Shown here one piece after another: positions 1 to 64,000 of a stretch of 64,000 nucleotides of DNA. Source of the stretch: an uncultured Candidatus Saccharibacteria bacterium (GTDB lineage: Bacteria > Patescibacteriota > Doudnabacteria > UBA920); the NCBI GenBank assembly GCA_964505635.1, contig CAZDIP010000002.1, positions 165,843 through 229,842 of the forward strand, given 5' to 3'. The position numbers and the translations under genes were made by a program. Numbering within the stretch: the stretch's first letter is position 1; every line of letters starts with the position of its first letter. Under the pieces are notes generated by a model. It had not been told where the DNA came from, did no database searches, and saw nothing but the letters and a program-made list of their open reading frames with translations.

Positions 1-150
1 CAAATATTTCCTCCTTAGGAAAATTCTTTGTGATTTTATAAACCAAAATCGCTAACTTATAAGCCTCCTGCCAGGCATACAAATCTCGGAAAGATTGAAT
101 TTTGTTTTCCGCCTTATACATTATACTTTATACCTTATACACTCTTATTT

Positions 151-1182
151 TTACTTAATAAGGTTCACCACCAACTTCACCATCACATCTTTTTGCCCTC
201 TGTCGCTTTCAGCCACCAGCAAAGCCAAAGCAGCCAAGGCCGTGTCGTTTATTTTTCTCTGGCCTTTTTTATTCATCAAAAAATTATTCTCTACCAAAAA
301 AATCAAAAATAGCAAAGAGCCTATGCGCTTGTTCCCGTCGGCAAACGGGTGGTCTTTTATGCAAAAATAAAATAAATGCGCGGCCTTCTCTTCTATGGAC
401 GGATATAGCTGCTTGCCTTCAAAAGTCTGTTCTATATTTCCAAGCAAGGCTTTAAATTTTTCCCCCACCTCTTGCCCAAACAGGCTGCCGGCTTCTTTTT
501 TTGCTTCCAGTCTTTTTTTGAACTGCAAAATTGTCTTTTGGATTTCTTCGTGCTTAAGGCACCTGGCCTGCTTTTTACTTACGTCCTGAATTTTTAGTTC
601 GCCTTTGTCATATAAATTTAAAACCGCCCAAGTGGTGGCGTAGTCGGAAATTATGCTTAAAAGCTCTTTTTCATAACCCGTCGCTTTTTGCGCTTCTATT
701 AAATTTTGGAATAACCTTGCCGTTTGCCGCAGTTCCGTTAACTGTAAATCATGCTCTTTTTTAAGCTCGTTTAACCTATTTTCATTAACAACAAAACCTT
801 TAACAATATAGTCTCTTAAGCGCTGAGTAGCCCAAATTCGGAACTGAGTGCCGCGTTTAGATCTTACTCTATAACCAACTGAAATTATTACATCCAGGTT
901 ATAATAACCAACTTCTCTTTCTACTTCTTTTAAGCCCTCCTTTCGAACTGCCCGGAATTTCCGGGTAGTTTGATTTTGGCTTAATTCAGCCTCTTTGTAT
1001 ACATTTTGAATATGTTCAGATATTGTATCCCTGTCTTTCCCAAAAAGTGCCGCCATTTGAGCTTGGTTCAGCCAAACTGTATCATTTTCCAACTTAACCT
1101 CAATTTCCGGCCCAACCTGGTCTTTGTATATAATAATTTCGCCCTTTTTTGTTTCTTGCATATGTTTATTAATAAACTTCAA
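151..1182 (-). CDS. Fic/Doc-family protein with N-terminal RhuM-like domain
   Basis: N-terminal YYNLDVIISVGYRVRS (RhuM family signature); C-terminal HPFADGNKRIGSLLF (Fic/Doc HPFx[DE]GNxR motif). Confidence 0.7.
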   Translation of the reverse strand: MKFINKHMQETKKGEIIIYKDQVGPEIEVKLENDTVWLNQAQMAALFGKDRDTISEHIQNVYKEAELSQNQTTRKFRAVRKEGLKEVEREVGYYNLDVIISVGYRVRSKRGTQFRIWATQRLRDYIVKGFVVNENRLNELKKEHDLQLTELRQTARLFQNLIEAQKATGYEKELLSIISDYATTWAVLNLYDKGELKIQDVSKKQARCLKHEEIQKTILQFKKRLEAKKEAGSLFGQEVGEKFKALLGNIEQTFEGKQLYPSIEEKAAHLFYFCIKDHPFADGNKRIGSLLFLIFLVENNFLMNKKGQRKINDTALAALALLVAESDRGQKDVMVKLVVNLIK

Positions 1183-1250
1183 AAACTATATAAATTTTTT
1201 TCTTTATTCTTCAAAATACATAAATATAATACATAAATCCGGATTTAAAA

Positions 1251-4097
1251 TTATTTAATAGGATCCATCTCTCCCCAATTATCGCCCACTTTAGCTTCAG
1301 CCTTAATAGGAACGGATAAAGAAATTGCTTCTTCCATTAACTTCTTTATTATTTTGGCATAATGTTCTACCTTATCTTCCTTAACCTCAAATACCAATTC
1401 ATCATGCACCTGTAATAAATTTCGGATTTCGGATTTCGGATTTCGGATTTCTTTATGTATGTTTATCATCGCCACCTTTATTACATCTGCCGCCAAACTT
1501 TGTATGGGGAAATTAACCGCTGCCCTTTCCGCAGCCGCCCGAATAAAAAATTGGGAAGATTTAATTTCCGGAAACTTGCGCATTCGGCCTAATTCATTTC
1601 TCACAAAACCTTCCTGGTTAACCTGCAATTTAATTTGTTCAATATATTCTTCCACTTGCGGATAAGCTTTAAAATATTTTTCTATATACTGCTTGGCGTC
1701 CGCCCTGCTCATTTCACCCACGCGGGCAGAAAGCCCAAAACTGGACACGCCGTATAAAATGCCAAAGTTAATAGTTTTGGCATCGCGGCGCATATCTTTA
1801 GTTACTTGGGCGGCCTCAACTCCAAAAATTTCCATGGCGGTTTTTTCGTGAATATCTTCTTCGTCCTTAAACACCTGCATCATTTTTTTGTCTTGGGCCA
1901 AATGCGCGACTATTCGAAGTTCAATTTGCGAATAGTCCAAACTCAAAAGCTTAAAGCCTTTTTCTGCCACAAAAGCCTTGCGCACCTGGCTACCCAAACC
2001 TTCGCCCCTGACCGGGATATTTTGTAAATTGGGGTCAACAGAAGAAAGCCTGCCGGTAGCCGCAATCGTTTGGTTGTAACTGGTATGCAGCCGGCCGGTT
2101 TTTTTATTTACCATTTGGGGCAGCGTTGTTAAATAGGTGCTGTATAATTTCGCTACTTCCCTGTACTCTAAAATTTTTGGGATAATTTCGTGCTGTCCCA
2201 GCATTTTTTCCAAATTATCGGCCGAAGTGGACACTCCGGTTTTAGTACGCTTATTATTTATTGCTTCTAATTTTAGCTCGTCGAACAAAACTTCCTTAAG
2301 CTGCTTGGGGGAGGCGATATTAAATTCCCGGCCGGCTAATTTATAAATTTTGCCTTCCAAATCTTTTATAGAAATTTCCGCTTCCCCGGCCAGCTTGTTT
2401 AAAAGTTTAGTGTCTAATTTTATGCCGTTTAATTCCATGTCCGACAAAACTGCCACTAAAGGCATTTCTATTGTTTCAAAAACTTTAACAAGTCCGTTCT
2501 TTTTTAATTCCGGTTCAAATATTTCTTTAAGCCGCATTGTCATGTCCACATCTTCGCAGCAATACCAAGAAACTTTCTCTGGACTAACTTTGTCCATGGT
2601 AATTTGATCTTTGCCTTTGCCAATCAAATCTGTAATAGGCTGCATTTGGTAGCCCAGCTCGTTAAAAGCCAAGGCATCTAGCCCGTGCTGCCTGGTTCCG
2701 GCATTTAAAAGATATGAGGCTATCATCGTATCGAAGCTGATAACTGATAAATGATAACTGATAACTTTTAACACCTGTGCATCGTACTTTATGTTATGGC
2801 CGATTAGTTTTACTTTTCCAGACGTAAGTAAGGTTTTTAATTCAGGAGATGATAAAAATAGATCCGCGGGTACATAAAAAGCCTGGCCTGGCTTTACGCA
2901 AAAACCCACGCCCACCAATTCCGCGATAATTGGATCAAGCCCCGTGGTTTCCGTGTCAATTGATATTTCTGTAGTTTTCTGTAGTTCGGTAATTAATTTC
3001 TGTAGTTTTTCTTCCGTATCTACAAATATATAATCCTGTTTGCCAATAGCTTTTATTTCTTGATTCTGATCTGTAATGTCACCTCTTGCTACTTGATACT
3101 TGCCTGCCTCGCCGGCAGGCGGGCTTCCTGCTTCATTCTTCGGCAACTTCCCAAGCAAATTTCTAAATTCCAAGCTCTGAAACATCTTCACTGTCTTTTG
3201 CAAATGCTCCTGGTCTAATTCATACGCTTTAATTTCCGGGTCTATGCCCGGCACGTCGCAAATAATTTGCGAAAGTTCATACGACATTTTCGCCTGTTCT
3301 TCCTGTTCTTCTAAAAGCTTTAAAATTCTTTCTTTAATATTTTTTCGTGCTTGTGATTTTGGATTTCGGATTTGCTCATACAACTCTTTTATAGAATGGT
3401 ATTTTGAAATTAACTCGCTGCCTGTTTTTTCGCCAATGCCGCGCACGCCCGGGATGTTATCGCTCGGGTCGCCTCTTAAAGCTTTATAGTCCACCATTTG
3501 GTCGGGATTTAAGCCATAACGTTCCCTAACAGCCTTAGAGTCGTAAATTACAGTGTCGGTTAAGCCTTTTCTTGGCGCGTAAACCCTGACTTTGCCGTTT
3601 ACCAGCTGTAAAGTATCCATATCGCCGGTTAAAATAAATATCTCGGCATTCTCGTGGCTTTTGTCGTGAAAATGTTTGGACAAAGTTCCTAACACGTCGT
3701 CTGCCTCATAACCTTCCTTTTCATAAATTGGCACATTCATAGCCCTAAGCACGTCTTTAATTACCGGGATTTGGTCGTACAAAGCTTGGTCGGCCTTAAC
3801 CCTTGTTGCTTTATATTCTTTGTATTTTTCGTGCCTAAATGTAGGTCCGGCTAAATCAAAAGTCGCGGCTATGTGAGTAGCTTTTATATCCTTCATGGCC
3901 TTTAAAAATATAGTCAGAAAACCAAAAACTGCACCTGTTGGCCGTCCGTCTTTAGTGGTTAAATTAGGCAAAGCGTGATAGGCCCTGTGCACCAAGGCAT
4001 TCCCGTCTATTAAAAGATAGCGTTCACGCACACTTCCCCCTCTCCCTCTGGGAGAGGGTTGGGGTGAGGGTGAATTTTTAGATAGATATTCAGACAT
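1251..4097 (-). CDS. polA: DNA polymerase I
   Basis: 5'-nuclease N-terminus (LLIDGNALVHRAYHAL), 3'-5' exo and polymerase motifs (RRDAKTINFGILYG, LLQVHDELVFEV). Alternative GTG start at 4031 is preceded by a strong SD (AGGGGGAAG). Confidence 0.9.
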   Translation of the reverse strand: MSEYLSKNSPSPQPSPRGRGGSVRERYLLIDGNALVHRAYHALPNLTTKDGRPTGAVFGFLTIFLKAMKDIKATHIAATFDLAGPTFRHEKYKEYKATRVKADQALYDQIPVIKDVLRAMNVPIYEKEGYEADDVLGTLSKHFHDKSHENAEIFILTGDMDTLQLVNGKVRVYAPRKGLTDTVIYDSKAVRERYGLNPDQMVDYKALRGDPSDNIPGVRGIGEKTGSELISKYHSIKELYEQIRNPKSQARKNIKERILKLLEEQEEQAKMSYELSQIICDVPGIDPEIKAYELDQEHLQKTVKMFQSLEFRNLLGKLPKNEAGSPPAGEAGKYQVARGDITDQNQEIKAIGKQDYIFVDTEEKLQKLITELQKTTEISIDTETTGLDPIIAELVGVGFCVKPGQAFYVPADLFLSSPELKTLLTSGKVKLIGHNIKYDAQVLKVISYHLSVISFDTMIASYLLNAGTRQHGLDALAFNELGYQMQPITDLIGKGKDQITMDKVSPEKVSWYCCEDVDMTMRLKEIFEPELKKNGLVKVFETIEMPLVAVLSDMELNGIKLDTKLLNKLAGEAEISIKDLEGKIYKLAGREFNIASPKQLKEVLFDELKLEAINNKRTKTGVSTSADNLEKMLGQHEIIPKILEYREVAKLYSTYLTTLPQMVNKKTGRLHTSYNQTIAATGRLSSVDPNLQNIPVRGEGLGSQVRKAFVAEKGFKLLSLDYSQIELRIVAHLAQDKKMMQVFKDEEDIHEKTAMEIFGVEAAQVTKDMRRDAKTINFGILYGVSSFGLSARVGEMSRADAKQYIEKYFKAYPQVEEYIEQIKLQVNQEGFVRNELGRMRKFPEIKSSQFFIRAAAERAAVNFPIQSLAADVIKVAMINIHKEIRNPKSEIRNLLQVHDELVFEVKEDKVEHYAKIIKKLMEEAISLSVPIKAEAKVGDNWGEMDPIK
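4034..4075. repeat. GC-rich palindromic element (CCCTCTCCC-tct-GGGAGAGGG) at the polA 5' end
   Basis: Perfect 9-bp inverted repeat at 4038-4058 inside a GC-rich ~40-nt stretch that encodes the non-conserved SPSPQPSPRGRGG segment, or lies in the 5'UTR if the GTG start is used. Confidence 0.45.
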
Positions 4098-4140
4098 AAT
4101 CACATTATACCTAATTCCAAAAAGACGGTCATCATTTATC

Positions 4141-4203
4141 AAAAAATAAAAACAGGGGGAGGCGGGGGCGCTTGTGGCGCCCCGACCCCGATCCCTGTTT
4201 TCG
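4141..4203 (-). terminator. GC-rich hairpin terminator downstream of PEP-CTERM gene
   Basis: acagggggaggcgggggcgc/gcgccccgaccccgatccctgt imperfect long stem flanked by A/T runs. Confidence 0.45.
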
Positions 4204-4287
4204 AATGACGATGTCTTTACCGAGCCGGCGCCTATAGCGCCGGTAGTGCGCCCGCAGCTTGCGGGCATTGGTACGTTTTGGCATGGC

Positions 4288-5052
4288 CTAGCTCCTTCGG
4301 CGGAAAACGCCTACGGAGAGCAGTCCGAGACCAATCAGCCCCAACGATGCTGGTTCCGGCGTATCCGAAGGCTTTTCTGAAGGAAACACCGACGGAACCT
4401 GCGCATAGCCATACTTAGACCACTGCGTGGTGTGCATCTGCGCGTCAGGAAAACTCTCCTTAAACGCATATTGCCAGGTATCGCTGTTCTGATACTGGCC
4501 GAACATGTATGCTGTCCACCACCCGAAAGATTCGTAGCTGCGTTGAGCGTTGTTATTCCAGATGCTGGTCTGGGTGCACAATCCCAGGTCGTCGCAGGTA
4601 TAGTAATACGAGCTGAAAGACTTGGTCTTGTACGTGTCTACCGACGTGCTGCCACCGATAGACGAGTAGCCCGTCGTATCGGCGTAGGAGTACGTATTGT
4701 TCATTTGCGTGGTTACGGTTGAGGTGGACAGCTGACTGCCCGATCCCCAATCCGCCCCCCACATATCCACCCCGCTGTACTCGCCGTAGCTGTCCTGGTA
4801 GGAAACCGTTTTCCAGGAGTTGACCCAGAATACGTCCCGCGCAAACCACCCGTCGTAATATGAGCCATTGCCGGCTCCCGAGTCCGTTGTTGTGGTGCCG
4901 TAGGCCCACGTGCCAGAGTAGTTGCAGGACGTCACGGTGCCGTAGCTACACGGCTCGTTGTTGTACGTACCATAGCTGTAATTTTCCACCGTGATAGGGG
5001 TTGCGCTGGCCGTGGCCGCGAAAACAAAAAACAAAATCGTCAAAAAGTTCAT
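4288..5052 (-). CDS. PEP-CTERM sorting-domain secreted protein (S/T/Y/G/W-rich)
   Basis: N-terminal signal peptide MNFLTILFFVFAATASA. C-terminal PEPASLGLIGLGLLSVGVFRRRS (PEP motif, TM helix, Arg cluster). Local GC is markedly higher than flanks. Confidence 0.65.
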   Translation of the reverse strand: MNFLTILFFVFAATASATPITVENYSYGTYNNEPCSYGTVTSCNYSGTWAYGTTTTDSGAGNGSYYDGWFARDVFWVNSWKTVSYQDSYGEYSGVDMWGADWGSGSQLSTSTVTTQMNNTYSYADTTGYSSIGGSTSVDTYKTKSFSSYYYTCDDLGLCTQTSIWNNNAQRSYESFGWWTAYMFGQYQNSDTWQYAFKESFPDAQMHTTQWSKYGYAQVPSVFPSEKPSDTPEPASLGLIGLGLLSVGVFRRRS

Positions 5053-5212
5053 GGTGCCTCCTTATGGTTCCATGTGTCTGTTTGAGTCGTACGCAATTAA
5101 TGCCATCTTTTCGCCAAGTGGCTAAAGAAAAACATTTATATGTCACCACTGACTCGGTATAGTGACCTTATATTATACCTTATTTTAAGCTTTTTGTCAA
5201 TATCAAACAATA

Positions 5213-5238
5213 AAAAACCGCTTTTTTAAGCGGTAATA
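5213..5238 (-). terminator. rho-independent terminator after pilB
   Basis: accgctt-aaaaaa-aagcggt hairpin followed by a T-run on the minus strand. Confidence 0.6.
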
Positions 5239-5259
5239 AATTATTTATTTTGTTTATAC

Positions 5260-6912
5260 TTAATCCCCAGCTACCCGAAAAACCTCTTCCACATCCGTAA
5301 TACCTTCCAGAGCTTTTAAAAGCCCGTCCTGCAACATGCTAACCATGCCTTGCTGCACGGCAACTTTTTTAAATTCACTCATTGCCGCCTCTTTCATTAT
5401 TAAATCCTGAATTTTTTCATCCACTTCAATAATTTCATAAATCCCCAGCCGGCCTTTATAACCCAAATTATGGCACCTAAAACAACCCGGGCTATGGTAA
5501 AAAGTTAAATTTTTGGGCAATTTAATATCCAGGCTTTTTGGCAACGCACCAAGGGCATGCCGCACCCTTTCCATTAAAGTCGGCGAAAGAGCGTAATTAA
5601 CTTTACAGGCCTGGCAAATTTTTCTAACCAGTCTTTGAGCCAGTACAGCCGACAAAGCAGGACCCACCACAAACGGCTTTACTCCCATGTTAATAAGCCG
5701 GGGGATAGCGCCGGAAGCATCGTTAGTATGCAAAGTAGAAAAAACCAAATGACCGGTCAAAGCCGCCTGCATGGCTACTTCGGCCGTCTCCTGGTCTCTT
5801 ATTTCCCCCACCATTACAATGTCCGGATCCTGCCTGAGTATCGCTCGTAAACCTTTGGCAAAATTAAAATCCACGTTATGGTCTATGGGTGTTTGGACAA
5901 TGCCTTCCAATTTATACTCCACCGGGTCTTCCAATGTAATAATTTTTACCCCGGGTTTATTTAGTTTGCTAATAAATGAATACAATGTAGTTGTTTTACC
6001 GCTGCCTGTGGGGCCGGTTGTAACAATCATGCCGTTGGGCTTTTCTAAAATTTTGCTAACTATGGAAAGCACTTCCGGCCTAAAACCCAAAGTCCCGACT
6101 TCTAAGCTAACATCTCCCCGGCCAAGCAGCCTCATAACAATTTCTTCCCCGTAGGCACTGGGCAAAACCGATACGCGTACGTCTATGGGTTTTTGTAAAA
6201 AATAAAAAGTCGCCCTGCCGTCCTGCGGGGAATTCTCCACATTTAGTTTTAATTTGGAAATTATTTTTATTCTTGATACCAGGCCCTTATAAACGCTCCT
6301 GTCTAAATGCAGCATGTCTTGCAAAACTCCATCTATACGAAAACGCAATTTCAAAAAATGCTCTTCCGGCTCCAAATGGATATCTGAAGCTCCAAGGTGC
6401 ACGGCGGCGCCAAAAATAATATCTATTAACTCGGAGGAGGTTTTCTGTTTTTGTATTTCCGCAGATTTAAGACTTTCCAGAATTTTTTGGAAATCAACCT
6501 GTCCGGAAATCATTACAGTGTCTTCATGCCTTGCTGTGGGTCTTAAAATTTTAGCAAAAAATTTTTTAACCATTTCCAGGCTGGTTTTGGAAACCAGATA
6601 TAAAGTCACGGTATTAGTTTGCGACAATTCCTCAACCTTGGCCATCAGTCCCGAATTGTAAGGATCAACCATTCCTACTCTTAAATCTTGATTTTCTTTA
6701 TAAAAAGGCACGGCGCCAAAACTTTCAGCCTCTTTTAAAGTAAACATACCCAACACGTTTAAGTCCACCGGAAACCCCTTAAGGTCAACATAGGGCAAAC
6801 CCAAAGCCACCGCTTTTACACGCGTTTCCTCTTCTTCCATCTTGCGGTTTACATCACTCAAAGTACGCTGTAAATCCTGGGGCGTACTGGATAAAAAATT
6901 ATGTTTTGACAT
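5260..6912 (-). CDS. pilB: type IV pilus/type II secretion ATPase, GspE/PilB family
   Basis: Walker A GPTGSGKTTTLYSF; N-terminal GspII_E_N-like region; C-terminal CxxC...C zinc motif (CFRCHNLGYKG). Confidence 0.85.
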   Translation of the reverse strand: MSKHNFLSSTPQDLQRTLSDVNRKMEEEETRVKAVALGLPYVDLKGFPVDLNVLGMFTLKEAESFGAVPFYKENQDLRVGMVDPYNSGLMAKVEELSQTNTVTLYLVSKTSLEMVKKFFAKILRPTARHEDTVMISGQVDFQKILESLKSAEIQKQKTSSELIDIIFGAAVHLGASDIHLEPEEHFLKLRFRIDGVLQDMLHLDRSVYKGLVSRIKIISKLKLNVENSPQDGRATFYFLQKPIDVRVSVLPSAYGEEIVMRLLGRGDVSLEVGTLGFRPEVLSIVSKILEKPNGMIVTTGPTGSGKTTTLYSFISKLNKPGVKIITLEDPVEYKLEGIVQTPIDHNVDFNFAKGLRAILRQDPDIVMVGEIRDQETAEVAMQAALTGHLVFSTLHTNDASGAIPRLINMGVKPFVVGPALSAVLAQRLVRKICQACKVNYALSPTLMERVRHALGALPKSLDIKLPKNLTFYHSPGCFRCHNLGYKGRLGIYEIIEVDEKIQDLIMKEAAMSEFKKVAVQQGMVSMLQDGLLKALEGITDVEEVFRVAGD

Positions 6913-7000
6913 GCTTTTTGTTTCTCTCTGTGAAATAAAAACAACAACTGCCTTTATTATAGCATTTGTTGTTTATGCTTGTCCTCTGCTTTCAAAAATT

Positions 7001-8149
7001 TTAATGGCTGGCAAATAAGCGCGCGAGCTTGTTTTCCAACTCTACGACCGTGGTGTCTGAAAGCTCATACTGCCTGGTCCAATAAGGCATCAAGCCATGA
7101 ACCCCTATCTTTATAGGTTGGCCTAAAAGCTGGTCCACTATAGAAGGATCGACTTGAACATGCCCAGCAAACTGCAAAGAAAACTTTCCATTACTGTGCT
7201 CTCCGGCCAAACAGAGCATTTTGTAACCGCTAATGTTGTCTATCAGCTCCCGCAAAAGCATGGGTAAATTTTCAAGACCAGCGCCGGACTTTTCAAAATC
7301 CGTGGTCAACAAAATTGAAAACACACCCTTGCTTTCCTGAATCAATTTAAGCCTGGCCAAAGAACGCCCCCAGAGTCTCAAATAAGGTAATGACCGGGTT
7401 TTATATAAATGCCTGACAATTTCCTGCTGATGTCCGCCTAAATCCATTAAGCGCGCCGCCTGCAAAAAAACCTTGGGCGTAGTTTGTGGCCTTTGAAAAC
7501 TGTTAGTCTGGCTAATAATTCCGCATAAAAGGCAGGTGGCAATATCTTCGGTTACCAGTTCCTTACGAGTCGCTTCAAAAAGTTCGGTTAATATTTCCGC
7601 GACCGATGTAGCGTTAATGTCTACGATATTAACAGCCGCAAAGTATTCGTTGCCGGCATTAAAATCCAAATTAACTTTTGGGGTTTGAAAAAACAAGTCT
7701 CCGGCATCTTCAAATAACTTGCCCAAAACCGACAAATTTTCACAACCCAAAATAATAATTAGGTCATAAAAGTCGTTTTGAATTTCAAAACTTACATCTT
7801 CCTGAGCAAAAACCCCGGGTTCAGATTTTAAATAAATTTTTACCTGGTTTTCAAAAATGTCATAACTCAGCTCCTTTAGCTTGTTATTTTTAGTGTTTAT
7901 TACTAAAGCGCCGGATTTACCCGTAAAGACAGAGTTTTTAATGTCTTCTATTCTAGGCAAAAAACCTGCGATCTTCGGCAGCTTGCCCGAGGTCGCAATA
8001 TACGGAGTCTTTTCAAAACCCCTTAAAAAAGCAGCCAAACTTAGTGCGCTGGCTGTAAGGTCAACTGTTAAATCTTCCGGCAGCGCAATTAAGATATTTT
8101 TTGCCTTATTAATAGCATTTAAAAATTCTGTAAAAGTAGTTTTTTCCAT
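7001..8149 (-). CDS. DHH/DHHA1-family paralog (NrnA-like) with degenerate catalytic motifs
   Basis: Shares DIATCLLCGIIS, LYKTRSLPYLRLWGRSLARL and GHVQV with the NrnA at 53990-54970, but the N-terminal DHH aspartates are replaced (ALPEDLTVDLTAS). Confidence 0.5.
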   Translation of the reverse strand: MEKTTFTEFLNAINKAKNILIALPEDLTVDLTASALSLAAFLRGFEKTPYIATSGKLPKIAGFLPRIEDIKNSVFTGKSGALVINTKNNKLKELSYDIFENQVKIYLKSEPGVFAQEDVSFEIQNDFYDLIIILGCENLSVLGKLFEDAGDLFFQTPKVNLDFNAGNEYFAAVNIVDINATSVAEILTELFEATRKELVTEDIATCLLCGIISQTNSFQRPQTTPKVFLQAARLMDLGGHQQEIVRHLYKTRSLPYLRLWGRSLARLKLIQESKGVFSILLTTDFEKSGAGLENLPMLLRELIDNISGYKMLCLAGEHSNGKFSLQFAGHVQVDPSIVDQLLGQPIKIGVHGLMPYWTRQYELSDTTVVELENKLARLFASH

Positions 8150-8264
8150 AAATAAATGATTAAACAGTATAATTGATTCTTGCGCCTAAGTCAATATTAT
8201 TTAGGACACGCCTGCCGATGGCAAAAAGTTGCGGTATTAATAACAATTGGGTTAAAATAACCAC

Positions 8265-8669
8265 ATGAAGCCGGACATGCTGATAGAAATCAAAAATTCC
8301 AAAACAGCAGCGGAAAAAATAGCCCAAACCCTCAAGGGTGGAGAAATTATGGGGCTTATAGGCACTTTGGGCGCGGGAAAAACGACTTTTGTTCAACACC
8401 TTGGTAAGGTCCTTAATGTTAAACAGCGCATCACCAGTCCCGGTTTTAGCCTTATGAATATTTATTATGCTAAATTAAGCAGCGGGAAAAAAATTTACTT
8501 TTACCATTTGGATCTCTATAGGACGCGTAATTTTCGCGAGGTTAAAGACTTGGGCCTAACTGAGGTTTGGGGCAAAAAAAATGTAATTACCATTATTGAG
8601 TGGGCAAATAAAATTAACAAACATTTACCAACAAAAACCCGTATTTTAAAATTTTCCAATGAACATTAA
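8265..8669 (+). CDS. tsaE: tRNA threonylcarbamoyladenosine biosynthesis protein TsaE
   Basis: P-loop GLIGTLGAGKTTFVQ; size and context match the YjeE family. Confidence 0.8.
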   Translation: MKPDMLIEIKNSKTAAEKIAQTLKGGEIMGLIGTLGAGKTTFVQHLGKVLNVKQRITSPGFSLMNIYYAKLSSGKKIYFYHLDLYRTRNFREVKDLGLTEVWGKKNVITIIEWANKINKHLPTKTRILKFSNEH

Positions 8670-9861
8670 CCGACTTGCTATTTTTTTATTTGCAATTACC
8701 TTTACCGTTTTGCCCAATGCAGCTCGGGCGGAAGAAACGGCTGTTTTTAATTTTGTCCACCAAAATGAGTCTTTTGAAGTGGACACGGCAACCCTTTCGG
8801 CTTGGCAGGGCAAAACAGTACTGCCAACTAGCAACTTGTTAACCTTATCCGTTACAGCAGCAAATCCGGTGGCATTATATTTTGGCCAACAAAGCAGGCC
8901 AAGCACAACAAGAGCCAGTTATAATTTTCGACCTGACAAAATTTACGCCTTTATTGCCAAACTGGCGGAAAAAATTGAACAAAAACCCCAGGAGCCGGTA
9001 CTGGAAATAATAAATAATCGCGCGGTCAAGTTTACGCCGCCAAAAAATGGTAAAAATCTGGACGCCTACGCCAGCACCCTTTGGGCGCTCGCGGCATTAA
9101 ACAACCGCGACCAAAAAGTCGAACTGACTGTTTATGAACAGTCGCCGCGCAAAAAACTGAGCGAGCTTAATAACTTAGGAATTAACGAGCTTTTGGCTGA
9201 AGGAAAATCCAGCTTTAAAGGCAGCCCCAAAAACCGACGTCACAATATTACGGTGGGGGTGGAAAAAATGAAAGGTATAATTTTAGCTCCGGGCGAAGAA
9301 TTCAGTTTCAATAAATTTTTAGGGCCGGTGGAGAAAGAAGAGGGTTTTTTGCCCGAACTGGTAATTAAACGAACCGGCACCGTGCCTGAGCTTGGAGGTG
9401 GCTTATGCCAAGTTTCCTCTACCACTTTTAGAGCGGCCATGAACGCCGGCCTGCCTATAGTGCAAAGAAAAAACCACGCTTATGCCGTGCAATACTATTC
9501 CCCCCAAGGCACAGACGCAACAATTTACCCGGGAGTTGTAGATTTAAAATTTAAAAATGATACCTTGGCGAACCTGTTAATCTGGCCAAGTTTTCCTGAC
9601 AAAGATACCTTGGTTTTTGATTTTTACGGCACCAAGGATCAGCGAGTTGTGGATGTTAAAAAACCAATACAGTACGACCGCAAAGAAGACGGCAGCTTAA
9701 AGGCAGAATGGACGAGAGTGGTTTTAAAAGACGGGGTAACCAGCACCTCCACCTTTAAGTCTGTTTACCAACCCCCCGCCCTTTTCCATAAAGAAGAAGA
9801 ATTTGTTACATCCGCCTCGCCCGCTCCCACGCCAACGCCTGCTCCGTTGACTGTAAATTAA
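8659..9861 (+). CDS. VanW-family secreted protein
   Basis: Signal peptide; GGGLCQVSSTTFRAAMNAGLPIV VanW core. Confidence 0.75.
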   Translation: MNINRLAIFLFAITFTVLPNAARAEETAVFNFVHQNESFEVDTATLSAWQGKTVLPTSNLLTLSVTAANPVALYFGQQSRPSTTRASYNFRPDKIYAFIAKLAEKIEQKPQEPVLEIINNRAVKFTPPKNGKNLDAYASTLWALAALNNRDQKVELTVYEQSPRKKLSELNNLGINELLAEGKSSFKGSPKNRRHNITVGVEKMKGIILAPGEEFSFNKFLGPVEKEEGFLPELVIKRTGTVPELGGGLCQVSSTTFRAAMNAGLPIVQRKNHAYAVQYYSPQGTDATIYPGVVDLKFKNDTLANLLIWPSFPDKDTLVFDFYGTKDQRVVDVKKPIQYDRKEDGSLKAEWTRVVLKDGVTSTSTFKSVYQPPALFHKEEEFVTSASPAPTPTPAPLTVN

Positions 9862-9932
9862 CAATTTTTATTTCTTCGTTACTAGATTAGCAACATACTA
9901 TGCTATGAAAATATTAAATTTTGCCTCTATTT

Positions 9933-9962
9933 AATACCGCCTAAACAAGCGGTATTTTTATT
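9933..9962 (+). terminator. rho-independent terminator
   Basis: aataccgc-ctaaacaa-gcggtatt followed by tttattt. Confidence 0.55.
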
Positions 9963-10012
9963 TATCAATTTTCAAATTTATACAAAAGCATGGTAAAATT
10001 GAGCTATAAACC

Positions 10013-11056
10013 ATGATAACTTCATCTAACCAACAAGAAACTTCCGGTGTTATTCGGCAAGATATTGAACCCGAAGATCTTTTAATAGAGCAAAACCTGC
10101 GCCCGCAAATCCTGGATGAATACATTGGCCAGGCCTCGGTTAAAGAAAACCTCAAAGTTTTAATGCAGGCGGCAAAGCAAAGAGCGGAACATTTAGAGCA
10201 TTTGCTATTTTATGGCCCACCGGGTTTAGGTAAAACCACCCTGGCTCTGATTATAGCCAAAGAAATGGGTGCAAATATTAAAGTAACCTCCGGCCCGGCG
10301 ATTGAAAGGGCAGGCGACCTAGCTTCACTTTTAACCAACCTTTCCGAAGGTGATGTTTTGTTTATTGACGAAATTCATAGGCTTAACAAAGTGGTGGAAG
10401 AAGTCTTGTATCCTGCTATGGAAGACTTTATTTTAGACATTGTTCTTGGCAAAGGCCCGGGAGCCAGGAGTATTAGAATGGATTTGCCAAAATTCACGTT
10501 AATTGGAGCCACGACCAGAATCGGCTTAATCTCCAGTCCGCTAAGAGATCGTTTTGGAGCCACCTATCGCCTGGAGTACTACCAGCCCCACGAAATAAAA
10601 TCTATAATCCACCGTTCTAGCAAAATTTTAAACACCAATATAGAAGGAAGTGCGGCTTTAGAATTAGCCAACCGATCCCGCTTTACTCCGCGCATTGCCA
10701 ATAGACTGTTAAAGCGAGTGCGTGATTTTGTTCAAGTCCACAAGCGTGATACAATAGATCTAAACTCCGCGCAACAAGCCTTACAAATGCTAGAGGTTGA
10801 TTCTTTGGGATTAGATAAAAATGACTTAAGAATTCTTGACGCCCTGATTAACAAGTTTAACGGCAAGCCGGTCGGCCTCACCACCCTGGCAGCCGCAACC
10901 GGCGAGGAAGAGGACACAATAACCGATCTGCACGAACCCTTTTTACTACGGCTGGGGCTTATAACCAAAACCCCCAAAGGCCGGCAAGCCACCAAAAACG
11001 CCTACACTCACCTGGGTATAAATGCCCCGGAAAACTTACAAAACACTTTACTTTAA
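10013..11056 (+). CDS. ruvB: Holliday junction branch migration ATPase RuvB
   Basis: [15 protein letters not shown] Walker A, sensor and winged-helix regions. Confidence 0.92.
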
Positions 11057-11059
11057 CTT

Positions 11060-11269
11060 ATGGACTTTGCTAACCTAAGCGGTTTGTTTATTTCAATTTT
11101 ATACTATGCCTTAGTTGGCATTACTGCTTTTTTAGGCATCTTTGGCGCATACATACTAATTCGTTATGGCCAATCCCTGACCTTGTCATTTTTAGGCAGC
11201 GTTGTCTTTTCTATTTTCTTTATAGTTCTGCTTAGCAGCTCGTATAATATTTTGCAGTCCATACTCTAA
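11060..11269 (+). CDS. small membrane protein (2 TM)
   Basis: hydrophobic 69-aa ORF tightly following ruvB. Confidence 0.4.
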   Translation: MDFANLSGLFISILYYALVGITAFLGIFGAYILIRYGQSLTLSFLGSVVFSIFFIVLLSSSYNILQSIL

Positions 11270-11272
11270 GCT

Positions 11273-11806
11273 ATGAGAAGACTTTTTCCCAGCCAACAAG
11301 AGGATGAAAAAATTTACCTGGTCATCCGGGAACATTGGTTTAGGTTATTTTTTAAACTCCTGGTGTGGGCGGTTTTTGCCTCACTTTTCCCGCTTTTCCA
11401 ATATTTCGGCCCGCAAATTGCCCCAGGCCTCTTTGAAGGTGCTGTGGGTAATTTATTCAAACTACTCGGAACGGTTTATTTATTAATCACTCTTTTGGCC
11501 CTATTTTTAATTTTAGTGCTGTACTACCTTAACCTGCACATTATTACAGAAATTCGGGTAGTAGATATTGACCAAAAAGGCCTTTTCTCCCATGTGGTTT
11601 CGGAATTGCATATTCACCAGATTGAAGATGTCAGCAGTGAAAGCAACGGCGTTTTCGGAACGCTATTTAACTATGGTAACGTTTACGTGCAAACCGCGGG
11701 GACAAAAGAACGCTTTGAGTTTGATAATGTTCCAAATCCCGCAGCTATAAATAAACTGCTCTTGGATCTTTATGAAAAGATCCCCCACAAAACACCTAAC
11801 GACTAA
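11273..11806 (+). CDS. membrane protein with bacterial PH (bPH_2/YdbT-like) domain
   Basis: two N-terminal TM helices then a PH-like beta-rich domain (IITEIRVVDIDQKGLFSHVVSELHIHQIEDV...NYGNVYVQTAG). Confidence 0.5.
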   Translation: MRRLFPSQQEDEKIYLVIREHWFRLFFKLLVWAVFASLFPLFQYFGPQIAPGLFEGAVGNLFKLLGTVYLLITLLALFLILVLYYLNLHIITEIRVVDIDQKGLFSHVVSELHIHQIEDVSSESNGVFGTLFNYGNVYVQTAGTKERFEFDNVPNPAAINKLLLDLYEKIPHKTPND

Positions 11807-11808
11807 TT

Positions 11809-12276
11809 ATGAAAAAGGTTATTGCTGTATCAGGAGGCTTTGACCCTTTGCACATAGGCCATGTGGAAATGATGCAAGAAGCCAAAGCTTTAGGCGACAA
11901 ACTTATAGTAATTATCAACAACGATAATTGGCTAAAAGCAAAAAAAGGTTTTGCTTTTATGCCTGAGCAAGAAAGGGCTGCTATTATAAAGGCTATAAAA
12001 TATGTTGACGAAGCTGTGCTTACCGACCACCCGGAAAATCCTGAGGGCGCAGAAGCAATGTCTGTTTCAAATATGCTAGAAAAAATCAAGCTGGATATTT
12101 TTGCAAACGGCGGAGACCGGGACGAAAAAAACGCCAGCGACCCTAATTCTTCTCTTTACTATGATATTAAAACCTGCGAAAAATTAGGGATTAAAATGAT
12201 ATTCAATGTTGGCAAAAGCGGCAAAATTCAAAGCTCAAGCTGGTTAATAAACAAAGCAAAACAAAACAAGGCCTAA
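11809..12276 (+). CDS. cytidylyltransferase-superfamily nucleotidyltransferase (TagD/HldE-domain-II-like)
   Basis: GGFDPLHIGH (HxGH) motif and IIKAIKYVDEAV resembling glycerol-3-phosphate cytidylyltransferase. Confidence 0.6.
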   Translation: MKKVIAVSGGFDPLHIGHVEMMQEAKALGDKLIVIINNDNWLKAKKGFAFMPEQERAAIIKAIKYVDEAVLTDHPENPEGAEAMSVSNMLEKIKLDIFANGGDRDEKNASDPNSSLYYDIKTCEKLGIKMIFNVGKSGKIQSSSWLINKAKQNKA

Positions 12277-12289
12277 AGGCCTTGTTTTG

Positions 12290-12562
12290 CTAATCCGTTG
12301 GGTCGTCGGCGGGCTTTAAATCCACCACATCTTCAAGACCCAATCTTTGAATACCCTGAGGCCCAAAGTCAAATAAAAAAACTCCTTCTTTTGAGTCAAA
12401 ACCTTTAAAAACCCCATTAGCTTCTTTTGCTTCTCCTTGTGAGTCTCTATATTCAACCCTTACCCGGCGGTCTTGATTGTTTGGATTCTTTAAAAACAGA
12501 CCTTTTTCCATCTGGCCAGGTAATGAAGCCATATCCACCTGGTGCTCGTTGTCTTCAAACAT
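12290..12562 (-). CDS. hypothetical protein
   Basis: ORF only; protein-like composition. Confidence 0.35.
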   Translation of the reverse strand: MFEDNEHQVDMASLPGQMEKGLFLKNPNNQDRRVRVEYRDSQGEAKEANGVFKGFDSKEGVFLFDFGPQGIQRLGLEDVVDLKPADDPTD

Positions 12563-12582
12563 AAAAAATTTACTTTAATATT

Positions 12583-13299
12583 CTAATTGTTTAAATAAGA
12601 AATAATCGACAAGCTTGCCAGCGCAGAAGTTTCTGACCGAAGAAAAATCGGCCCAAGTGATAGCGTCTTGCAGCTCGGCAGAGATTGTATCTGGTTAACC
12701 TCTTTTTGAGTAAAACCGCCTTCTGGGCCAATTATGATTGCAACATCGGGCATCTTGCCTCTAACATTTAACTTACCGCCTGCGATATCGCATAAATATA
12801 TTTGCTCAAAATTACCGGCTGATAAAATTACATCGTCTAATGCCTTCAAATATTCTAAAGTTGGCGGACAAACCCGGTCTGACTGCTTAGCCGCTTCCCA
12901 AAGTATTTTATTCCAACGCTCGTATTTCTTTTTAAATACTTCCGGCGTTATTTTTGTTGCCGTGTTTTGTGAATTAAAAAGGATAATTTTATGCGCCATA
13001 AGCTCTGTAGATTTTTGAAAAATAAAATCCAAAGCTTTTTCGCTGACAACTGATTGAAACAGGGTAATTTTTACCTCTGGTTCAGGGGGAGTTTGTATTT
13101 TTTTTAAAACCTTAACGGTCAAAGATTTTCTCTCGGCTTTTAAAATTTCAACAACAAACCTCTCTTCCCCCGCTCCTTGCAAATTAAAACTTTCCCCTTT
13201 TTTTATCCGACGTGAAAGTAAAATATGCACCGCCTCTTCGTCTGACAGTTCTGCAACCTGACCGGGTAATATTTTTTGATTTGTTAAAAAATAACTCAT
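12583..13299 (-). CDS. rsmE: 16S rRNA (uracil1498-N3)-methyltransferase
   Basis: IIGPEGGFT and LGPIFLRSETSALA motifs of RsmE. Confidence 0.8.
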   Translation of the reverse strand: MSYFLTNQKILPGQVAELSDEEAVHILLSRRIKKGESFNLQGAGEERFVVEILKAERKSLTVKVLKKIQTPPEPEVKITLFQSVVSEKALDFIFQKSTELMAHKIILFNSQNTATKITPEVFKKKYERWNKILWEAAKQSDRVCPPTLEYLKALDDVILSAGNFEQIYLCDIAGGKLNVRGKMPDVAIIIGPEGGFTQKEVNQIQSLPSCKTLSLGPIFLRSETSALASLSIISYLNN

Positions 13300-13304
13300 A
13301 CAAA

Positions 13305-13610
13305 CTAAAACTCAACGGCAATTGTAAAAACTAACTGCTTGCCCAAAACCTGGTTTAAAGCATGAACCATGCGGCTGGTTAAAATTTTAATTTGGTAGGC
13401 AATTTCCCTGCTCAAACAAGCAACAAACAAAACTCCTTTTTTAAAATCCAGCGCCCGGGTCTGCTCCCTGCCAGCTTCCATAAAAGTTTCGACAATTTTA
13501 TACCAACAGCTCAAAACCTGATAACGCACTAGCCCAGGTTTTATTTTTTTATTTTCTCCCACCTGGCTTAAAACTTGATCAATTTTTATGAACTGGGTTT
13601 TATTTTTCAT
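13305..13610 (-). CDS. DUF721/DciA-like protein
   Basis: ~100-aa protein immediately downstream of recF, which is the typical DUF721 context. Confidence 0.5.
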   Translation of the reverse strand: MKNKTQFIKIDQVLSQVGENKKIKPGLVRYQVLSCWYKIVETFMEAGREQTRALDFKKGVLFVACLSREIAYQIKILTSRMVHALNQVLGKQLVFTIAVEF

Positions 13611-13629
13611 GTTTTTATTTTAACTTATA

Positions 13630-14715
13630 TTAATTTTCCTCAACCTCCACAGCCGGGCTTAAAGTAACATGCTGGGCCGGCATTTCCAAAGGATGAGTGG
13701 TGGTGATAAAAGTTTGAAATCTGCCCTGTAAATACTTCAACAAAAAAGTTCTTCTAGTTTCATCCAATTCCGACAGCACGTCGTCGAGCAGCAATATCGG
13801 CTTGTCCTCACCCCGACTCAAATATTCAAGTTCTAATATTTTTAAGGCCAATACCTGGCTTCTTAATTCCCCGCGGGAAGAAAAGGGCGACAACAGCAAA
13901 CCCTCGCTCTTGAGGGAAAAGTCGTCCCTGTGCGGACCAACTAAACAGCTCCCCGCGGCCAACTCCTTACTGTGGTAATTTTTAAGTTTTTGGAGTATGG
14001 CGTTTTTAACCTCCTCCCTGCTCTCACCCAAAAAAGCATCATAAACCACCTCAACCGGGCGATGAAAGCCCGAAATGGTTGTATAAATTTCTGCTATACT
14101 GGTATTTAAAAAGTTAACAAATTTCTTTCTTTGTAAAACTATCTCAGATCCAAAATCAGCTAATTGGGCATTCCAGCTTTCAAGTCCGCTACCAGTTGAA
14201 CGACCGGCTTTTATATCCTGCAGCAGTCGGCTTTTTTGGAACAAAACCTTTTTATACTCGCCCAAAGACTCCAAATAAGAAAGATTTTTCTGCGATAAAA
14301 CCATGTTAAAAAATTTGCGCCTGGCTTCCGGAGGCTTGCTGAATAAATCAACGTCTGTCGGGTCAAAAATAACAACGCTGATAAAATTCTGGACATCCTT
14401 TCTTTTCTTTTTTACACCATCAAGCAAAAAGTTAGCATAAATTTTGTCACGCTTTTCCAAAAAAGCCTGTAGTGTATGACTTTCGTTGTTTTTTTCAACC
14501 TGCATTTTTATCTCTATTTCATTTGCGTCTCTTAAAAATATAAACTCGTTGTCATCCCGAAAAGATTTAAACAGCGAAGCAAAGTAAACAGACTCCAGCA
14601 GGTTGGTTTTTCCGACTGCGTTAGGCCCCGTAATAACCACCACATCACTGGTAATATCCAAGTTCAGGCTCGGGTAATTACGAAAGTTTTTTATTTGAAT
14701 ATTATTGATTTTCAT
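13630..14715 (-). CDS. recF: DNA replication/repair protein RecF
   Basis: ITGPNAVGKTNLLES Walker A, LLLDDVLSELD signature. Confidence 0.9.
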   Translation of the reverse strand: MKINNIQIKNFRNYPSLNLDITSDVVVITGPNAVGKTNLLESVYFASLFKSFRDDNEFIFLRDANEIEIKMQVEKNNESHTLQAFLEKRDKIYANFLLDGVKKKRKDVQNFISVVIFDPTDVDLFSKPPEARRKFFNMVLSQKNLSYLESLGEYKKVLFQKSRLLQDIKAGRSTGSGLESWNAQLADFGSEIVLQRKKFVNFLNTSIAEIYTTISGFHRPVEVVYDAFLGESREEVKNAILQKLKNYHSKELAAGSCLVGPHRDDFSLKSEGLLLSPFSSRGELRSQVLALKILELEYLSRGEDKPILLLDDVLSELDETRRTFLLKYLQGRFQTFITTTHPLEMPAQHVTLSPAVEVEEN

Positions 14716-14754
14716 ATTTAAAATTTGGCCAATATAATTAATTTATATTTTTTG

Positions 14755-15855
14755 TCAGTTTTTTATCGGCATCACCAAATACAAATAACCCTTATCGCCG
14801 GAAGGAAAAAACACCGCTGGCGAACTGCTGTCTATTACTTTTATTTCTACCTTATCCGACTCTATAACATTAAGTGCGTCTATAACATAGCGATAATTTA
14901 ACAACATCCCCCCTTTTTCTCCGGCAATCTCTGCTTCAACTTCTACCACACTCCTGCCAAGATCCCCTGCTTCTGCGGTCAAGATTAGCTTGCCGGCATC
15001 TGGTAAATACTCAAACATAACGCTGTTGGTATTATGGCTAAAAATAGAGGCGGTTTTTATTGCGCTAATTAAATCATTTTTTACAACCAGCATCTTTGTT
15101 AAAAATTCTGTGGGAATTATTTCTTTATATTCAGGAAATTGGCCATCCACCAACCGGCTGGTTAACTGGGTATCGTTAAAATTAAACACCACCTGGCTCT
15201 CTGTTAGGCCAATTATAACTTTTTCGGTGTAGCTAGAACAAAGGCGGGAAATTTCAACGGCTGTTTTGTGGGGTAAAATAATCTCCCTGTCGTCTTCGTC
15301 AACCAAATTTAAACTCATTGTTTTTTCCGCCAGCCTATACCTATCTGTTGCGGCATAAATAATTTGGTTGTTCTTTATTTTTATCAACACCCCGGAGATT
15401 TCCGGCTGGGTCTGGTTATTGGAAGATGCGAACATGACCATGTCCAAACTATTTTTCAGCTCTGCTGGATCGATTTCAATGGTTTTACTGTTATCAACTA
15501 CTGGTATTAAAGGAAAGTCTTCGGGTGGCAATGTTTTAATGTTGGTATTATAGTTTTCTGTTTGAATTTCAAGAATACCTGTTTTTGAGTTAATGTTTAT
15601 GTTTTTATTTGGCAGGTTACCCACTAACTCCATTATTGTTTTGGCGTTAACGGTCAACTCGCCTTCTTCTTCGACTTTACACCTTATTTGTGTTGTTATG
15701 GCAATTTCCAGGTTTGTTGAAGATATTTTCAAGGCCCCATTTTCTGTTTTAAGTAAAACATTGTTTAATATTGGCAGTGTATTGCTTGGAGAAATTATTT
15801 TACCAACAACACCAAACCCGATTTTTAAATTTTCTTGTGTACACACTATTTTCAT
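14755..15855 (-). CDS. dnaN: DNA polymerase III beta sliding clamp
   Basis: three-domain beta-clamp length and conserved context dnaA-dnaN-recF. Confidence 0.9.
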   Translation of the reverse strand: MKIVCTQENLKIGFGVVGKIISPSNTLPILNNVLLKTENGALKISSTNLEIAITTQIRCKVEEEGELTVNAKTIMELVGNLPNKNININSKTGILEIQTENYNTNIKTLPPEDFPLIPVVDNSKTIEIDPAELKNSLDMVMFASSNNQTQPEISGVLIKIKNNQIIYAATDRYRLAEKTMSLNLVDEDDREIILPHKTAVEISRLCSSYTEKVIIGLTESQVVFNFNDTQLTSRLVDGQFPEYKEIIPTEFLTKMLVVKNDLISAIKTASIFSHNTNSVMFEYLPDAGKLILTAEAGDLGRSVVEVEAEIAGEKGGMLLNYRYVIDALNVIESDKVEIKVIDSSSPAVFFPSGDKGYLYLVMPIKN

Positions 15856-16023
15856 AAATAATTAATTATATATAATAAATAATAATAATATTAAGCCGTG
15901 TTGATTTGTGGATTACTAAATTTCTTTAATAATTACCTCTTTTTGCTTGTTGTTTGTTGTTGATAGGGTTGTTGTTTAATACTGGATAAAAATTTTTATT
16001 ATAAAAAAATTATAATTTATTAT

Positions 16024-17370
16024 TTATATATACAACTTATCCAGAATTAAATCCACCTCCTGCTTAAACTCAACCTTTTCGCTTAATAGATTCTCTATTT
16101 TTTCTACGGCGTGCATAACCGTTGTGTGATCCCTTCCTCCAAAAAAATCACCAATGGAAGGGAATGAATTATCCAGGTTTTTTCTTATCAAATACATTGC
16201 AATTTGCCTGGGTTTTACAAATTCTTTCCTGCGGGACTGTTTAATCAGGTCTTCAAGGGTTATGTTGTAGAATTCGGCGACTAGTTCCGCTATTTTTTTT
16301 GCGGAAGTTACCCTTTTTTTTATTCCTATTATGCTGGTTAAAATGTTTTTTGCTTCTTCTAAAAACAACCCACGGTTGTGCATTTGTTGGTATACTGCAA
16401 GTTTATTTAGGGCACCTTCTAACTCCCTAACATTGTTTTGTATATTCTCTGCAAGGTAAAAAAGAATTGGTTCTTCTATGGCTACCCCGCGTTTTTCCAT
16501 TTTGTTTCGGAGTATGGCCATGCGGGTTTCTAAGTCAGGGGCCTGTATATCTACCACCATTCCCCACTCAAAGCGTGAAATCAACCTTTGTTCAATAGCC
16601 GGTATTTCTTTTGGCGGTCGGTCGGAGGTAATAATTATTTGCTTGCCTTTATCTCTTAGTTCATTAAAAGTATGAAAAAATTCTTCTTGGGTTCCTTCTT
16701 TGCCGGCAATAAACTGAATGTCGTCAATTAGCAACATATCAGCGTCGCGGTATTTTTTTTTGAATTCGTCGGTACGTTTTTGTTTAATAGAATCAATATA
16801 ATCGTTAGTGAATTTTTCACTGCTTACGTATAAAATTCTACTCCTGGGATTTGAACTTAGTAATTTATGACCCACGCCCTGCATTAAATGGGTTTTTCCC
16901 AAACCAACACCCCCGTAAATAAATAATGGGTTGTACTGGCTGCCTGGGTTTTTTGCCACAGCGATACTGGCCGCGTACGCCAGCTCGTTATTTTTTCCAG
17001 TAATAAAGGTTTCAATAGTGTATTTGGGATTCAGCCCCAGGATTGGGATTGTTTGATTTTCTGTTTGTTCAAAGTTTTTTCCAACCGCCCTGCTGTTATT
17101 ATTGGTTTTTTGGGTAATTTGGGAAACATTCCCTATTTGGTAGCGCACTTCTTTTATTTCCGGTGCAATTGTTTTTAGAGCTTTAAGTATTTCTGCCTGA
17201 TATTTGCTACTAATCCAGTTTTTATGGAACATGTCAGGGAGGTGAATTGTAATATAGTCGTCGCCTTTCTCCGAAATCCCTGTATTTTTAAACCAAGTGT
17301 TAAAATTAGCCTTGCTTAGTGTAATTTCTAAATGTCCCAATATGGCTTGCCAGAGCTGCTGGTTGTTCAT
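16024..17370 (-). CDS. dnaA: chromosomal replication initiator DnaA
   Basis: GGVGLGKTHLMQ Walker A, C-terminal DnaA-box binding HTH. Confidence 0.93.
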   Translation of the reverse strand: MNNQQLWQAILGHLEITLSKANFNTWFKNTGISEKGDDYITIHLPDMFHKNWISSKYQAEILKALKTIAPEIKEVRYQIGNVSQITQKTNNNSRAVGKNFEQTENQTIPILGLNPKYTIETFITGKNNELAYAASIAVAKNPGSQYNPLFIYGGVGLGKTHLMQGVGHKLLSSNPRSRILYVSSEKFTNDYIDSIKQKRTDEFKKKYRDADMLLIDDIQFIAGKEGTQEEFFHTFNELRDKGKQIIITSDRPPKEIPAIEQRLISRFEWGMVVDIQAPDLETRMAILRNKMEKRGVAIEEPILFYLAENIQNNVRELEGALNKLAVYQQMHNRGLFLEEAKNILTSIIGIKKRVTSAKKIAELVAEFYNITLEDLIKQSRRKEFVKPRQIAMYLIRKNLDNSFPSIGDFFGGRDHTTVMHAVEKIENLLSEKVEFKQEVDLILDKLYI

Positions 17371-17547
17371 GGTTTTTAAAAAGTTTTAGTGACTTTGTTT
17401 ATAGTACTTATTGAATTTTATCAGTGAGTTATCAACATGTAAAACAGTAAAAAATGCGCAGAAATATAAGGTTTTTAACAGTACGTGTTAATATGGTGTG
17501 GATATTTTGTGATAATAAATTTTTTTTACGCCCCCTCTTTTTTAGTA

Positions 17548-17576
17548 TTGACCAAGAACGGTCATTTCAGTATAAT
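17548..17576 (+). promoter_or_regulatory. sigma70-type promoter upstream of rpmH
   Basis: TTGACC - 17 nt - TATAAT. Confidence 0.5.
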
Positions 17577-17603
17577 TACTTAAGAAATTATTAATCTGAT
17601 TTT

Positions 17604-17738
17604 ATGAAAAGAACGTATCAGCCGAAGGTTAAACGCAGAAAGCGCAGGCATGGGTTTTTAAAGCGAATGCAGACAAAAACAGGGCGAAATGTTTTGGCAA
17701 GGCGTCGTGCCAAGGGTAGAAAGAAACTAAGCGTTTAA
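17604..17738 (+). CDS. rpmH: 50S ribosomal protein L34
   Basis: [44 protein letters not shown] (44 aa; below ORF-track cutoff). Confidence 0.88.
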
Positions 17739-17765
17739 TTTTCAGACCAGCCAGTTTAGTGTATT

Positions 17766-18098
17766 ATGTTAGCTAAAAAGCATCGTCTAACCAAAACTAA
17801 GGACGTTTTAGCGGTCTTTGCCAGGGGACGGGCTTTTTTTAACCCATATTTTTCTTTAAAAATCCTCAAGAATAAAACGGGAAAGCCTCGTTTTACGATT
17901 GTGGTTTCTACCAAAGTTTCAAAAAAAGCCGTCGTAAGAAACCGGCTAAAGCGAATAATTAGGGAGCTTATAAAAAAAAATATGGCAAGTTTTTCTGAGG
18001 CAGATTTTGTTTTTACCATCAAACCGGGTTTTCTTCAACTGGAAGAAAGGGAAGGCTTGGCTAAAATAGAAAGTATGATTAAAAACCAAAAAGTCTAA
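17766..18098 (+). CDS. rnpA: ribonuclease P protein component
   Basis: basic 110-aa protein directly after rpmH. Confidence 0.85.
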   Translation: MLAKKHRLTKTKDVLAVFARGRAFFNPYFSLKILKNKTGKPRFTIVVSTKVSKKAVVRNRLKRIIRELIKKNMASFSEADFVFTIKPGFLQLEEREGLAKIESMIKNQKV

Positions 18099-18108
18099 AA
18101 GTAATTAC

Positions 18109-18360
18109 ATGATGAATCTGCCTAAAAAAATTAGCATATTTATAATTAAAATTTATCAGACTCTAATTTCTCCCGATCATAGCTGGTTAAAAGCACGCTA
18201 TCCGTATGGTTACTGCAGGCACTACCCTTCTTGTAGTGAGTATACAAAAAGTGCTATTGAAAAATTTGGCTTAATTAAAGGTGTTTTTTTAGGGACCCGC
18301 AGAATTATTCGCTGTAATCCCTTTGCTTCCCCATCAATAGACCCAGTACCAAAATCTTAA
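18109..18360 (+). CDS. yidD: membrane protein insertion efficiency factor YidD
   Basis: YPYGYCRHYPSCSEY conserved Cys motif. Confidence 0.8.
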   Translation: MMNLPKKISIFIIKIYQTLISPDHSWLKARYPYGYCRHYPSCSEYTKSAIEKFGLIKGVFLGTRRIIRCNPFASPSIDPVPKS

Positions 18361-18367
18361 AAAATCT

Positions 18368-19081
18368 ATGTTTTTAAATCTTTATAACGAGGTTATTTAT
18401 AGGCCACTTTTAAATTTGTTAGTTTTTTTCTATCAAGTTATTCCCGGACACGATATCGGAATCGTGATTATTTTACTAACCTTATTCATTCGTTTTCTTT
18501 TGGCCCCTAGTTTCCATAAGTCTTTGAAAAGTCAAAAGGCAATGAATGACTTGCAGCCCAAGCTAAACGAGTTAAGAGAAAGGCATAAAGACGACAAAGA
18601 GGCTCAGGCCAAGGCCATGATGGCTTTGTATAAAGAACATCAAATAAATCCTTTTTCCTCATGTTTGCCTTTATTGCTCCAGTTGCCTATTTTAATCGCA
18701 TTGTATCAAGTTTTCAGCAAAGCTCTTTCTAATCACCTGACGGGCTTATATAGTTTTGTCAATTTTACTGGACAAATTGATCCTAGATTTTTGGGCTTAA
18801 TTGACCTGTCCAAGCATTCCGGGGGTTCCGTCGCAGGTATGATTTTGGCATTTTTGGCGGGTCTTGCCCAATTTTGGCAGTCTAAAATGATGTTGCCTAA
18901 AAGTCAAAGCACCGACGCAACAACCAAAGCCATGCAAATGCAAACTACCTATATTTTACCGGTTATCAGCGTGGTTATTGCGTTTAAGCTTCCGGCTGGC
19001 CTACCGCTTTATTGGATTGTCACCACACTATTCGCTGTTGCCCAGCAGTATTATATTCACAAAAAACAACCGCTTAGTTAA
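18368..19081 (+). CDS. yidC: membrane protein insertase YidC (short form)
   Basis: YidC/Oxa1 core TM helices; conserved operon position. Confidence 0.85.
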   Translation: MFLNLYNEVIYRPLLNLLVFFYQVIPGHDIGIVIILLTLFIRFLLAPSFHKSLKSQKAMNDLQPKLNELRERHKDDKEAQAKAMMALYKEHQINPFSSCLPLLLQLPILIALYQVFSKALSNHLTGLYSFVNFTGQIDPRFLGLIDLSKHSGGSVAGMILAFLAGLAQFWQSKMMLPKSQSTDATTKAMQMQTTYILPVISVVIAFKLPAGLPLYWIVTTLFAVAQQYYIHKKQPLS

Positions 19082-19098
19082 AAAGTAAAGCCCAGCAC

Positions 19099-19569
19099 AT
19101 GACGGATTACGATAAAATTGAACAAATTAAAGCGATTATTTTAGAGTTGCTTGAACAAGCCGGTTTTTCAGCGGCTGTGGAATACGAGGAAAGTATTACC
19201 AAAGGCCTGATTTTTAATATTAGCACGCCGGATTCTTTTTTGTTGATTGGAAGACAGGGGTCTGCTCTCCATGCCTTGCAAGTGCTGGTTCAGTCTTTGG
19301 TTTTTAAGCGCATGCCCGCCCAAGATCCAGTATGGTTTTCTATTGACGTTGATGATTACAAGCGTAAAAGAGAGTGGTATTTGAAGGAAACCGCTAAGGC
19401 GGCCGCTGAAAAGTTGAAAAAAACCGGCCGCGCTCAGGCGCTAGAATTTATGCCGGCTTATGAACGCCGTTTTGTTCACGCGTATTTGCAGCAGCATGAA
19501 CCAGAGGTTTATTCGGAGAGCTTGGGTCAGGAACCGAGCAGACGCATAGTAATTAGATTAAAAAAATAA
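19099..19569 (+). CDS. jag: Jag/KhpB R3H-domain RNA-binding protein
   Basis: C-terminal R3H-like region (ERRFVHAYLQQH); operon position after yidC. Confidence 0.8.
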   Translation: MTDYDKIEQIKAIILELLEQAGFSAAVEYEESITKGLIFNISTPDSFLLIGRQGSALHALQVLVQSLVFKRMPAQDPVWFSIDVDDYKRKREWYLKETAKAAAEKLKKTGRAQALEFMPAYERRFVHAYLQQHEPEVYSESLGQEPSRRIVIRLKK

Positions 19570-19570
19570 G

Positions 19571-19598
19571 AAAATACCCCCTAAAAAGGGGGTTTTTT
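19571..19598. terminator. bidirectional terminator between jag and convergent gene
   Basis: ccccctaaaaaggggg hairpin flanked by A- and T-runs. Confidence 0.6.
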
Positions 19599-20763
19599 AA
19601 ATTAAACTTAAAATTAACCAAAAAACTACGGCCAGGTCATTTTTAAAATATGGGTTGTCAAACTGGCCTTGCACAAGTACGGTAATTAAAAAAATGGCGA
19701 CAGAAAGACCAATTAGGTTTTTATGATCTGTTAAGCCTTTATAAATAGCGGAGAAAATTATTATCAAAACGGAAAATAAACCCAAAATACCGGTTTCGGT
19801 CCAGAAATTTAAAAATATATTGTGGGGGTAATTATGGTTTGGCAAGCTTTGGTCTTGGATTATTCTTTTATATTCCCTGGCATAGCCTCCAAGGCCCAAA
19901 CCAAAAATCGGTGATTCTTTTATGGCCGCTATCCCGCTTTGCCAGAGAGTCAGCCGGGAGGTAGATGACTTTTCCCCTTGCAAGGGAGCTGTTAAACGCT
20001 CTTTTAAAAATGGGTTGGCATAAACTGTCAGTCCGGCCACCAAAGCCAGCGCGCCAAGCAAAAGTCTGGTTTTTTTGTTTCCGGCAAAAAAGATATAAGT
20101 TAACAGGGCGAAAAACAGTCCAATCCAGCCGGAACGTGATAAGGACAATAGCAGGCCAAAAGCCCCTATAAGCCAGAGCATTAACCAAAATTTATTTTTA
20201 TTTAAAGATTTAATTTTTTGTCCTAGGTCCGGGATTAAAAAGCCTAAAAGCGGGGCAGACCACAGTGCGTAAAAATTAGGATGGCCAAAAATAGAAAGTG
20301 CCCGCCTTGGTTCTTGCTGGTTGCCTGCAAATAAGGGTAAAAGCCCCATGCCGGTGAAATATTGAATTATGGCGTAAAGACCCAAAGCGGAAAGTGCCAA
20401 ATAAAGAGCAATAATAAGAAAGTTTTTTGAAGCCGGGGATTTTTCAAAAGTATATTTAGCAATAAAATAAAGGCTGAGAGGCTGCAAAAACAAAACTAAA
20501 AATAATCCTAATGACCCCGTGTCATACCCGGCCTTAATTAGACCCACAACTCCGGCAATAAAAAAAAATCCAACCGCAATATTTTGTTTTTTAAGCCAGC
20601 TTGCAAAAGTAAATATTTCGCCTTTCTTTTTTAACGTATAACAGAAAACTAACCAGACTAAAGCAATCCAAGCCATTAACATGTTGGCAGGAAGCCCTAG
20701 CAGGTTAAATCGCAATGAATAGGCTGGGTTTAAAAAGAGGCTGATTAAGATTAAGTATGTCAT
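19597..20763 (-). CDS. O-antigen ligase/polymerase (Wzy_C) family membrane protein
   Basis: ~10 TM helices with central periplasmic loop; overlaps PBP gene by 4 nt. Confidence 0.5.
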   Translation of the reverse strand: MTYLILISLFLNPAYSLRFNLLGLPANMLMAWIALVWLVFCYTLKKKGEIFTFASWLKKQNIAVGFFFIAGVVGLIKAGYDTGSLGLFLVLFLQPLSLYFIAKYTFEKSPASKNFLIIALYLALSALGLYAIIQYFTGMGLLPLFAGNQQEPRRALSIFGHPNFYALWSAPLLGFLIPDLGQKIKSLNKNKFWLMLWLIGAFGLLLSLSRSGWIGLFFALLTYIFFAGNKKTRLLLGALALVAGLTVYANPFLKERLTAPLQGEKSSTSRLTLWQSGIAAIKESPIFGLGLGGYAREYKRIIQDQSLPNHNYPHNIFLNFWTETGILGLFSVLIIIFSAIYKGLTDHKNLIGLSVAIFLITVLVQGQFDNPYFKNDLAVVFWLILSLI

Positions 20764-23351
20764 TGTTCGCTTGGGGTGTTTAAGCTGGGCAGCGCTTCTT
20801 TGCTAAAAGTTACATTTACGCTCGTATCAGCAGTGTTTCCCAAAATATCAACAACTTTTATGGCAATGGTGTGCGGCCCGTTTGAATATTGGTTGTACAA
20901 AGTAAAAAGGTAAGGCATTGAGGTTTTGCTTGCAACAAAAAACCCGTCTATATAGACATCTACTCTGGATATGGGATTATTGCCAACCGCGGAGACATTA
21001 ACCAAAAAAGGAACTTCCGAAATAATAGCCTCTTCTTGCGGTTGTAGTATGTTGACAACAGGGTTTGTTGTGTTGTTATTGGGCACAGAAGGTATGCCTA
21101 GCCCTTGCGGGTATCTGTAGCCGTTGGCTAAAGCCCAGGCAATAACCGCGTTTTCCCAAGCTGGGATTTCGGGTTTTTCGCTATGAAGTACAACGTAATT
21201 TTCGTAAATAATTTGGCTCGGAGGAGTTTGGCTGGTAGCAGGCAAATGAGTGATTGAGTCAATCGCAACTGTCTGGTGCACATCGTCGGTTTGTACGGGG
21301 ATCGAATAGTCTGCAAATACTTCTTCTTTAGTGCTAGGGGTGTTGTTTGAAGGTAATTTTCCGGATAATTCGTCTACAACTATTTTGGTAATTCCAGGCG
21401 GTTGTTTAAATTCTTCAACTGGATTGTCTTTAAGCGCTGTTTTCATAAATTCATTCCATATTGGAGCCGCAACGAAAACCCCGTCAGCACCTTTTTTTAG
21501 CAAGGTGCCGTCGTTGTTTCCTACCCAAACCCCCGCGGCCAAAGACGGGGTAAATCCTACGGTCCAACCGTCTTGCCATTTTTGGGTGGTGCCGGTTTTG
21601 GCTGCTACAGGCCTGTCAGGTAAAATTAGTGGCGAGTTGGAGCCAAAAACATAAGCTCGAGCCTTATTGTCTGTCATAATACTAGTTAGTAAATATACAG
21701 CTTGCGGGTCAGCAATAATTTGCGGCTCATCTTTATATTCTTCTAAAATTTTTTGGTCTCGGTTGATTATTTTTAAAATCGCTGTTTTTTCATGTTTAAC
21801 CCCCCCGTTGGCTATGACCGAATAAGCGGCCACGTGATCAAGTAGTTTTATTTCACAACCGCCCAATACCAAAGACAGACCGCAGTCAGCCAGAGGGCTG
21901 GTAATGCCAAGGTCTCTTGCTGTTTGCACAGCATTATCGACACCGACTAATGCCAATGTTTTTACAGCTGGAATGTTTAGAGAGCCAGCCAAGGCCTGGC
22001 GCATGGAAATGGGTCCGCGTTCTTTGCCGTCATAGTTTTGAGGTGCATAGTCTTTGTCGCCGTACCTTCCGAAATTTGTGGTCACATCTAAGAGCATAGT
22101 GGCCGGAGCGTACTTGAATTCTTTGGAAAAGGCTGTCAGGTAGACATAGGGCTTAAAACTACTGCCGGGCTGGCGGCTGGAAACGGCAACGTTTACATTA
22201 GGTTCAAATAAGCAATTTTTTCCGGGCTTACAACCTTCCGGCAAAGGGTCAGCAAAATAGTCTTTACTTCCAACCATAGCTAAAATTTGTCCTGTTTTAG
22301 GGTCAATTGCCACTAAAGCCGCATTATTACCGTTATATTTTTTTGAATTTTTTTCTACGCCCTTCAAAACAGCTTCTTCGGCAATTTTTTGTAAAGATGG
22401 ATCTAGAGTGGTATAAACTTTTAACCCCCCTTCCTGCAAAGTTTTTTCTCCGAATTTTTGAGCCAGATAGTCCTGAACCATTAACACAAAATGCGGGGCA
22501 TTTATAGCGGTTTTTGTTTTGGAAAATTCCACTTTTTCGTCTTTGGCTGCTTGTTCCTGTTCTTTGGTTATATAACCTTGCTCGCGCATTTGACTTAATA
22601 TGTAGTCTTTCCTGCCATCCAATATTTGTCTGTTTGGGCCGAATGGGTTGTACCGGCTTGGCGATTGCGGGAGAGCTGCCAGATAAGCGCTTTCAGCCAG
22701 ACTTAAATCTTTGGCGTGTTTGCCAAAATAACTTTGAGCAGCCGCCTCTACCCCGTAGGAATTACGGCCGTAAGGAATTTCATTTAAATATAATTTTAAT
22801 ATGTCATCTTTGGAAAAACGCGCTTCTAAACTTAAAGATAAAATAGCTTCTCGGATTTTACGATCAAAGCTTTTGCTGTTGTTTAAAACCGCATTTTTTA
22901 CAAATTGTTGAGTTAGGGTGCTGCCGCCTCCGCCGCTGGGACCAAGGTTTATCGCATACCTGAAAACTGAACGGAAAATCCCTCTAAAATAAAGGCCGTG
23001 GTGTTGGTAAAAATCTTTATCTTCTATGGCAATGGTAGCATGTTGTAGGTCCGGGGAAATTTGGTCCAAATTTACCAATGTTCTTTTCGCTTCCCCGTGA
23101 ATTTCATAAAGCAGGGTGTTGTCCCGCGCGTAAATTTTAGTGCTTTCGGTAACCTGCCGTTCAAGCAGCTTGTTGGGGTCTGGCAAGTCTTTAGCGTAAT
23201 AAGCAAAAATTAAAGCCCCGGTAATTATGCCTAAAGCAATCAGCCTAAAGCCCCACAGGCCTAATTTTTTAACATCCCAGTGCCATTTTAAAAACCCCTT
23301 TTTCCTGAATTTTGATTTAGGCTCCTTATTTTTATAACTATACACGCGCAT
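20760..23351 (-). CDS. penicillin-binding protein 1A (bifunctional glycosyltransferase/transpeptidase)
   Basis: GT51 motifs (IAIEDKDFYQHHG, RKIRE), SSFKP active-site serine, C-terminal Ig-like extension. Confidence 0.9.
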   Translation of the reverse strand: MRVYSYKNKEPKSKFRKKGFLKWHWDVKKLGLWGFRLIALGIITGALIFAYYAKDLPDPNKLLERQVTESTKIYARDNTLLYEIHGEAKRTLVNLDQISPDLQHATIAIEDKDFYQHHGLYFRGIFRSVFRYAINLGPSGGGGSTLTQQFVKNAVLNNSKSFDRKIREAILSLSLEARFSKDDILKLYLNEIPYGRNSYGVEAAAQSYFGKHAKDLSLAESAYLAALPQSPSRYNPFGPNRQILDGRKDYILSQMREQGYITKEQEQAAKDEKVEFSKTKTAINAPHFVLMVQDYLAQKFGEKTLQEGGLKVYTTLDPSLQKIAEEAVLKGVEKNSKKYNGNNAALVAIDPKTGQILAMVGSKDYFADPLPEGCKPGKNCLFEPNVNVAVSSRQPGSSFKPYVYLTAFSKEFKYAPATMLLDVTTNFGRYGDKDYAPQNYDGKERGPISMRQALAGSLNIPAVKTLALVGVDNAVQTARDLGITSPLADCGLSLVLGGCEIKLLDHVAAYSVIANGGVKHEKTAILKIINRDQKILEEYKDEPQIIADPQAVYLLTSIMTDNKARAYVFGSNSPLILPDRPVAAKTGTTQKWQDGWTVGFTPSLAAGVWVGNNDGTLLKKGADGVFVAAPIWNEFMKTALKDNPVEEFKQPPGITKIVVDELSGKLPSNNTPSTKEEVFADYSIPVQTDDVHQTVAIDSITHLPATSQTPPSQIIYENYVVLHSEKPEIPAWENAVIAWALANGYRYPQGLGIPSVPNNNTTNPVVNILQPQEEAIISEVPFLVNVSAVGNNPISRVDVYIDGFFVASKTSMPYLFTLYNQYSNGPHTIAIKVVDILGNTADTSVNVTFSKEALPSLNTPSEQ

Positions 23352-23377
23352 GGCCTAATTATAACGGATTATGTATA

Positions 23378-24589
23378 ATGTATAAAGTATTAAAAATGAG
23401 ACCTATGGATGATATAAAAATAGAAGAACTTTTGAGCCGGGGGGTTGAAGAAGTTATAGACAAAGCTAATTTGGAAAAGGCTTTGAGAAGCAAAAAAAAA
23501 TTAAGGGTAAAATTGGGAATTGATCCGACCTCGCCCAATATTCATATTGGCCGCGCTGTTGTTTTATGGAAATTACGAGCTTTTCAGGAATTGGGGCACA
23601 AAGTCGTATTTATTGTAGGTGATTTCACCGGACTTATTGGCGACACTTCAGATAAAGACAGTGAAAGACCGATGCTTGACGACAAAATAATACAAACCAA
23701 TCTTAAAAGCTATTTTTCACAGGCTGCAAAAATTATAGATCAGAAGAAAGCCGAAATGCACTATAATTCTAAGTGGCTAAAGAAAATAGGTTTTTTTGAG
23801 CTTGGGAAGCTGGCAAACTTATTTGGCCTGCATGAAATGTCGGCCAGGGAAAATATTGCCTTAAGGCTTAAGGCTGGTAAGCCTGTTTCTTTGAGGGAAT
23901 TGCTATATCCTCTTATGCAGGGCTATGACTCCGTTGCAGTGAAGGCTGATGTTGAACTTGGGGGAACAGACCAGAGATTTAACTTGTTAGCGGGGCGCAC
24001 AATTCAAAAAGCTTACGGTCAAAAGCCGCAAGATATTTTAACCACACGATTAATGGAAGGAACGGACGGAAGAAAAATGTCATCTTCTTGGGGCAATACC
24101 GTCAATATTACCGATGAACCCAATAATATGTTTGGGAAAGTAATGTCCATACCCGACAATTTAATCAAAAAATATTTTGTGTTGGCGACTCGAACGCCTT
24201 TAGAGGAAATAGATGAAATTTTAAAATTCCCTAATCCTCGCGATCAAAAACTAAAATTAGCGGAAGAAATTACCAAACTCTACCATGGTGAGAAAAAGGC
24301 TTTAGCCGCTAGAATTGCTTTTATAAACCAGTTTAGTAAAGGCGAGCTCCCGCCTGATATAGAAACAAAAAAAATTACCGGTGTAATGCAACCGGTTGGA
24401 AATTATAAGCTGTCAGTTTTAATGAAAACTGTAGGATTGGTGGAGAGCAAAGGAGAGGCTCGTAGGTTAATAGAGCAAAAGGGTGTAAAGGTTAATGAGA
24501 TTGTAAGCGATGATGTTGAAATATCTTTAGATGGCAAACAGGAATATCTACTCCAGGTAGGAAAAAGAAAAATTTTACGAATAAAATAA
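23378..24589 (+). CDS. tyrS: tyrosine--tRNA ligase
   Basis: HIGH (PNIHIGRAV) and KMSKS-like (KMSSS) motifs; C-terminal S4-like domain. Confidence 0.9.
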   Translation: MYKVLKMRPMDDIKIEELLSRGVEEVIDKANLEKALRSKKKLRVKLGIDPTSPNIHIGRAVVLWKLRAFQELGHKVVFIVGDFTGLIGDTSDKDSERPMLDDKIIQTNLKSYFSQAAKIIDQKKAEMHYNSKWLKKIGFFELGKLANLFGLHEMSARENIALRLKAGKPVSLRELLYPLMQGYDSVAVKADVELGGTDQRFNLLAGRTIQKAYGQKPQDILTTRLMEGTDGRKMSSSWGNTVNITDEPNNMFGKVMSIPDNLIKKYFVLATRTPLEEIDEILKFPNPRDQKLKLAEEITKLYHGEKKALAARIAFINQFSKGELPPDIETKKITGVMQPVGNYKLSVLMKTVGLVESKGEARRLIEQKGVKVNEIVSDDVEISLDGKQEYLLQVGKRKILRIK

Positions 24590-24597
24590 GTTATTTT

Positions 24598-24634
24598 AAA
24601 ACCCCCTTTCTAAACTAGAAAGGGGGTTTTATTT
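24598..24634 (+). terminator. rho-independent terminator after tyrS
   Basis: aaaccccctttctaaactagaaagggggtttt. Confidence 0.6.
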
Positions 24635-24640
24635 TCTTTG

Positions 24641-24832
24641 TTATACAGCCTCTTGCGAGGGAGTTTCCTCACTTGTTTCGTTTTCTGGATCCATCGTTCC
24701 TGAATCATCGGCAGCGCTGCCTGCGTCAGGCATGCCGGTTGTGGGAGTGTCTTCGAAAAGCATAGTTGATTCCTTTCTGCATCCCTCCAAAAAGAGAGAG
24801 CGGGTTAAGAATAAATTTAGTATATCAGCCAA
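24641..24832 (-). CDS. small acidic low-complexity ORF (doubtful)
   Basis: 63-aa ORF overlapping ruvC end by 8 nt; no recognisable domain. Confidence 0.2.
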   Translation of the reverse strand: MADILNLFLTRSLFLEGCRKESTMLFEDTPTTGMPDAGSAADDSGTMDPENETSEETPSQEAV

Positions 24833-25325
24833 GTTTTTTTCTGTCCAGGTTTTTTGAGTAAAAATGGCCGGTACACAAAGCAGCAGCTAACGCATCTGCG
24901 GCATCGTCTGGCTTAGGCACACTTTTTAAATTAAAAATTTTTTGTACCATATACTGCACTTGTTTTTTTTCCGCCTTGCCGTAACCGCATATAAAATTTT
25001 TTATTTGCAGCGGGGTAAATTCATAAATCGGTAGCCCGTTGTTTTGCGCTATGTATAGCACAACTCCCCTGGCTTGGCTCACGCTCATAACAGTTTTTTG
25101 ATTAGTGGTAAAAAATAGTTTTTCCACCCCAACAGCCTTTGGTTTATATTTGTCTATAATTGCAGAAATATCATCGCCTAAAATTTTAAGGCGATCAGCA
25201 TCTCTCAGTCTTTTATCTGTGGAAATCACCCCAAAATCAACCAAAGTGGGCTGATTGGTTTTTTCTATTTTAATTATGCCGTATCCGGTTGTGGCGGTGC
25301 CGGGGTCAATGCCGAGGATTGTCAT
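24825..25325 (-). CDS. ruvC: crossover junction endodeoxyribonuclease RuvC
   Basis: MTILGIDPGTATTGYGII N-terminus with catalytic Asp. Confidence 0.9.
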   Translation of the reverse strand: MTILGIDPGTATTGYGIIKIEKTNQPTLVDFGVISTDKRLRDADRLKILGDDISAIIDKYKPKAVGVEKLFFTTNQKTVMSVSQARGVVLYIAQNNGLPIYEFTPLQIKNFICGYGKAEKKQVQYMVQKIFNLKSVPKPDDAADALAAALCTGHFYSKNLDRKKLG

Positions 25326-25353
25326 ACCTTAACTAATAACAATTAATTTATAA

Positions 25354-25716
25354 CTAGTAACTGTTGCGGATAAACTTCTCAAAGCCACGGAGCTGTTTTG
25401 AAACATTTTCTATTTTAACCAGGATATCATCATATTGAGATTGATTAATACATTCATCATCCAAAGCGCAGTCAAAGCAAGCAACGACTTCGTCTAAGGA
25501 TGTCATTGAGCGGTTAATGAATAAATTTTTATCCTTTTCGGTTTTTCTGTTAGAACCTTCTGCGATTTGCAAAACCACCGAGAGAACTGCTCGTCTCAGT
25601 TGATTAGTTAGAATGTAAAATTCGTCTTTAGGGAATAGCTTTGCAAGCTTATTTACATCTACTCTTAGTTTTCTGGCATCTTTATAAACTTGCCAATTTT
25701 GGAACCTGTAAGCCAT
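25354..25716 (-). CDS. four-helix-bundle protein (23S rRNA intervening-sequence protein family)
   Basis: ~120 aa, pattern typical of TIGR02436-like proteins. Confidence 0.55.
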   Translation of the reverse strand: MAYRFQNWQVYKDARKLRVDVNKLAKLFPKDEFYILTNQLRRAVLSVVLQIAEGSNRKTEKDKNLFINRSMTSLDEVVACFDCALDDECINQSQYDDILVKIENVSKQLRGFEKFIRNSY

Positions 25717-25748
25717 GCCTTTGTTTGTTACTTGTTATCAATTATTTG

Positions 25749-26471
25749 TTATACGTTTGCTGAAGTATGCACCGCAATTACGTCTTCGTCATTCTCTAAT
25801 TCAGCAAATAAATTATCAACTTTAGGTTTTTGATCTTCAGTTAAATTAACACCCTGCGAAGACTCTTTTATTATATCCGCCCGTGCGATTTTTGCGCCAG
25901 CTGTTGTTAAAGATTGTTTTATTTTACCCAAGTCTAAAGGCTTGGTGTAAACTTCTAAGCCTTCTGCCGATTCGCGCACATCTTCGGCGCCGGCGTCGAT
26001 GGCGGCTAATTCAATTTGTGATAAATCATCGCGGTCGCGCTCCACTAAAATTTGCCCCTTAGTGCTAAACTGCCAAGCAACAGAGTTTTGCGCGCCTATG
26101 CTTCCGCCGTGTTTGGCAAATATGTGGCGGATGTTTTGAAAAGTCCTGTTAGAATTGTCGGTCGCACATTCTACCAAAAACGCAGTGCCAAAAGGCCCAT
26201 AGCCCTCGTAAACCACCTCCTGTATTTGCCCTGCCCCACTTCCTGTTGATGCCTTAATCGCCCTTTCAATGTTTTCGTTAGGCATGCCCTGGTCTTTGGC
26301 ATATTCAATCGCGCCTTTTAATTTAAAGTTAACAGAGGGGTCGCCGCTGCCTCCGCCTTCTTTTACTGCTATGCTGATTTTTTTCCCAAGCTTGGAATAC
26401 AAAAGTCCGCGCTTTTGGTCAAGTGTGCCTTTGGTTCTTTTAATTTGTGACCATTTACTGTGCCCGCTCAT
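25749..26471 (-). CDS. yebC: YebC/PmpR family DNA-binding regulator
   Basis: MSGHSKWSQIKRTKG N-terminus. Confidence 0.9.
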   Translation of the reverse strand: MSGHSKWSQIKRTKGTLDQKRGLLYSKLGKKISIAVKEGGGSGDPSVNFKLKGAIEYAKDQGMPNENIERAIKASTGSGAGQIQEVVYEGYGPFGTAFLVECATDNSNRTFQNIRHIFAKHGGSIGAQNSVAWQFSTKGQILVERDRDDLSQIELAAIDAGAEDVRESAEGLEVYTKPLDLGKIKQSLTTAGAKIARADIIKESSQGVNLTEDQKPKVDNLFAELENDEDVIAVHTSANV

Positions 26472-26740
26472 AGATTTTTATAAATGTCGTGCTTGCCAAT
26501 GCTAATAAACACTACTCCCCCGTTGGGTTTTCGGTAGAAAATTATTCTGTAGCTTAAATTTATTGATATTGAAAAAAGCCCAGCCAGTTTACCTTTTAAG
26601 CTGTGTAGCCCAAGCGAAGGATGGAGAGGGTTTTCCCGGAAAACTTTTTCTTTCGTAATTGTCAGCTCTTGAATATCCCTGGGTATTTTTTTCAACAGTT
26701 TTACAAACTCCAGTGAGTAGGATATTTCTTTTATAATCAT
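26468..26740 (-). CDS. type II toxin-antitoxin toxin, RelE/ParE superfamily
   Basis: 90 aa, immediately downstream of a 75-aa RHH-like partner, separated by 2 nt. Confidence 0.55.
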   Translation of the reverse strand: MIIKEISYSLEFVKLLKKIPRDIQELTITKEKVFRENPLHPSLGLHSLKGKLAGLFSISINLSYRIIFYRKPNGGVVFISIGKHDIYKNL

Positions 26741-26742
26741 AA

Positions 26743-26970
26743 TTATAAAAGGTCGGCCAGCGAGCTTGCTTTTATGAGTTTTCCGTCCTTTTCGTCCTTT
26801 TTTGCTTGCTTGTATATGCGCAGCAGTTCTTTTTCGGTAATTAGGTTTTCATCGGAATCCACTAAATAGCGAATATAACTACTGGTATTGGGGAAACCTC
26901 GCTTTTTGGCCCTTGTTTTTATTTCCTGTGCCGTTTCCGGCGGCAAAGAAAGGTTTAAAATGGTTCTCAT
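26743..26970 (-). CDS. putative antitoxin (ribbon-helix-helix/ParD-like)
   Basis: 75 aa, basic N-terminus, upstream partner of RelE-like toxin. Confidence 0.5.
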   Translation of the reverse strand: MRTILNLSLPPETAQEIKTRAKKRGFPNTSSYIRYLVDSDENLITEKELLRIYKQAKKDEKDGKLIKASSLADLL

Positions 26971-26978
26971 AACTTAAT

Positions 26979-26998
26979 TGTATTACAGCTGTAATACA
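26979..26998. promoter_or_regulatory. perfect 20-bp palindrome (TGTATTACAGCTGTAATACA), putative TA operator
   Basis: located 9 nt upstream of the antitoxin start on the minus strand. Confidence 0.45.
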
Positions 26999-27062
26999 GG
27001 TGTCAAGGCACATTAATTTTTAAACTTAAGTCCATCTGTGTTCTGTCCTAAAAGGCGTTTTA

Positions 27063-27980
27063 TTATGGATATTTCAAAAAATTAGTAATAATATGGCCAA
27101 GCTCTTTCTCTTTACCCGTAAAACCATGATCCCCGTTATTTATTATTCTAAAATCAAAATTTTGTTTTTTCTTTAGCTCGTGTTTAAAAATTTCAATAAT
27201 TTTAGGTACTTGGCCAAAACAAAATTCGTCTTTGTCACCGTATATAAGAATTGACTTTGAGTTTATTGATTTAATCTCTCTAAATAATTTTTTTTTGGTA
27301 ATATTTAACTTGTTTAATTTTTCTAAAAATGGAAAGGTATTATACAATCCTTCTGGGTTTAAAATGTCAAACATGCCTTGGTAGGAATAACATCGTCCGT
27401 TGATAATCTGGGGGTCCATAAAATTTATACCCTCACCACGTTTTATTTTTCTTTTGCAAAGACCTAAAATCTTAAAGAATTTTGTTCTCCCAAACTCATT
27501 GTAATATAAACCTTTATCATCTGCTCCGCAAATGATCAAGTTTTTTAATATTTGATTGCCTGGTTTTTTGTAGTGATATACGCAAATTTTATTTGCACCG
27601 GTTGAAAAACCAGAAAGCGCGAATTTTTTATACCCCAAAGTCTTTAAAAAACTAATCGCCCCGTCAATATCCTTAACACAGTCTTCGATTCGTTCGTGAG
27701 AAGTACCGCACCAATATCTTATAATTTTTCCATTTTTTTCGTACTTGATCCTGTTCGTTATACCACACCCACGGTTATTAAAAGCCAAAAAACTCCATCC
27801 GGCCGCATTGACGTATTTTGCGAGGCCGTTGTATTTTTTGGGATTCTGGAATACGGTGGTTATGCCATTACCATGTAGATTTATAAGAATATTCTTTGCG
27901 TTTTGCTTCTCAAATAAAAGTCCTGGAAGAGGTATTCCATCGGTGGCTTTGAAATGCACAAATTTCGCGTTACTAATCAT
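27063..27980 (-). CDS. alpha/beta hydrolase fold protein
   Basis: GFSTG nucleophile elbow (GxSxG), HGNG oxyanion region. Confidence 0.55.
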   Translation of the reverse strand: MISNAKFVHFKATDGIPLPGLLFEKQNAKNILINLHGNGITTVFQNPKKYNGLAKYVNAAGWSFLAFNNRGCGITNRIKYEKNGKIIRYWCGTSHERIEDCVKDIDGAISFLKTLGYKKFALSGFSTGANKICVYHYKKPGNQILKNLIICGADDKGLYYNEFGRTKFFKILGLCKRKIKRGEGINFMDPQIINGRCYSYQGMFDILNPEGLYNTFPFLEKLNKLNITKKKLFREIKSINSKSILIYGDKDEFCFGQVPKIIEIFKHELKKKQNFDFRIINNGDHGFTGKEKELGHIITNFLKYP

Positions 27981-28642
27981 TTAAATGAAACTAATATTGT
28001 TAATTCTCCTTTTATAGAAACCCGTTCTTTTAATTGATGAATGACATCTTGTGGATTGCCGCGAATAAATTCTTCATGCATTTTGGTAAGTTCGCGAGCG
28101 ACTACCACTTGGGAATTGGGAAAGGCGTTAGCCACGAAACTTAAAGTTTTTAAAATCCTTTCCGGACTTTCGTAAAATATAGCCGTACTTTCTGTGTCGG
28201 CCGCCGCCTGCAAAGCAGAAACAGCTTTGGCCGCGGTTTTTTGCAAAAAACCTAAAAACATAAAGCGGTCGGTTGGCAGGCCTGAGGCAGAAAGTGCGGT
28301 AATGGCAGCGTTCGCGCCAGGTATAGGAATAACCTGTACGTTTTGCGCTACACATTCTCTAACTAGCCTAAAGCCGGGGTCAGAAATACCAGGCGTGCCA
28401 GCGTCGGTAATTAAGCAGCCACTTTGTTTTATAAGCCTGCGGGTTAATTCTTTTACCACTTGCTGTTCATTAAATTCCGCGAACTGCATCAATTCTTTTG
28501 GCCAGGTGTCTATATGTTCCAAAAGCCTTCTGCTATACCCCGGATTTTCTGCAATTATAAAATCGCACGACTTTAATGTTTCGATAGCGCGTAAGGTTAT
28601 ATCTTGCAAATTTCCTATTGGGGTTGCGACTATGTAAAGCAT
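27977..28642 (-). CDS. rsmI: 16S rRNA (cytidine1402-2'-O)-methyltransferase
   Basis: MLYIVATPIGNLQDITLRAIETL tetrapyrrole-methylase-like N-terminus typical of RsmI. Confidence 0.85.
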   Translation of the reverse strand: MLYIVATPIGNLQDITLRAIETLKSCDFIIAENPGYSRRLLEHIDTWPKELMQFAEFNEQQVVKELTRRLIKQSGCLITDAGTPGISDPGFRLVRECVAQNVQVIPIPGANAAITALSASGLPTDRFMFLGFLQKTAAKAVSALQAAADTESTAIFYESPERILKTLSFVANAFPNSQVVVARELTKMHEEFIRGNPQDVIHQLKERVSIKGELTILVSFK

Positions 28643-28688
28643 GGATAGAATGATATGACTTAAAAGAATTAAATGAATGACACGAATA

Positions 28689-29054
28689 TCAACTTTTATG
28701 GTTATTAATCGCTGTATTTTTAGATGAAGTCATTATGGCGGTTAGCTCATCAGCTTCTTTTAGTAGTTTATTAATTACTTCTGGTTTTATTATGTTTGAG
28801 GCCACTAAAAGTTCGAGCCAGTCAAGGGTTTCGTCGCATTCTTCTACTACTGTCCCAATTTTGTGGATAAAGTCTTTTGCGGATTTACAGCGACATGCGG
28901 CGCGGTAGTTTGTATAGACCGAAGTCCCGGATCTTAATAATTGGTCTCCGATTCTTCTTCCAACATTGCCGCAATTCGCTTCTAAATATTTATACAATTT
29001 TACTGTTTCCACTGCGAATTCTTTTGTTCTTTGTTTTAAGTCTGATTTTTCCAT
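28689..29054 (-). CDS. four-helix-bundle protein (23S rRNA IVS protein family), second copy
   Basis: 121 aa with the same family pattern as 25354-25716. Confidence 0.5.
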   Translation of the reverse strand: MEKSDLKQRTKEFAVETVKLYKYLEANCGNVGRRIGDQLLRSGTSVYTNYRAACRCKSAKDFIHKIGTVVEECDETLDWLELLVASNIIKPEVINKLLKEADELTAIMTSSKNTAINNHKS

Positions 29055-29088
29055 ATTTTTGTCACTCTTTTAATTGCTGTCATTCTTG

Positions 29089-29364
29089 TCATTCATCATG
29101 GCTTTCTAGCCCAAACATTTCTTCTATTAAAGCGTATTCGTTACGTAGACGTTCGCGGTAATCGCCAAGCTCCCATTTTTCATCCCCCGAGGCTTCCTGG
29201 TATTTTTCTTCAGTTTGATCTAACTCGTCGTTTATAACTTCCAGGCGGGCATAGGCCTCTTCTTCTGTTTGGGGGGAGTGTTCAAGCCAGTCTCTGTAAG
29301 ACAGGCCTAGCCGATCTTCGTATTTTTCTTCAAACAAATCTTTTATTTTTTCTTCATCTAGCAT
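29089..29364 (-). CDS. hypothetical acidic protein
   Basis: start taken at MLDEEK; highly acidic, no domain recognised. Confidence 0.3.
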   Translation of the reverse strand: MLDEEKIKDLFEEKYEDRLGLSYRDWLEHSPQTEEEAYARLEVINDELDQTEEKYQEASGDEKWELGDYRERLRNEYALIEEMFGLESHDE

Positions 29365-29412
29365 AGTTTGCAAATTAATACTTATGTATTTTAGCCTAAA
29401 ATTTAATAAATT

Positions 29413-29470
29413 AAAAACCCCTTTTATGGGTTTCTGGCCGTCAGGCCTAAAAGAAACCAAAGGGGTTTTT
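29413..29470. terminator. large nested hairpin (bidirectional terminator-like)
   Basis: aaaaaccccttt...gggtttct-ggcc-gtca-ggcc-taaa-agaaacc...aaaggggttttt perfectly nested stems. Confidence 0.5.
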
Positions 29471-29690
29471 AGGAAAAGCTTAAAGAAGAGCTTAAAACCT
29501 ATCCGAACCCGGATAGGCGATTACCCAGAAAATTAGGGTAATTATGCCGCTTAGCGCGGGTATTTTTTTTATTTCGTTGTTTTTTGTTTTTGTTTCTTCT
29601 TTAGCTGAGAAGAAATTTTATCCACCAAAGCTTTTGACCATGATGGAAGCTTTTCTATATATATATTATAGCAGATATTGAGTTTTTTGT

Positions 29691-30680
29691 CTATAGCGTG
29701 GTTATTGGTCTGCTTTGAGTAATGTAGAATTTTCCTTTTTCATAAGCCCATTCTATGTCTTGGGGGTTTTTGTAATGTTGCTCAATTTTTTTACATACCT
29801 TGGCCAATTCTACAATTTGTTTGCCGCTAAGTTTTTGTTTTCCGCCAATTTTTTCCGCCAATTTTTTTTGTATATTTCCTTTTGAAGTTTTAGCAATCAT
29901 CATACTCTGCCGGGAAATATTTATGTCTAAAATGGAAAAATCTTTTTTGTGCACAATATAAGTGTCAGGTGTAATAAGTCCTCCAACAATAGCCTCGCCA
30001 AGTCCAAAGCCTGCTTCTATAACCATCTGGTCATAATCTTTGGTAACCGGATGTACGGTAAAGCTAATTCCGCTTACTTCGCTTTGGACCATTTTTTGCA
30101 CCACCACTGCCACGGAAACTTTGGTTTTATGAAGTTTTTTTTCAAACCTGTAAAATATAGCCCTTGGGGTAAACAAGGAAGACCAACATTTCTTTACCTG
30201 TTTTATTACATCTTTTTCTGTAACGTTTAAATAGGTTTCCAATTCCCCTGCCCAGGAAGCGACCTTGCTGTCCTCTGCCGTGGCGCTGGATCTGACCGCC
30301 ACTAGTTGTAGTAATCCCCTCCTAGAATAGGAGGGGTGTCTCGCTAAACGGGACGGGGTGGTATTAAATAATTTATCATAAGCTTCCATAATCCCTTTTT
30401 GTAAATCTTTAGGCATATCAACGTCTAAAATCATCCTTCTTATTTCCGCACTAGCTTTGTCTACTGAATTTATGTCTTTATGGTTTACTTTTTTTTGTAC
30501 GGATTCTATTTCTGCGTCTAAGTCTGTTTCTTTTAAAAATTGGTCAAAGGCTGAGGCCAGCACAACAAAGCCCGGCGGCACGGACATTCCTGCCCCTGTC
30601 ATCTCTCCCAAAGAAGCGCCTTTACCACCTGCAATCGCGACATCTTTTTTTGAAAGTTGTTTAAAAGTTTTTATAAACAT
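29691..30680 (-). CDS. stand-alone PEP-utilising-enzyme ATP-grasp module (PPDK_N domain only)
   Basis: KDVAIAGGKGASLGEM and VAVRSSATAED motifs of the PpsA/RPH ATP-binding domain; no His-swivel or PEP/pyruvate domain. Confidence 0.8.
   Translation of the reverse strand: MFIKTFKQLSKKDVAIAGGKGASLGEMTGAGMSVPPGFVVLASAFDQFLKETDLDAEIESVQKKVNHKDINSVDKASAEIRRMILDVDMPKDLQKGIMEAYDKLFNTTPSRLARHPSYSRRGLLQLVAVRSSATAEDSKVASWAGELETYLNVTEKDVIKQVKKCWSSLFTPRAIFYRFEKKLHKTKVSVAVVVQKMVQSEVSGISFTVHPVTKDYDQMVIEAGFGLGEAIVGGLITPDTYIVHKKDFSILDINISRQSMMIAKTSKGNIQKKLAEKIGGKQKLSGKQIVELAKVCKKIEQHYKNPQDIEWAYEKGKFYITQSRPITTL
30299..30368. repeat. GC-rich palindromic in-frame insertion inside ATP-grasp gene
   Basis: CCCCTCCT-agaat-AGGAGGGG inverted repeat (30316-30336) encoding extra residues before the conserved VAVRSSATAED. 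Confidence 0.4.
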
Positions 30681-30685
30681 AAAAA

Positions 30686-31747
30686 TTATTTTATTTTTGT
30701 AATAATCCCCTTGTTTGCATCTACCTCAATTATATCACCATCTTTTAGTACTTTGGTGGCTATTTTAGTGCCAATTATGCAAGGTTTTTTTATTTCACGA
30801 GCAGTGATAGCTGCATGTGACAAAATTCCTCCTGCGTCAGTTACAAATGCGGCGGCCTTATGCATAATAGGTAAAAATTCAGGCCGCGTAGCGCCAGTAA
30901 CTAAAATATCGCCAACTTTAAAATCCGTAGCCTTTTTTGGATTTATAACAATTTTAACTTTGCCAACAATTTTACCCGGATAAGCTACGCTGCCTTTCAA
31001 TTCTTTTAAGTTTTGTTTTGAGACTAATAGGCTTTCAACTTTTTTGATGGTTTGATCAGTATAAAATTCATAGCCAACTTTAGTGGCTAATAATATTGCT
31101 TTTTTATCTCGCTTATTTAATTCTTCTATTTTTGGTAATTTGGCAGTGTTAAAATATTCAGCTAACTCTTCTTTTGTTAAGCACAATAATAAATTATATT
31201 TATATTTTATTTTTTTTCCCAGAAGCTTAGTAAAACTAATCATAAAATCCTCGGTTCGATTTAAGACAGGTTCGGCTGCTAATCTGGCAGATTGCAAGGC
31301 AGGCAAATATTTTTTTAGTAAATTAGGCTGTAAATAATCAACAACATATTTTATATTAATGTGTGGATGGTAATAAGCCAGAAGTTTTTTCCAGAAAGTA
31401 AAATAAAGCTTGAGCGTAGGTTTTGAAGATTCGTGCGCATTTATAAATTTTAAAAAGCTTTTGGCTTGTTGTTTTAAGCGGCGGGCTATAACCAACGCAT
31501 GCCGTGGATTTTTTTCTATCTGATTGGCTAAATATTTACCCAAACGGTCGCGGTCAGTTTGGCGCATCCAGCCGGCGCTTCTACCATGAGAAATAAAAAT
31601 TATTGATTGGCTTTTAAAAGGATGCCCACCAAAAATTAATTCTTTGGTGTACTGATTTATAAAATGAGTGCTGGTTAAAAAACTCCAACGTCCGTCGTAA
31701 ATTTTAACCCAGTCATTGTGAATAAAAGATTTTAGATTAAATTTCAT
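30686..31747 (-). CDS. PEP-utilising-enzyme mobile (phospho-His swivel) domain protein, paralog A (short N-terminal region)
   Basis: C-terminal [22 protein letters not shown] with conserved catalytic His. Confidence 0.75.
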
Positions 31748-33186
31748 TTTATTTTCCTAACAATCCCTTTATCTGCATCTATCTGAATTATATCACCATC
31801 TTTAAACACCTTGGTAGCAAACTTGGTACCGACAATACAGGGTTTATGGAGTTCACGCGAGACGATGGCCGCATGACAGGTAATACCTCCAATGTCTGTT
31901 ACTATTGCTTTAGAGAGTTTCATAATCGGCAAATAATTGGGGTCGGTCATGCGAGTTATAAGTATTTCCCCGGGTTTAAAATTAACAGAATCCTTACTGT
32001 CCAGAATTATTTTTACCCTTCCCTTAACCCGACCTGGATAAGCTAATTCGCCCGTTAGCCTCTTGGTGGATTTGATTTTTGGCAAAAGTTTGATGATTTT
32101 AGAAAATTCGCTTTCTGCTTTTTCGCCAACATACTCATTTATTTTAGGCCTTTTAAATACAACAAGCACTCTCTTATACTTGTTGTTAATTTTTTCTATA
32201 TCTAATTTTGACTTAAATAGCCCAGACACCTTATTTGGAGGAATAACCCTCATTTGATTTAACGAGAGGTTTAAGCGAATACCGATCTCAGTCATTATTT
32301 TATCCGCTAAAAAATAGGTTAAAGAATGTGCGTCTACTCGTTTTGCTTTTAAATCTACAAGCATTCTCAGCATAATTGAAAATTTTTTTTGAGACCCTTC
32401 AAATTTGGTAAGAATATTTGCTTGCTTAATCAGCAAATTTTTTTTGCTGTTAAACCTAACGCCAATATTTTTTAGGATCCTAGGATTTTTTGCGGCAATA
32501 ATAAAATTTGTTTTAAAATATTCTTCGCTTAAAGCCGGTCCCGCCCACCCGTACGTCATCCAGCTGTATTTGACGCAGTGTTTTTTTAATATATTTTTTT
32601 GTTCTGCTATAAATTTCCCGTATTTCTTAAAAAGAGTTAAAAGATCTAAATCTTGTTGTTCAGCTCGGGAGCTGTAATGGCTTGTTGTGAGAACAGTGAA
32701 TACGGAGTTTAATTTTGAAATAGAATACCTGGTAAGTATTATGTCTTTAACATAATCTGTTAAAAAAGAATTTGATAATTCAAGAATGTTTGGAATTTGA
32801 CCTCGTCTCCATAAAGTTTCATCTAACTCAAATAGTTCTTTATGGTATTCTAAAAGCCCTTTATTATCAAGCTTAGAAAAATTAATTTTTGTCCATTTTT
32901 TTTCTAAATCAAGAATTTTATCTGCCGCAATATTTATTTCATTCAATACATTTAATAATAAGCCCGGGTTTGTCTTAATTTTAGTTAAAAATTTTTTACC
33001 TGCTTGTGTATACTCTTGTCTGTTAAAATAGTATGCTTCGGTGCCTTGAGAAAAGGTCGCCGCTATAGTATTTACCTCGCATCCGTATTTTTTGAAATCA
33101 TAAAGCCAGGCCTTAAGAGGAGCCAGTCCTTGGTACCAATAAAACCCCGGCCACTCCCAAGCAAATAATTCGGATGATTTTTTCAT
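31744..33186 (-). CDS. substrate-binding-like region + phospho-His swivel domain protein, paralog B
   Basis: C-terminal [22 protein letters not shown]; N-terminal region homologous to paralogs C and D ([12 protein letters not shown]). Confidence 0.75.
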
Positions 33187-33187
33187 A

Positions 33188-34687
33188 TTATATTTTCCTC
33201 ACGATTCCCTTATTTGCATCCACCTCCACCATATCCCCGTCTTTCAGTACCTTGGTCGCGAATTTGGTGCCAATTATGCAGGGCTTTTTCATTTCTCTGG
33301 CTACAATAGCCGCGTGGGAAGTTATGCCTCCCTGGTCGGTTACAAAGGCGTTGGCTCTATACATGGCAGGCAAAAAGTCGGGATTGGTGGAAAGGGCAAC
33401 TAAAATATCCCCATGCTGGACTTTGTTTAGGTCTTTGGCAGTAAAAACCAATTTGGCTTTACCAATGGCTTTGCCTAAAAAAGCAGCTTGGCCATGAAGT
33501 TCGGAAGCATCTGATACTTCTTCAGGCAGTACCAAACGCCTTAGTACCTTTTTTGCTGTTTTTATAGTATAAAATTTGCGGCTTTTTGGTGTTATTACTT
33601 CCACCACATATTTTGTCCGCCCTAAAATAGTTTTTTTATTAACTTTTTTTCCACTTAATATTTTTAAAATTTCTTCGCGGGTACAGTAACATAAAAATTT
33701 AGGCGGCAATTTTAAACGCGTAGAAAGTTCAGAAAAAATAATATCTGAAATATAGGAAAAATAATGCCTTATACCTACACGGTAGATTTTAAGACAGCTA
33801 AATTGCCTGGCTGCTTCAAATAATATTTTTTCTTTGGCAATAAATTTTAACTGCCTGGTTAATTTTATTTGGTCTGCTTTTAGTTTTTTTAGGAAGTTGC
33901 CATGGTCGTTGAGTTGTTTTTTTAAGCCGGCTTTATTTGTAAAGATTTTTTCCAGGCGAATAATAAAATCTTTGGGTTCCACAATCGGGCCTTGGTAGCC
34001 ATAATGAAGCCAAATATATTTTTGGGTATGGTTTGCAAAATCCGGGGAATTTATTGCCGCATCTAGCCGCTTGTATTTAAAAGCTATTTCCAGTAAATCT
34101 TTTTGTTCCTGCCAAAACAGGGTTTCATCAGCCGGTGTAATTAGGGTATTTAAAATGTTTTGAATATTGTTTTCGGCAACATCGTGTACCCGCAAGGCTG
34201 AAATTAATTTTTTGGTTAAATAATTATGTTCAAAGTCGCTTAAAACAGGAATACTGCCTATTGCGTTTAATTCTAAATATGGCTTCCACATGGCTTTTAA
34301 CCAAGCTTTAATTTGCGCCAAACTTTTTTGCTCAAGGTTTGCGTGTTCAATTTTTTGGCACAATGCCATTATTTCTTCGCCATTTTTTATATGTTCGGAA
34401 TTAAGTTTTTTTAATGACAGTTGTCCGTTTTCCAAACGTTTTATGCAAGCCATGCCCATAGTATTCCAATTAGCCAAATTAAAACCGTATCTCAGTGATT
34501 CGTTTTTTATTTCCATTAATCCCGCGCTAAAACCTACCCCTAAATATTTTTTTACATGCGGTAAAAACATAAAAGCATCTGAAACCATTGAGATGGCAAA
34601 ATAATTGACGTTATTTTCTTCTACCAAAATTTTAATTGATTGTGGTTCCATAAATTTAAATCTTTTTAACAGTCCCCTTATTAGCAT
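33188..34687 (-). CDS. substrate-binding-like region + phospho-His swivel domain protein, paralog C
   Basis: C-terminal [22 protein letters not shown]; likely true start at MEPQSIK (34651), overlapping the stop of paralog D. Confidence 0.75.
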
Positions 34688-36170
34688 CCACTTCCACCAT
34701 ATCCCCGTCCTTAAAAACTTTGGTAGCGATTTTAGTGCCTATAACACAAGGAATACCTAGTTCACGGCTAACAATAGCCGCGTGGGAAGTTATACCTCCC
34801 TGCTCGGTTACAATTGCCGCAGCCTTTTTCATTGCTGGGACAATGTCCGGGTCAGTCGCCACGGAAACTAAAATATCGCCTTTGTTAAACTTGGCCATAT
34901 CTTTGGCTCGAAAAATCTTTTTCACCACGCCTTTGGCAAAACCCGGCTGCGCGGTTTGCCCGACTACTTCGGTAATGCCCTCGGCCGAAAACTTTTTAAA
35001 AGTTTTAATTATATTTTTAGCTTTCTTGCCAACATACAAAGTTTCAAAGTCTTTTTCCGTGTACAGTATGCATTCCGTCATACACTGGTTTATAAATTTT
35101 TTGTTGATTTTGCCATATATCAAAGCCTGTTTAACTTGATCCATAAGCATAAATTGTACCTCAAAGCGATTTAATTTAAGCCTCTTGGCAATTTCAGGTA
35201 AAAGCGTTTTATGCATTAAGTACAAATGTAAAAGCTGGGCATGGCGGCGGTAAAGCTTGGTAATGGCAAAGCCTCGCGCTGTCTTAAACTGTGTTTGGTA
35301 AAGGCGGCCGATTTTTAATTTTTTTATTAAAACTTTTTGCTGCGCATGCGCTGCTTTAAGCTGGCTTTTTTCTTTTTGTAAAATTTTATCTCCGCCTACG
35401 CCTGTTTCAAAAATTTCCAGCATCTCATTAAAGTAATGCTTTTCAGAAAAAGGTTTGACATTACCCGCGTAAATATAACCCAAGTGACCCCATTTTTGGC
35501 TGTGTGCTAAAAGTGTTATTTTAAGTTCTGTCGAAAGCTTTTTTAGTTTTATATCTTTGAAAAATATATTGTAAATTTTTAAAAATTCTTCCCGCTCTTT
35601 AGCGACAATGGTTTTTTGCGTGGGCGTAGTGAGAGTAATAAAAGCATTTTCTGCTTCTTCCTTACTTGCGCACACACCATACAAATAGCTTTTTAGTTTT
35701 TTGGTAAAATTGTTATGGAACATGTCTACAGCCACCGGCAGCCAGCCATAAGTGTAAAGCTTGGTGTGTATTTGATCCTGCTTTTTATAGATTTCCCAGA
35801 GTTGCCTGTTAGAAAGTTTGGTTAAATCTTTGGCCGCGATACTTTTTGAATAAATTATAAGTTTGTCCGACCATTTAACAATGTTGTCGTTTAATTCTTT
35901 TCCTAGAGATGGTTTTTTAAATAAGGCTTTTAGGATATTCTCGGCCACTTCCAAACTGTCGCGTTCGCCAAAGTAAAAATGCATTAAAAATTTTTTATAA
36001 TGCGTTACCACCCGCTTGTAATTTTTTATAAATTTATAGCTGGTGTTGCTGCAAAAGCAGGACATAGGCACCTGAAAGAAAAAGACGTCGGAGTCCGGAA
36101 TTTGTTCAGCAAGCATCCATTCGTCCGGATGCTGTAAAAATTTAGGAGTAACTTTTTTCATAGTCGTCAT
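34656..36170 (-). CDS. substrate-binding-like region + phospho-His swivel domain protein, paralog D
   Basis: C-terminal [22 protein letters not shown]; first gene of the operon. Confidence 0.75.
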   Translation of the reverse strand: MTTMKKVTPKFLQHPDEWMLAEQIPDSDVFFFQVPMSCFCSNTSYKFIKNYKRVVTHYKKFLMHFYFGERDSLEVAENILKALFKKPSLGKELNDNIVKWSDKLIIYSKSIAAKDLTKLSNRQLWEIYKKQDQIHTKLYTYGWLPVAVDMFHNNFTKKLKSYLYGVCASKEEAENAFITLTTPTQKTIVAKEREEFLKIYNIFFKDIKLKKLSTELKITLLAHSQKWGHLGYIYAGNVKPFSEKHYFNEMLEIFETGVGGDKILQKEKSQLKAAHAQQKVLIKKLKIGRLYQTQFKTARGFAITKLYRRHAQLLHLYLMHKTLLPEIAKRLKLNRFEVQFMLMDQVKQALIYGKINKKFINQCMTECILYTEKDFETLYVGKKAKNIIKTFKKFSAEGITEVVGQTAQPGFAKGVVKKIFRAKDMAKFNKGDILVSVATDPDIVPAMKKAAAIVTEQGGITSHAAIVSRELGIPCVIGTKIATKVFKDGDMVEVDANKGTVKKI

Positions 36171-36395
36171 TGCGATCCCGATAAGGTCGGGAGAAACAAT
36201 CTATAAAAAGTAATTGATTTTTACTGCCTTAAACTTACCTTAAATATAGCAAATATCTATAAAAAACGTGAGTCTAAAAACCCATTCCGAGCGAAGAGAG
36301 GAATCCCTTTATGTAACAATTCCCTAATATTTTAAAGCGATACTTCACTTCATTCTGTATGGTTACTCGGGGTTTGGGATTTATACCAAAAACTA

Positions 36396-36424
36396 TTGAC
36401 AAAAAGTATAGAAAATGATATAAT
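36396..36424 (+). promoter_or_regulatory. near-consensus sigma70 promoter
   Basis: TTGACA - 17 nt - TATAAT; ~270 nt upstream of the next CDS. Confidence 0.45.
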
Positions 36425-36698
36425 ATATTGTTATATTTTGTGGCTGTTGGTGCCAATTTTGGCGCTTTTACTCAAATATAACCGGTGGTTCTTTAACAAT
36501 TGGTTGTTGGTTGAGCAAATTACAGCCATCTAAATCACATATGACTTCTTAGGTCTATTGAATAGAAAATTAGAAAGCATCTTCTCCACAAGGTCGAAGA
36601 GTATTTTTGTTTTTTCGGACACAGCGAATAGTGGTTAAATTTTAACCCCTGCCTGCTATGTCCGAATTCTGTTGGAAATTTCTGTTAGGAGAAAGACA

Positions 36699-37307
36699 AT
36701 GAAACGTTTGTACTATTTCCGCCATTCCATCAAGGACGGAGAGGCGAGCACGCTCGGGCCCAAGGGGCTTGAACTCGCCAATTTGGTTGGCGCGTGGGTT
36801 TTCTGCCACGACCATGAGTTTGACCCCGCTCTGGTGTTCACCGGTCCTCTTGTCAGAACGGTTCAAACCGCCTACGCTTTCATGCAAGGCGTGTCCAAGA
36901 GGTGCGGTGGCTCGATGCCTATACTCATGCCTGCCATTCCCGAAATCGGCGACGACGCACTCTTTGCCGAAATGGTGAAGCCTGCTGAACAGTTCCGCGC
37001 CCTGGCAGGCGAGATGGGCAATTACCGCGCATTACTGACATGCCACGACGGCGACGTTGTGGACTTCTGGATTGTGCGCGCCATGGAGGGGCTCAAAAAG
37101 ATGGTCGGTGCGATGGAGGAAGTGAACTGCGCAGTGGTGTTTGGTCATTCTCCGATCATTGAATTGACATTGGCCGGCATCCTCGGAAAACAGCTCCCCG
37201 AGGAACTTCTGACTTTTTCGGAAATGGAAGGTGTGCTGTTGACCGTTGACGGCGACGGCAAAGTCAACGTCATAGTCCACAAGATCTCCATGCCCGCGCA
37301 GGCCTAA
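36699..37307 (+). CDS. histidine phosphatase superfamily (phosphoglycerate-mutase-like) protein, GC-rich
   Basis: LYYFRHSIKDGEAS (RHG-type motif) and FGHSP; RBS aggagaaagacaATG; GC content much higher than flanks. Confidence 0.5.
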   Translation: MKRLYYFRHSIKDGEASTLGPKGLELANLVGAWVFCHDHEFDPALVFTGPLVRTVQTAYAFMQGVSKRCGGSMPILMPAIPEIGDDALFAEMVKPAEQFRALAGEMGNYRALLTCHDGDVVDFWIVRAMEGLKKMVGAMEEVNCAVVFGHSPIIELTLAGILGKQLPEELLTFSEMEGVLLTVDGDGKVNVIVHKISMPAQA

Positions 37308-37340
37308 CCACAACCACAACAACCAACCCACCGCAAATTC

Positions 37341-37391
37341 GCGGGCAGAAGGGCGTCCATCCTAGGACGCTTTCACTTCTGCCCGCTTTTC
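37341..37391 (+). terminator. rho-independent terminator
   Basis: gcgggcagaag...cttctgcccgc 11-bp stem with nested ggcgtcc/ggacgc hairpin followed by tttt. Confidence 0.55.
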
Positions 37392-37459
37392 ATTTGCCTT
37401 TATATTTTTACTTTTATAACTTCTGCACTCTATATCTGAAATTTAATGCTATAATACCT

Positions 37460-37493
37460 GTACCCGAAATTAACGGCCGTTAAAAAGAGGTAC
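37460..37493. promoter_or_regulatory. imperfect palindrome GTACCCGAAATTAACGGCCGTTAAAAAGAGGTAC overlapping promoter/RBS of the PaaX-like gene
   Basis: core TAACGGCCGTTA shared with the 34-bp perfect palindrome at 38053-38086; extended -10 (TGcTATAAT) at 37447-37455. Confidence 0.45.
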
Positions 37494-38024
37494 ATGGGAA
37501 AAAGTAAAAAAGAACTGACTTTAACCAGCAAGTTTTTATCGCATTTATATTTAGCGCACGACTTTTTGCTGCCTTTTGTATCCATCCCCGAATTTAAAAA
37601 ACGGGCCCTGTTTGGAAGTTACGGCAGTTACCGTTCGTCTGTTTACAAGCTTTATAAGCGGGGTTGGATAAAGTTTGTAAATAAAGACGCGCAAAGATTT
37701 ATCAAGTTAACCGGCAAAGGACAGTTGCGAGCTTTATTAGCTAAAGCAAAACACCCCCTGCCACAAAAGTGGGACGGCAAATGGCGGATGATTATTTTTG
37801 ACATCCCCGAAGAGGCTAAGGAATTAAGAAACCAGCTCAGGAATTTGTTGAAAGAAAATGATTTTTTCAAACTCCAGGCCAGTGTGTATGTAAATCCATA
37901 TTCCTTAAATCGGGAAGCCATTAAATATTTACAGGAGACAAAGCTTTTGCCGTATATAAGAATTTTAAAAATTGAGGAAGTTGATAATGACTCGGATTTA
38001 AAAAAACATTTTAACCTTGTTTAA
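37494..38024 (+). CDS. PaaX-like transcriptional regulator (short form: wHTH + PaaX_C-like region)
   Basis: KWDGKWRMIIFDIPEEAKELRNQLRNLLKENDFFKLQASVYV matches the W..G.W..V.FDIPE...R..LR..L...GF..L..SV pattern of the PaaX C-terminal region; N-terminal winged-helix-like segment. Confidence 0.5.
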   Translation: MGKSKKELTLTSKFLSHLYLAHDFLLPFVSIPEFKKRALFGSYGSYRSSVYKLYKRGWIKFVNKDAQRFIKLTGKGQLRALLAKAKHPLPQKWDGKWRMIIFDIPEEAKELRNQLRNLLKENDFFKLQASVYVNPYSLNREAIKYLQETKLLPYIRILKIEEVDNDSDLKKHFNLV

Positions 38025-38052
38025 AAAATTGACCAAAGACCAGGCGTAATTT

Positions 38053-38086
38053 GTACCCGTTTCTAACGGCCGTTAGAAACGGGTAC
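38053..38086. promoter_or_regulatory. perfect 34-bp palindrome GTACCCGTTTCTAACGGCCGTTAGAAACGGGTAC
   Basis: 15-bp arms around a GGCC centre; 28 nt downstream of the PaaX-like gene and ~35 nt upstream of the tRNA-Ile promoter. Confidence 0.5.
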
Positions 38087-38120
38087 AAAGGCTTTATATT
38101 TATTGTGATGGATTATGGCC

Positions 38121-38148
38121 TTGAAAATTCGTTTGCGCTGGGTTATAA
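38121..38148 (+). promoter_or_regulatory. sigma70-type promoter for tRNA-Ile
   Basis: TTGAAA - 17 nt - TATAAT ending 10 nt before the tRNA. Confidence 0.45.
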
Positions 38149-38158
38149 TATTTTTCAC

Positions 38159-38235
38159 GGGCGTGTAGCTCAGCTGGTTAGAGCACGAAGCTTATACCTT
38201 CGGGGTCCTAGGTTCAAATCCTAGCACGCCCACCA
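38159..38235 (+). tRNA. tRNA-Ile (anticodon UAU)
   Basis: cloverleaf: acceptor gggcgtg/cacgccc, anticodon loop cuUAUac, T-loop ttcaaat, encoded CCA. Confidence 0.8.
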
Positions 38236-38263
38236 GTAAGTAAAAAAACTGAGTTCGGGTAAT

Positions 38264-38647
38264 TTGAATTATAAAATTATGCACGAACATTGCTATCAGG
38301 TTGCTCCTTGCAAATGGTGCATGTTAGGTTCAAAAATTTTTGGACACGGCCTAACCAAGCTTTTGGGAAAAAAATGGCCCAGGCTTACACTTCCGCAAGT
38401 GACTCCAAATTTATCGGGCTTGGATTTGCAAATAGTCGGAGGTTTGGTTAACCGGGGTTTTACCGAGCATGACATAGACGTTATTGGCCAGGAAAGTGAT
38501 GTAAAGGTCTTGGCTAAAAGACTGTCTGAGGCGGGAATTTCTAATTTATTGCACTACTGCGGCCCAAAAGCCAGCAGCCATTCCCATTGGCGGGCTTTGA
38601 AAAACGGATTTTTGGTAACTTTTTTGGGGAATAAAATGTATTTATAA
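38264..38647 (+). CDS. hypothetical protein (Cys-cluster, possible minimal nucleotidyltransferase fold)
   Basis: CYQVAPCKWC and GGLVNRGFTEHDIDVIG. Confidence 0.3.
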   Translation: MNYKIMHEHCYQVAPCKWCMLGSKIFGHGLTKLLGKKWPRLTLPQVTPNLSGLDLQIVGGLVNRGFTEHDIDVIGQESDVKVLAKRLSEAGISNLLHYCGPKASSHSHWRALKNGFLVTFLGNKMYL

Positions 38648-38648
38648 T

Positions 38649-38677
38649 AAAACTCCTCCGCAAGAGCGGAGGAGTTT
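38649..38677. terminator. rho-independent terminator (shared by convergent genes)
   Basis: aaactcctccgc-aaga-gcggaggagtttt. Confidence 0.55.
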
Positions 38678-38704
38678 TGCGTAATACGTTATACCTAATA
38701 CTTT

Positions 38705-41170
38705 TTATATTACTGTGGCGCTGGCTACTTTGTCGCCTTCATCAAGGCGCATTACCCTTACGCCTTGGGTGGCGCGTCCCAGGGTAGAGATGGAATTAAG
38801 AGGAGTGCGGATGGTCTGGCCCATTTTGGAAATTATTACCAGGTCATGCTCTTCAGCGTTGTTTAAAATATACATGGCCACAATTTTTCCTGTTTTGGGC
38901 GTAACCTTTAAAGTCTTAATGCCGCTGCCGCCGCGATGTTGAATTTTATAATATCCGGCTTCGGTTTTTTTGCCCAAGCCGTTTTCCGTGACCACTAAAA
39001 CTTCCAGGTCTTTGACGTTAATTTCTTTTCTTATTACGTCCATGGAAATGATTTGGTCGTCCTTTTTAATCCGCATGCCGGTAACTCCGGCAGCAGACCT
39101 GCCCATGGCGCGGACATCTTTTTCGTTGAAACGTATGGCCTGGCCATTGGCGGTAGAGAGCATAATTTGGTCGTCGCCACTGGAAAATTCTACCCATTTA
39201 AGTTCGTCACCGTCTTTTAAGGTGATGGCTATCATGCCGCTGCGGCGGACTTTGGCAAATTCTTCCCGGTCGGTTTTTTTAACAAGGCCGTTTTTGGTGG
39301 CCATAACAAAGAATTTCGCGCTGTCTTTTTTAGACAGAGTTAAAACGGCCTGACTGGTTTCGCCGGCGCCTAATTGTAAAAAGTTGACTAAAGCCTGACC
39401 CTTGCTGACGCGGGAGCCTTCGGGAAGTTCGTAAACTTTGGTTAGGAAAACCCGGCCTTTGTTGGTAAAAAAGAGTATGTCGTCGTGGGTGTTGGAGGAA
39501 ATTAATTTTTCCACAACATCTTCTTCTTTTAAGGTTTGGCCTATAACCCCCTTGCCGCCGCGCGCCTGCTGGCGGTAGGTGTCCGGCGCCAGGCGTTTAA
39601 CATAGCCTGATTTAGTAATCGTAATTATGACGTTTTCTTCCGGAATTAAGTCTTCAGCAGAAAAAGTCCCCACCGCGTGTTTAACTACCTGGGTTCTGCG
39701 TTCGTCGCCAAAGCGGGCTTTTAAATCTTCCACTTCTTTTTTTATGATGCCTAAAATCTTCTTGCTGGATTTTAAAATGCCTTCCAATTCTTCTATTAAA
39801 GCTTTCTTTTCTTTAAGTTCGTCGTCAATTTTTTTTCTTTCCAGCCCGGCCAGAGTCTGGAGCCGCATGTCCAAAATGGCGTTTGACTGGATGTCCGTCA
39901 GTTTGAACTTTTTCATTAAGTTTTCGTGGGCTTCTTCCCGGTTGGCCGATTTTTTTATGGTATTTATAATCGCATCTATATTGTCGAGAGCTTTTTTTAG
40001 TCCCTCTAAAATATGCGCGCGCTCTTTGGCCTTGCGCAGTTCAAATTCCGTGCGCTTGCGAATCACAATCTGGCGGTGTTCTAAGTATTTTTCCAGAACA
40101 GTTTTTAAATTTAAAACGTGCGGCTCTATGCCGTCTACCAAAGCCAGCATGTTTAAGTGGAAAGTTTCCTGCAGCTGGGTGTAGGAAAAAAGTTGGTTTA
40201 AAATTTTGTTGGCTAAGGCGTCCTTCTTAAGGTCAATTACAATTCTAACCCCGTCTTTGTCGCTTTCGTCCCTCACATCCCGGATGCCTTCTATTTTTTT
40301 GTCGCGCACCAGTTCGGCGATTTTTTCCAAGAGCGTTGCTTTGTTAACTCGGTAAGGAATTTCATGGATTAAAATTTGGAAGCTGCCGCTTTTAGTTTCC
40401 GAAATTTCCGTTTTACCGCGCATGACAATACTGCCTTTGCCCGTGGCATAGGCGTTTTTTATGGCTGCCTGGTCGTAAATTATTCCGCCAGTCGGGAAAT
40501 CGGGGCCTTTAACAAATTCCAACAGGTCTTCGGTGGTGGCTTCCGGGTCGTTAATTAAGGCGACTATCGCGTCGCAAAGTTCGGTTAAGTTATGGGGCGG
40601 GATGTCGGTTGCCATGCCAACCGCGATACCCAAAGTGCCATTTAAAAGCAGGTTGGGAAGTTTGCCCGGCAAAACCGAAGGTTCTTTTCTGGTCGCGTCG
40701 TAGTTGTCCCTCCAGGTAACGGTTTCTTTGTCCAAGTCAGTCAATAGTTCTTCGGCTAAGGCCGACATTCTGGCTTCCGTGTACCTCATGGCAGCGGCGC
40801 CGTCCCCGTCCATGCTGCCAAAGTTGCCTTGCCCGTCTATAAGCGGGTAGCGCATGGCAAAATCCTGAGCCATGTGCACCATGGAGTCGTAAACCGCAAT
40901 GTCGCCGTGCGGGTGATATTTACCTAGCACGTCGCCGACCACGGCTGCGGATTTTCTGAATTTAACATTGTGCCTTAAGCCCAGTTCATGCATAACGTAT
41001 AAAATTCTGCGGTGTACGGGTTTTAGTCCGTCGCGCACGTCGGGCAGGGCTCGGCTAACTATTACGCTCATGGCGTAGTCTAAATACGACTCCTGCATTT
41101 CTGTTTCTATGGTGCGGGGTTTTATGCTGCCAATATCGGCGGAAAGTTCTTGAGATGAATCTTTAGGCAT
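38705..41170 (-). CDS. gyrA: DNA gyrase subunit A
   Basis: [26 protein letters not shown] active-site region with the catalytic Tyr, and C-terminal beta-pinwheel repeats. Confidence 0.93.
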
Positions 41171-41171
41171 G

Positions 41172-41663
41172 TTATTTCTTTTTAGGTTTACGAGGTGGTT
41201 CAGGTTGTTTTTCCCCCGTTATTTTTAAATTACGGGGATTAAGTACCCAGACTTTAAATTTTTCCAACGCGCTGACAAGTTTGTCTGCTTCACTATAAAT
41301 TAGAATCGCTCCATACTTATCGGTGCCTTTATGTGAAATAAAATTTTCCAGTTGTTTTATAAATCTTTCCAAATCGCATTTTATGGTATTCCGTGAGCAG
41401 AAATTTGCAAACTGTTGCTTTAATTCCAAACTTATAAAATCTGAACGCTTAAATGGCGAGGCTACATTGGGGAAGTTATTTATGAGTTTTGTTCTTGCTT
41501 CCCACACCCCTTCTTTCCAGGGCTCTTTGCCTGCTTTTGTAAAATTGGAATAATGGGGTATGATCGGTTTTAGCCAATTAAAAATATTTAATAGTTCTTG
41601 TTTTAATTCATCAATCTGCCGAATTTCGTCGGGCCTTTCTCGGTTTAATAATATTTCCTTCAT
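41172..41663 (-). CDS. hypothetical protein
   Basis: ORF only; translationally coupled to gyrA. Confidence 0.4.
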
Positions 41664-41863
41664 TTTTTATAATTTTCTTTTATGTCCTTTATTCCCCTGC
41701 CAACGGTTTGAAATAAAGTGGTGTCGGCCTGGGTTTGTTTATTAAGGCCTGAAGTCGCAACCCAGACTATGAGCATAAAACAGAGGGCCATAAAAGCTGC
41801 CAACCAAACCAGTTTTATTTTTTGCTCTCTGGGTTTTTGACGCAAGCTTTCTATAAACGACAT
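41660..41863 (-). CDS. small membrane protein (1 TM)
   Basis: 67-aa ORF with hydrophobic core, overlapping neighbour by 4 nt. Confidence 0.3.
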   Translation of the reverse strand: MSFIESLRQKPREQKIKLVWLAAFMALCFMLIVWVATSGLNKQTQADTTLFQTVGRGIKDIKENYKK

Positions 41864-41867
41864 AAAA

Positions 41868-42494
41868 TTACCTTAAAGGCTCTAAAATTACCAACCTGGT
41901 TCCTTCTTCCTGTAAATCTTTCTTTTTTACAGTCAGCTTGTCGGTTTCTTCTTTTTTTCCACCCATTTCTTTGGTAAATTTATCCACGCTATCTAAATCC
42001 AAAATTAGACCATTCATTTTATAGTGACTGGGAATAACAATTTTAGGTTCTATTTCGTTGACGATTTTGGCTGCTAAAGAGGCCGAAATAACCGTATTTC
42101 CGCCGACCGGCAGAATCAAAATATCAATTTCCCCCAGTTCCTCAATTTCTTCCTCTTTCATATTCCAGTCTTTTATATGGGTCAGGTTTAAGATGCGAAT
42201 GTCCTCGCTTTCAATTAAAAAGACGGTTATATATTTGTCTTGTTGTTTTAAAGGGAAACCGGAAATGCTTACGCCTTTTAAATCGTAGTCGCCCGGATCC
42301 GAAACGTCAAAATGTTCGCCCGAAATGCCCGAACTGGCTGAATATAATTTGCTGTTTTTTTGAGCCAACATTAAAATATCGGCCGTCCCGCGGGGTGGAA
42401 TTAAGCCGCTGTCTTTATGGAATGGATCAGTTATAATAGTTGCTTCTTTGGTTGTGATTTTAAAGCTGGAAAGGCCAAAATATTGAATTTGCAT
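41868..42494 (-). CDS. MBL-fold metallo-hydrolase (UPF0173-like)
   Basis: beta-lactamase-like fold pattern, ...ILILPVGGNTV...VIPSHY. Confidence 0.55.
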   Translation of the reverse strand: MQIQYFGLSSFKITTKEATIITDPFHKDSGLIPPRGTADILMLAQKNSKLYSASSGISGEHFDVSDPGDYDLKGVSISGFPLKQQDKYITVFLIESEDIRILNLTHIKDWNMKEEEIEELGEIDILILPVGGNTVISASLAAKIVNEIEPKIVIPSHYKMNGLILDLDSVDKFTKEMGGKKEETDKLTVKKKDLQEEGTRLVILEPLR

Positions 42495-42739
42495 AGGCTA
42501 CAGAACTAGAGAATATGAGAATCTAGGGAAAACTACAAAACCTTAATCTCGTAGTTTTTTGTAGTGAATTAATGAATTTCTGTAGACTAATTATATACAA
42601 TTTTAAGCAAAATGGGAAGGGAAAAAAGACTTGAAATTAAACAGATAATAGCGTAAAATATCCATACAAAGGAGGTGCACTATGGCCATCAGTTAGGAGT
42701 CTAACTCTGGTCATGTTAACACATCACACCGCAACCATT

Positions 42740-42979
42740 TCACGTTCCGTGGATGATCACGGCGAAATCTTGATTGTTCGGAGCTTCAACGGGCTTAATG
42801 CCCTTGTTGATCCAATTTTTCAAGACGTAGTCGTGTTTGTTCCCAACGGCCGGCGTGCCAGGCTTGTGGAATTTCAATTCCCAAGTGTTGGCCGTTTTTG
42901 TGGCCGTGACCCCGAGGTGGTAGTGAGCCGCATTTGCGGCGGAGCCGTTGGCTTTCGTTTTATCTGCCATGATCTTCAT
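42740..42979 (-). CDS. hypothetical small protein in GC-rich island (doubtful)
   Basis: 79-aa ORF with balanced composition; the competing plus-strand ORF is Arg/Val-rich, typical of wrong-frame GC-rich DNA. Confidence 0.2.
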   Translation of the reverse strand: MKIMADKTKANGSAANAAHYHLGVTATKTANTWELKFHKPGTPAVGNKHDYVLKNWINKGIKPVEAPNNQDFAVIIHGT

Positions 42980-43347
42980 GTTCTATTGCAAGAACTTAGT
43001 GAAGGTCAACGGGTAGATGTTATGCCAGCCGCCGACCCTGCCCATGCGTATGCGCCGGTCTTCCGCCCCTTGCCTGTACTTTCCGGAGCGGTTGCCGCGC
43101 AACCCGTGTATGCTTGCGCTGCTGCGTAAGCGTCATTTCGGCCGCTGGAAACAGGCAACCAGCGGCTTCTTTAATAACCAGATATAGGCGCTTGCTTTTT
43201 TTGGCAAAATCAGTATAATAATAGAGCTTATTTAGACAAGCGCCATATAATTATTAACCCTAAATAAGCCTATGTAACCGGCGCTTATAAGTTTTAATGC
43301 AAACTAAAGTTTTTATTTTATCGATCTAAATAGGGATCGTTTTTTAT

Positions 43348-44553
43348 TTGCATTTTTATAATTTTATGATGGAAGAAAAAGCACAGACTACCACCGTTGC
43401 CCAAACCAGCATTCCTGCCGGTGCGGCAAAAGCCAAAACCATGGGAGAGTTAATAGACAGCGGGGTGGAAATTAAAGTTTTAAAGCCCGGGGACATGGTA
43501 GAGGGCGCATTAATTTCGGTCGGTAAGAACGAGGTTTATGTGGACTTGGAAGGCTACGGGATAGGCGTGGTTCGCGGCCGCGAGCTTTACGACGACCAAG
43601 CCACGCTTTCCGCGCTAAAGCCCGGGGACAAAGTTTTTGTTTCCGTGGTGGAAATAGAAAATAAAGAAGGCATAGTGGAATTGTCCATGCGCCAGGCCGG
43701 CCAGGAGCGCGTTTGGCAGACCCTGCGCGAGAAGATGGAAAGCAAGGAAGTAGTTAGAACCAAAATTTTGGAAGCCAACAAGGGCGGGCTTATGGTGGAA
43801 ATCAACAATGTAATCGGTTTTTTGCCGGTTTCCCAGCTGTCGTTGGAACATTACCCCAGAGTGGAAGATGGCGATAAAAATAAGATTTTGTCGGTTTTAA
43901 ATTCCTATGTCGGCCAGCTTTTTGATGTGCAGATTATTACCGCGGACAACGAGGAGGAAAAATTAATTGTCAGTGAAAAAGCGGTGTTTGAAAAAGAAGT
44001 GGAAAATCGCCTGGGCCAGTTAAAAATCGGCCAGGTGGTAGAGGGTTTTATTACCGGCGTGGTGGACTTCGGCGCTTTTGTAAAGTTTGGCGACTTGGAA
44101 GGTTTGGTGCATATTAGCGAGCTGGCTTGGCAGCGCATAGAAAATCCTAAAGATATTGTAAAAGTCGGTCAGCAGGTTTCGGCCAAAGTTATTTCTATAG
44201 ACAAGGGTCGCGTTAGCCTGTCTATAAAACAATTACAGCAGGATCCTTGGCTGGAAGCTGTGAAGAAATATCAAATTGGACAAAAAGTTACCGGCAAAAT
44301 AGCAAAGATTATGCCGTTCGGCGTATTTGTTGAATTGGATAAAGACATTCAAGGCTTGGCTCATGTTATGGAATTGTCGCATGAGGCAGTTAAAAGTCCG
44401 GAAGATGTTTTAAAAATCGGCGAGGAAAAAGAGTTTAAAATTATTTCCATTGAGCCGGGCGAGCACCGTTTAGGCTTGTCTTTAAAGGCTTTAACCGAAG
44501 CTCCGGTTAAGCCGGAACAAAAGGCCGAAGCAGTCGAGGCTCCAAAAGAATAA
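43348..44553 (+). CDS. rpsA: 30S ribosomal protein S1 (four S1 domains)
   Basis: repeated S1 OB-fold motifs (GxV.G.V, ISEL). Confidence 0.85.
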   Translation: MHFYNFMMEEKAQTTTVAQTSIPAGAAKAKTMGELIDSGVEIKVLKPGDMVEGALISVGKNEVYVDLEGYGIGVVRGRELYDDQATLSALKPGDKVFVSVVEIENKEGIVELSMRQAGQERVWQTLREKMESKEVVRTKILEANKGGLMVEINNVIGFLPVSQLSLEHYPRVEDGDKNKILSVLNSYVGQLFDVQIITADNEEEKLIVSEKAVFEKEVENRLGQLKIGQVVEGFITGVVDFGAFVKFGDLEGLVHISELAWQRIENPKDIVKVGQQVSAKVISIDKGRVSLSIKQLQQDPWLEAVKKYQIGQKVTGKIAKIMPFGVFVELDKDIQGLAHVMELSHEAVKSPEDVLKIGEEKEFKIISIEPGEHRLGLSLKALTEAPVKPEQKAEAVEAPKE

Positions 44554-44565
44554 ATTTTCAAAATA

Positions 44566-44602
44566 AAATACGGTAAGCCCTATAAGGGCTTACCGTATTT
44601 TT
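44566..44602. terminator. bidirectional rho-independent terminator
   Basis: aaatacggtaagccc-tata-agggcttaccgtattttt. Confidence 0.6.
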
Positions 44603-44609
44603 AGTTAAA

Positions 44610-44834
44610 CTACATAGTGGGCTGGCTTTGCGCGCCAGAACACATTTTGCAGGTTTGTTTGTGAGTGACTAATTCGTAAACCGCAGAAAGACCGACTAAG
44701 ACATAAACCACTTTAGCGGCCACGCCTACGCCTAGCAGGTACATGACTAAGTTGAAGTTAAAGGCGCCAACCAAACCCCAGTTAAGGGCGCCGACAACAA
44801 CCAATATCCACGCTACCATGTGTAAAGCTTTCAT
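44610..44834 (-). CDS. DUF378-family small membrane protein
   Basis: ALNWGLVGAFNFNLV pattern, 2 TM. Confidence 0.55.
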   Translation of the reverse strand: MKALHMVAWILVVVGALNWGLVGAFNFNLVMYLLGVGVAAKVVYVLVGLSAVYELVTHKQTCKMCSGAQSQPTM

Positions 44835-44904
44835 TTAGTTCACCCCCTTTCGGGAAAGTTTTTGCTTGTTTAAATCAGTACTTATATATTATAGCATGTT
44901 CAAG

Positions 44905-45402
44905 TCAAAATATCCGCAATAGTATTTTGGTAAAGCCCGAGGCGTCTAAATTAAAGTGGAATTCTCCTTTGACGGTTTTGCCTTTTAAAACCAACGGAAG
45001 CCAATAGCGGTCGTCCGGCCACATTAGTTTGTAAGGTATATTTTTAAATTTAAACCAGCGCGGCTTCATTTCCCCGGATTCTTTGGGTGTGCCGCGCCAG
45101 CTATTTGTTAGGTACAAATAAACCTTTTGATTATTTTGAGGCTTATTGGAAAAAAAGAATTTTAGCCAACCCGCTGGCTTTAGATCTTTTTTGTCTGACT
45201 TAATGCCAACCTCTTCCGCTAATTCTCTTAAAGCCCCTTGTTTCAAGTTTTCGCCCGGTTTGAGTTTGCCTCCGCAACCATTATATTTACCTTGGCCAAA
45301 CCCTCTCTTTTTTAGAGCCAGTAAAATAGACGCTTTACGTATTAAAAAAATCAAAGTTGTTTGCTTCATAACCAGTTTGTGTTTGTTTCTAACCGCTGGC
45401 AA
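44905..45402 (-). CDS. NUDIX hydrolase
   Basis: Nudix box GGKLKPGENLKQGALRELAEEVGI. Confidence 0.75.
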   Translation of the reverse strand: MPAVRNKHKLVMKQTTLIFLIRKASILLALKKRGFGQGKYNGCGGKLKPGENLKQGALRELAEEVGIKSDKKDLKPAGWLKFFFSNKPQNNQKVYLYLTNSWRGTPKESGEMKPRWFKFKNIPYKLMWPDDRYWLPLVLKGKTVKGEFHFNLDASGFTKILLRIF

Positions 45403-45458
45403 AAAAGTCTAAAAGCGTTATGCTAAAATAATAACCCCTTTTAGGGGTTATTATTAAA

Positions 45459-46844
45459 TTACCAGCCGAATTGTTTGCCGACTTCCTCGGGCATTTCGCG
45501 GCGGCGCGCGATTTTTATTTCCCCGTTGGTTGCTATGAGCTTGGCCGGGGAAGACAATAGGCAGTGATGGGAAGCCAGGCTGTCCTGGTAGGCGCCGGTA
45601 TCCAGCAGCGCGATATATAATTCGTCGCAGTCACTTAAGCGGGGCAGCAAAATGTAGGAGCCGCCAGCCGTATACTTGTCGTCAGAGTCGCAGGAAGAGC
45701 CGGCTAACCAGACTTTTTCCAGTTTTTTATTGTTCATATTATTAACCGGTATGACATGCCATTTTTGGTGAATTGCCCAGGTGTCTATTAAGTCATTCAT
45801 AAAGCTTCCGTCTATGACATACCAGCGGTTGTTGCCTTTGTTGTCAACAGTTTTTTCGGCTAAAATTTTGTAAATTGTAATCTGAGCCGGGGCGGCCACA
45901 TACCTGCCCCATTCAGTAATTAAGTTTGGGTGTTTAACTCCTAATTTGTCGCAGTGGTTTTTGGCGGCTTTGACAATTTGTTGAATCAGATTTTTGGCTG
46001 AATAAAAATGTTTCTTCTTTTCGTAAGGCACGCCTGCTCCCCCGCCTATATCCAAAGTATCCAACCCGGGATTTTTTTCCCGAAGTTTGGCGTAAAGCTC
46101 TAGAGCGCGTTTTAGCGGCTTTACAAAGCCGTCAATTTTTTCAATCTGGCTGGAAATGTGGTAATGCAGCACGGATAAATTGCGGATTTTGCCCAACGCA
46201 AGCAGTTCGTTTTCGGTAAAGCCGTAGCGATTATACTTTTTATCCCAGTGGCTGTCTACCTTTACGTCCAAATTAACCCTAATCCCCACCTCGCCTTTAA
46301 ATTTTGCCATCCGTTCCAGCTCCACGTGGTCTTCTATAATAGGAATGACTATTAAGCCCTTGCTTTTTAACTCCTCAATCAATTCTATATATTTGGGAGT
46401 TTTGGGGCCATTACAAATAACTCTGATTTTTGCGTTAAACTTGTCCTGCTCTATCATTTTTTTCACCAGATAGAGTTCGTTGGCTGAAGCAACGTCTAAA
46501 TTGGCGCCCTCAGCCACGGCCGGCAAAACAAACTCCTTGTTCTGATTAACTTTCATGGCGTAATGGTAAAAGAATTTGCCTTTATAGCCTAAAACTTTTA
46601 TATAGGCGTTGAAGGTCTCAATTAAGTCTCTGACCCGGTTTTCTATGATAGTTGGAAAAACTATTTCAGTTGAGGTCCCGTATTTTTTTACAATGTCAAA
46701 AATGTTGTACTGGAAATTGCCTTCCCTGACAATTAACTCTCCGTCCGGACCAATGTCAAAGTTTTGGGTATTAACTTCTTCCAAACCCAAACGCCAGAAT
46801 TTTTTAAAACCGTTTTTCTTTTTTGCCGCGCTTTTAGTAGTCAT
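45459..46844 (-). CDS. PLP-dependent fold-type III decarboxylase (arginine decarboxylase-like)
   Basis: YAMKVNQNKEFV, HYHISSQIE, DIGGGAGVPY, EWGRYVAAPAQ motifs. Confidence 0.7.
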   Translation of the reverse strand: MTTKSAAKKKNGFKKFWRLGLEEVNTQNFDIGPDGELIVREGNFQYNIFDIVKKYGTSTEIVFPTIIENRVRDLIETFNAYIKVLGYKGKFFYHYAMKVNQNKEFVLPAVAEGANLDVASANELYLVKKMIEQDKFNAKIRVICNGPKTPKYIELIEELKSKGLIVIPIIEDHVELERMAKFKGEVGIRVNLDVKVDSHWDKKYNRYGFTENELLALGKIRNLSVLHYHISSQIEKIDGFVKPLKRALELYAKLREKNPGLDTLDIGGGAGVPYEKKKHFYSAKNLIQQIVKAAKNHCDKLGVKHPNLITEWGRYVAAPAQITIYKILAEKTVDNKGNNRWYVIDGSFMNDLIDTWAIHQKWHVIPVNNMNNKKLEKVWLAGSSCDSDDKYTAGGSYILLPRLSDCDELYIALLDTGAYQDSLASHHCLLSSPAKLIATNGEIKIARRREMPEEVGKQFGW

Positions 46845-47143
46845 TTATTAAATGATTAATAACCGCAAATAATACTATATTTTTTAAATTTTGTCAAGCC
46901 TTAGTTAAATTTATTCAGAAAAATAAAAAAAGCACCCGGGATTTTTACCAGCTGCAATAAATTAAGCCATTGAATTGACCTGTTTGGTTTTGGTTTAAAA
47001 ATTCAGTTATGTTTTTTTCTAGCAACCCCTTAAAATATAATGAACGATAAAAATAATTTATCACCCGAATTTTTCTTTGTCAATAGAATTTTAGGATTTT
47101 TTGGTTGACCTTAGCAGTTGTAAAAAGAACAAGCCGTATAAGT

Positions 47144-47229
47144 GGTGCCCAGGGAGGGAATCGAACCCTCAATCCCTTGCGGGCGACAGATTTTAAGTCT
47201 GTAGCGTATACCAGTTCCGCCACCTGGGC
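47144..47229 (-). tRNA. tRNA-Leu (anticodon UAA)
   Basis: anticodon loop cuUAAaa, long variable arm, T-loop ttcgatt, CCA encoded. Confidence 0.85.
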
Positions 47230-47390
47230 GCGTCGCAATTTGTTTCGGGCCTTCGTTCCGACTTGAGTTTAAATTCGTAACTCGCACCCTTCACAATTGC
47301 TTCTTTTCCCCAAAAATCCGTGCTCGTCCCGATTAGTATCGGGACTGCGCTCCTGATTTTTGAGGACCTCTTTTTAGGGGATTTATATTT

Positions 47391-47465
47391 TGGAGGTGCA
47401 GATGGGAATCGAACCCATGCATTGCGGTTTTGCAGACCGCCGCGTTACCACTTCGCCACTGCACC
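47391..47465 (-). tRNA. tRNA-Cys (anticodon GCA)
   Basis: 3-bp D-stem, anticodon loop cuGCAaa, discriminator U, CCA. Confidence 0.8.
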
Positions 47466-47518
47466 GCATAACAAGAATGCTATCTAATTTTAATCAAAAA
47501 CCTAAAAACTGGCAATAG

Positions 47519-47550
47519 AAAACCCCTAAAGGTTATTTTAGGGGTTTTCT
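47519..47550. terminator. hairpin terminator
   Basis: aaaacccctaaaggttattttaggggtttt. Confidence 0.5.
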
Positions 47551-47554
47551 TAAA

Positions 47555-48205
47555 TTATTTAGCCAGAGCTAATTCAAAGTTTTTTAATAAGGTAATTCTT
47601 TCCTGTTCAGCGTCTTCGGTTAGCTGGTTTAATTCATTTAACTTTTTTTCACAGCCGTAAACCCAGTTGCTGCTACCCGGATACACATAAATGCCTTTCA
47701 TTTTTTTGCAGGTCGTGTATCTTTCTTTGTAAATCGGTTTTTCAAGCAATTTACTCAAGTCTTCAAACCAGTCTAATTTGGTCGGGTAAGTTCTCCATAA
47801 AGGGTGGCCGGGGGCTACCCCGATTCCGCTACAGTTATTGCTCTTGCCCGGACAGTGTTTGCCGAAATTGCTTTCTACCCAGGAAATAGCCAGGGCGCGC
47901 TGCCACTGAGGGAAATTGGGAATTTCTTCCGCGTATTGAGCTAAGGGTGAACCGTGTTTTTCTAAATAACTTTTTAAGTTTTTGGTTAAGGGATCTTCGC
48001 TAATTATAGCGTTGATGTTTAAAAGGTTTTGGGTTTGGATTTTGGAAAAGTCTTTGATTTCAAAAACTAATTGCTGATTGCTCTGAGTCTGAGGGCTTAA
48101 AGCGGCCCGCATAACTTCCGGATATACCAAAGGAGTTATGGAAATTGCCAAAGTTATAACAACGGCAATTTTTTTAGCAGACTCAAGAGTAAAGAGAGCT
48201 TTCAT
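47555..48205 (-). CDS. secreted hypothetical protein, possibly lysozyme-like/lytic transglycosylase-like
   Basis: N-terminal TM/signal; ALAISWVESNFGKH...SGIGV loosely resembles the SLT ES-x-F/N...GA.G motif. Confidence 0.35.
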   Translation of the reverse strand: MKALFTLESAKKIAVVITLAISITPLVYPEVMRAALSPQTQSNQQLVFEIKDFSKIQTQNLLNINAIISEDPLTKNLKSYLEKHGSPLAQYAEEIPNFPQWQRALAISWVESNFGKHCPGKSNNCSGIGVAPGHPLWRTYPTKLDWFEDLSKLLEKPIYKERYTTCKKMKGIYVYPGSSNWVYGCEKKLNELNQLTEDAEQERITLLKNFELALAK

Positions 48206-48679
48206 TCTTTAAATCAAACTCCTTTCTCCCCTTGCCTTAAAGCTTGTTAGCTTTTTTGGCAATGCTGATTATATGTATTAAAAGGTACTATTAGCCAATT
48301 TCGACCTTAAGTTATTAATTTAAGTTATTGGCTATAAATAAAAAAGTGCCATGTAGCACTTTCTTAATATAATTATACTCTCTTTTCAAAGCTTTTTCAA
48401 GCCTTTTTTGCTTGTTTAAGCCATATTTAAGCCAAAAAACATTTCTTTACTCTTACCTTTGCCAAAATTCAGCCCTCTTAAATAAGCCAAAACTTGTTTT
48501 TTAAATATATGGCCAAAGATTGCCGTCATGGTGGTTTAGTTGGTTTATAAAGGCTTAAATTTGTTTATATAAAAAGCTCAAAAGTCGCTTTTTGGGTAAT
48601 TAGCGAATGCATACTAAGGGTGAAACCGTATTTTACCGTAATTTAAAACCCAATATTTAGAAAATTAACTAAATATTAC

Positions 48680-49417
48680 TTATTTTCTTTTGCCAAAGAT
48701 CCTTAAAAATTTTAGGAATAGGTTTATAAAATCTAAGTATAAGGTCAGGGCCCCCATAATTGCCTCTTTTTTATCTGCGTCAGAGTTTGTGTTCATCACT
48801 GTATTCATATCTTTTATTTTTTGCGTGTCGTAGGCGGTTAAGCCGACAAAAATAAAAATACCCGCATAAGTTGTTATCCAATCGAGTGTGCTATTAAGCC
48901 AAAATAAATTAACAAGGGTGGCAACAACTAAACCAAACAGCAGCATGCCGAGCAAATTTCCCCAAGCAGTTAAATCTGTTTTAGTATAATAACCATATAG
49001 CGCCATGGCCCCAAATACTCCCGCGGTTATAACTAATGCAAGAGCAATTGAACTTGCAGTATAAACCAGGAAGATAAAACCTAGGGTTATCCCATTTAAA
49101 GCCGAATATAAAATAAATGTTAGGCGCGCTGCTGCAAGCGACATTGTTTTTACCATTGAAGATAAATAAGCAACCATTATAATCTCTAAAATTAACAACC
49201 CGTAAAAAATAAGATGATTGCCGAACACTAACTGGCTTAAAGAAGGGCTGCTTGCGATGAAGCCGGCAGCTGCGGCGCTTATGCATAAAGCAATGGCCAT
49301 CCAGCCAAAAACCTGAGTTATAAAACTTTGTTCGTCTATGGCAAAAGTCGGGTCAATTAGGGTAGGGGCTGCTGTTATATTCCGCTGCAGAACAGGCGGA
49401 ATCGTTTTGTTTTCCAT
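48680..49417 (-). CDS. Bax inhibitor-1/YccA family membrane protein
   Basis: 7 TM; C-terminal GALTLYLDFINLFLKFLRIFG typical of BI-1 family. Confidence 0.75.
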   Translation of the reverse strand: MENKTIPPVLQRNITAAPTLIDPTFAIDEQSFITQVFGWMAIALCISAAAAGFIASSPSLSQLVFGNHLIFYGLLILEIIMVAYLSSMVKTMSLAAARLTFILYSALNGITLGFIFLVYTASSIALALVITAGVFGAMALYGYYTKTDLTAWGNLLGMLLFGLVVATLVNLFWLNSTLDWITTYAGIFIFVGLTAYDTQKIKDMNTVMNTNSDADKKEAIMGALTLYLDFINLFLKFLRIFGKRK

Positions 49418-49488
49418 TGTTTTGTTTCTTTTATTTAATTATATTCTTAGAATGAGTATAACAAAAAACACCTTTAAGTAAAGATGTT

Positions 49489-49715
49489 TTTGTGGAGCGC
49501 CTAACCCCGCATAACTAGAAAACTCGTATGCGGGGCGTGGCGGGAAGTTTCCAATTCCCTTTGACAAATGAAAAAACTTTCACAAAATTGTGAAAGTTTT
49601 TTCATTGGAGCGGGTAATCCACCTACGCTAAAGCTTCGGCGGACAGGCGGGAAAAGTTCTCATTCCCACTGACAAAAAGAAAATGCCCGACCGTTGAGGT
49701 CAGGCATATTCTTTT
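49489..49715. repeat. two ~110-bp tandem repeat units, each beginning with a copy of the tRNA-Gly 3' end (TGGAGCG[GG/CC]TAA) and ending in a terminator-like hairpin
   Basis: unit1 49492-49600, unit2 49606-49715; shared GGCGGGAA(A)AGTT.C.ATTCCC..TGACAAA core; unit3 is the intact tRNA-Gly. Confidence 0.5.
49679..49715 (-). terminator. terminator hairpin downstream of tRNA-Gly
   Basis: atgcctgacc-tcaac-ggtcgggcat stem (with a G-U) followed by uuuuc on the minus strand. Confidence 0.45.
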
Positions 49716-49788
49716 GGAGCGGGTAACGGGAATCGAACCCGTGTCATTTGATTGGCAACCAAATGTACTACCATTGTACTATACCCGC
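49715..49788 (-). tRNA. tRNA-Gly (anticodon GCC)
   Basis: acceptor gcgggta/tacccgc, anticodon loop uuGCCaa, T-loop ttcgatt, CCA. Confidence 0.85.
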
Positions 49789-49789
49789 C

Positions 49790-50080
49790 TGGTGCCTCGG
49801 GTCAGAATCGAACTGACTACGCCAGCCTCTTCCAAGGCTTTTTTGGACTATATCATCATCCCGAAATTTTCGGGAGCTGGGCGCTTAGTACGGGATTATT
49901 GTTGGGACTCACCCGTTAGTCTCTACGCCTTTTCCGGCACCTTTGCCCGCCGGAACTTGGTTCGGGATTGTTATCTTTTAAGATAGTTTTTCCCGAGTTC
50001 ACCCAGTTTTTCTCAATCCACCTTGCGGCGGATGGCCCCAAAGATTTTAGGGCTGCGCTCTACCAATGAGCTACCGAGGC
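49790..50080 (-). tRNA. tRNA-Phe (anticodon GAA) interrupted by a group I intron in the anticodon loop
   Basis: 5' exon GCCTCGGTAGCTCATTGGTAGAGCGCAGCCCT (ends at U33); 3' exon GAAGAGGCTGGCGTAGTCAGTTCGATTCTGACCCGAGGCACCA; the spliced product closely matches canonical tRNA-Phe. Confidence 0.65.
49833..50048 (-). ncRNA. group I self-splicing intron (~216 nt)
   Basis: P1 between exon GCCCU and internal guide GGGGC (U.G at the splice site); P-like GCGGGCAAAGG, R-like GUAGAGACUAAC and S-like AUGAUAUAGUCC elements (P7 GACUA/UAGUC); terminal G before the 3' exon. Confidence 0.55.
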
Positions 50081-50105
50081 ACATAAATTATTTACGATTT
50101 TTGAG

Positions 50106-50182
<77 letters not shown>

Positions 50183-50212
50183 AAGTTTGCTTAGGGCTGC
50201 TTGCCTAATATA

Positions 50213-50551
50213 TCAAAAAAAGACTTTTTTGGCAATAGCTTTTGACAGTTCGGTTAATGCGTCAATGTTGTCTGCTTTTGAAGTTTTGCATTTAAAAATT
50301 TTGCCGCATTTTTGGCATTCATGCGTTAAAATATATTCGCCTTTTTCCATTTCTAAATTAATTGGCTTCATAAGCCCCCCGCATTTTTCCGCCCTGTCGC
50401 CGGGGTTTATGTCCACATGCAGGCTAAAAAGGCATTTAGGGCAATGGTTGGTGTAGCCGTTGCCTTTGACTTTAAACCCGCAGTTTTTGCAAATAAAATT
50501 TTCAGTTTTTTTGGTGAATTTTTTAAGCATGCTTTTATGGTATAGTAACAA
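50213..50551 (-). CDS. RNHCP-domain zinc-ribbon protein
   Basis: CKNCGF...GYTNHCPKC...CQKCG Cys pairs with the TNHCP motif. Confidence 0.5.
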   Translation of the reverse strand: MLLYHKSMLKKFTKKTENFICKNCGFKVKGNGYTNHCPKCLFSLHVDINPGDRAEKCGGLMKPINLEMEKGEYILTHECQKCGKIFKCKTSKADNIDALTELSKAIAKKVFF

Positions 50552-50669
50552 ATTCTTGAATAATAAAAAAGTGAGCTAGTATTTTAAAGTGTAAGACATA
50601 AGGCTTGAAAGAAAGTATAAAAAAGTCTATAATGCCCTAGTTATAGACAGAAAAAATCCTTAAATATTT

Positions 50670-50753
50670 GCCCAGGTGGTGGAATGGCATACACGTACGC
50701 TTGAGGTGCGTATTCCTTTTGGATTGAGGGTTCGAGTCCCTCCCTGGGCACCA
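50670..50753 (+). tRNA. tRNA-Leu (anticodon GAG)
   Basis: anticodon loop uuGAGgu, long variable arm, CCA; acceptor and T arms identical to tRNA-Leu(UAA) at 47144. Confidence 0.85.
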
Positions 50754-50754
50754 T

Positions 50755-50784
50755 AAAAATCCCAAAAATGCTTTTGGGATTTTT
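50755..50784 (+). terminator. rho-independent terminator
   Basis: aaaaatcccaaaa-atgc-ttttgggattttt. Confidence 0.55.
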
Positions 50785-50796
50785 ATGTGGCATGAG

Positions 50797-50831
50797 AAAA
50801 GCCGCGCGATCCTCCATGTCGCGCGGCTCTT
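50797..50831 (-). terminator. GC-rich hairpin terminator for the GC-rich hypothetical gene
   Basis: aagccgcgcga-tcctccatg-tcgcgcggctctt. Confidence 0.5.
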
Positions 50832-50846
50832 GGTTGTATAAGTAGG

Positions 50847-52319
50847 TTACCACCCGGACCGTTCTTTCCTGACAGCAATTACCATTTTGCGCAGTGGGTC
50901 GTTATCTTTTGGCATTCCTGCCCAGGTGGAAGTCGCTCCACCCATGAGGCGGCTCATGAGACAACCGTTGTTGCAACGAATTTTGGGATTCGTTTGAGCC
51001 GCCAGGCGACTCATTCCTCCCAGCAAGTAGTCTTCTACCTGCTGGATGCTTTCTATCCGAACAAGGTCGCTTACAGTATAGCGGTTCCAGTAGCAGGCTA
51101 GTTTGAGGCCAGGGAAGACGCCTGCTTCCCACGGCGTGACGGTTGCGGCTCCGGCGCCTTCAATCTTAACCTGTCCCCAGGTTTCGCCGGTGATGCCCAT
51201 CTGCGTATAGAAGCCGGCACCAATGTCTTCGTAGCAGCGCCAGAGTCCGTGGCCAGACATGGCCAAACACAGGCGATCTGGGTCTTTGTTATACAGTCGG
51301 ATTGCGGCTTCCAGGAGATCCCAGAAATGGTGCCGTGACGGGATAAACCGTTGATTGGCCGGTTTATCATGTTCGTCTAGGGCCCAAGTGACGATTTTGT
51401 GGATGTGAGGCAGGTCGTCCGGCGAAAACAATGCTTCGCCATTGGACGGGCTGCTCTGCGCCGGGTACGGGTTGAAAATCATGGACGGAAACTCAGCATG
51501 AGCCGCTGCCGCCATTTCCAACAAGTGTGGGACGTTGGTATGCTTGAACACCACGTTCCAGAGAATGCGCGAATTCGGAAATCCTTCTCGCAAGATACGC
51601 CGGGTGGCAGCGACGCCTGCAAGCAGTTTCTTTCGCGGCCCCTGGAATTTGTTGAGTTTGTTGTGCGCGGCGACCAGTTCTTCTTCTGTCATGGACAGAA
51701 CCTGAGCCAGATCGTCAGGGCTGGTGATGTGGTCAAAGCTGAAGGCAAATACTTTTGGAGGGTGTCGCTTCAACATGGCAACGAACCTGCCGGTTGTGTC
51801 GGATGCGATGCGCCAACCTACTGCTGTCAAGTTGGCACTTACATCATTTTCCTCGCACCACCGAAACCCTGGTTCGAGGTTGTTGAAGAGCTCGGTGTTG
51901 CCACCGAAAAAGTTCAACCCCTTTTTGCCGGAAACCACCCCTGCCTTGAATGCTTCCGATTGTGCTGTCGGCGCCTCCATACGCTCCATCAGTTCGTTGA
52001 ATTTTGTGCTGTTGACCCAAAAATTCCACGCTCTGATTTGGGCTTGGAAAATCATGTCAACGCGCTGGATGATCTCTCCAATAGGCGCGTAGCTTGCCGT
52101 CCGGATACCGGGATTTCTGACAGAAGCCCCGTCGCAGTCGTAGTCGTTTTGGGTTGGATTGCCTTGGTCGTCTGTAAGGACACAGTTGTAGTTACAGACC
52201 TCTCCTTCGCCGAAGCTTCCGTTGCCATGATCCGCCCACGCAGACACGAAGTTGATCTGTGCGGCTGCAGTTTCGGGATGAATGTAACCCTGTTCACGAA
52301 GTTTGTCTATAGCGCTCAT
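50847..52319 (-). CDS. hypothetical 490-aa protein, GC-rich (Cys motifs CNYNC and CNNGC; function unknown)
   Basis: long ORF with much higher GC than the genome background; no confident family assignment from sequence alone. Confidence 0.45.
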   Translation of the reverse strand: MSAIDKLREQGYIHPETAAAQINFVSAWADHGNGSFGEGEVCNYNCVLTDDQGNPTQNDYDCDGASVRNPGIRTASYAPIGEIIQRVDMIFQAQIRAWNFWVNSTKFNELMERMEAPTAQSEAFKAGVVSGKKGLNFFGGNTELFNNLEPGFRWCEENDVSANLTAVGWRIASDTTGRFVAMLKRHPPKVFAFSFDHITSPDDLAQVLSMTEEELVAAHNKLNKFQGPRKKLLAGVAATRRILREGFPNSRILWNVVFKHTNVPHLLEMAAAAHAEFPSMIFNPYPAQSSPSNGEALFSPDDLPHIHKIVTWALDEHDKPANQRFIPSRHHFWDLLEAAIRLYNKDPDRLCLAMSGHGLWRCYEDIGAGFYTQMGITGETWGQVKIEGAGAATVTPWEAGVFPGLKLACYWNRYTVSDLVRIESIQQVEDYLLGGMSRLAAQTNPKIRCNNGCLMSRLMGGATSTWAGMPKDNDPLRKMVIAVRKERSGW

Positions 52320-52468
52320 TGCTTTCTCCTACTTTCCTTTGAGATATACCCTCTTTGGTATTGGCCTTATTTTATTTCAAATCTTTAAATAGTTCAACCC
52401 TCCTTGACCCGGGAGTTGATACTGGATAAAATAATCAGGATCTAGAAGTACAATTACAGGGAGGTTTT

Positions 52469-53152
52469 ATGGCGAAAGCCGGTATCGTGGTGGTAAGTAA
52501 TACGCTTACGAATCACGCGCTCACTATCATGCGGGACAAGCGTACTAAGATGCGTGAGTTTCGTGAGGGGGCAATTTATTTGTCCCGAATCCTTGCTTAT
52601 GAGGTTGGTAAAACCTTTGAAGCCTCGAGCAAGACCATTGAAACCCCGCTCGGTCGTTTTGAGGGCCAAAGGCTCGTCTCGAGGGCTTCGATCGTTCCGG
52701 TCCATCGCGCGGGCGGCATCATGACTCAGCCGTTCATTGACATGTTGCCGACAGCAGACCAGGTGCTGGATGTTGGCGTTTATCGCGACGAACTCGATGG
52801 TTGCAGGCCAAAAGAGTATCTGAACAAAATCCCTGCTCGTATCAGCGGTCGTCGGGTTTATGTGGTGGTGGATCCAATGCTTGCGACCGCGGGATCCGCG
52901 ATTCACACTATTAGCCTTTTAAATAAGGCCGGTGCTCAAAGTGTTGTCTACGCGGGCATTGTGTCTGCACCCGAAGGAGTGAAAGCTCTTTTACAGGCGC
53001 ATCCAAACACCAAGGTTTTTACAGTCTCAGTGGATGAGTGCCTCAACGCCTCCAACTATATTGTAAAGGGGTTGGGCGACTTCGGTGACCGGATGAATGG
53101 TACGAGAGTATATGTTCGTAGAGTCAAACGTCTTGATGGTATGGCGGCTTAG
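52469..53152 (+). CDS. upp: uracil phosphoribosyltransferase
   Basis: VYVVVDPMLATAGS PRPP-binding motif and IVKGLGDFGDRMNGT C-terminal signature; RBS agggagg; GC-rich. Confidence 0.85.
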   Translation: MAKAGIVVVSNTLTNHALTIMRDKRTKMREFREGAIYLSRILAYEVGKTFEASSKTIETPLGRFEGQRLVSRASIVPVHRAGGIMTQPFIDMLPTADQVLDVGVYRDELDGCRPKEYLNKIPARISGRRVYVVVDPMLATAGSAIHTISLLNKAGAQSVVYAGIVSAPEGVKALLQAHPNTKVFTVSVDECLNASNYIVKGLGDFGDRMNGTRVYVRRVKRLDGMAA

Positions 53153-53242
53153 GCTATACAGATTTCTCGCTGGCGTGTGTGGGGCACGCTGGCGAGACTC
53201 GTTTTTTTATATTAAAATTAGAGTGCAATTAAGTTTATTTTT

Positions 53243-53818
53243 ATGTTTATCCCCGTAGTGTTAGGTTCAGTCAGAGACCAGCGCCGCAGCCTTGCTCCGG
53301 CGAAGTTATTGGTGGAAAAAATCAAAGCGGCCGGGCATGAGTCAGAACTTGTAGACTTTAAAGAAATGCCTTTGCCGTTTTTTGACCTTCCTACTGTGCC
53401 GGTGGCTTTAAAAGGAGTTTATCCAAACGAAAATGCGCAAAAATGGAGCAATGTCGCCCGCAGGGCTGATGCTTTGGTGTTAATAGTAAGCGAATACAAC
53501 CACGGCTATTCTGCGGTATTAAAGAACGCCCTTGACTGGCTGTATATGGAATTTAATAGAAAGCCCTTTGGCATGGTAGGCGTGTCGGACGGCAAATATG
53601 GCGGTATGCGCGCCATGGAAGCCTTGCGGCAGGTAATAGAAAATTTTGGCGCTGTAGCTATGCGCGAGGTGGTGGCATTTGGCCCGGTTCAGGATGCTTT
53701 TGATGCGGAAGGAAAATTGGTTGATGAAAGTTATTTAAAAAAGATTGACGGCCTTTTAAAAGTTTTAGTTGAATTTGCCCAAGCATTAAAGCCCATAAGG
53801 CCGGACTTAAAAGTTTAA
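53243..53818 (+). CDS. NAD(P)H-dependent FMN reductase family oxidoreductase
   Basis: flavodoxin-like pattern SEYNHGYSAVLKNALDW. Confidence 0.7.
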   Translation: MFIPVVLGSVRDQRRSLAPAKLLVEKIKAAGHESELVDFKEMPLPFFDLPTVPVALKGVYPNENAQKWSNVARRADALVLIVSEYNHGYSAVLKNALDWLYMEFNRKPFGMVGVSDGKYGGMRAMEALRQVIENFGAVAMREVVAFGPVQDAFDAEGKLVDESYLKKIDGLLKVLVEFAQALKPIRPDLKV

Positions 53819-53846
53819 AGTTACTTTATTGATTGAAATATTTTTT

Positions 53847-53882
53847 ATCAACTTTTTTACGCAATTGCGTAAAAAAGTTGAT
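53847..53882. promoter_or_regulatory. perfect 36-bp palindrome ATCAACTTTTTTACGCAATTGCGTAAAAAAGTTGAT between convergent genes
   Basis: 16-bp arms around an AATT centre; T/A runs lie inside the arms rather than trailing them. Confidence 0.4.
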
Positions 53883-53989
53883 AAACTGAGATTGTTGAAA
53901 GTTTAAATAAGAGTTATTAGCCCGCAAAAATCAAATTTAATGGGGGCTGATTTTGAATCAACGCAATAATTACTATTTTAATTTAGCTG

Positions 53990-54970
53990 TTAAGTTACTT
54001 TCCACTTGCCGGATTCATCTTTCACGAGTTTGCCAACTACAGAAAACCCCGCGGCCAGCCTATGCCCCCCGCCACCGAAGGTTTTTGCCAGAGCAGAGAC
54101 GTCGGTGTTTTTAAATTCATCGCTTCTTAAACTGGCTTTAATAACCGGGCCGTCCTGGCGTAAAAATATTGCGCATTTGGCTTCCGGCACCTTATTTAGC
54201 GTTTCCGCCAAGCCGTCGAACGCGGTTTGGGACAGGTTTTGGAATCCTGTTAAATCCTTGTCAGTCATGACAGAGTAAATAATTTTTTCTTTTTTGTCGT
54301 AGTGGGTGTTTTCTAAAGCCTTGCCCCAGGCTTTTAAGCCGGGCGCATCTTTGCTTTTATAGGCATTGGTAATTATTAAATTAATTTGCCCGCCTTTGCG
54401 AACCAGTTCAGCTGAGGCTTTTAGAGTGCTTGCTTGAGTATTGCTATGTTTAAAACATCCAGTGTCGGTAATAATGCCGCAGAGTAAGCATGTGGCAATA
54501 TCTTTTGTAATTCCCCAGTTATTATAAATAAAAAAATCGTAAACTAGTTCGGCAACCGAAGATTTGTTTTTATCCACCAGGTTTATGTCGCCAAACAGTT
54601 TGTTGTCGGGGTGGTGATCAATGTTCAAAATTTTTAAATCAGGACTAAATTTTTTAAGTTCAGTGATTGTGGTCAAACCGGTTCGTTCTAAATTTGAACA
54701 ACCGCAGGCTATTAGCAGATCAAAATTATTGGTAGTTATGTCTTCCTGAATTTTTTGGCTGCCTGGCAAGAATGCCAAAGAGGGTGGCACGCCTTTTTTA
54801 ATAACTACCGTTACTTTTTTCCCCATTTTTACCAACTGGTGGTACAAGGCTAAAATACTGCCTCCGTCGTCGCCGTCCATTCTTTCGTGCATGGTGAGAA
54901 GAATATTGCCGGAGGAATTTATAAGTTTTGTAGCTTGCTCAAAGTGTTCAATCATATTTGTAAAATTCAA
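53990..54970 (-). CDS. nrnA: bifunctional oligoribonuclease/pAp phosphatase NrnA (DHH-DHHA1)
   Basis: DHH motifs HERMDGDDGGS, NIDHHPDN and DHHA1 GGGGHRLAAG. Confidence 0.8.
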   Translation of the reverse strand: MNFTNMIEHFEQATKLINSSGNILLTMHERMDGDDGGSILALYHQLVKMGKKVTVVIKKGVPPSLAFLPGSQKIQEDITTNNFDLLIACGCSNLERTGLTTITELKKFSPDLKILNIDHHPDNKLFGDINLVDKNKSSVAELVYDFFIYNNWGITKDIATCLLCGIITDTGCFKHSNTQASTLKASAELVRKGGQINLIITNAYKSKDAPGLKAWGKALENTHYDKKEKIIYSVMTDKDLTGFQNLSQTAFDGLAETLNKVPEAKCAIFLRQDGPVIKASLRSDEFKNTDVSALAKTFGGGGHRLAAGFSVVGKLVKDESGKWKVT

Positions 54971-54999
54971 AATTTGGATATCTGTTTCGGGTTTTGAAT

Positions 55000-55368
55000 T
55001 TAGGGTTTAGGACTTTCTTCCTGGTGCACTTTCCGTATTAGTTCGTCGACATGTTCTACATATCTTGGGCTGGTATCCAAATAAAAGCTAATTCGGGGAA
55101 AAATTTTGGTTTTCATTGCGTTATTCAAGCGTCCCTGAATTTCATATATATTCTCGGATAAAAATTTTAATATTGCTTCATCTTTGCCGCCTAAAATTGA
55201 AATCCAGATTTTTGCCCATTTCATGTCTCCGCTGGTTTCTACGCGGCTTATGGTAACCAAGCCGTTTTGACCTTCTAAATATTCGTGCAGCACCGGTCCT
55301 AATACATGTTCAATTAGAGAATTAATCCTGGCAATACGGTTGGTGTTTTTAGGTTGTTGTTTTTTCAT
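55000..55368 (-). CDS. rbfA: ribosome-binding factor A
   Basis: KH-like RbfA pattern; follows infB. Confidence 0.85.
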   Translation of the reverse strand: MKKQQPKNTNRIARINSLIEHVLGPVLHEYLEGQNGLVTISRVETSGDMKWAKIWISILGGKDEAILKFLSENIYEIQGRLNNAMKTKIFPRISFYLDTSPRYVEHVDELIRKVHQEESPKP

Positions 55369-55523
55369 AAAAGTTGTCAGCTTTCTATATTAATGGGGGA
55401 ATTACATTCATTATATCAAGTGTAAGACTAACCATTATATCCCACGAGCCAACTTTTTTCAATACCAATATTAAACCCCCGATTTAAGGGGGTTTAATGT
55501 CAAAGTTAAAGCCTGTAAATTAT

Positions 55524-57452
55524 CTACAAAGTTTTAAGTTTAATTTTTTCTTCAAAACTTTCCAATACGTCACCTTCTTGAATTTTTATCGGGCTTTTGA
55601 TTTTCATTCCAAATTCATTGCCTTTTTCTATGGTTTTAGCCGCGACTTTGTTGTGCTGCAGTTCTAATATTTCGCCGGTACCAATTTCTTTATCTTGTCT
55701 CCAAATGGCAATTTTGCCAATTTTTTTAATTTCTCCTTCCTCAGCCTTGCCGCCTATGATCATCAGGTTTTTTTCTGTTCTAAAAATAGCCATCACTTTT
55801 CCTTTACCGTGAGTGATTTTTTCCGTTTCCGGGGCAAACATTTTTATAACCGCGCTGGTTACGTCTTCTAAAAGTTCGTAAATTACCTGGTATTCATCTA
55901 TAACAATATTTTTTTGCCTGGCTAAAGAGGCGGCTTTGGGGTTAACCTTGGATCTAAATGAAATTATCTCAGATTTACTGGAAGCAGCTAAAAGTACGTC
56001 AGACTCGTTAATCTCGCCAACGCCTTCGCTTAAAACATTTATTTTTACCTCGTCATTCTTTAATTTGGCAATGGATTGTTTTATGGCTTCCAGTGAGCCG
56101 GCTACATCTGTTTTTATTATTAAATTTAATGTCTTATTTTCCAAATCCCCGACCAGAGACTGTTTGGAAGACAGTTTGTGACTGCGGTTTTTCTTTTGGG
56201 ATATGCTGGCTATTTGTTTAGCCTCGTCCAAAGTTTCAACAGTCTGCAAGATATCCCCGGCCATAGGGGTTTCGCTAAAACCTGAAATTTGCGCGGGGGT
56301 GGAAGGTTTGGCTTCTTTGAGTTTGCGCCCGGTTTCGTCTTCCAGGCTGCGGACGCGACCAAAAGCAGCGCCGGCTACAATAATATCCCCGACTCTTAAC
56401 GTGCCGTTTTGGACAATTACCGTGGCGGTACTGCCTTTGCCGTGCATAATTCGGGATTCAATAATTGTTCCTACTGTTTTGCCTTGGGGGTTGGCTTTTA
56501 AATCTTCCAGTTCCGCTGTTAACAGAATCATTTCGAGTAAATTGTCTAATCCGAGATTTTGCTTGGCTGAAATTTCACAAGCAATGGTTTTTCCTCCCCA
56601 TTCTTCCGTTAGCACATTTTGTGCGGCCAACTCTTGTTTTACGCGCATAACATTGGCATCCGGCTTGTCTACTTTGTTTATTGCTACTATCATGGGGGTG
56701 CCTGAAAATTGAGCGCGCTTAATGACTTCCAGGGTTTGAGGCCTTACTCCGTCGTCTGCAGCAACCACCAAAACAATAATATCTGTAACGTTTGCGCCTC
56801 TGGCGCGCATTTCTGAAAAGGCTTCGTGTCCGGGTGTGTCCAAGAATGTTATCCATTTATCGTTCTTTTTTACCCGGTAGGCGCCGATGTGCTGGGTAAT
56901 CCCCCCGCTTTCGCCTTCAGCCACACGAGTTTTGCGGATGGTGTCTAGTAAAGTGGTTTTACCGTGGTCAACATGACCCATAATTGTAACTATGGGAGGC
57001 CTAAGTTTAAGATTTTCCTGGTTTTCGCTTTTTATAACCTGTTCTAAAAATCCGGATCCAAAATCCTGTTGGTTGGTATCGGCTTCGGTTTCCACTTCAA
57101 AGCCCAAATCTTGAGCCACAATGCTTGCGGTTTCAAAATCAACTTCCTCATTAATGGTGGCCATAATTCCGTTTTTAATGAGTTCTTTTATAACGTCCAC
57201 TACCGGCAGCTTAAGCAGCAAAGCAAAATCTTTAACTTTAATATAGCTGGGGAGTTTAACTTTTTGCGGGACAGATTCCGTTTTGGCAGTTTTAGTTTGA
57301 GTGTTTACCGACAGAGCTTCGGTAAGTTTTTTGGCTAGAAAGTTGTCTACTTTGTTGGCTTTGGGCGAAATAAAAATCCCCTTCTCCCTGGCTTTTTGGC
57401 GAAGTTCCTGAATGGACATGTTTAATTGTGAGGAGAGCGAGGAAAGATTCAT
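55524..57452 (-). CDS. infB: translation initiation factor IF-2
   Basis: G-domain [24 protein letters not shown]. Confidence 0.93.
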
Positions 57453-57564
57453 TTTAAACTAGATTTTTCAATTAAGCTTATTAACCATACCAGAAAACCT
57501 TGATAAAATCAAGGTAGAAAGCGAAATCAAAAATTGAAAAAAAATTTTAAACTAAAAAGAGGTT

Positions 57565-58407
57565 TTAAAAAGTTCTGTTTTTCCCGACAATCATCCTAAG
57601 CCGTTGCGGAATAATTTCTACCGTTGAGGGAAACTTGGCAACAATTCTTCCCAGCATGGACAAGGGAGTCCCTCGGGGTTCTATAAATTCAATTTTTTTA
57701 CATTTTATAACCGTGGTTTTGGGAACATTTTCCAAAACCCCTTCCGCAATATCCCGCCTGTATTGCAAAATTTGAAATTTATTAAGCGGTTCTAAAATTA
57801 GCAAATCCAAATGACTGTCCGTGGGATTGGCTATGTTGTGGGATTTGGCAGAGGTAGAGCGAATGTTTACCGCAAGTCCCCCCAGAGCCGAGAGGGTTAC
57901 GTTGTACGAGTCGTCTATTCTTATGGTTAGGCTTTTCGGCTCATTGGACAAAAGTTTGAGAGCAGACCATAATCCAACGCTTTTTAAATTTTGACTAAGA
58001 GCCCCAAATTCCAAATAACTAATGAAGTAGTTGCCGGCAATTTTTGCCAGGTCAATTTTTTCAATCCTCCGGGCAGCTAAAGTTTTGGCTCCCCCAAAAA
58101 CCCCTTCAATTCCCAGGATTTTACCTAAGAAAGAATTGTCGTCAAAGGGAATAAAGCCTAATGTAAAATCGCGGCCTTTTAACGCGGCCAACATTAAATT
58201 AAAGGTGTCGTCTGAGCCACAGGCAACTAAGGTTTTAACGCCTCTTTGGCTGGCGGTTTCCACCAAATCTTGCACAGTTCTTAAGGGTGTAACCCTAGCC
58301 ATTTCTCCAGAAATTTTGAATTCAGCCAAAAGACCGTGCAGTTCGTTTTGCAAGCGTTCAAATTTATCTATGGCCAGGCCGTTTTGGTCAAGTATGTAGT
58401 AATACAT
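57565..58407 (-). CDS. diacylglycerol-kinase-catalytic-domain (YegS/BmrU-like) protein with degenerate GGDGT motif
   Basis: LVACGSDDTFNLMLAAL in place of the canonical ...GGDGT... Confidence 0.45.
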   Translation of the reverse strand: MYYYILDQNGLAIDKFERLQNELHGLLAEFKISGEMARVTPLRTVQDLVETASQRGVKTLVACGSDDTFNLMLAALKGRDFTLGFIPFDDNSFLGKILGIEGVFGGAKTLAARRIEKIDLAKIAGNYFISYLEFGALSQNLKSVGLWSALKLLSNEPKSLTIRIDDSYNVTLSALGGLAVNIRSTSAKSHNIANPTDSHLDLLILEPLNKFQILQYRRDIAEGVLENVPKTTVIKCKKIEFIEPRGTPLSMLGRIVAKFPSTVEIIPQRLRMIVGKNRTF

Positions 58408-58511
58408 TGGGATAAACTAACAACAGATAATTAATAACCCATAACCACCATAGATAACTGATTCTTTGCCGCACTATCAGTTATCAATTATTGGTTATGA
58501 GTTAATCTGAA

Positions 58512-58907
58512 TTATTCTTCCTCAATTTGTTCAACAGCAGGTTTTTTCCCGTTTGCGTTATTGTTTCCCATAACGCACTTACCTGAAAATATTGCCCCGT
58601 CTTCTACCCGCAAAATTTGGCAATTTATATCCCCTGTAATTTTTGAAGTACCCTGAAGGATTAAATGGCCCATAATTTTTAGATTGCCTTGAATTTCCCC
58701 GCCAATTACAGCATTGCCGGCTTGCACATCAGCTAAAATTTTTGCGCCTTCGTTAATAAAAACGCCTTGGCTGGTTTTAACTTTGCCGTTGACTTGGCCT
58801 TCAATTTTGATGTTTCCTTCTGAGTTTAAATCCCCCTGGATTTTTACTGAAGGCCCGACCACGGTTTCTGCCGCGGCGCTTAGGTTTTCGTCAAATGTTT
58901 TCTCCAT
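58512..58907 (-). CDS. bactofilin family cytoskeletal protein
   Basis: repetitive beta-helical pattern VVGPSVKIQGDLNSEGNIKIEGQVNGKV... Confidence 0.75.
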   Translation of the reverse strand: MEKTFDENLSAAAETVVGPSVKIQGDLNSEGNIKIEGQVNGKVKTSQGVFINEGAKILADVQAGNAVIGGEIQGNLKIMGHLILQGTSKITGDINCQILRVEDGAIFSGKCVMGNNNANGKKPAVEQIEEE

Positions 58908-58943
58908 ATCAGCTCCTTTTTATGCATCAATAAGATGCGGTGG

Positions 58944-59438
58944 TTAATTTAGTGGGTTGGTTGCTGCCATTGCTATGGCTTTAAGTTCTTCTTCCGTAAG
59001 TTTTTGTTCACTAACGCCTTTTATAAGCTTTTTAATATAAATGCGGTTTTGTTCCCTGCCGTGCATGGAAGTTAAGATTAAGCCGCTTGAATTATTATCT
59101 AGCATTGCCAGACAAAAACTGAAATTTCCTCCGCCGTCGGCAAAGGGGTTAAACCTGATTAGGCCTACTTTTTGCACCGCAAACTGCAGCTGCTTGCGCA
59201 GCTCTTCCAGCTGGCTTTCCAAATTTATTTGGTTGTTGTGCAGTCCTTGAATATTTTCGGAAACTCGATATATTAAACTTTCCAAATTACCGGCATTTTG
59301 GCCGGAAAAAAGCGTGTTTTTAAGCCTGTAAATTTTTATAAATAAAAATCCCAACCAACCGTTTAAGGCCAAGCTTATTATGGCAAGAATCAGCGTTACT
59401 AAAGCCAAAGTTTGATAATTTTGGTTCCACATGGACAA
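58944..59438 (-). CDS. DUF4446 family protein
   Basis: N-terminal TM + coiled coil; RFNPFADGGGNFSFCLAML motif. Confidence 0.5.
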   Translation of the reverse strand: MSMWNQNYQTLALVTLILAIISLALNGWLGFLFIKIYRLKNTLFSGQNAGNLESLIYRVSENIQGLHNNQINLESQLEELRKQLQFAVQKVGLIRFNPFADGGGNFSFCLAMLDNNSSGLILTSMHGREQNRIYIKKLIKGVSEQKLTEEELKAIAMAATNPLN

Positions 59439-59503
59439 ATACTGTTAATATTGTAAAATGCTTCCGCCCTATTCTAACACCAAAAGAGGTTTGCTTTCAA
59501 ATC

Positions 59504-59764
59504 ATGAAACTGCTATTCTTGAAGGGCCGTTGTTTAAATAAAGTTACCGAATTTATGAACAATAAAACATCAAAAGAAAATGGTATCCAGGGGATTTCTG
59601 CCATTGCCGCGGAACACCGGGCTGAGTACAAAGTCATTAAGCACGATTTAGTAAGGCTTTTTTTATTGAATTTAGTTTACCTGGCAGCCGTGTTATTTTT
59701 GTATTCTTATGAGCAAAAAACTGGGTTTTTATCGGAATGGTTAAGCAAAATACTTAAGTTTTAA
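59504..59764 (+). CDS. small hypothetical membrane protein
   Basis: 86-aa ORF with one TM. Confidence 0.3.
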   Translation: MKLLFLKGRCLNKVTEFMNNKTSKENGIQGISAIAAEHRAEYKVIKHDLVRLFLLNLVYLAAVLFLYSYEQKTGFLSEWLSKILKF

Positions 59765-59849
59765 TAGCTCTTATTTTTGCCTCGGATTTCGGGGCTTTTT
59801 CTTTTATCCCAAGAATGTGATAGTATATATCATATACGATATAATTTTT

Positions 59850-60026
59850 ATGAGCCTCCGTCGAATACCACGGCTAAAGCCTCAGATGAAGGCGGAACGG
59901 ATTACTTATATCATTAACACATCCATACTGCTTCGGCCGGTTCCAAAGAAATTAGGCTGATAAACCCGCCGAAGCTTTAGCGAAGGCGGGTATGGATGGC
60001 ACACGGCTTTAGCCGTGGGAGTCCAT
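59850..60026 (+). ncRNA. structured 5' leader RNA of HTH-murA (riboswitch/attenuator-like, class unknown)
   Basis: long-range helix CCACGGCUAAAGCC (59866-59879)/GGCUUUAGCCGUGG (60004-60017), helix CAUCCAUAC/GUAUGGAUG, and mutually exclusive pairings UGCUUCGGC/GCCGAAGC vs CCCGCC/GGCGGG adjacent to the RBS GGGAG. Confidence 0.4.
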
Positions 60027-61538
60027 ATGACTGAACAAGAAAAAATCGGGCAGTTTGTTTTTCAAATAAGAGAACAAAAGGGCCTGACTCAATCAGAATT
60101 TGCAAAAAGGCTTAAAACCAGCCAATCGGCGGTGGCTCGCATGGAAAAGGGTCAACAAAATTTTTCTACCGAAATGCTGGCTAAAATCAGCGGAGTTTTG
60201 GGTAAAGATATAATCACCCTTTCCGGAGATTCCTTGAGTTTTAAAATTACGGGGGGATTTAAACTCTCGGGACGCGTTTTTACCAACGCCTCAAAAAACG
60301 CCGCTTTAGGCCTTTTGTGCGCTTCGCTGCTTAATAAAGGCGTAACAACTTTAAAGAACCTCCCAAAAATAGAGGAAATTTTTAGATTTATTGAGGTTTT
60401 GCAAAGTATTGGGGTATTGTTGAAATGGGATGGCGCGGATTTAATTATTAAACCCCCTAAAAGGTTTTTAATTAAGAATTTAGACAAGGATGCGGCTGTT
60501 AAAACCCGGAGTGTAATAATGTTGATGGGCCCCCTCGCGCATTTTGTTAAAAATTTTTCCCTGCCCTTTGCCGGAGGTTGCAAGTTGGGAGAAAGAACGG
60601 CAGCTCCCCACCTGCTCGCGTTGGAGTCTATGGGAGTTGAGGTTAAAACCGTTCACGATCATTATGAAATTACATGCGGAAAGCTTCGGCCGGCGGAGTT
60701 TGTTTTATATGAAATGGGAGATACTGTGACGGAAAATGCCATTATGGCCGCGGCGTTAATTCCGGGCAAGACTGTAATTAAGCTGGCCTCCAGTAACTAT
60801 ATGGTGCAGGATGTTTGTTTGTTTTTACAAGCCTTGGGGGTAAAAATTGAGGGTTTGGGAACATCCACTTTGGCCATACATGGTGTGCCGGAAATTAATA
60901 AAGACGTGACTTTTAGCGTTATGGAAGACCCGATTGAGTCAATGATGTTTCTTACCATAGCCGCTTTGACTGAGTCGGCGATTATAATAGAAAAGTGTCC
61001 GATTGATTTTTTGCAGATGGAATTATTCAAAATGCGAAAAATGGGGTTTAAATATAAAATACTCAAGAGCTATAAGTCAGCCAATAATTATACCAACTTG
61101 GCTGATATACAGACTTTTCCTTCCCGGCTTGTTGCCGCTGATGTAAAAATTCATCCCCTGCCTTCTAACGCAGGCATAAACATAGATAACTTGCCATTTT
61201 TTGTTCCCTTGGCGGCAAAAGCCGAGGGCAAAACCTTAATTCACGATTGGGTTTATGAAAACAGGGCAATATATTATTTAGAGTTAAATAAATTGCGCGC
61301 AAATGTTACCCTGTTAGACGCACATCGGGTTATAGTAGAAGGGCCGACTGAATTAAAGGCCGCCGAGGTTATTTGTCCTCCGGCTTTGCGGCCGGCTGCC
61401 GTGATTTTAATTGCCATGCTTGCGGCTAAAGGTACTTCCATTTTAAGAAATGTTTACTCAATTTCCAGGGGCTATGAAGATTTAGCCTCCCGCTTGGCAA
61501 AATTAGGAGCAAAAATTGAAGTTATAAAAGGAATTTAA
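60027..61538 (+). CDS. murA: UDP-N-acetylglucosamine 1-carboxyvinyltransferase with N-terminal XRE-type HTH domain
   Basis: N-terminal ~65 aa IGQFVFQIREQKGLTQSEFAKRLKTSQSAVARMEKG (Cro/C1 HTH); MurA core KITGGFKLSGRVFTNASKNAALGLL and the catalytic Cys loop FAGGCKLGERTAAPH. Confidence 0.85.
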   Translation: MTEQEKIGQFVFQIREQKGLTQSEFAKRLKTSQSAVARMEKGQQNFSTEMLAKISGVLGKDIITLSGDSLSFKITGGFKLSGRVFTNASKNAALGLLCASLLNKGVTTLKNLPKIEEIFRFIEVLQSIGVLLKWDGADLIIKPPKRFLIKNLDKDAAVKTRSVIMLMGPLAHFVKNFSLPFAGGCKLGERTAAPHLLALESMGVEVKTVHDHYEITCGKLRPAEFVLYEMGDTVTENAIMAAALIPGKTVIKLASSNYMVQDVCLFLQALGVKIEGLGTSTLAIHGVPEINKDVTFSVMEDPIESMMFLTIAALTESAIIIEKCPIDFLQMELFKMRKMGFKYKILKSYKSANNYTNLADIQTFPSRLVAADVKIHPLPSNAGINIDNLPFFVPLAAKAEGKTLIHDWVYENRAIYYLELNKLRANVTLLDAHRVIVEGPTELKAAEVICPPALRPAAVILIAMLAAKGTSILRNVYSISRGYEDLASRLAKLGAKIEVIKGI

Positions 61539-62110
61539 TGGACTTAATTACCTACATTTATAGCAATGAATTGTACGGGATTGTTTACGTGATTATGTTT
61601 TTTGGCATGTTTATTGATGCAAACTTGACCATACTAAGCAGTATATTTTTGTTTACCGAAAGCCATGGTATTTTTTCGCAGGCTATTTTTTTGCCTGTTA
61701 TTTTGGGAGGCTTTGCCGAGCAGTTTGTTTTGGTTTTTATTGGCTGGCACTTACGTAGTAAAGAAAAAATTGCAGTTTGGGCAGACAGGGTTGTTGGGAA
61801 ATACGACTCACATTTAACCGGGAATATTTTTCGTTCGCTTTTATTGTCAAAATTTGTTTTAGGGTTGCATCGCGCAGTGTTAATCCGCATTGGTATGTTA
61901 AAGCTTTCTTGGCAAGATTTTTTGAAAGCCACCCTGAAGTCAACTTTAATTTGGCTGTTTATTGTCGGTTTTTTAGGTTTCGCGTTTAGTAAATCCTATC
62001 AAATTTTGGCTGAATATTTTAATTATGCCGGCCTACTTTTGCTGACACTTTTTTTGGTATTTGTAATTTTGGAAATATTGGTTTCTAGAAAACTGAAAAA
62101 AGACATTTAA
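61538..62110 (+). CDS. DedA/VTT-like membrane protein
   Basis: multi-TM 190-aa protein, start overlapping murA stop. Confidence 0.4.
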   Translation: MDLITYIYSNELYGIVYVIMFFGMFIDANLTILSSIFLFTESHGIFSQAIFLPVILGGFAEQFVLVFIGWHLRSKEKIAVWADRVVGKYDSHLTGNIFRSLLLSKFVLGLHRAVLIRIGMLKLSWQDFLKATLKSTLIWLFIVGFLGFAFSKSYQILAEYFNYAGLLLLTLFLVFVILEILVSRKLKKDI

Positions 62111-62189
62111 AGGTCTTTACTGAAGTTGGATTTTTAGTATAAAATTACTCAAACGTTAAATATTGGGTTATAAAAATTTTGTTTGTTTG

Positions 62190-62263
62190 GGGCCTATGGT
62201 CCAGTGGTAAGACGTGGCATTCGCATTGCCAAGACGCGAGTTCGATTCTCGCTAGGTCCACCA
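62190..62263 (+). tRNA. tRNA-Ala (anticodon CGC)
   Basis: G3.U70 identity pair, anticodon loop uuCGCau, CCA. Confidence 0.85.
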
Positions 62264-62288
62264 AAAACTCCCCTTTGCGGGAGTTTTT
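62264..62288 (+). terminator. rho-independent terminator
   Basis: aaaaactcccc-tttgc-gggagttttt. Confidence 0.55.
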
Positions 62289-62306
62289 AAATGCTATACT
62301 TTAAAT

Positions 62307-62777
62307 ATGTATAAAATTAAAATTATTGTCTTAGGAAAATTTAAAGAAAAAGCTTACAAGGAATTAGAAGCAGAATTTTTGAAACGTCTCTCCCCTTTTG
62401 CGAAGATTTCAGTTTTGGAACTGGCTGAAATTGGGTACGGAAAAAACCCTGACTTAGATAAAGTTAAACAACAGGAAGCGCAAAAAATTATTAAGTCTTT
62501 ACCGACTAATTCAATAATAATTTTACTGGAAGAAAAGGGCACCTTAAGGGATAGTAAAGATTTTTCAAAGTTTATAGAACGCGTGGGCTCGTTGGGCAAA
62601 GAACTGGTTTTCGTGATAGGCAGCGGAATTGGTCTTCATTCATCGCTTAAAGAATATGCCAATTACTCAATTTCACTTTCTCCCCTAACCTTCCCTCACA
62701 ACCTGGCTAGAATAATTTTAGAAGAGCAGTTATACCGGGCTTGCATGATTTTGGGAAATAGAGAATACCACAAATAG
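62307..62777 (+). CDS. rlmH: 23S rRNA (pseudouridine1915-N3)-methyltransferase
   Basis: SPOUT-class RlmH size and pattern (IIVLGK...LVFVIGSGIGLH). Confidence 0.85.
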   Translation: MYKIKIIVLGKFKEKAYKELEAEFLKRLSPFAKISVLELAEIGYGKNPDLDKVKQQEAQKIIKSLPTNSIIILLEEKGTLRDSKDFSKFIERVGSLGKELVFVIGSGIGLHSSLKEYANYSISLSPLTFPHNLARIILEEQLYRACMILGNREYHK

Positions 62778-62835
62778 TTATTAGTTAGTAGCCTTTAGTT
62801 TTTAGAACAGCCACCACCAATCGGTGGTTGTTTTG

Positions 62836-63246
62836 TTAAAACCAAGTAGATTTTTTGTATTCTAAATACTCGTCAGAAAATTTTTTCAATAAAACTTTTT
62901 CTTCTAAATGTGACCTAATAAATTGAAGTATTATTACTGCTATCAGTAAAATATACATCCACCATAAATTGTACATAATACATACCCCCGCGATTGCTAT
63001 AGTGGAAGCCAGGTAAATTGGGTGCCTTATCTTTTTATAAACACCATTTTTTACTAAAAATCTGGCTTGTGGTGTTATGGAAAAAGCTTGCCCCAGCGTT
63101 ATTCTGGCATTTAACCAAATATAAATTCCCACTGCGGATAAAATTCCCGCAAGAATTTTTCTTGTGCTAATTCCTAGATAGAAGGAATATATTATTGAAG
63201 TAATAACAATAATAATATCTGCTACATTTCCTCTTATTTTATTCAT
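62836..63246 (-). CDS. isoprenylcysteine carboxyl methyltransferase (ICMT)/phospholipid methyltransferase family protein
   Basis: GVYKKIRHPIYLA motif, 4 TM. Confidence 0.75.
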   Translation of the reverse strand: MNKIRGNVADIIIVITSIIYSFYLGISTRKILAGILSAVGIYIWLNARITLGQAFSITPQARFLVKNGVYKKIRHPIYLASTIAIAGVCIMYNLWWMYILLIAVIILQFIRSHLEEKVLLKKFSDEYLEYKKSTWF

Positions 63247-64000
63247 AATTCATTTTTAGCAGCGATTATGCCCAAAAATACCCAAAGCAGCATTTGGGAT
63301 TGCTGTAAAGTGTAAAAATAGTGGTCAAAAAACATCAAAATTAGAAAAACAAACAGAATAGTGGTAAGTAGTAAGAAGTAAGCAGTAAATTGGAATTCTT
63401 TAGAAGATTTTAATTTATAGATTATAGATTTTAGATGGCAAAGGAAGATTCCAATTAAAATTAAAGCTGCCGGAATGCCTAATTCAGCGGCAGAGAGTAA
63501 AAAATAGTTGTGGATTGGTTGTTTTTGCCAAGGTTGTAGCGTTTTTTGGCTATATGGTTCCATGTGAAGCACTCCCTCCCCTGCCCCAACGCCAATAATT
63601 GGCTTGGCTTTAATTATTTTTAGGGCAATGCTATTGTATTCAACCCTTTCAAAATAGGCATTATCTTTAATTGAAGCTCGCGAAAATAAATACGGATAAA
63701 ACAAGAACGATGAAAATACTACTGAAAGAATAATAACAATAATTGCCGTAGTGGATTTAATCCAAAACCCATTATTTTTGAGCTTTATTAGAAGGAATAG
63801 AAAGAATAAAATTAATCCTAAAGCTAAACCTAAATATGCTGCACGTGAAAACGTAACAGTTAGGCCTAAAATATTGAGAAAAGTGATAATTGCCCAGTAA
63901 ATTTGAGCTTTTCTTTCTGAATTTATAAGTTTATAGACACCAAAAAATATAGCTATCAATAAAAATACAGCTAAAACATTAGGATGAGGAAATGTCCCGT
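63243..64000 (-). CDS. O-antigen ligase/polymerase family membrane protein (5' end beyond window)
   Basis: multi-TM with Wzy_C-like loop; reading frame stays open to the window edge. Confidence 0.5.
   Translation of the reverse strand, partial: GTFPHPNVLAVFLLIAIFFGVYKLINSERKAQIYWAIITFLNILGLTVTFSRAAYLGLALGLILFFLFLLIKLKNNGFWIKSTTAIIVIILSVVFSSFLFYPYLFSRASIKDNAYFERVEYNSIALKIIKAKPIIGVGAGEGVLHMEPYSQKTLQPWQKQPIHNYFLLSAAELGIPAALILIGIFLCHLKSIIYKLKSSKEFQFTAYFLLLTTILFVFLILMFFDHYFYTLQQSQMLLWVFLGIIAAKNEL

Follow-up and report, generated by a model that had tools for sequence, protein, structure and literature searches.

Organization of the tRNA-Gly locus

We analysed a 64-kb stretch of DNA, hereafter the window, which is core chromosome carrying dnaA, dnaN, recF, polA, gyrA, infB and the gene for S1; named homologues of the neighbouring proteins come from Candidatus Doudnabacteria, which makes this probably a genome of the candidate phyla radiation (CPR). 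The locus of interest lies between a tRNA cluster and a BI-1/YccA gene, the neighbours given in a first-pass annotation of this DNA. Read in the sense of the tRNAs, on the minus strand, it runs through tRNA-Gly(GCC), terminator T1, unit 2, an exact copy of the last 12 nt of the tRNA, terminator T2, unit 1, a variant copy, terminator T3, a promoter and yccA. The parts are as follows:

50182-50106, minus: tRNA-Val
49715-49788, minus: tRNA-Gly(GCC), called by ARAGORN and matching the Rfam tRNA model at 73.6 bits; ends in GTTACCCGCTCCA
49726-49715, minus: repeat copy 1, the last 12 nt of tRNA-Gly (TTACCCGCTCCA), including CCA
49673-49714, minus: T1, intrinsic terminator of tRNA-Gly from the terminator scan (stem 49707-49683 plus U run)
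49618-49672, minus: body of unit 2, consisting of TTTGTCA, hairpin A, GCC and hairpin C
About 49647-49669, minus: hairpin A of unit 2, GGGAAT..TTCCC
About 49618-49644, minus: hairpin C of unit 2, UCCGCC GAAGCUUUAGCGUA GGUGGA
49606-49617, minus: repeat copy 2, exact TTACCCGCTCCA by sequence match
49567-49605, minus: T2, a bidirectional terminator formed by a perfect 19-bp palindrome, with A and T runs beside it
49505-49566, minus: body of unit 1, with TTTGTCA, hairpin A, GCC and hairpin C in the same order as in unit 2
About 49542-49559, minus: hairpin A of unit 1
About 49505-49536, minus: hairpin C of unit 1, CCCCGCAUA..UAUGCGGGG
49493-49504, minus: repeat copy 3, variant TTAGGCGCTCCA (plus strand TGGAGCGCCTAA)
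49464-49491 (region 49450-49492), minus: T3, a weak A/U-rich terminator hairpin found as an inverted repeat
Within 49450-49492, minus: yccA promoter, extended -10-like TGTTATACT; promoter-like TTTACT-16-TATACT in the promoter scan
48680-49417, minus: BI-1/YccA gene (PF01027)

The exact 12-mer (TGGAGCGGGTAA on the plus strand) occurs in the window at 49606-49617 and 49715-49726 and nowhere else, and by our own arithmetic about 0.008 extra exact copies would be expected by chance in 64 kb. All three copies, including the variant, are co-oriented and spaced by 113 and 109 nt. The units between them are related: positions 49542-49575 and 49650-49683 are 71% identical over 34 nt, the two bodies are 61% identical, and the pattern GGGAATN{5,11}TTCCCGCC occurs twice in the window against 0.01 expected. 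The arms of the T2 palindrome (49567-49585 and 49588-49606) are 19 nt long and 100% complementary, and the second hairpin, at 49683-49707, coincides with the minus-strand terminator call of T1. The first-pass annotation had listed the repeated tRNA end, the variant copy, the related units and both hairpins; every one of these elements is present, with coordinates that move by a base or two at most (by one for the variant copy). A contig (L001) of an independent Logan assembly has the same sequence throughout the region, although it may come from the same sample.

Occupancy of the tRNA-Gly end in syntenic relatives

We found relatives of the locus through homologues of the RNHCP protein encoded just upstream of tRNA-Val. 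A route through YccA was dropped, as its closest homologues (74%, in L002-L008; L numbers denote the sequences compared) are non-syntenic; they exposed a tRNA-Trp example that is described below. The order RNHCP, tRNA-Val, tRNA-Phe, tRNA-Gly(GCC), variable segment, tRNA-Cys, tRNA-Leu and ornithine/arginine decarboxylase is conserved in L130-L134 and L138-L142, and the same tRNA-Gly has behind it nothing, a single module, a module together with a gene, or a module of greater length. The slot taken by yccA in the window holds other genes in syntenic relatives and is variable cargo beside the hot spot proposed below.

Two relatives are empty at this site. In L138, tRNA-Gly (ending TTAGCCGCTCCA) is followed directly by a T3-type terminator and the TGTTATACT promoter, with no module, and this sequence is 86% identical to the T3 region of the window. 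The window locus corresponds to an L138-like ancestor plus 222 nt. T3 is probably the ancestral terminator of the tRNA-Gly gene. The variant copy 3 of the window differs by one base from the tRNA-Gly 3' end TTAGCCGCTCCA of L130, L138 and L140, and variant copies in general match other tRNA-Gly alleles. In L133, tRNA-Gly is followed by a terminator, Tx, again without a module. Its close relative L132, whose flanks are 99.6-99.8% identical, has an extra 117 nt made up of 103 nt (terminator Ty plus a ~60-nt module) and the 14-nt direct repeat GTTACCCGCTCCAA; the indel is clean, is bounded by this repeat, and the insert is not a copy of adjacent L133 sequence. An insertion of the IS200/IS605 type after TTAC was considered and rejected, as it leaves the 14-nt repeat unexplained.

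Larger contents occur as well. L131 has an extra 942 nt that comprise a module, the 12-mer, a terminator, a 220-aa membrane ORF that sits between the repeats, and the variant copy TTAAGCCGCTCCA, behind which a second Tx stands. L131, L132 and L133 have in common one more degenerate copy, about 335 nt downstream. L130 carries a structured module of ~150 nt between tRNA-Gly and a 23-nt copy of the tRNA end, and L140 a homologous module without a terminal 12-mer copy. Thus, as at tRNA attachment sites, the inserted DNA is bounded by a direct repeat that exactly matches the 3' part of the intact tRNA gene, and the segment is present or absent among related genomes with breakpoints at the repeat (L132 versus L133, and the empty L138). 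The first-pass annotation had held that the same arrangement throughout the relatives, with no element at this site in any of them, would count against integration; the arrangement is not uniform, and some relatives do carry elements there. The L132/L133 pair does not by itself prove movement, since slippage between the 14-nt repeats could equally have deleted the segment from L133.

In L130, which belongs to the Doudnabacteria genome GCA_016788665.1, a gene for an OLD-family (TOPRIM/AAA) nuclease and one Mrr/nSTAND gene lie directly downstream of the tRNA-Gly array (5840-8318), and therefore the site appears to host a defence island in this genome.

Terminators and modules have relatives in other genomes

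Among themselves, T1, T2 and T3 are 52% identical, and each is closer to a terminator of another genome (80-93%). T1 is 93% identical to Ty, which follows tRNA-Gly in L132, T2 shares 80% identity with the terminator that follows the repeat copy of L130, and T3, besides its 86% match in L138, is 80% identical to a terminator of L131 (Tz). Because each terminator resembles that of another genome far more than its neighbours, the array is no recent local duplication. The modules show a similar spread: unit 2 is homologous to modules in L056, L131, L132 and L140, the body of unit 1 is 60% identical to that of the L132 module, and the L056 module is recognisably homologous to the window units in GGGAAT.., TTCCCGCCTGyCC, hairpin C and the 12-mer. 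This module type follows tRNA-Gly(UCC) in L056 and tRNA-Gly(GCC) in L131, L132 and L140.

These comparisons bear on a purely local origin, in which slippage or unequal crossing-over would have duplicated ~110 bp of tRNA 3' end and downstream sequence in tandem, with later divergence and no foreign DNA. The regular period of 113 and 109 nt and the 61% identity of unit bodies with the same order of parts would suit such a history. However, the terminators are mutually unrelated while each has its homologue in a different genome, the L132 insert does not copy neighbouring L133 sequence, and arrays elsewhere hold unrelated ORF-bearing segments, and we regard local duplication as very unlikely.

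Comparable arrays in other genomes

A metagenome scan with the last 28 nt of the window tRNA-Gly returned 120 loci from many phyla. Five AT-rich contigs (L056, L093, L112, L119 and L127) show tRNA-Gly, a terminator, one module of 88-241 nt, a 12-27 nt copy of the tRNA end and a second terminator; the array in L119 is neighboured by genes for a Zeta toxin and a PIF1 helicase. In the arrays of L024 and L047 the segments are 0.7-1.2 kb long and all terminate in the 12-mer, which has one mismatch at the most; the ORFs of these segments encode a GIY-YIG nuclease (PF01541), NYN and HopA1-like proteins and unrecognised products. The same layout is found with a 19-nt copy behind tRNA-Trp in L002-L008 and with a 19-nt copy behind tRNA-Pro in L126. 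The footprint recurs behind tRNA-Gly, tRNA-Trp and tRNA-Pro genes of several genomes, and at least some of these are genomes of CPR bacteria.

Searches of other sequence collections gave no further copies. Viral contigs searched with T1, the L131/L132 module core and the two-copy pattern held no module copy, the one match (L144) being a proline-rich coding repeat in a giant-virus bin, and phage and plasmid records gave no match. A scan of 185,579 species genomes with the unit-core pattern produced one match, L009, which we attribute to chance because it lies inside an ORF-like stretch with no tRNA nearby. Our literature search on GIY-YIG genes with tRNAs in CPR bacteria, or on CPR tRNA repeats, found nothing specific.

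Longer, GC-rich modules of 150-240 nt stand behind tRNA-Trp, tRNA-Gly and tRNA-Pro (L002 3842-3992, L130 5313-5450, L127 and L126). They begin with a common motif, GGAATCGAAC(GGG), which is antisense to the T-loop; in L002, L130 and L126 this 5' motif pairs with the 3' T-loop copy and closes a multi-hairpin domain, and the first hairpin covaries among four sequences. These longer modules may represent an undescribed RNA or recombination-site architecture.

Strand and structure of the units

Both units fold strongly (z = -4.8 for unit 2 and -6.0 for unit 1), and for unit 2 the minus strand reaches -45 kcal/mol against -35 kcal/mol for the plus strand. The G.U wobbles of T1 and of the unit 2 hairpin C turn into C.A mismatches when the plus strand is read, and the tRNA-sense strand folds more stably in nine of ten modules. 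Hairpin C keeps its position next to the 12-mer, with compensatory change at three pairs among six sequences, which is suggestive, though thin. T-box, primer-binding-site and antisense 'anti-tRNA' readings of the plus strand were rejected: wobble pairs and fold energies favour the minus strand, no plus-strand gene lies downstream, and no reverse-transcriptase family was found among the scanned window ORFs.

The strand preference raises the alternative that the tRNA-sense strand of each unit encodes a small structured RNA or serves as a cis-acting RNA module. Such an RNA would comprise two hairpins and a single-stranded tail that reproduces the 3' acceptor strand of tRNA-Gly with its CCA. Transcription reading through from the tRNA operon would supply it, tRNA-like trimming would follow, and the product could mimic a tRNA 3' end, for instance to divert or compete for enzymes or toxins that have these ends as substrate; the genes may themselves be mobile. 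The strong folds, the sense-strand wobbles, the placement of hairpin C with its compensatory changes, a terminator for every unit, the occurrence of one module type behind tRNA-Gly genes of two anticodons (UCC in L056, GCC in L131, L132 and L140) and the stem between the 5' GGAATCGAAC motif and the T-loop copy in the longer modules are all consistent with this idea. Yet no unit matched Rfam 15 at the gathering score, with chance-level matches only at E up to 10 and none for related modules either, and a covariance model built from six short modules found no further members in ~816 kb; its 12-22-bit matches to tRNA-Gly genes are attributed to the shared 12-mer. No sense-strand promoter was seen, by eye or by promoter scan, between the strong terminators and the units that follow them, the 3' tail has no pairing partner inside the unit, the covariation comes from six sequences only, and the modules are dispensable, since they are present or absent among near-identical strains. 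We therefore consider an RNA function of this kind unlikely, though the conserved hairpins and their bias towards the tRNA-sense strand speak for it.

A different explanation of the same structures is that the units are decayed copies of whole tRNA-Gly genes, left by repeated duplication or replacement of the tRNA, with the older copies losing their body and keeping their 3' end and terminator. The distance from GGGAAT to CCA (63-67 nt by our own count) is about that from the D-loop to the CCA of a tRNA, copy 3 and T3 correspond to the tRNA end and terminator of L138, hairpin C of unit 2 resembles the 5' leader hairpin of the tRNA-Gly(UCC) genes in L056 and L112, and degenerate tRNA-Phe copies do exist beside tRNA-Phe in L126 and L130. 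However, in 30 local-alignment comparisons of the unit bodies with five tRNA-Gly genes, assessed against shuffles, p ranged from 0.03 to 0.99 and none survived multiple testing, and the Rfam tRNA model (RF00005) matched no unit at E up to 10. An exact 12-mer beside a wholly unrecognisable body would not be expected under uniform decay, and the same 12-mer bounds kilobase ORF-bearing segments. Decayed tRNA copies are accordingly quite unlikely.

Recombinases and homing endonucleases

The first-pass annotation had stated that no integrase gene is adjacent, and this holds. We scanned 39 ORFs of the window (those of 200 aa or more, 38 in number, with one exception, and three shorter ones), and none matched a recombinase, transposase or homing-endonuclease family. 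The ORFs scanned beside the arrays in L024, L047, L093, L112, L119, L126 and L130-L133 likewise gave no recombinase-family match. Since the scanned ORFs of the window and of these loci thus hold no integrase inside or next to the element, the locus does not belong to the classical integrase-bearing class. An ORF of 490 aa at 50847-52319 was considered as a hidden recombinase and set aside, with no Pfam, NCBIfam or PHROG match; a similarly placed ORF in L139 has a weak radical-SAM match.

No GIY-YIG ORF was found in the window by jackhmmer, and no endonuclease ORF lies there between the gene and its displaced 3' fragment, as it would in a homing-endonuclease cassette. This feature is present in L024 and L047, where GIY-YIG genes lie behind tRNA-Gly, and LAGLIDADG-like genes near RNHCP in relatives are indicated by faint precomputed Pfam matches.

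The tRNA-Phe(GAA) gene of the window, which lies between tRNA-Val and tRNA-Gly (49790-50080, minus) and was missed by ARAGORN, is interrupted between U33 and G34 by a 216-nt group I intron at 49833-50048 (Rfam Intron_gpI, 61 bits). L104 has a 76% similar intron, and tRNA-Phe is uninterrupted in L130-L134, L138 and L140-L142. Small GIY-YIG genes adjoin tRNA-Phe in L126 (about 10100-10390, minus) and L130 (4733-5048, plus; broken by a stop codon) and are flanked by partial or degenerate tRNA-Phe copies, which break at the anticodon loop, where the intron of the window is also inserted. These genes look like free-standing homing endonucleases that target the intron site.

A candidate insertion hot spot in the tRNA-Gly 3' end

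We favour, with some reserve, the reading that two ORF-less mini-cassettes have accreted in tandem here, the 3' end of tRNA-Gly being an att-like hot spot of recombination. The repeat architecture, the variation of syntenic relatives at exactly this site, the ORF-bearing segments bounded by the same 12-mer and the homology of terminators across genomes are direct observations. The hot spot would be the last 12-14 bp of the tRNA-Gly(GCC) gene (GTTACCCGCTCCAA, with the invariant part CGCTCCA), and each inserted segment would consist of a terminator, ~55 nt with two hairpins, and its own copy of the last 12 nt of the tRNA. A crossover inside the tRNA end is proposed, in which the incoming DNA would bring that end together with a new terminator; because the crossover would lie within the end that the incoming DNA carries, the tRNA would stay intact and gain a new terminator, and the former end and former terminator would be displaced downstream. 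In the window, the cassettes would be T1 plus unit 2 plus the 12-mer, with T1 as the opening part of the tRNA-proximal cassette, and T2 plus unit 1 plus the variant 12-mer, both preceding the ancestral end and terminator (variant 12-mer plus T3). The agent may be a trans-acting site-specific recombinase; alternatively, the homing endonucleases (GIY-YIG, LAGLIDADG, group I intron) that crowd the tRNA clusters may have set off break repair or gene conversion. Both the direction of the events, as insertions and not deletions alone, and their mechanism are inferred.

Several findings weigh against accretion. A segment of ~100 bp is very small for a circular recombination intermediate, no integrase, transposase or recombinase match appeared among the scanned ORFs of the window or of the array neighbours, the L140 module lacks the terminal 12-mer, the conserved module hairpins are unexpected for a pure scar, and no copy was found in the viral contigs or the phage or plasmid records searched.

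The first-pass annotation had offered either a scar of repeated integration and excision, with the cargo lost, or duplicated small RNA genes. The integration or hot-spot part is favoured because relatives vary exactly at this site and because ORF-bearing segments lie between the same 12-mers elsewhere. The small-RNA part is weakened by the lack of an Rfam match and of a promoter of the units' own, and by the strong terminators upstream. The loss of cargo is not established, because the ~100-nt modules recur as a conserved type; they may never have had genes. The mini-cassettes are most likely relics or non-autonomous elements whose only function is to terminate the tRNA transcript.

A broader claim, which we hold to be rather doubtful, is that CPR bacteria share a family of 90-250 bp gene-less hairpin cassettes that insert specifically at the terminal 12-27 bp of tRNA-Gly, tRNA-Trp and tRNA-Pro genes and form integron-like arrays with small gene cassettes and no integrase in cis, or else that the cassettes encode RNAs mimicking the 3' end of the neighbouring tRNA. 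If such a family exists, it would imply a trans-acting or unconventional insertion mechanism, possibly one that depends on structure or on an endonuclease.

Relation to known systems

tRNA genes are classic landing sites for mobile DNA, and to our knowledge the known cases of insertion into them are kilobase elements with their own integrase. What sets the present locus apart is the tandem arrangement, at a tRNA end, of gene-less, hairpin-bearing cassettes of ~100 bp with no nearby recombinase among the scanned ORFs. If the mini-cassettes are active, they would mark a hot spot where very small genomes swap yccA and genes for membrane proteins, nucleases, toxins and defence, and would point to a mobilising activity still to be found. 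The tRNA-end fragments can also mislead tRNA annotation and the calling of island boundaries in metagenome-assembled genomes.

Partial tRNA copies that bound integrated DNA are a general phenomenon and a source of tRNA fragments (PMC9897764); attL/attR direct repeats of tRNA-integrated elements, with tandem accretion of genomic islands among them, are covered by Reiter 1989 and Williams 2002, both cited there. The present locus resembles such elements in that an intact tRNA gene is followed by inserted DNA ending in a partial 3' copy of the tRNA, in its multi-copy arrays, in occupancy that varies by strain, and in the accessory, toxin and defence genes found at the site in relatives. In contrast, segments of the window type are gene-less, measure only 90-250 bp and have a conserved hairpin design in common; their repeat spans only 12-14 bp, and no integrase was found in or near the examples scanned.

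[quoted passage not shown] The mini-cassettes would likewise be non-autonomous; they are flanked by att-type repeats, stand in tandem at the 3' end of a tRNA or gene, and have no recombination genes of their own. However, CIMEs are kilobases long and lie beside, or derive from, an identifiable ICE, whereas the window units measure ~100 bp and no autonomous partner was found in the window or the compared loci.

Free-standing homing-endonuclease genes at the 3' end of a host gene, as in fungal mitochondria (Allomyces atp6), bring a replacement 3' end and displace the old one. The order of gene, new 3' end, inserted segment and displaced old 3' end is the same here, and GIY-YIG genes occupy that position behind tRNA-Gly in L024 and L047 and lie beside tRNA-Phe in L126 and L130. 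Unlike these cassettes, the window units and most of the arrays examined are without an endonuclease ORF.

Integron cassette arrays and CALINs offer a further likeness, in that ordered short cassettes, some of them ORF-less, share a short conserved core, the newest stands at a fixed site, and no integrase lies near. The core here is a tRNA 3' end, whereas that of integrons is GTTRRRY. An attC reading was rejected, as no attC architecture was visible by eye and neither unit has an R'' box (RYYYAAC) upstream; only the variant copy 3 happens to read GTTAGGC, which fits the R' consensus GTTRRRY. It is on account of this site architecture that membership in the integron attC class fails.

Other conserved elements in and around the tRNA clusters

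Some further elements of the window recur in other genomes. A hairpin motif with a covarying outer stem (CCCGCC/GGCGGG, UCCGCC/GGUGGA or CAACC/GGUUG) around GAAGC-loop-GCG(U/A)A occurs at 59963-59988 (plus) of the window, at 4587-4612 (inverted) of L130, just past tRNA-Gly in L024 and in the tRNA-Gly(UCC) leaders of L056 and L112. In the window it lies within a structured leader upstream of an ORF for an HTH-EPSP synthase fusion (60015-61538), and in L056 and L112 the leader pairs with the 5' acceptor strand of the tRNA itself to make the stem.

In L002, at 3139-3345, tRNA-Thr is accompanied by an 18-nt copy of its D-arm/anticodon-stem region ~115 nt upstream and is enclosed by a 19-bp inverted repeat (CCCCGCAGCATTTTTCAAA / TTTGAAAAATGCTGCGGGG); the D-arm copy indicates that 5'-side partial tRNA copies also exist in such genomes.

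Between yccA and the ORF at 47555-48205, a 173-nt non-coding stretch (48325-48497, minus) is 87% identical to L131 and L132, which far exceeds the 66-72% of the coding DNA next to it. Within it lie repeated TTGGC/GCCAA-like boxes, a good promoter and a terminator with a short hairpin, and it is probably a regulatory region or a tiny RNA.

Finally, a spacer element of ~75 nt with a long hairpin, CC(C)CAAAAA..(G)AG(C/U)GCA-hairpin-GAGCACG..UUUUUGGGGAA(A/U)AG(A/G)AGC, lies between tRNA-Cys and tRNA-Leu of the window (47296-47366, minus), in L131 (4752-4830) and in L002 (about 3595-3670). It has no Rfam match, is conserved in several genomes where the flanking tRNA pairs differ, and may act as a signal for the processing of tRNA operons.

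What the first reader, a model, noticed from the sequence alone, without database searches (positions are those of the whole stretch)
49790..50080. tRNA-Phe(GAA) interrupted by a ~216-nt group I intron after U33, packed in a Val-Phe-Gly tRNA cluster
Seen: the exons reconstruct a canonical tRNA-Phe (GCCUCGG-UA-GCUC...GAGC-G-CAGCC-CU | GAAGA-GGCUG-GCGUA-GUCAG-UUCGAUU-CUGAC-CCGAGGC-A-CCA). The intervening 216 nt contains an internal guide sequence GGGGC that pairs with the exon end GCCCU (U.G at the splice site), a P-like GCGGGCAAAGG element, an R-like GUAGAGACUAAC element and an S-like AUGAUAUAGUCC element that form P7 (GACUA/UAGUC), and a terminal G. Only one nucleotide separates the CCA of tRNA-Phe (49790) from the 5' end of tRNA-Gly (49788). 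Established: bacterial tRNA group I introns are best known in tRNA-Leu(UAA), fMet, Ile and Arg. An intron in tRNA-Phe would be unusual, and it sits in what is presumably the only tRNA-Phe gene here.
Basis: partly seen in the sequence, partly recalled or inferred. Interest (0 to 1): 0.65.

Follow-up and report, generated by a model that had tools for sequence, protein, structure and literature searches.

The report
Group I intron in tRNA-Phe gene
The only phenylalanine tRNA gene in this stretch of an ultra-small (Patescibacteria-type) bacterial genome is split by a 216-base self-splicing RNA intron. The intron is real and well supported, but this kind was already catalogued in these bacteria in 2026, so it is a new example and not a new phenomenon.

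Summary
On the minus strand, 50080-49790 encodes a tRNA-Phe(GAA) split after U33 by a 216-nt insert (50048-49833). The insert scores 61.3 bits against Rfam Intron_gpI (cut-off 50). ARAGORN in intron mode calls the same boundaries, and the joined exons fold as a cloverleaf.

A scan of species-representative genomes found at least 102 further split tRNA-Phe genes with an intron at the same site. Seventy-seven come from records that carry Patescibacteria lineage names. Across 66 aligned relatives, 92.6% of proposed pairs form (76.6% after shuffling) and 46 of 79 pairs show compensatory changes. The guide sequence follows the exon sequence in both P1 and P10.

The intron has a covarying extra hairpin between P7 and P3' (P7.1, a subgroup-IA trait), no P9 and no endonuclease gene. 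It therefore differs from the classical IC3 tRNA introns.

The claim that it is unusual is out of date. Nakagawa et al. 2026 list a tRNA-Phe(GAA) 33/34 intron in a Doudnabacteria genome. That intron is 74% identical to this one and scores the same against my family profile.

One possibly new detail is that the intron's 3' tail copies the 5' strand of the anticodon stem.

Verdict: new member of a known kind, low to moderate interest.

The parts
50207..50235 (-). Promoter-like site (TTGCCA, 17-nt spacer, TG, TATATT) just upstream of tRNA-Val; the likely start of the Val-Phe-Gly transcript
   Evidence: Consensus scan, 10 of 12 matches with an extended -10 TG. This is a pattern match only, and its role is inferred.
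50106..50182 (-). tRNA-Val(UAC), with CCA encoded
   Evidence: ARAGORN; Rfam tRNA 75.9 bits
50049..50080 (-). tRNA-Phe exon 1 (positions 1-33, ending in C32 U33)
   Evidence: ARAGORN -i; sequence; acceptor and D stems 100% paired in 66 relatives
49833..50048 (-). Group I intron, 216 nt, with no ORF longer than 50 codons
   Evidence: Rfam RF00028 61.3 bits against a cut-off of 50; 157 bits against a profile built from 102 other tRNA-Phe introns; ORF check
50035..50044 (-). Internal guide sequence UCUUU|GGGGC. GGGGC pairs with exon G29-U33 (P1, with U33.G). UCUUU pairs with exon G34-A38 (P10).
   Evidence: Read from the sequence. In 103 sequences the 10-nt guide pairs with the joined exon junction at 9.47 of 10 positions, against 8.31 +/- 0.09 after shuffling junctions. 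P1 has 3 of 5 pairs with compensatory changes, and P10 position 37 covaries (C-G in 34 sequences, U-A in 29).
50016..50033 (-). P2 hairpin AUCCGCC-GCAA-GGUGGAU
   Evidence: 7 of 7 pairs have compensatory changes; 95.4% paired; recovered in the minimum-energy fold
50000..50006 (-). P3 5' strand CUGGGUG (pairs with 49883-49877 CGCCCAG)
   Evidence: 100% paired; the 2 outer pairs covary and the 5 inner pairs are invariant
49962..49996 (-). P4 (UCGGG/CCCGA) enclosing P5 (UAUCU/AGAUA) and the A-rich J4/5
   Evidence: Rfam alignment places the P/Q elements here. P4 is 99.7% paired. P5 has 5 of 5 covarying pairs but only 72% of cells paired in the MAFFT columns.
49928..49960 (-). P6 (CC/GG) and P6a (UUCCGGC/GCCGGAA).
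   Evidence: P6a has 7 of 7 pairs with compensatory changes and is 98.1% paired
49917..49923 (-). P7 5' strand G-A(bulge)-GACUA within the R element GUAGAGACUA. It pairs with UAGUCC at 49850-49845 and forms the presumed guanosine-binding helix.
   Evidence: GUAGAGACUA is invariant in all 66 aligned relatives although it was not part of the search pattern. P7 is 100% paired. The equivalence to the Tetrahymena G-binding pair rests on my own knowledge.
49890..49916 (-). P7.1 extra hairpin ACGGG-(UGAGUCCCAACAAUAAU)-CCCGU between P7 and P3', with a conserved 17-nt loop
   Evidence: 4 of 5 pairs have compensatory changes and 98.8% are paired. The loop is nearly invariant. In 37 relatives two hairpins (P7.1 + P7.2) take its place.
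49877..49883 (-). P3 3' strand CGCCCAG
49859..49875 (-). P8 hairpin UCCCGA-AAAUU-UCGGGA
   Evidence: 4 of 6 pairs covary; 67% paired in MAFFT columns because the stem length varies; recovered in the minimum-energy fold
49845..49858 (-). J8/7 (UGAUGAUA) and the P7 3' strand (UAGUCC), together the S element
   Evidence: Rfam alignment. Its invariance among relatives is partly forced, because GATATAGTC was in my search pattern.
49833..49844 (-). 3' tail AAAAAAGCCUUG. There is no P9. AGCC (49839-49836) can pair with exon G39-U42 (49827-49824). The terminal G (omega G) is at 49833.
   Evidence: Sequence. The tail-exon hairpin appears in the minimum-energy fold and in the Rfam alignment. Across 46 distinct P9-less relatives the helix is 71.7% paired against 61.0 +/- 2.2 after shuffling (0 of 500 shuffles reach it) and at most 48% when slid.
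49790..49832 (-). tRNA-Phe exon 2 (G34 A35 A36 G37 A38 ... A73 CCA)
   Evidence: T stem 99.1% paired with 4 of 5 pairs covarying
49715..49788 (-). tRNA-Gly(GCC), one base (G 49789) after the CCA of tRNA-Phe
   Evidence: ARAGORN; Rfam 73.6 bits
49673..49707 (-). Intrinsic terminator-like hairpin (10 bp) followed by UUUUCUUUUU, closing the tRNA operon

Best explanation
This is a functional, HEG-less, self-splicing group I intron of the subgroup-IA type. It sits between U33 and G34 of what is probably the organism's single tRNA-Phe(GAA) gene, in a Patescibacteria (Doudnabacteria-like) genome.

Inferred mechanism:
1. Val, Phe and Gly are transcribed together, from the promoter-like site at 50235 to the terminator at 49707.
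2. The intron folds into the P3-P8 core. Its guide sequence GGGGC takes exon bases G29-U33 into P1, which opens three pairs of the anticodon stem.
3. A free guanosine bound at P7 attacks the bond after U33.
4. The terminal G (49833) replaces the free guanosine, and UCUUU holds G34-A38 in P10.
5. The 3'-OH of U33 joins the exons, giving the anticodon loop CUGAAGA.
6. Ordinary tRNA end-processing then separates the three tRNAs.

Shown here: the anatomy, the covariance-model match, family-wide covariation, and the way the guide sequence follows the exons. Inferred: catalysis itself, co-transcription, and essentiality.
For: - Rfam RF00028 gives a full-length match at 61.3 bits against a cut-off of 50. 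All 8 representative relatives tested also pass, at 50.9-79 bits.
- ARAGORN -i gives the same boundaries, and the joined exons fold as a cloverleaf.
- 102 other genomes carry a split tRNA-Phe with an intron of 195-310 nt at the same site.
- On 66 aligned precursors, 92.6% of cells pair against 76.6% after shuffling and at most 50% when slid. 46 of 79 pairs have compensatory changes. P2, P6a and P7.1 covary throughout, and P3, P4, P6 and P7 are invariant or fully paired.
- The guide sequence follows 12 different exon junctions in both P1 and P10.
- GUAGAGACUA is invariant although it was not selected for.
- The fold has z = -4.78 and recovers most helices unaided.
- The intron holds no ORF longer than 50 codons.
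- It belongs to the same family as the published tRNA-Phe 33/34 intron: 157 against 155 bits on a profile that excludes the window.
- Related Asn and Asp introns from Patescibacteria self-splice precisely in vitro (PMC13011429 abstract).
- No other tRNA-Phe lies in the window, and complete Patescibacteria genomes mostly have one.
Against: - There is no experimental or RNA-seq evidence for this intron, or for any tRNA-Phe intron. The published assays covered Asn and Asp only.
- The intron lacks P9 and any obvious P9.0, which usually help dock the terminal G.
- The Rfam score is only 11 bits above the cut-off.
- P5 and P8 reach only 72% and 67% pairing in the MAFFT columns. This is probably misalignment of stems that differ in length, but I did not resolve it.
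- The relatives were selected with a pattern containing the S element and the Phe exon, so conservation of those parts is partly circular.
- The rest of the genome is not available, so a second, intron-less tRNA-Phe cannot be excluded.
Confidence: 0.9

Rival explanations
1. The intron is catalytically dead or crippled. This copy would then be a tRNA-Phe pseudogene, and the cell would use another, intron-less tRNA-Phe gene outside the window.
For: There is no P9. No splicing data exist for any tRNA-Phe intron. The whole genome cannot be inspected. A few complete Patescibacteria genomes do have two tRNA-Phe genes (4 of the 60 listed).
Against: - The core elements are invariant, and the stems carry compensatory changes across more than 60 species. 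That pattern indicates purifying selection on the fold.
- The guide sequence keeps up with exon changes.
- The exons keep perfect tRNA helices: acceptor and D stems are 100% paired and the T stem 99%.
- The published homologue sits in a complete genome in which all three tRNA finders count one tRNA-Phe.
Confidence: 0.04
2. The intron is a true group I ribozyme but cannot splice alone in the cell. Because it lacks P9, it would need a protein helper (an RNA chaperone or a co-opted tRNA-binding protein) or unusual ionic conditions to dock the 3' splice site.
For: P9 and P9.0 are missing in the window and in 58 of 103 relatives. From my own knowledge, many group I introns depend on proteins in vivo. 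The intron tail appears to rebuild a tRNA-like anticodon arm, which a tRNA-binding protein could recognise.
Against: P10 is a contiguous 5 bp next to P1 and covaries, which is the usual way to position the 3' exon without protein. No candidate maturase is encoded in or next to the intron. Related small Patescibacteria tRNA introns splice without protein in vitro.
Confidence: 0.12
3. The insert is not an intron. It would be two tRNA half-pseudogenes with unrelated spacer between them, or an archaeal-type intron removed by a splicing endonuclease.
For: None beyond the fact that default tRNA finders miss the gene.
Against: Rfam gives a full-length group I match. The P3/P7 pseudoknot and the P4-P6 domain are conserved. 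A U.G pair and a terminal G are present at the boundaries in every relative. The 33/34 site, with P1/P10 pairing to the guide sequence, is not a bulge-helix-bulge motif.
Confidence: 0.01

Closest known systems
tRNA-Phe(GAA) 33/34 group I intron of Doudnabacteria genome GCA_016699995.1 (Nakagawa et al. 2026, mSystems, PMC13011429, Table 1 and supplementary Table 3)
   Same: - Same host gene and insertion site, with U(-1) and a terminal G, and no HEG.
- Same architecture: one P7.1 hairpin with the loop UGAGCCCAACAAUAAU, no P9, and a 3' tail (GACGC) that copies the anticodon-stem strand.
- 74% identity over the full length.
- Near-equal scores on my family profile: 155 bits against 157 for the window.
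- The window's flanks are syntenic with Doudnabacteria contigs.
   Different: It is a different species. The exons differ (anticodon stem GACGC/GCGUC against CAGCC/GGCUG, with the guide sequence changed to match). The length is 211 nt against 216 nt. Neither intron has been tested for splicing.
[quoted passage not shown]
   Same: The core sequence is very similar (AAAAAUCGGGUGAAUUC..., GCAGAGACUA, then a hairpin with a CCAAUAAG-type loop before AGCGCCC). A Nitrospirota Asn intron aligns over its full length to my tRNA-Phe intron profile at 79 bits. They are small and mostly lack HEGs.
   Different: The host tRNA and insertion site differ (35/36, inside the anticodon), so the guide sequence differs. 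The Asn and Asp introns shown have a P9 hairpin and the window's intron has none. Some Asn introns carry HEGs.
Classical bacterial tRNA introns of subgroup IC3: cyanobacterial tRNA-Leu(UAA) 34/35, tRNA-fMet 33/34, Azoarcus tRNA-Ile 36/37, Agrobacterium tRNA-Arg 36/37
   Same: [quoted passage not shown] The fMet type uses the same 33/34 site.
   Different: IC3 introns run from P7 straight into P3' and have a P9 (sequences). The window's intron has a covarying P7.1 hairpin and no P9. IC3 examples match my family profile only partially (fMet 51.5 bits, Leu 42.9 bits). From my own knowledge (Zaug et al. 1993), the Anabaena intron needs the exon-exon anticodon stem. Here P1 invades that stem.
tRNA-Phe(GAA) 31/32 intron of Elusimicrobiota GCA_023213235.1, classed IA3 (PMC13011429, supplementary Table 5)
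   Same: The host tRNA isotype is the same.
   Different: The insertion site differs (before C32) and the intron is unrelated at sequence level, at 7 bits on my profile. tRNA-Phe has therefore been invaded at least twice independently.

Membership tests
Group I intron (Rfam RF00028) | Covariance-model score at or above the curated gathering score | tested here: met
   61.3 bits against 50, model positions 1-253 of 253, E 4e-13
Group I intron (Rfam RF00028) | P1 formed by an internal guide sequence with the 5' exon end, with a U.G wobble at the splice site | tested here: met
   GCCCU/GGGGC. The U.G pair is present in 66 of 66 aligned relatives, and 3 of 5 P1 pairs covary.
Group I intron (Rfam RF00028) | Terminal guanosine (omega G), and P10 between the guide sequence and the 3' exon | tested here: met
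   G at 49833. P10 is UCUUU/GAAGA and is 96.4% paired. Position 37 covaries: C-G in 34 sequences and U-A in 29.
Group I intron (Rfam RF00028) | Conserved core: the P4-P6 domain and the P3-P8-P7 domain, with the P3/P7 pseudoknot | tested here: met
   All helices can be placed. P3, P6 and P7 are 100% paired and P4 is 99.7% paired. P3 has 2 covarying pairs, and P6a has 7 of 7. The counts only make sense when P7 is written as a pseudoknot.
Group I intron (Rfam RF00028) | Guanosine-dependent self-splicing | not testable with these tools
   This needs an in vitro transcript or RNA-seq. It has been shown only for related Asn and Asp introns.
Patescibacteria tRNA-Phe(GAA) 33/34 intron family | Insertion between U33 and G34 of a tRNA whose joined exons read as tRNA-Phe(GAA) | tested here: met
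   ARAGORN -i. The junction and loop length leave no alternative boundary with U(-1) and a terminal G. The exon is 71% identical to E. coli pheV, which discriminates only weakly from other tRNAs. U20, U59, U60 and A73 match E. coli Phe identity elements, from my own knowledge.
Patescibacteria tRNA-Phe(GAA) 33/34 intron family | Sequence homology of the intron to other members, including the published one | tested here: met
   On a profile of 102 other members the window scores 157.1 bits and the published GCA_016699995.1 intron 155.0 bits. The best pairwise identity is 82%, to L002.
Subgroup IA (as opposed to IC3) | Extra helix or helices (P7.1, P7.2) between the P7 5' strand and the P3 3' strand | tested here: met
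   The window has one 5-bp hairpin there with 4 of 5 covarying pairs. Thirty-seven relatives have two hairpins at that place. IA1-labelled Asn introns show the same layout.
Subgroup IA (as opposed to IC3) | Assignment by subgroup-specific covariance models | not testable with these tools
   Subgroup models are not in the library. The paper states that nearly all Patescibacteria tRNA introns are IA and none IC, but the row for the Phe intron is cut from the stored table.
Subgroup IC3 (classical bacterial tRNA introns) | P7 followed directly by P3', with P9 present | tested here: not met
   P7.1 is inserted. Only 12 nt follow P7 3', so there is no P9.
Mobile (homing) group I intron | An intron-encoded homing endonuclease | tested here: not met
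   The longest open frame in the 216 nt is 50 codons, on the antisense strand.

The most novel reading that the evidence does not exclude
In the P9-less branch of this family, which includes the window, the last roughly 8-12 nt of the intron carry a copy of the 5' strand of the anticodon stem. In the window this is AGCC at 49839-49836.

The copy can pair with exon positions 39-43 while the true 5' strand is held in P1. That would rebuild an anticodon-arm look-alike with the terminal G in its loop. The strand swap could stand in for P9/P9.0 by placing the 3' splice site, and it could stop the anticodon stem from competing with P1.

This would be the opposite of the Anabaena tRNA-Leu intron, which needs the exon-exon anticodon stem. 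I found no description of such a tail helix in the papers I read.
Probability: 0.4. Interest if true: 0.4.

Novelty: new member of a known kind. Interest (0 to 1): 0.25.

Why it matters
- **Annotation.** Default tRNA finders miss the gene, so a genome like this would be reported as lacking tRNA-Phe. That matters when small Patescibacteria genomes are judged for completeness or for 'missing' essential genes.
- **Biology.** Every phenylalanine codon in this organism probably depends on an RNA-catalysed splicing step. That makes the intron a possible control point, as Nakagawa et al. suggest.
- **Distribution.** The published survey of complete genomes listed one such Phe 33/34 intron among 95 complete Patescibacteria genomes (its table of all bacterial genomes is only partly held here). 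My scan shows the family in at least 102 species-level genomes, so it is far commoner than that count suggests.
- **Model RNA.** The family is small (down to 195 nt), and some members do without P9. It could serve as a compact IA-type model ribozyme.

None of this changes how group I introns are understood.

Tried and rejected
1. **BLAST of the joined tRNA against all E. coli genomes.** No hit at E < 0.01, because the database is too large for a 75-nt query. I fetched pheV by accession instead. The 71% identity is only slightly above the identity to tRNA-Ala and tRNA-Val, so sequence identity alone does not settle the isotype.
2. **Metagenome scan for an intron-less allele of the window's tRNA-Phe lineage.** No matches. 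The pattern was very specific, so this says little.
3. **Second metagenome scan for the intron signature, to see which genes the family occupies.** My pattern was off by one base: it demanded a 6-nt P7.1 strand, so it excluded the tRNA-Phe introns. It returned 13 non-tRNA loci. Whether this exact family occurs outside tRNA-Phe therefore remains untested.
4. **BLAST of the intron against the phage collection.** Nothing at E < 1e-3. A short consensus query hit only the generic R element of a cyanophage psbA intron.
5. **First pair count with P7 in the same bracket type as P3.** This mis-nested the pseudoknot. I redid it correctly.
6. **A full-length covariance model of my own.** I used MAFFT plus explicit pair counting instead.
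7. **Source of the window.** An exact-protein look-up found only a 1.8-kb Logan contig from SRR16481187. I found no sign that the window comes from the published genome GCA_016699995.1: the only record of this protein is that contig, and the two introns are 74% identical.
8. **Alternative reading of P7.** ACUAAG occurs a second time after the hairpin. I rejected it as the P7 strand because GUAGAGACUA is invariant and the hairpin stem covaries as a unit.
Full report
**1. What is in the sequence**

On the minus strand the region reads as follows:
- tRNA-Val(UAC) at 50182-50106, then 25 nt of spacer.
- A 32-nt tRNA 5' half at 50080-50049, ending ...CAGCC-CU.
- 216 nt at 50048-49833.
- A 43-nt tRNA 3' half at 49832-49790, GAAGA-GGCUG...A-CCA.
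- One G at 49789.
- tRNA-Gly(GCC) at 49788-49715.

ARAGORN in default mode lists seven tRNAs in the window and no tRNA-Phe. With intron search switched on it reports tRNA-Phe c[49790,50080], anticodon gaa, intron (33,216). The joined 75-nt sequence folds as a clean cloverleaf at -31.4 kcal/mol.

A promoter-like site (TTGCCA, 17-nt spacer, TG, TATATT; 50235-50207) precedes tRNA-Val. A 10-bp terminator hairpin with a U-tract (49707-49673) follows tRNA-Gly. The three tRNAs therefore look like one transcription unit. That is an inference from consensus matches only.

**2. It is a group I intron**

Rfam's Intron_gpI model matches 50058-49823 end to end at 61.3 bits (gathering score 50, E 4e-13). 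Nothing else in the window reaches even E 0.01 apart from the seven uninterrupted tRNAs.

My parse, checked base by base:

| Element | Sequence or pairing | Note |
|---|---|---|
| P1 | exon GCCCU with GGGGC | U33.G at the splice site |
| P10 | UCUUU, immediately 5' of GGGGC, with exon G34-A38 (GAAGA) | one 10-nt guide, UCUUUGGGGC, is complementary to the joined junction |
| P2 | AUCCGCC-GCAA-GGUGGAU | |
| P3 | CUGGGUG/CGCCCAG | |
| P4 | UCGGG/CCCGA | |
| P5 | UAUCU/AGAUA | |
| P6, P6a | CC/GG, UUCCGGC/GCCGGAA | |
| P7 | G-A(bulge)-GACUA with UAGUCC | |
| Extra hairpin (P7.1) | ACGGG-[UGAGUCCCAACAAUAAU]-CCCGU | lies between P7 and P3' |
| P8 | UCCCGA/UCGGGA | |
| J8/7 | UGAUGAUA | |
| 3' tail | AAAAAAGCCUUG | 12 nt, ends in the terminal G; there is no P9 |

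An unconstrained minimum-energy fold of the 291-nt precursor independently recovers the three undisturbed tRNA stems plus P1, P2, P4, P5, P6a, P7.1 and P8. Its energy is -110.3 kcal/mol, with z = -4.78 against 200 shuffles. The intron has no open frame longer than 50 codons, so it encodes no homing endonuclease.

Its 'P-like GCGGGCAAAGG' is really the P6a stem and loop. The Rfam alignment puts the P element at AACUCGGGAAAA.

**3. Relatives**

I scanned one genome per species (GTDB) for the S element followed within 4-34 nt by G|GAARA-N14-GTTCRA.

A script then searched upstream of each hit for a 5' half that pairs with the acceptor and anticodon strands of the 3' half. It found a complete split tRNA-Phe in 102 loci (plus the window, 103 sequences in all), with inserts of 195-310 nt, always after a YU at positions 32-33.

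Going by record titles:
- 77 of the 102 carry Patescibacteria/CPR lineage names (Paceibacterota, Saccharibacteria, Doudna-, Yanofsky-, Harrison-, Magasanik-, Falkow-, Gracilibacteria and others).
- 16 are unnamed.
- 9 are labelled otherwise: eight 'uncultured Gammaproteobacteria' from one automated binning project and one Nitrospirota. I suspect these labels are wrong.

All eight representative loci I passed to Rfam exceed the gathering score, at 50.9-79 bits.

The window's flanks are syntenic at about 60-69% protein identity with Doudnabacteria contigs (L073, L062, L088) and with L023 and L026. In L088 and L077 a tRNA directly flanks the split tRNA-Phe on each side, as tRNA-Val and tRNA-Gly do in the window; I did not determine their isotypes.

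**4. Comparative support for the structure**

On a MAFFT alignment of the 66 precursors that share the window's architecture, I counted pairs for the structure above, writing P7, P10 and the tail helix as pseudoknots.
- 92.6% of 5134 cells form standard pairs, against 76.6 +/- 0.4% after shuffling and at most 50% when partners are slid by 1-3 columns.
- 46 of 79 pairs have changes on both sides.
- The covariation score is 0.454 against 0.157, with 0 of 500 shuffles as high.

By helix:
- P2: 7 of 7 pairs have compensatory changes.
- P6a: 7 of 7.
- P7.1: 4 of 5.
- P1: 3 of 5.
- P3: the 2 outer pairs covary and the 5 inner pairs never vary.
- P4, P6 and P7: essentially invariant and fully paired.
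- P5 and P8: they covary but reach only 72% and 67% pairing. I attribute this to MAFFT misaligning stems of different length.

The guide sequence follows the exons. Across 12 different junction sequences the best 10-nt stretch near the intron's 5' end pairs with the joined junction at 9.47 of 10 positions, against 8.31 +/- 0.09 when junctions are shuffled among introns. Examples: GGACU|GAAAA goes with UUUUCGGUCC, GGAUU|GAAAA with AUUUCGAUCC, and GCCCU|GAAGA with UCUUUGGGGC.

One caveat applies. The S element and the start of exon 2 were in my search pattern, so their invariance is not evidence. GUAGAGACUA, P3, P4 and the P7.1 loop were not in the pattern and are nevertheless invariant or nearly so.

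**5. Subgroup**

Between P7 and P3' the family has either:
- one hairpin with a nearly invariant 17-nt loop (66 sequences, including the window), or
- two hairpins (37 sequences), the P7.1 + P7.2 arrangement typical of subgroup IA.

Forty-five members have a P9 hairpin. Fifty-eight, including the window, have none.

The classical bacterial tRNA introns (IC3) go from P7 straight into P3' and keep P9, as the cyanobacterial Leu and the fMet sequences printed show.

I built a profile from the 102 other tRNA-Phe introns:

| Intron | Score on the profile |
|---|---|
| Window | 157 bits |
| IA1-labelled Nitrospirota tRNA-Asn intron | 79 bits, full length |
| fMet IC3 | 51.5 bits, partial |
| Leu IC3 | 42.9 bits, partial |

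I cannot run subgroup models here. The structural call agrees with Nakagawa et al., who state that nearly all Patescibacteria tRNA introns are IA and none IC.

**6. It is already known as a kind**

Nakagawa, Amikura, Omae and Suzuki (mSystems 2026, PMC13011429) surveyed 95 complete Patescibacteria genomes. Their Table 1 lists 'GCA_016699995.1 Phe (GAA) 33/34', found by Infernal, ARAGORN and tFind. Their Table S2 places that genome in Doudnabacteria with a single tRNA-Phe.

Their supplementary table prints the sequence. It is 211 nt long and has the same P7.1 hairpin, no P9, and a 3' tail GACGCAG that copies its own anticodon-stem strand GACGC. It is 74% identical to the window's intron and scores 155 bits on my profile.

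Their table of all complete bacterial genomes also lists an unrelated tRNA-Phe intron at 31/32 in an Elusimicrobiota genome, classed IA3. It scores 7 bits on my profile.

Williams (bioRxiv 2020, 10.1101/2020.01.27.920355) had already expanded the four classical tRNA-intron types to 21. His table is an image, so I could not confirm that Phe is among them.

Splicing has been shown in vitro only for the Asn and Asp introns.

**7. How it most likely works**

The mechanism is the standard two-step group I pathway, as set out in the best explanation.

What is particular here is that P1 takes G29-U33 and so opens three pairs of the anticodon stem. The exon-exon stem therefore cannot hold the splice sites together, as it does in the Anabaena tRNA-Leu intron (my own knowledge: Zaug et al. 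1993). In its place there is a contiguous P1-P10 guide.

In most P9-less members there is also a tail segment that repeats the 5' strand of the anticodon stem:

| Anticodon-stem 5' strand in the exon | Matching tail segment |
|---|---|
| CAGCC | CAGCU, UAGCC or AAGCC |
| CAUCC | UAUCC |
| CUGCC | UUGCC |
| GACGC | GACGC |
| UUCGC | UUCGC |
| CAUGC | AAUGC or UAUGC |

In a fixed register this tail-exon helix is 71.7% paired in 46 distinct sequences, against 61.0 +/- 2.2% after shuffling (0 of 500 shuffles reach it) and at most 48% when slid. The real anticodon stem is 98.7% paired. My register-free test gave 4.43 of 5 against 4.10 +/- 0.06.

The signal is real but modest:
- About a dozen members lack the tail copy (for example L016, L018, L060, L095 and L116).
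- In the window's nearest relatives (L023, L077, L088) the tail stayed UAGCC while the exon stem changed.
- In the window itself the helix is only 4 bp.

I therefore offer it as the most novel reading not excluded by the evidence (probability about 0.4), not as a finding.

**8. Verdict**

The novelty claim is not. This is a new member of a recently described kind, and specialists would not be surprised by it.

What this analysis adds is modest:
- The family's real breadth: at least 102 species, against one in the published survey of 95 complete Patescibacteria genomes.
- A covariation-backed secondary structure.
- The two alternative P7.1 and P7.1+P7.2 architectures.
- P9-less minimal forms down to 195 nt.
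- The possible tail helix.

Noticed in passing
window 38159-38235 (+): A tRNA-Ile with anticodon UAU (ARAGORN; Rfam tRNA 72 bits). From my own knowledge, most bacteria read AUA with a lysidine-modified CAU tRNA, so a genomic UAU anticodon is uncommon.
   Followed up: no
window 50213-53818, especially 51000-53000: About 3.4 kb lies between the tRNA cluster and the DHH/DHHA1 gene. It holds an RNHCP zinc-ribbon protein, tRNA-Leu(GAG), a 490-aa ORF with no Pfam match, a uracil phosphoribosyltransferase and an FMN reductase. In the syntenic Doudnabacteria contig L073 the DHH/DHHA1 homologue ends only about 270 bp from the tRNA that precedes the split tRNA-Phe, so the block appears to be absent there. 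GC is 53-56% at 51.0-53.0 kb against 40% for the window. It is possibly an island acquired next to a tRNA gene.
   Followed up: partly
L120-L132 (metagenome contigs), e.g. L124 ~9100, L125 ~3640, L129 ~9535: A mis-registered search pattern pulled out group I introns (RF00028 76.7 bits in L121 and 65.8 in L128). They share the window's P7.1 loop motif GUGAGUCCCAACAAUAA but lie outside tRNA genes. In the longer contigs (e.g. L124, L125, L128, L129) they lie next to ORFs with LAGLIDADG-like motifs (e.g. ...AGFFDGEG...), in regions that look to me like phage structural-gene regions. I did not characterise the flanking genes. This hints at kinship between the tRNA-Phe intron lineage and mobile introns.
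   Followed up: partly
L111 1164-1430; also L025, L030, L079: Family members have introns as short as 195 nt (L111) and 202 nt, and still pass the Rfam threshold (L111 50.9 bits, L025 53.6 bits). From my own knowledge, that is shorter than the 205-nt Azoarcus intron often cited as among the smallest self-splicing group I introns.
   Followed up: partly
window 49828-49832 and relatives: The intron-bearing tRNA-Phe genes fall into two exon classes: G37 (loop CUGAAGA, as in the window) and A37 (CUGAAAA). The guide sequence is changed to match (UCUUY against UUUUC). From my own knowledge, G37 in a bacterial tRNA-Phe is unusual, since A37 is the norm.
   Followed up: partly
L010, L012, L048, L057, L069, L099, L107, L115; L113: Eight MAGs titled 'uncultured Gammaproteobacteria' (all from one automated binning project) and one titled Nitrospirota carry tRNA-Phe introns and exons that cannot be told apart from the Patescibacteria ones. 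The taxon labels are probably wrong, or the contigs mis-binned.
   Followed up: no
window 49714-49986 (+): A 90-codon ORF runs antisense across tRNA-Gly, tRNA-Phe exon 2 and half of the intron. It is almost certainly spurious, but a gene caller could annotate it and so mask the RNA genes.
   Followed up: no
window 49789-49792: The encoded CCA of tRNA-Phe is followed by a single G before tRNA-Gly position +1. RNase P cleavage of tRNA-Gly would therefore leave tRNA-Phe-CCA with one extra base, and exactly one nucleotide would need to be trimmed from the 3' end. Many relatives do not encode CCA at all.
   Followed up: no

What the first reader, a model, noticed from the sequence alone, without database searches (positions are those of the whole stretch)
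50790..53160. GC-rich two-gene island: 490-aa Cys-motif hypothetical protein divergent from upp
Seen: 50847-52319 (minus) and 52469-53152 (plus, clear uracil phosphoribosyltransferase) both have much higher GC than the flanking tRNA cluster and the FMN-reductase/nrnA region. The island is bounded by hairpin terminators at 50755-50831. The 490-aa protein has CNYNC and CNNGC motifs but no family I can assign from sequence. Inference: laterally acquired pyrimidine-salvage module with an unknown partner enzyme, which is relevant for an organism likely dependent on nucleotide salvage.
Basis: partly seen in the sequence, partly recalled or inferred. Interest (0 to 1): 0.5.

Follow-up and report, generated by a model that had tools for sequence, protein, structure and literature searches.

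The report
Unnamed radical-SAM enzyme paired with upp
The 490-aa "hypothetical" gene belongs to a small, unnamed radical-SAM enzyme family with an unusual iron-sulfur motif. In many uncultured bacteria it sits next to uracil phosphoribosyltransferase, and sometimes dihydroorotase, so it may make uracil by an undescribed route.

Summary
Both genes, both Cys motifs, the hairpins and the GC excess are real: GC is 0.54 and 0.52 against 0.41 ± 0.05 for 63 window ORFs.

All 65 aligned members replace CX3CX2C with C-x3-C-x(5-26)-C and keep four further C-terminal Cys.

Across 34 lineages (FAM clustered at 80% identity, plus four loci added later):
- upp is the immediate neighbour in 11, in three arrangements.
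- Dihydroorotase lies directly upstream in 3; one contig reads pyrC-FAM-upp.
- An AsnA-like/CarB-allosteric-domain fusion lies beside FAM in 4 (upstream in 3, divergent in 1).
- 5'-deoxyadenosine disposal genes lie next to or near it in 3.

Best reading (inferred, untested): FAM aromatises a dihydropyrimidine, most likely by oxidatively decarboxylating dihydroorotate to uracil, which Upp converts to UMP.

The pair is compositionally foreign. It already sat at this locus in a Saccharibacteria relative whose backbone proteins are mostly 60-69% identical, so the acquisition is old.

The parts
50847..52319 (-). FAM: 490-aa divergent radical-SAM-fold enzyme, member of an unnamed family
52134..52196 (-). 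Variant cluster motif C42-x3-C46-x15-C62 (CNYNCVLTDDQGNPTQNDYDC)
   Evidence: Translation. All three Cys are invariant in 65/65 members. Spacing x5-x26, mode x8. No member has CxxxCxxC anywhere.
51891..51905 (-). GGNTE, counterpart of the radical-SAM GGE(P) SAM-binding motif (family consensus FGGNPE)
   Evidence: Translation. Aligned to viperin NFAGGEPFLYP by HMMER. F138 is conserved in 64/65, G139 in 61/65 and G140 in 62/65.
50961..51236 (-). C-terminal region with four conserved Cys (C362, C409, C449, C453): putative twitch/SPASM-like auxiliary Fe-S site
52469..53152 (+). upp, uracil phosphoribosyltransferase, divergent from FAM
   Evidence: PF14681 at 180.9 bits and NF001097 at 203.6 bits. 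GLGDFGDR motif in the translation. GGGAGG RBS.
52320..52468 (.). 149-bp divergent intergenic region with promoter-like sites for both genes and a conserved ATACC-n6-GGTAT inverted repeat (52346-52361) in the FAM leader
   Evidence: Promoter-like sites at 52404-52432 (+) and 52397-52369 (-). The leader, including the repeat, is conserved in L004, the 77%-identity orthologue.
50800..50828 (-). Intrinsic terminator of FAM
   Evidence: -22.5 kcal/mol, z -4.0, followed by UUUUCUC on the minus strand.
53165..53197 (+). Intrinsic terminator of upp
   Evidence: 14-bp stem, -24.8 kcal/mol, then a T-run.
50670..50753 (+). tRNA-Leu(GAG) with its own hairpin (50752-50787); left boundary of the GC-rich pair
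   Evidence: In the relative L001 this position holds pyrD-pyrF-pyrE-prs instead.

Best explanation
The 490-aa gene (FAM) encodes a divergent radical-SAM enzyme.

**Cofactors.** A [4Fe-4S] cluster is held by C42, C46 and C62. This is a C-x3-C-x15-C variant of the CX3CX2C motif. A second cluster is probably held by C362, C409, C449 and C453.

**Proposed function.** FAM forms the pyrimidine base that the divergently transcribed Upp converts, with PRPP, into UMP.

**Most likely reaction.** Oxidative decarboxylation of 5,6-dihydroorotate to uracil:
1. The 5'-deoxyadenosyl radical removes H from C5.
2. The radical loses CO2 from C6 and passes one electron to the auxiliary cluster, creating the C5=C6 bond.
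3. Net: dihydroorotate + SAM -> uracil + CO2 + 5'-deoxyadenosine + methionine.

Together with Upp this would bypass PyrD, PyrE and PyrF without O2, quinone or flavin.

**Shown:**
- fold
- Cys pattern
- gene neighbourhoods

**Inferred:**
- cluster binding
- SAM cleavage
- substrate and product

**Origin.** The FAM-upp pair is a compositionally foreign module acquired before the window's lineage split from at least one other Saccharibacteria lineage.
For: **Fold.**
- AF2 with 65 relatives gives pLDDT 95.7 and pTM 0.94.
- 44 of 65 family members touch PF04055, best E 8e-10.

**Motifs.**
- C42, C46 and C62 are invariant in 65/65.
- FGGNPE, TTTG, SxDD, NxV..N and NPYPxQ lie at the positions of strands beta2 to beta6.
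- Four C-terminal Cys are conserved in 61-64 of 65.

**Link to Upp.** UPRTase is the immediate neighbour in 11 of 34 lineages. FAM identity between these lineages is 24-45%. The arrangements are upstream, downstream with 5-50 nt gaps, and divergent.

**Link to dihydroorotate.**
- PyrC lies directly upstream in L025, L032 and L037. TIGR00857 scores are 292 and 298 bits (cut-off 279) and 270 bits, just under.
- The three loci have GC 0.36, 0.50 and 0.65.
- L025 reads pyrC-FAM-upp with gaps of 19 and 47 nt.
- In the closest genome, FAM abuts pyrD-pyrF-pyrE-prs.

**Asp/Asn link.** An AsnRS/AsnA-like core fused to a CarB-allosteric-like MGS domain is the immediate neighbour in 4 lineages: directly upstream on the same strand in 3 and divergent in L017.

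**SAM turnover.** 5'-deoxyadenosine (DHAP-shunt) genes lie beside or near FAM:
- an MtnA-like isomerase immediately downstream in L024
- a class II aldolase immediately downstream in L032
- an Apt-MTAP fusion two genes upstream in L040
- the pathway is described in PMC10986504 and PMC8102628

**Chemical precedent in the same structural subclass.**
- MftC: oxidative decarboxylation to an alpha/beta-unsaturated product (PMC10114670).
- AhbD: propionate to vinyl, with an auxiliary cluster proposed as electron acceptor (PMC10452713).

**Phage copy.** One copy sits in a nucleotide-metabolism region with ThyX.
Against: - No biochemical data exist. The substrate is inferred from neighbours only.
- The canonical third Cys is missing, and the window protein scores nothing against PF04055. 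SAM cleavage is therefore not assured.
- A stoichiometric SAM cost is expensive for a bulk metabolite.
- L001 carries pyrD, pyrE and pyrF beside FAM, which would make the route redundant there.
- No pyrB or pyrC is visible in the window. Saccharibacteria usually lack them (own knowledge), so the source of dihydroorotate in this organism is unknown.
- In L041 and L044 the flanking genes are a DDAH-like pentein, a CodA-like amidohydrolase (NF005365) and a PRK07322-type PRTase, not PyrC and Upp. The ring precursor may therefore differ between lineages.
- About half of the lineages show none of these neighbours, though many of those contigs are short.
Confidence: 0.4

Rival explanations
1. FAM is a radical-SAM desaturase that does not decarboxylate. 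It would be either an O2- and quinone-independent dihydroorotate dehydrogenase (dihydroorotate -> orotate) or a dihydrouracil dehydrogenase (dihydrouracil -> uracil).
For: - The PyrC/amidohydrolase-upstream context is the same.
- The amidohydrolases also score, below cut-off, against dihydropyrimidinase models.
- A generic PRTase, not Upp, follows FAM in L041 and L044.
Against: - An orotate product does not explain why the commonest neighbour is a uracil-specific PRTase, nor the pyrC-FAM-upp operon without pyrE or pyrF.
- PyrC assignments pass the dihydroorotase cut-off. The dihydropyrimidinase cut-off is not reached.
- L001 already has pyrD next door.
Confidence: 0.17
2. FAM is a salvage lyase that frees uracil from a nucleoside, nucleotide or modified/damaged base, in the manner of the radical-SAM queuine lyase. 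Upp then recaptures the uracil.
For: - upp adjacency.
- Hosts with CPR-type genomes that live on scavenged nucleic acids.
- Neighbours such as uracil/xanthine permease, adenosine deaminase, MPG glycosylase and an Apt-MTAP fusion.
Against: - It does not explain the dihydroorotase or the AsnA-like enzyme directly upstream.
- Ordinary hydrolases and phosphorylases already do this cheaply.
- No nucleoside-binding or RNA-binding domain was recognised.
Confidence: 0.12
3. FAM acts after the PRTase. It would modify UMP/UTP or another nucleotide, either viperin-like or as a phage-type nucleotide or DNA modification.
For: - The best PDB sequence match is viperin (E 0.0015). 18 of 65 members weakly hit the prokaryotic viperin model.
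- The nearest folds (BlsE, MoaA, viperin) act on nucleosides or nucleotides.
- A phage-borne copy lies near ThyX and a DNA methyltransferase.
Against: - PADLOC pVip reaches at best 19.6 bits, on the GGNPE segment only, and nothing for the window protein.
- No nucleotide kinase partner is present.
- The protein is 490 aa with a different Cys motif.
- PyrC upstream and PRTase downstream, with overlapping or tight spacing, suggest the order amidohydrolase -> FAM -> PRTase.
Confidence: 0.1
4. FAM is a radical-SAM-derived Fe-S protein that no longer cleaves SAM (a pseudo-radical-SAM). Alternatively, it is an RNA-modification or peptide-maturation enzyme whose pyrimidine neighbours are incidental.
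For: - Loss of the canonical CX3CX2C motif in all 65 members.
- Glu of GGE replaced by Asn in 46 of 65.
- Some loci sit beside miaA, hisS, a KH/R3H protein or the CCA-adding enzyme.
- SPASM relatives are often RiPP maturases.
Against: - Three Cys are invariant in the cluster loop and every SAM-motif position is kept.
- 5'-dA disposal genes lie next to or near FAM in three lineages.
- The upp, pyrC and PRTase adjacency recurs in 20 of 34 lineages with at least one of the pyrimidine-type neighbours, far beyond chance.
- No precursor-peptide-like ORF or RRE hit was seen.
Confidence: 0.1

Closest known systems
BlsE, cytosylglucuronate decarboxylase (twitch radical SAM, PDB 7vob)
   Different: - Only 12% identity.
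- The BlsE model TIGR04466 is hit weakly by 6 of 65 members and not by the window protein.
- FAM is about 160 aa longer, with an N-terminal beta-sheet and a three-helix insert.
- By my own knowledge, BlsE has the canonical CX3CX2C motif and its decarboxylation is non-oxidative, on a sugar.
MftC and AhbD (SPASM/twitch radical-SAM oxidative decarboxylases); HemN/CgdH
   Same: They provide the proposed chemistry. H is abstracted beta to a carboxylate, then CO2 and one electron are lost to give a C=C bond, with an auxiliary cluster as the proposed electron sink (PMC10114670, PMC10452713, PMC10114771). The structural subclass is the same as FAM's best matches.
   Different: Their substrates are a peptide C-terminus or a tetrapyrrole. 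No specific sequence relationship exists: the AhbD model is hit by 3 of 65 members at E 0.0016. They have the canonical Cys motif.
Dihydroorotate dehydrogenase PyrD plus PyrE/PyrF
   Same: Same place in metabolism: they take dihydroorotate on to UMP. In L001, pyrD lies next to FAM.
   Different: No homology. PyrD is a flavoenzyme that needs fumarate, NAD or quinone, and its product is orotate, not uracil. The FAM route would use Upp in place of PyrE and PyrF.
Radical-SAM enzymes with non-canonical cluster motifs (QueE CX14CX2C, ThiC CX2CX4C, HmdB CX5CX2C)
   Same: The cluster-binding loop carries an insertion or altered spacing while the fold is kept. The ThiC case is described in PMC4389238. 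The other spacings are from my own knowledge.
   Different: In FAM the insertion (5-26 residues) lies between the second and third Cys. I found no description of this spacing.
Viperin / prokaryotic viperins
   Same: Best PDB sequence hit, over the GGNPE-to-SxD segment. It is a nucleotide-directed radical SAM.
   Different: - Below all curated thresholds.
- Different length, Cys motif and gene context.

Membership tests
Radical SAM superfamily | Partial (beta/alpha)6 TIM-barrel core | tested here: met
Radical SAM superfamily | CX3CX2C cluster motif after beta1 | tested here: not met
   No member has CxxxCxxC. All 65 have C-x3-C-x(5-26)-C, x15 in the window protein.
Radical SAM superfamily | Pfam PF04055 match at the gathering threshold | tested here: not met
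   The window protein has no hit even at E <= 1. 44 of 65 relatives hit at E <= 1, best 8e-10.
Radical SAM superfamily | GGE, ribose, GXIXGXXE and beta6 SAM-binding motifs | tested here: inconclusive
   Counterparts are conserved at the expected strands: FGGNPE/GGNTE, SxDD, FNxVxHxxN and NPYPxQ. Glu of GGE is Asn in 46 of 65 members. No coordinates were available to check geometry.
Radical SAM superfamily | Reductive cleavage of SAM to the 5'-deoxyadenosyl radical | not testable with these tools
   Indirect support only: MtnA-like, class II aldolase and Apt-MTAP genes lie beside or near FAM in three lineages.
SPASM/twitch subfamily | C-terminal Cys-rich domain binding one or two auxiliary [4Fe-4S] clusters | tested here: inconclusive
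Viperin (pVip) | Match to curated viperin models | tested here: not met
   NF038283 is hit only weakly, best 5.5e-7 among members and none for the window protein. PADLOC pVip reaches at most 19.6 bits.
Uracil phosphoribosyltransferase (the partner gene) | Match to UPRTase models above the curated cut-offs; C-terminal GLGDxGDR uracil loop | tested here: met
   PF14681 scores 180.9 against 27 and NF001097 scores 203.6 against 114. TIGR01091 scores 183.7, below its cut-off of 208. GLGDFGDR is present in the translation.
Laterally acquired gene island | Compositional deviation from the host genome | tested here: met
   GC is 2.5 sd (FAM) and 2.1 sd (upp) above the window ORF mean, and all three codon positions are raised. 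The same holds in L001 and L004.
Laterally acquired gene island | Recent arrival: absent from the same locus in relatives, or flanked by mobility genes | tested here: not met
   The pair is present at the same locus in L001, with FAM 60% identical and backbone proteins mostly 60-69%. No integrase or transposase lies next to it in the window. A tRNA-Leu does abut it.

The most novel reading that the evidence does not exclude
FAM defines an unrecognised branch of pyrimidine nucleotide synthesis. A radical-SAM enzyme with a new C-x3-C-x(n)-C cluster motif converts dihydroorotate directly to uracil. UPRTase, classically a salvage enzyme, then acts as the committed last step to UMP. Orotate, OMP, PyrD, PyrE and PyrF are bypassed without O2, quinone or flavin.

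In different lineages the step feeding FAM would be supplied by dihydroorotase, by an AsnA-like/CarB-domain ligase, or by a pentein plus a CodA-like amidohydrolase.
Probability: 0.3. Interest if true: 0.88.

Novelty: new variant of a known kind. Interest (0 to 1): 0.68.

Why it matters
The six-step route to UMP is regarded as near universal. CPR/Patescibacteria are usually scored as pyrimidine auxotrophs because pyrD, pyrE and pyrF are missing.

If this family turns dihydroorotate, or a related dihydropyrimidine, into uracil, several things follow:
- Upp would be a biosynthetic enzyme in these organisms.
- Metabolic reconstructions of many uncultured lineages, and of at least one phage, would need revising.
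- An O2-independent alternative to DHODH would exist, comparable to the HemF/HemN pair.

Whatever the substrate, the family adds a new cluster-motif spacing to radical-SAM enzymology. It is invisible to Pfam and NCBIfam annotation.

Tried and rejected
**Searches that found nothing or little.**
- Direct Pfam and NCBIfam scans of the 490-aa protein found nothing.
- A PDB sequence search with the 4-sequence profile found nothing.
- Word-indexed homologue searches returned only three close relatives, with the single protein and with the 65-sequence profile.
- The genome-representative scan found only the one Saccharibacteria MAG.
- GenBank phages, PLSDB plasmids and IMG/VR gave no match. Phage carriage therefore rests on a single phage-like contig.
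- Six literature searches found no description of the family, the motif or the reaction.

**Technical dead ends.**
- AF2 with 4 sequences gave pLDDT 52 and was discarded.
- The 65-sequence alignment was too diverse for the metagenome scan. An 18-sequence subset worked.
- The afdb50 fold library was unavailable.

**Readings rejected.**
- Viperin or defence system: PADLOC finds nothing meaningful.
- Recent island: synteny with L001 argues against it.
- High GC from amino-acid composition alone: GC3 is also raised.
- RiPP maturase: no peptide or RRE signal, and nucleotide-metabolism neighbours dominate.
Full report
**1. Observation**

The window has 40.4% GC and looks like a CPR genome. Its closest fetched relative is an uncultured Candidatus Saccharibacteria MAG.

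The second is an unambiguous UPRTase, with PF14681 at 180.9 bits and NF001097 at 203.6 bits.

Composition against 63 non-overlapping window ORFs (mean GC 0.406, sd 0.053; mean GC3 0.412, sd 0.081):

| Gene | GC | GC3 |
|---|---|---|
| 490-aa gene (FAM) | 0.539 | 0.613 |
| upp | 0.516 | 0.539 |

All three codon positions are raised. The bin 51001-52000 is the GC maximum of the window. Three other ORFs are equally GC-rich, so the pair is an outlier but not unique.

Both hairpins exist and fold far better than shuffles. A third terminator follows upp. The motifs CNYNC and CNNGC are present. Each gene has a strong Shine-Dalgarno sequence, and promoter-like sites face both ways in the 149-bp spacer.

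**2. What the 490-aa protein is**

It matches nothing in Pfam, NCBIfam or the PDB by sequence. A word-indexed search of 5.8 billion proteins found only three relatives, at 77, 61 and 60% identity.

An exhaustive HMMER profile search of 1.84 billion cluster representatives found 113 proteins at E <= 1e-3, 52 of them at E <= 1e-30. Most of the high-scoring hits are full-length proteins of 450-500 aa; the weaker hits include many fragments. The 61 more distant relatives placed in the 65-sequence alignment are 20-29% identical to the window protein. The family is therefore real, small and unnamed.

- 44 of 65 members weakly touch Pfam Radical_SAM, best E 8e-10.
- NCBIfam gives only sub-threshold hits to SPASM/twitch-type and nucleotide-directed radical-SAM families.
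- With the 65-sequence alignment, AlphaFold2 rose from pLDDT 52 to 95.7.
- Foldseek agrees but with low TM-scores of 0.3-0.4, so there is no close solved relative.

**3. Family signature**

- No member has CX3CX2C.
- All 65 have C-x3-C-x(5-26)-C. The mode is x8 and the Saccharibacteria clade has x15. All three Cys are invariant.
- Conserved counterparts of the SAM-binding elements follow at the expected strands: FGGNPE (GGNTE here), TTTG, SxDD, FNxVxHxxN and NPYPxQ.
- Four C-terminal Cys are conserved in 61-64 of 65 members. This fits a twitch-like auxiliary cluster.
- K231, N255, W411 and R457 are invariant.

By fold the protein belongs to the radical-SAM superfamily, but it fails the classical motif test. 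I file it as a new variant.

**4. Gene context**

I examined 34 lineages: 30 obtained by clustering FAM at 80% identity, plus four loci added later.

- **upp.** UPRTase is the immediate neighbour in 11 lineages.
  - Upstream on the same strand: L009, L015/16, L031/38, L042.
  - Downstream with 5-50 nt gaps: L018/19, L022, L023, L025, L029.
  - Divergent: window, L001.
- **Dihydroorotase.** It lies directly upstream in L025, L032 and L037.
  - TIGR00857 scores are 292, 298 and 270 bits against a cut-off of 279.
  - The three loci have GC 0.36, 0.50 and 0.65.
  - L025 reads pyrC-FAM-upp.
- **AsnA-like fusion.** A roughly 495-aa fusion is the immediate neighbour in four lineages, directly upstream on the same strand in three and divergent in L017.
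  - It joins an AsnRS/AsnA-like class II core, without an anticodon domain, to an MGS domain.
  - The MGS domain is most like the allosteric domain of CarB.
- **Coupled operon.** L041 (Candidatus Microgenomates) and L044 carry a translationally coupled operon. Its gene order is:
  - a DDAH-like pentein
  - a CodA-like amidohydrolase (NF005365)
  - FAM
  - a PRK07322-type PRTase
- **Closest genome.** In L001, FAM lies between upp and pyrD-pyrF-pyrE-prs.
- **5'-deoxyadenosine disposal genes** are next to or near FAM in three lineages.
  - L024 has an MtnA-like isomerase 13 nt downstream.
  - L032 has a class II aldolase directly downstream.
  - L040 has an Apt-MTAP fusion two genes upstream.
  - These are the DHAP-shunt activities that remove the radical-SAM by-product (PMC10986504, PMC8102628).
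- **Phage copy.** One copy lies in a phage-like contig with UvsX-like, exonuclease, RuvC-like and ThyX genes.
- **Unbiased tally.** In a Pfam scan of 91 neighbours within two genes of FAM, UPRTase was the commonest family with 12 hits. The tRNA-synt_2/MGS pair and amidohydrolases also recurred.

**5. Mechanism proposed**

The recurrent order is ring-forming amidohydrolase, then FAM, then PRTase. This places FAM at the step that yields a free aromatic pyrimidine base.

Where the upstream enzyme is dihydroorotase and the downstream one is Upp, the simplest single reaction is oxidative decarboxylation of dihydroorotate to uracil. H is abstracted at C5, and CO2 and one electron are then lost from C6.

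This is the chemistry of MftC and AhbD, which belong to the same SPASM/twitch structural group, and of HemN/CgdH. The best structural match, BlsE, is also a decarboxylase acting on a pyrimidine-bearing substrate. The auxiliary cluster would take the electron.

Fold, motifs and neighbourhoods are shown. Cluster binding, SAM cleavage, substrate and product are inferred.

Weak points:
- SAM is consumed stoichiometrically.
- The route would be redundant with pyrDEF in L001.
- The source of dihydroorotate in this organism is unknown.
- The L041/L044 context differs.

**6. Origin**

The relative L001 has the same order, IF2-rbfA-nrnA-FMN_red-upp<->FAM. There too, only upp (GC 0.528) and FAM (GC 0.551) stand out against a background of about 0.38-0.40.

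Amino-acid identities between the window and L001:

| Protein | Identity (%) |
|---|---|
| IF2 | 69 |
| rbfA | 66 |
| RNHCP | 64 |
| nrnA | 62 |
| FAM | 60 |
| YegS-like | 81 |
| FMN_red | 90 |

The pair was therefore already in place before these lineages split. L004, the 77%-identity orthologue, is also about 17 points richer in GC than its flanks.

Elsewhere FAM, with or without upp, is GC-richer than its flanks in some lineages (L013, L017, L038). In others it is fully matched (L018, L022, L025, L029, L036). The pattern fits a module that moves laterally.

Why the GC excess persists in Saccharibacteria after so much divergence is unexplained.

**7. Novelty**

No Pfam or NCBIfam family, no solved structure and no paper in the searchable library covers this family, its motif or a radical-SAM link between dihydroorotate and uracil. 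This is absence from the libraries searched, not proof of absence.

I rate it a new variant of a known kind (radical SAM). There is a credible but unproven chance that it marks an undescribed pyrimidine route.

Noticed in passing
window 49790-50080 (-): A tRNA-Phe(GAA) gene is split by a 216-nt group I intron. Exon 1 is 50080-50049, the intron is 50048-49833 and exon 2 is 49832-49790. It lies between tRNA-Val and tRNA-Gly. Rfam RF00028 scores 61.3 bits. ARAGORN missed the gene, but it calls a perfect tRNA-Phe on the spliced sequence. The intron sits after U33 and ends in G.
   Followed up: yes
window 53243-53818 (+) and L001 8452-9024: The NADPH-dependent FMN reductase next to upp is 90% identical between the window and L001, whereas most flanking proteins are 60-69% identical. 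This means either recent exchange or strong constraint. As a flavodoxin-fold protein it could be the electron donor for the radical-SAM cluster. It is not a neighbour of FAM outside Saccharibacteria.
   Followed up: partly
window 4288-5052 (-), 36672-37307 (+), 42713-43129 (+): Three other ORFs are as GC-rich as the finding, at 0.545, 0.549 and 0.535. The first carries a PEP-CTERM motif and has GC3 0.71. The second is a weak histidine-phosphatase match. The third has no Pfam hit. They may be further foreign genes.
   Followed up: partly
L017, L021, L026/L027, L040 (gene beside FAM): An uncharacterised fusion of about 495 aa joins an AsnRS/AsnA-like class II catalytic core, without an anticodon-binding domain, to an MGS domain. 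The MGS domain is most similar to the UMP/IMP-binding allosteric domain of CarB. It could supply the FAM substrate, for example by ATP-dependent ring closure in place of dihydroorotase. That idea is pure inference.
   Followed up: partly
L041 4173-7988 and L044 4126-7997: A four-gene operon has overlapping stops and starts: a DDAH/arginine-dihydrolase-like pentein, a CodA-like amidohydrolase (NF005365/PRK06886), FAM and a PRK07322-type PRTase. In L041, uracil/xanthine permease genes lie divergently upstream. This hints at a guanidino- or arginine-derived ring precursor.
   Followed up: partly
L010/L011 (FAM at 8001-9428): A phage-like contig carries a FAM homologue (30% identity). It has many small same-strand ORFs, a UvsX-like recombinase, an exonuclease, a RuvC-like resolvase, a DNA methyltransferase and ThyX. 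No counterpart exists in GenBank phages or IMG/VR.
   Followed up: partly
L001 9109-9830 versus L002 224-946: upp is split by a frameshift into 91-aa and 163-aa ORFs in the Saccharibacteria MAG. It is intact (240 aa) on an independent contig that encodes the identical FAM protein. This is probably an assembly error or a strain-level pseudogene.
   Followed up: no
window 52346-52361: The inverted repeat ATACC-n6-GGTAT lies in the FAM 5' leader. It is conserved, with the surrounding promoter region, in L004, the 77%-identity orthologue. It could be an operator or an RNA element. There is no Rfam hit.
   Followed up: no
L001 16156-21503: In the relative, a serine recombinase, small phage-like ORFs and an FtsK-like gene follow the RNHCP gene. 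This looks like an integrated element close to the pyrimidine cluster. It is absent from the corresponding window region.
   Followed up: no
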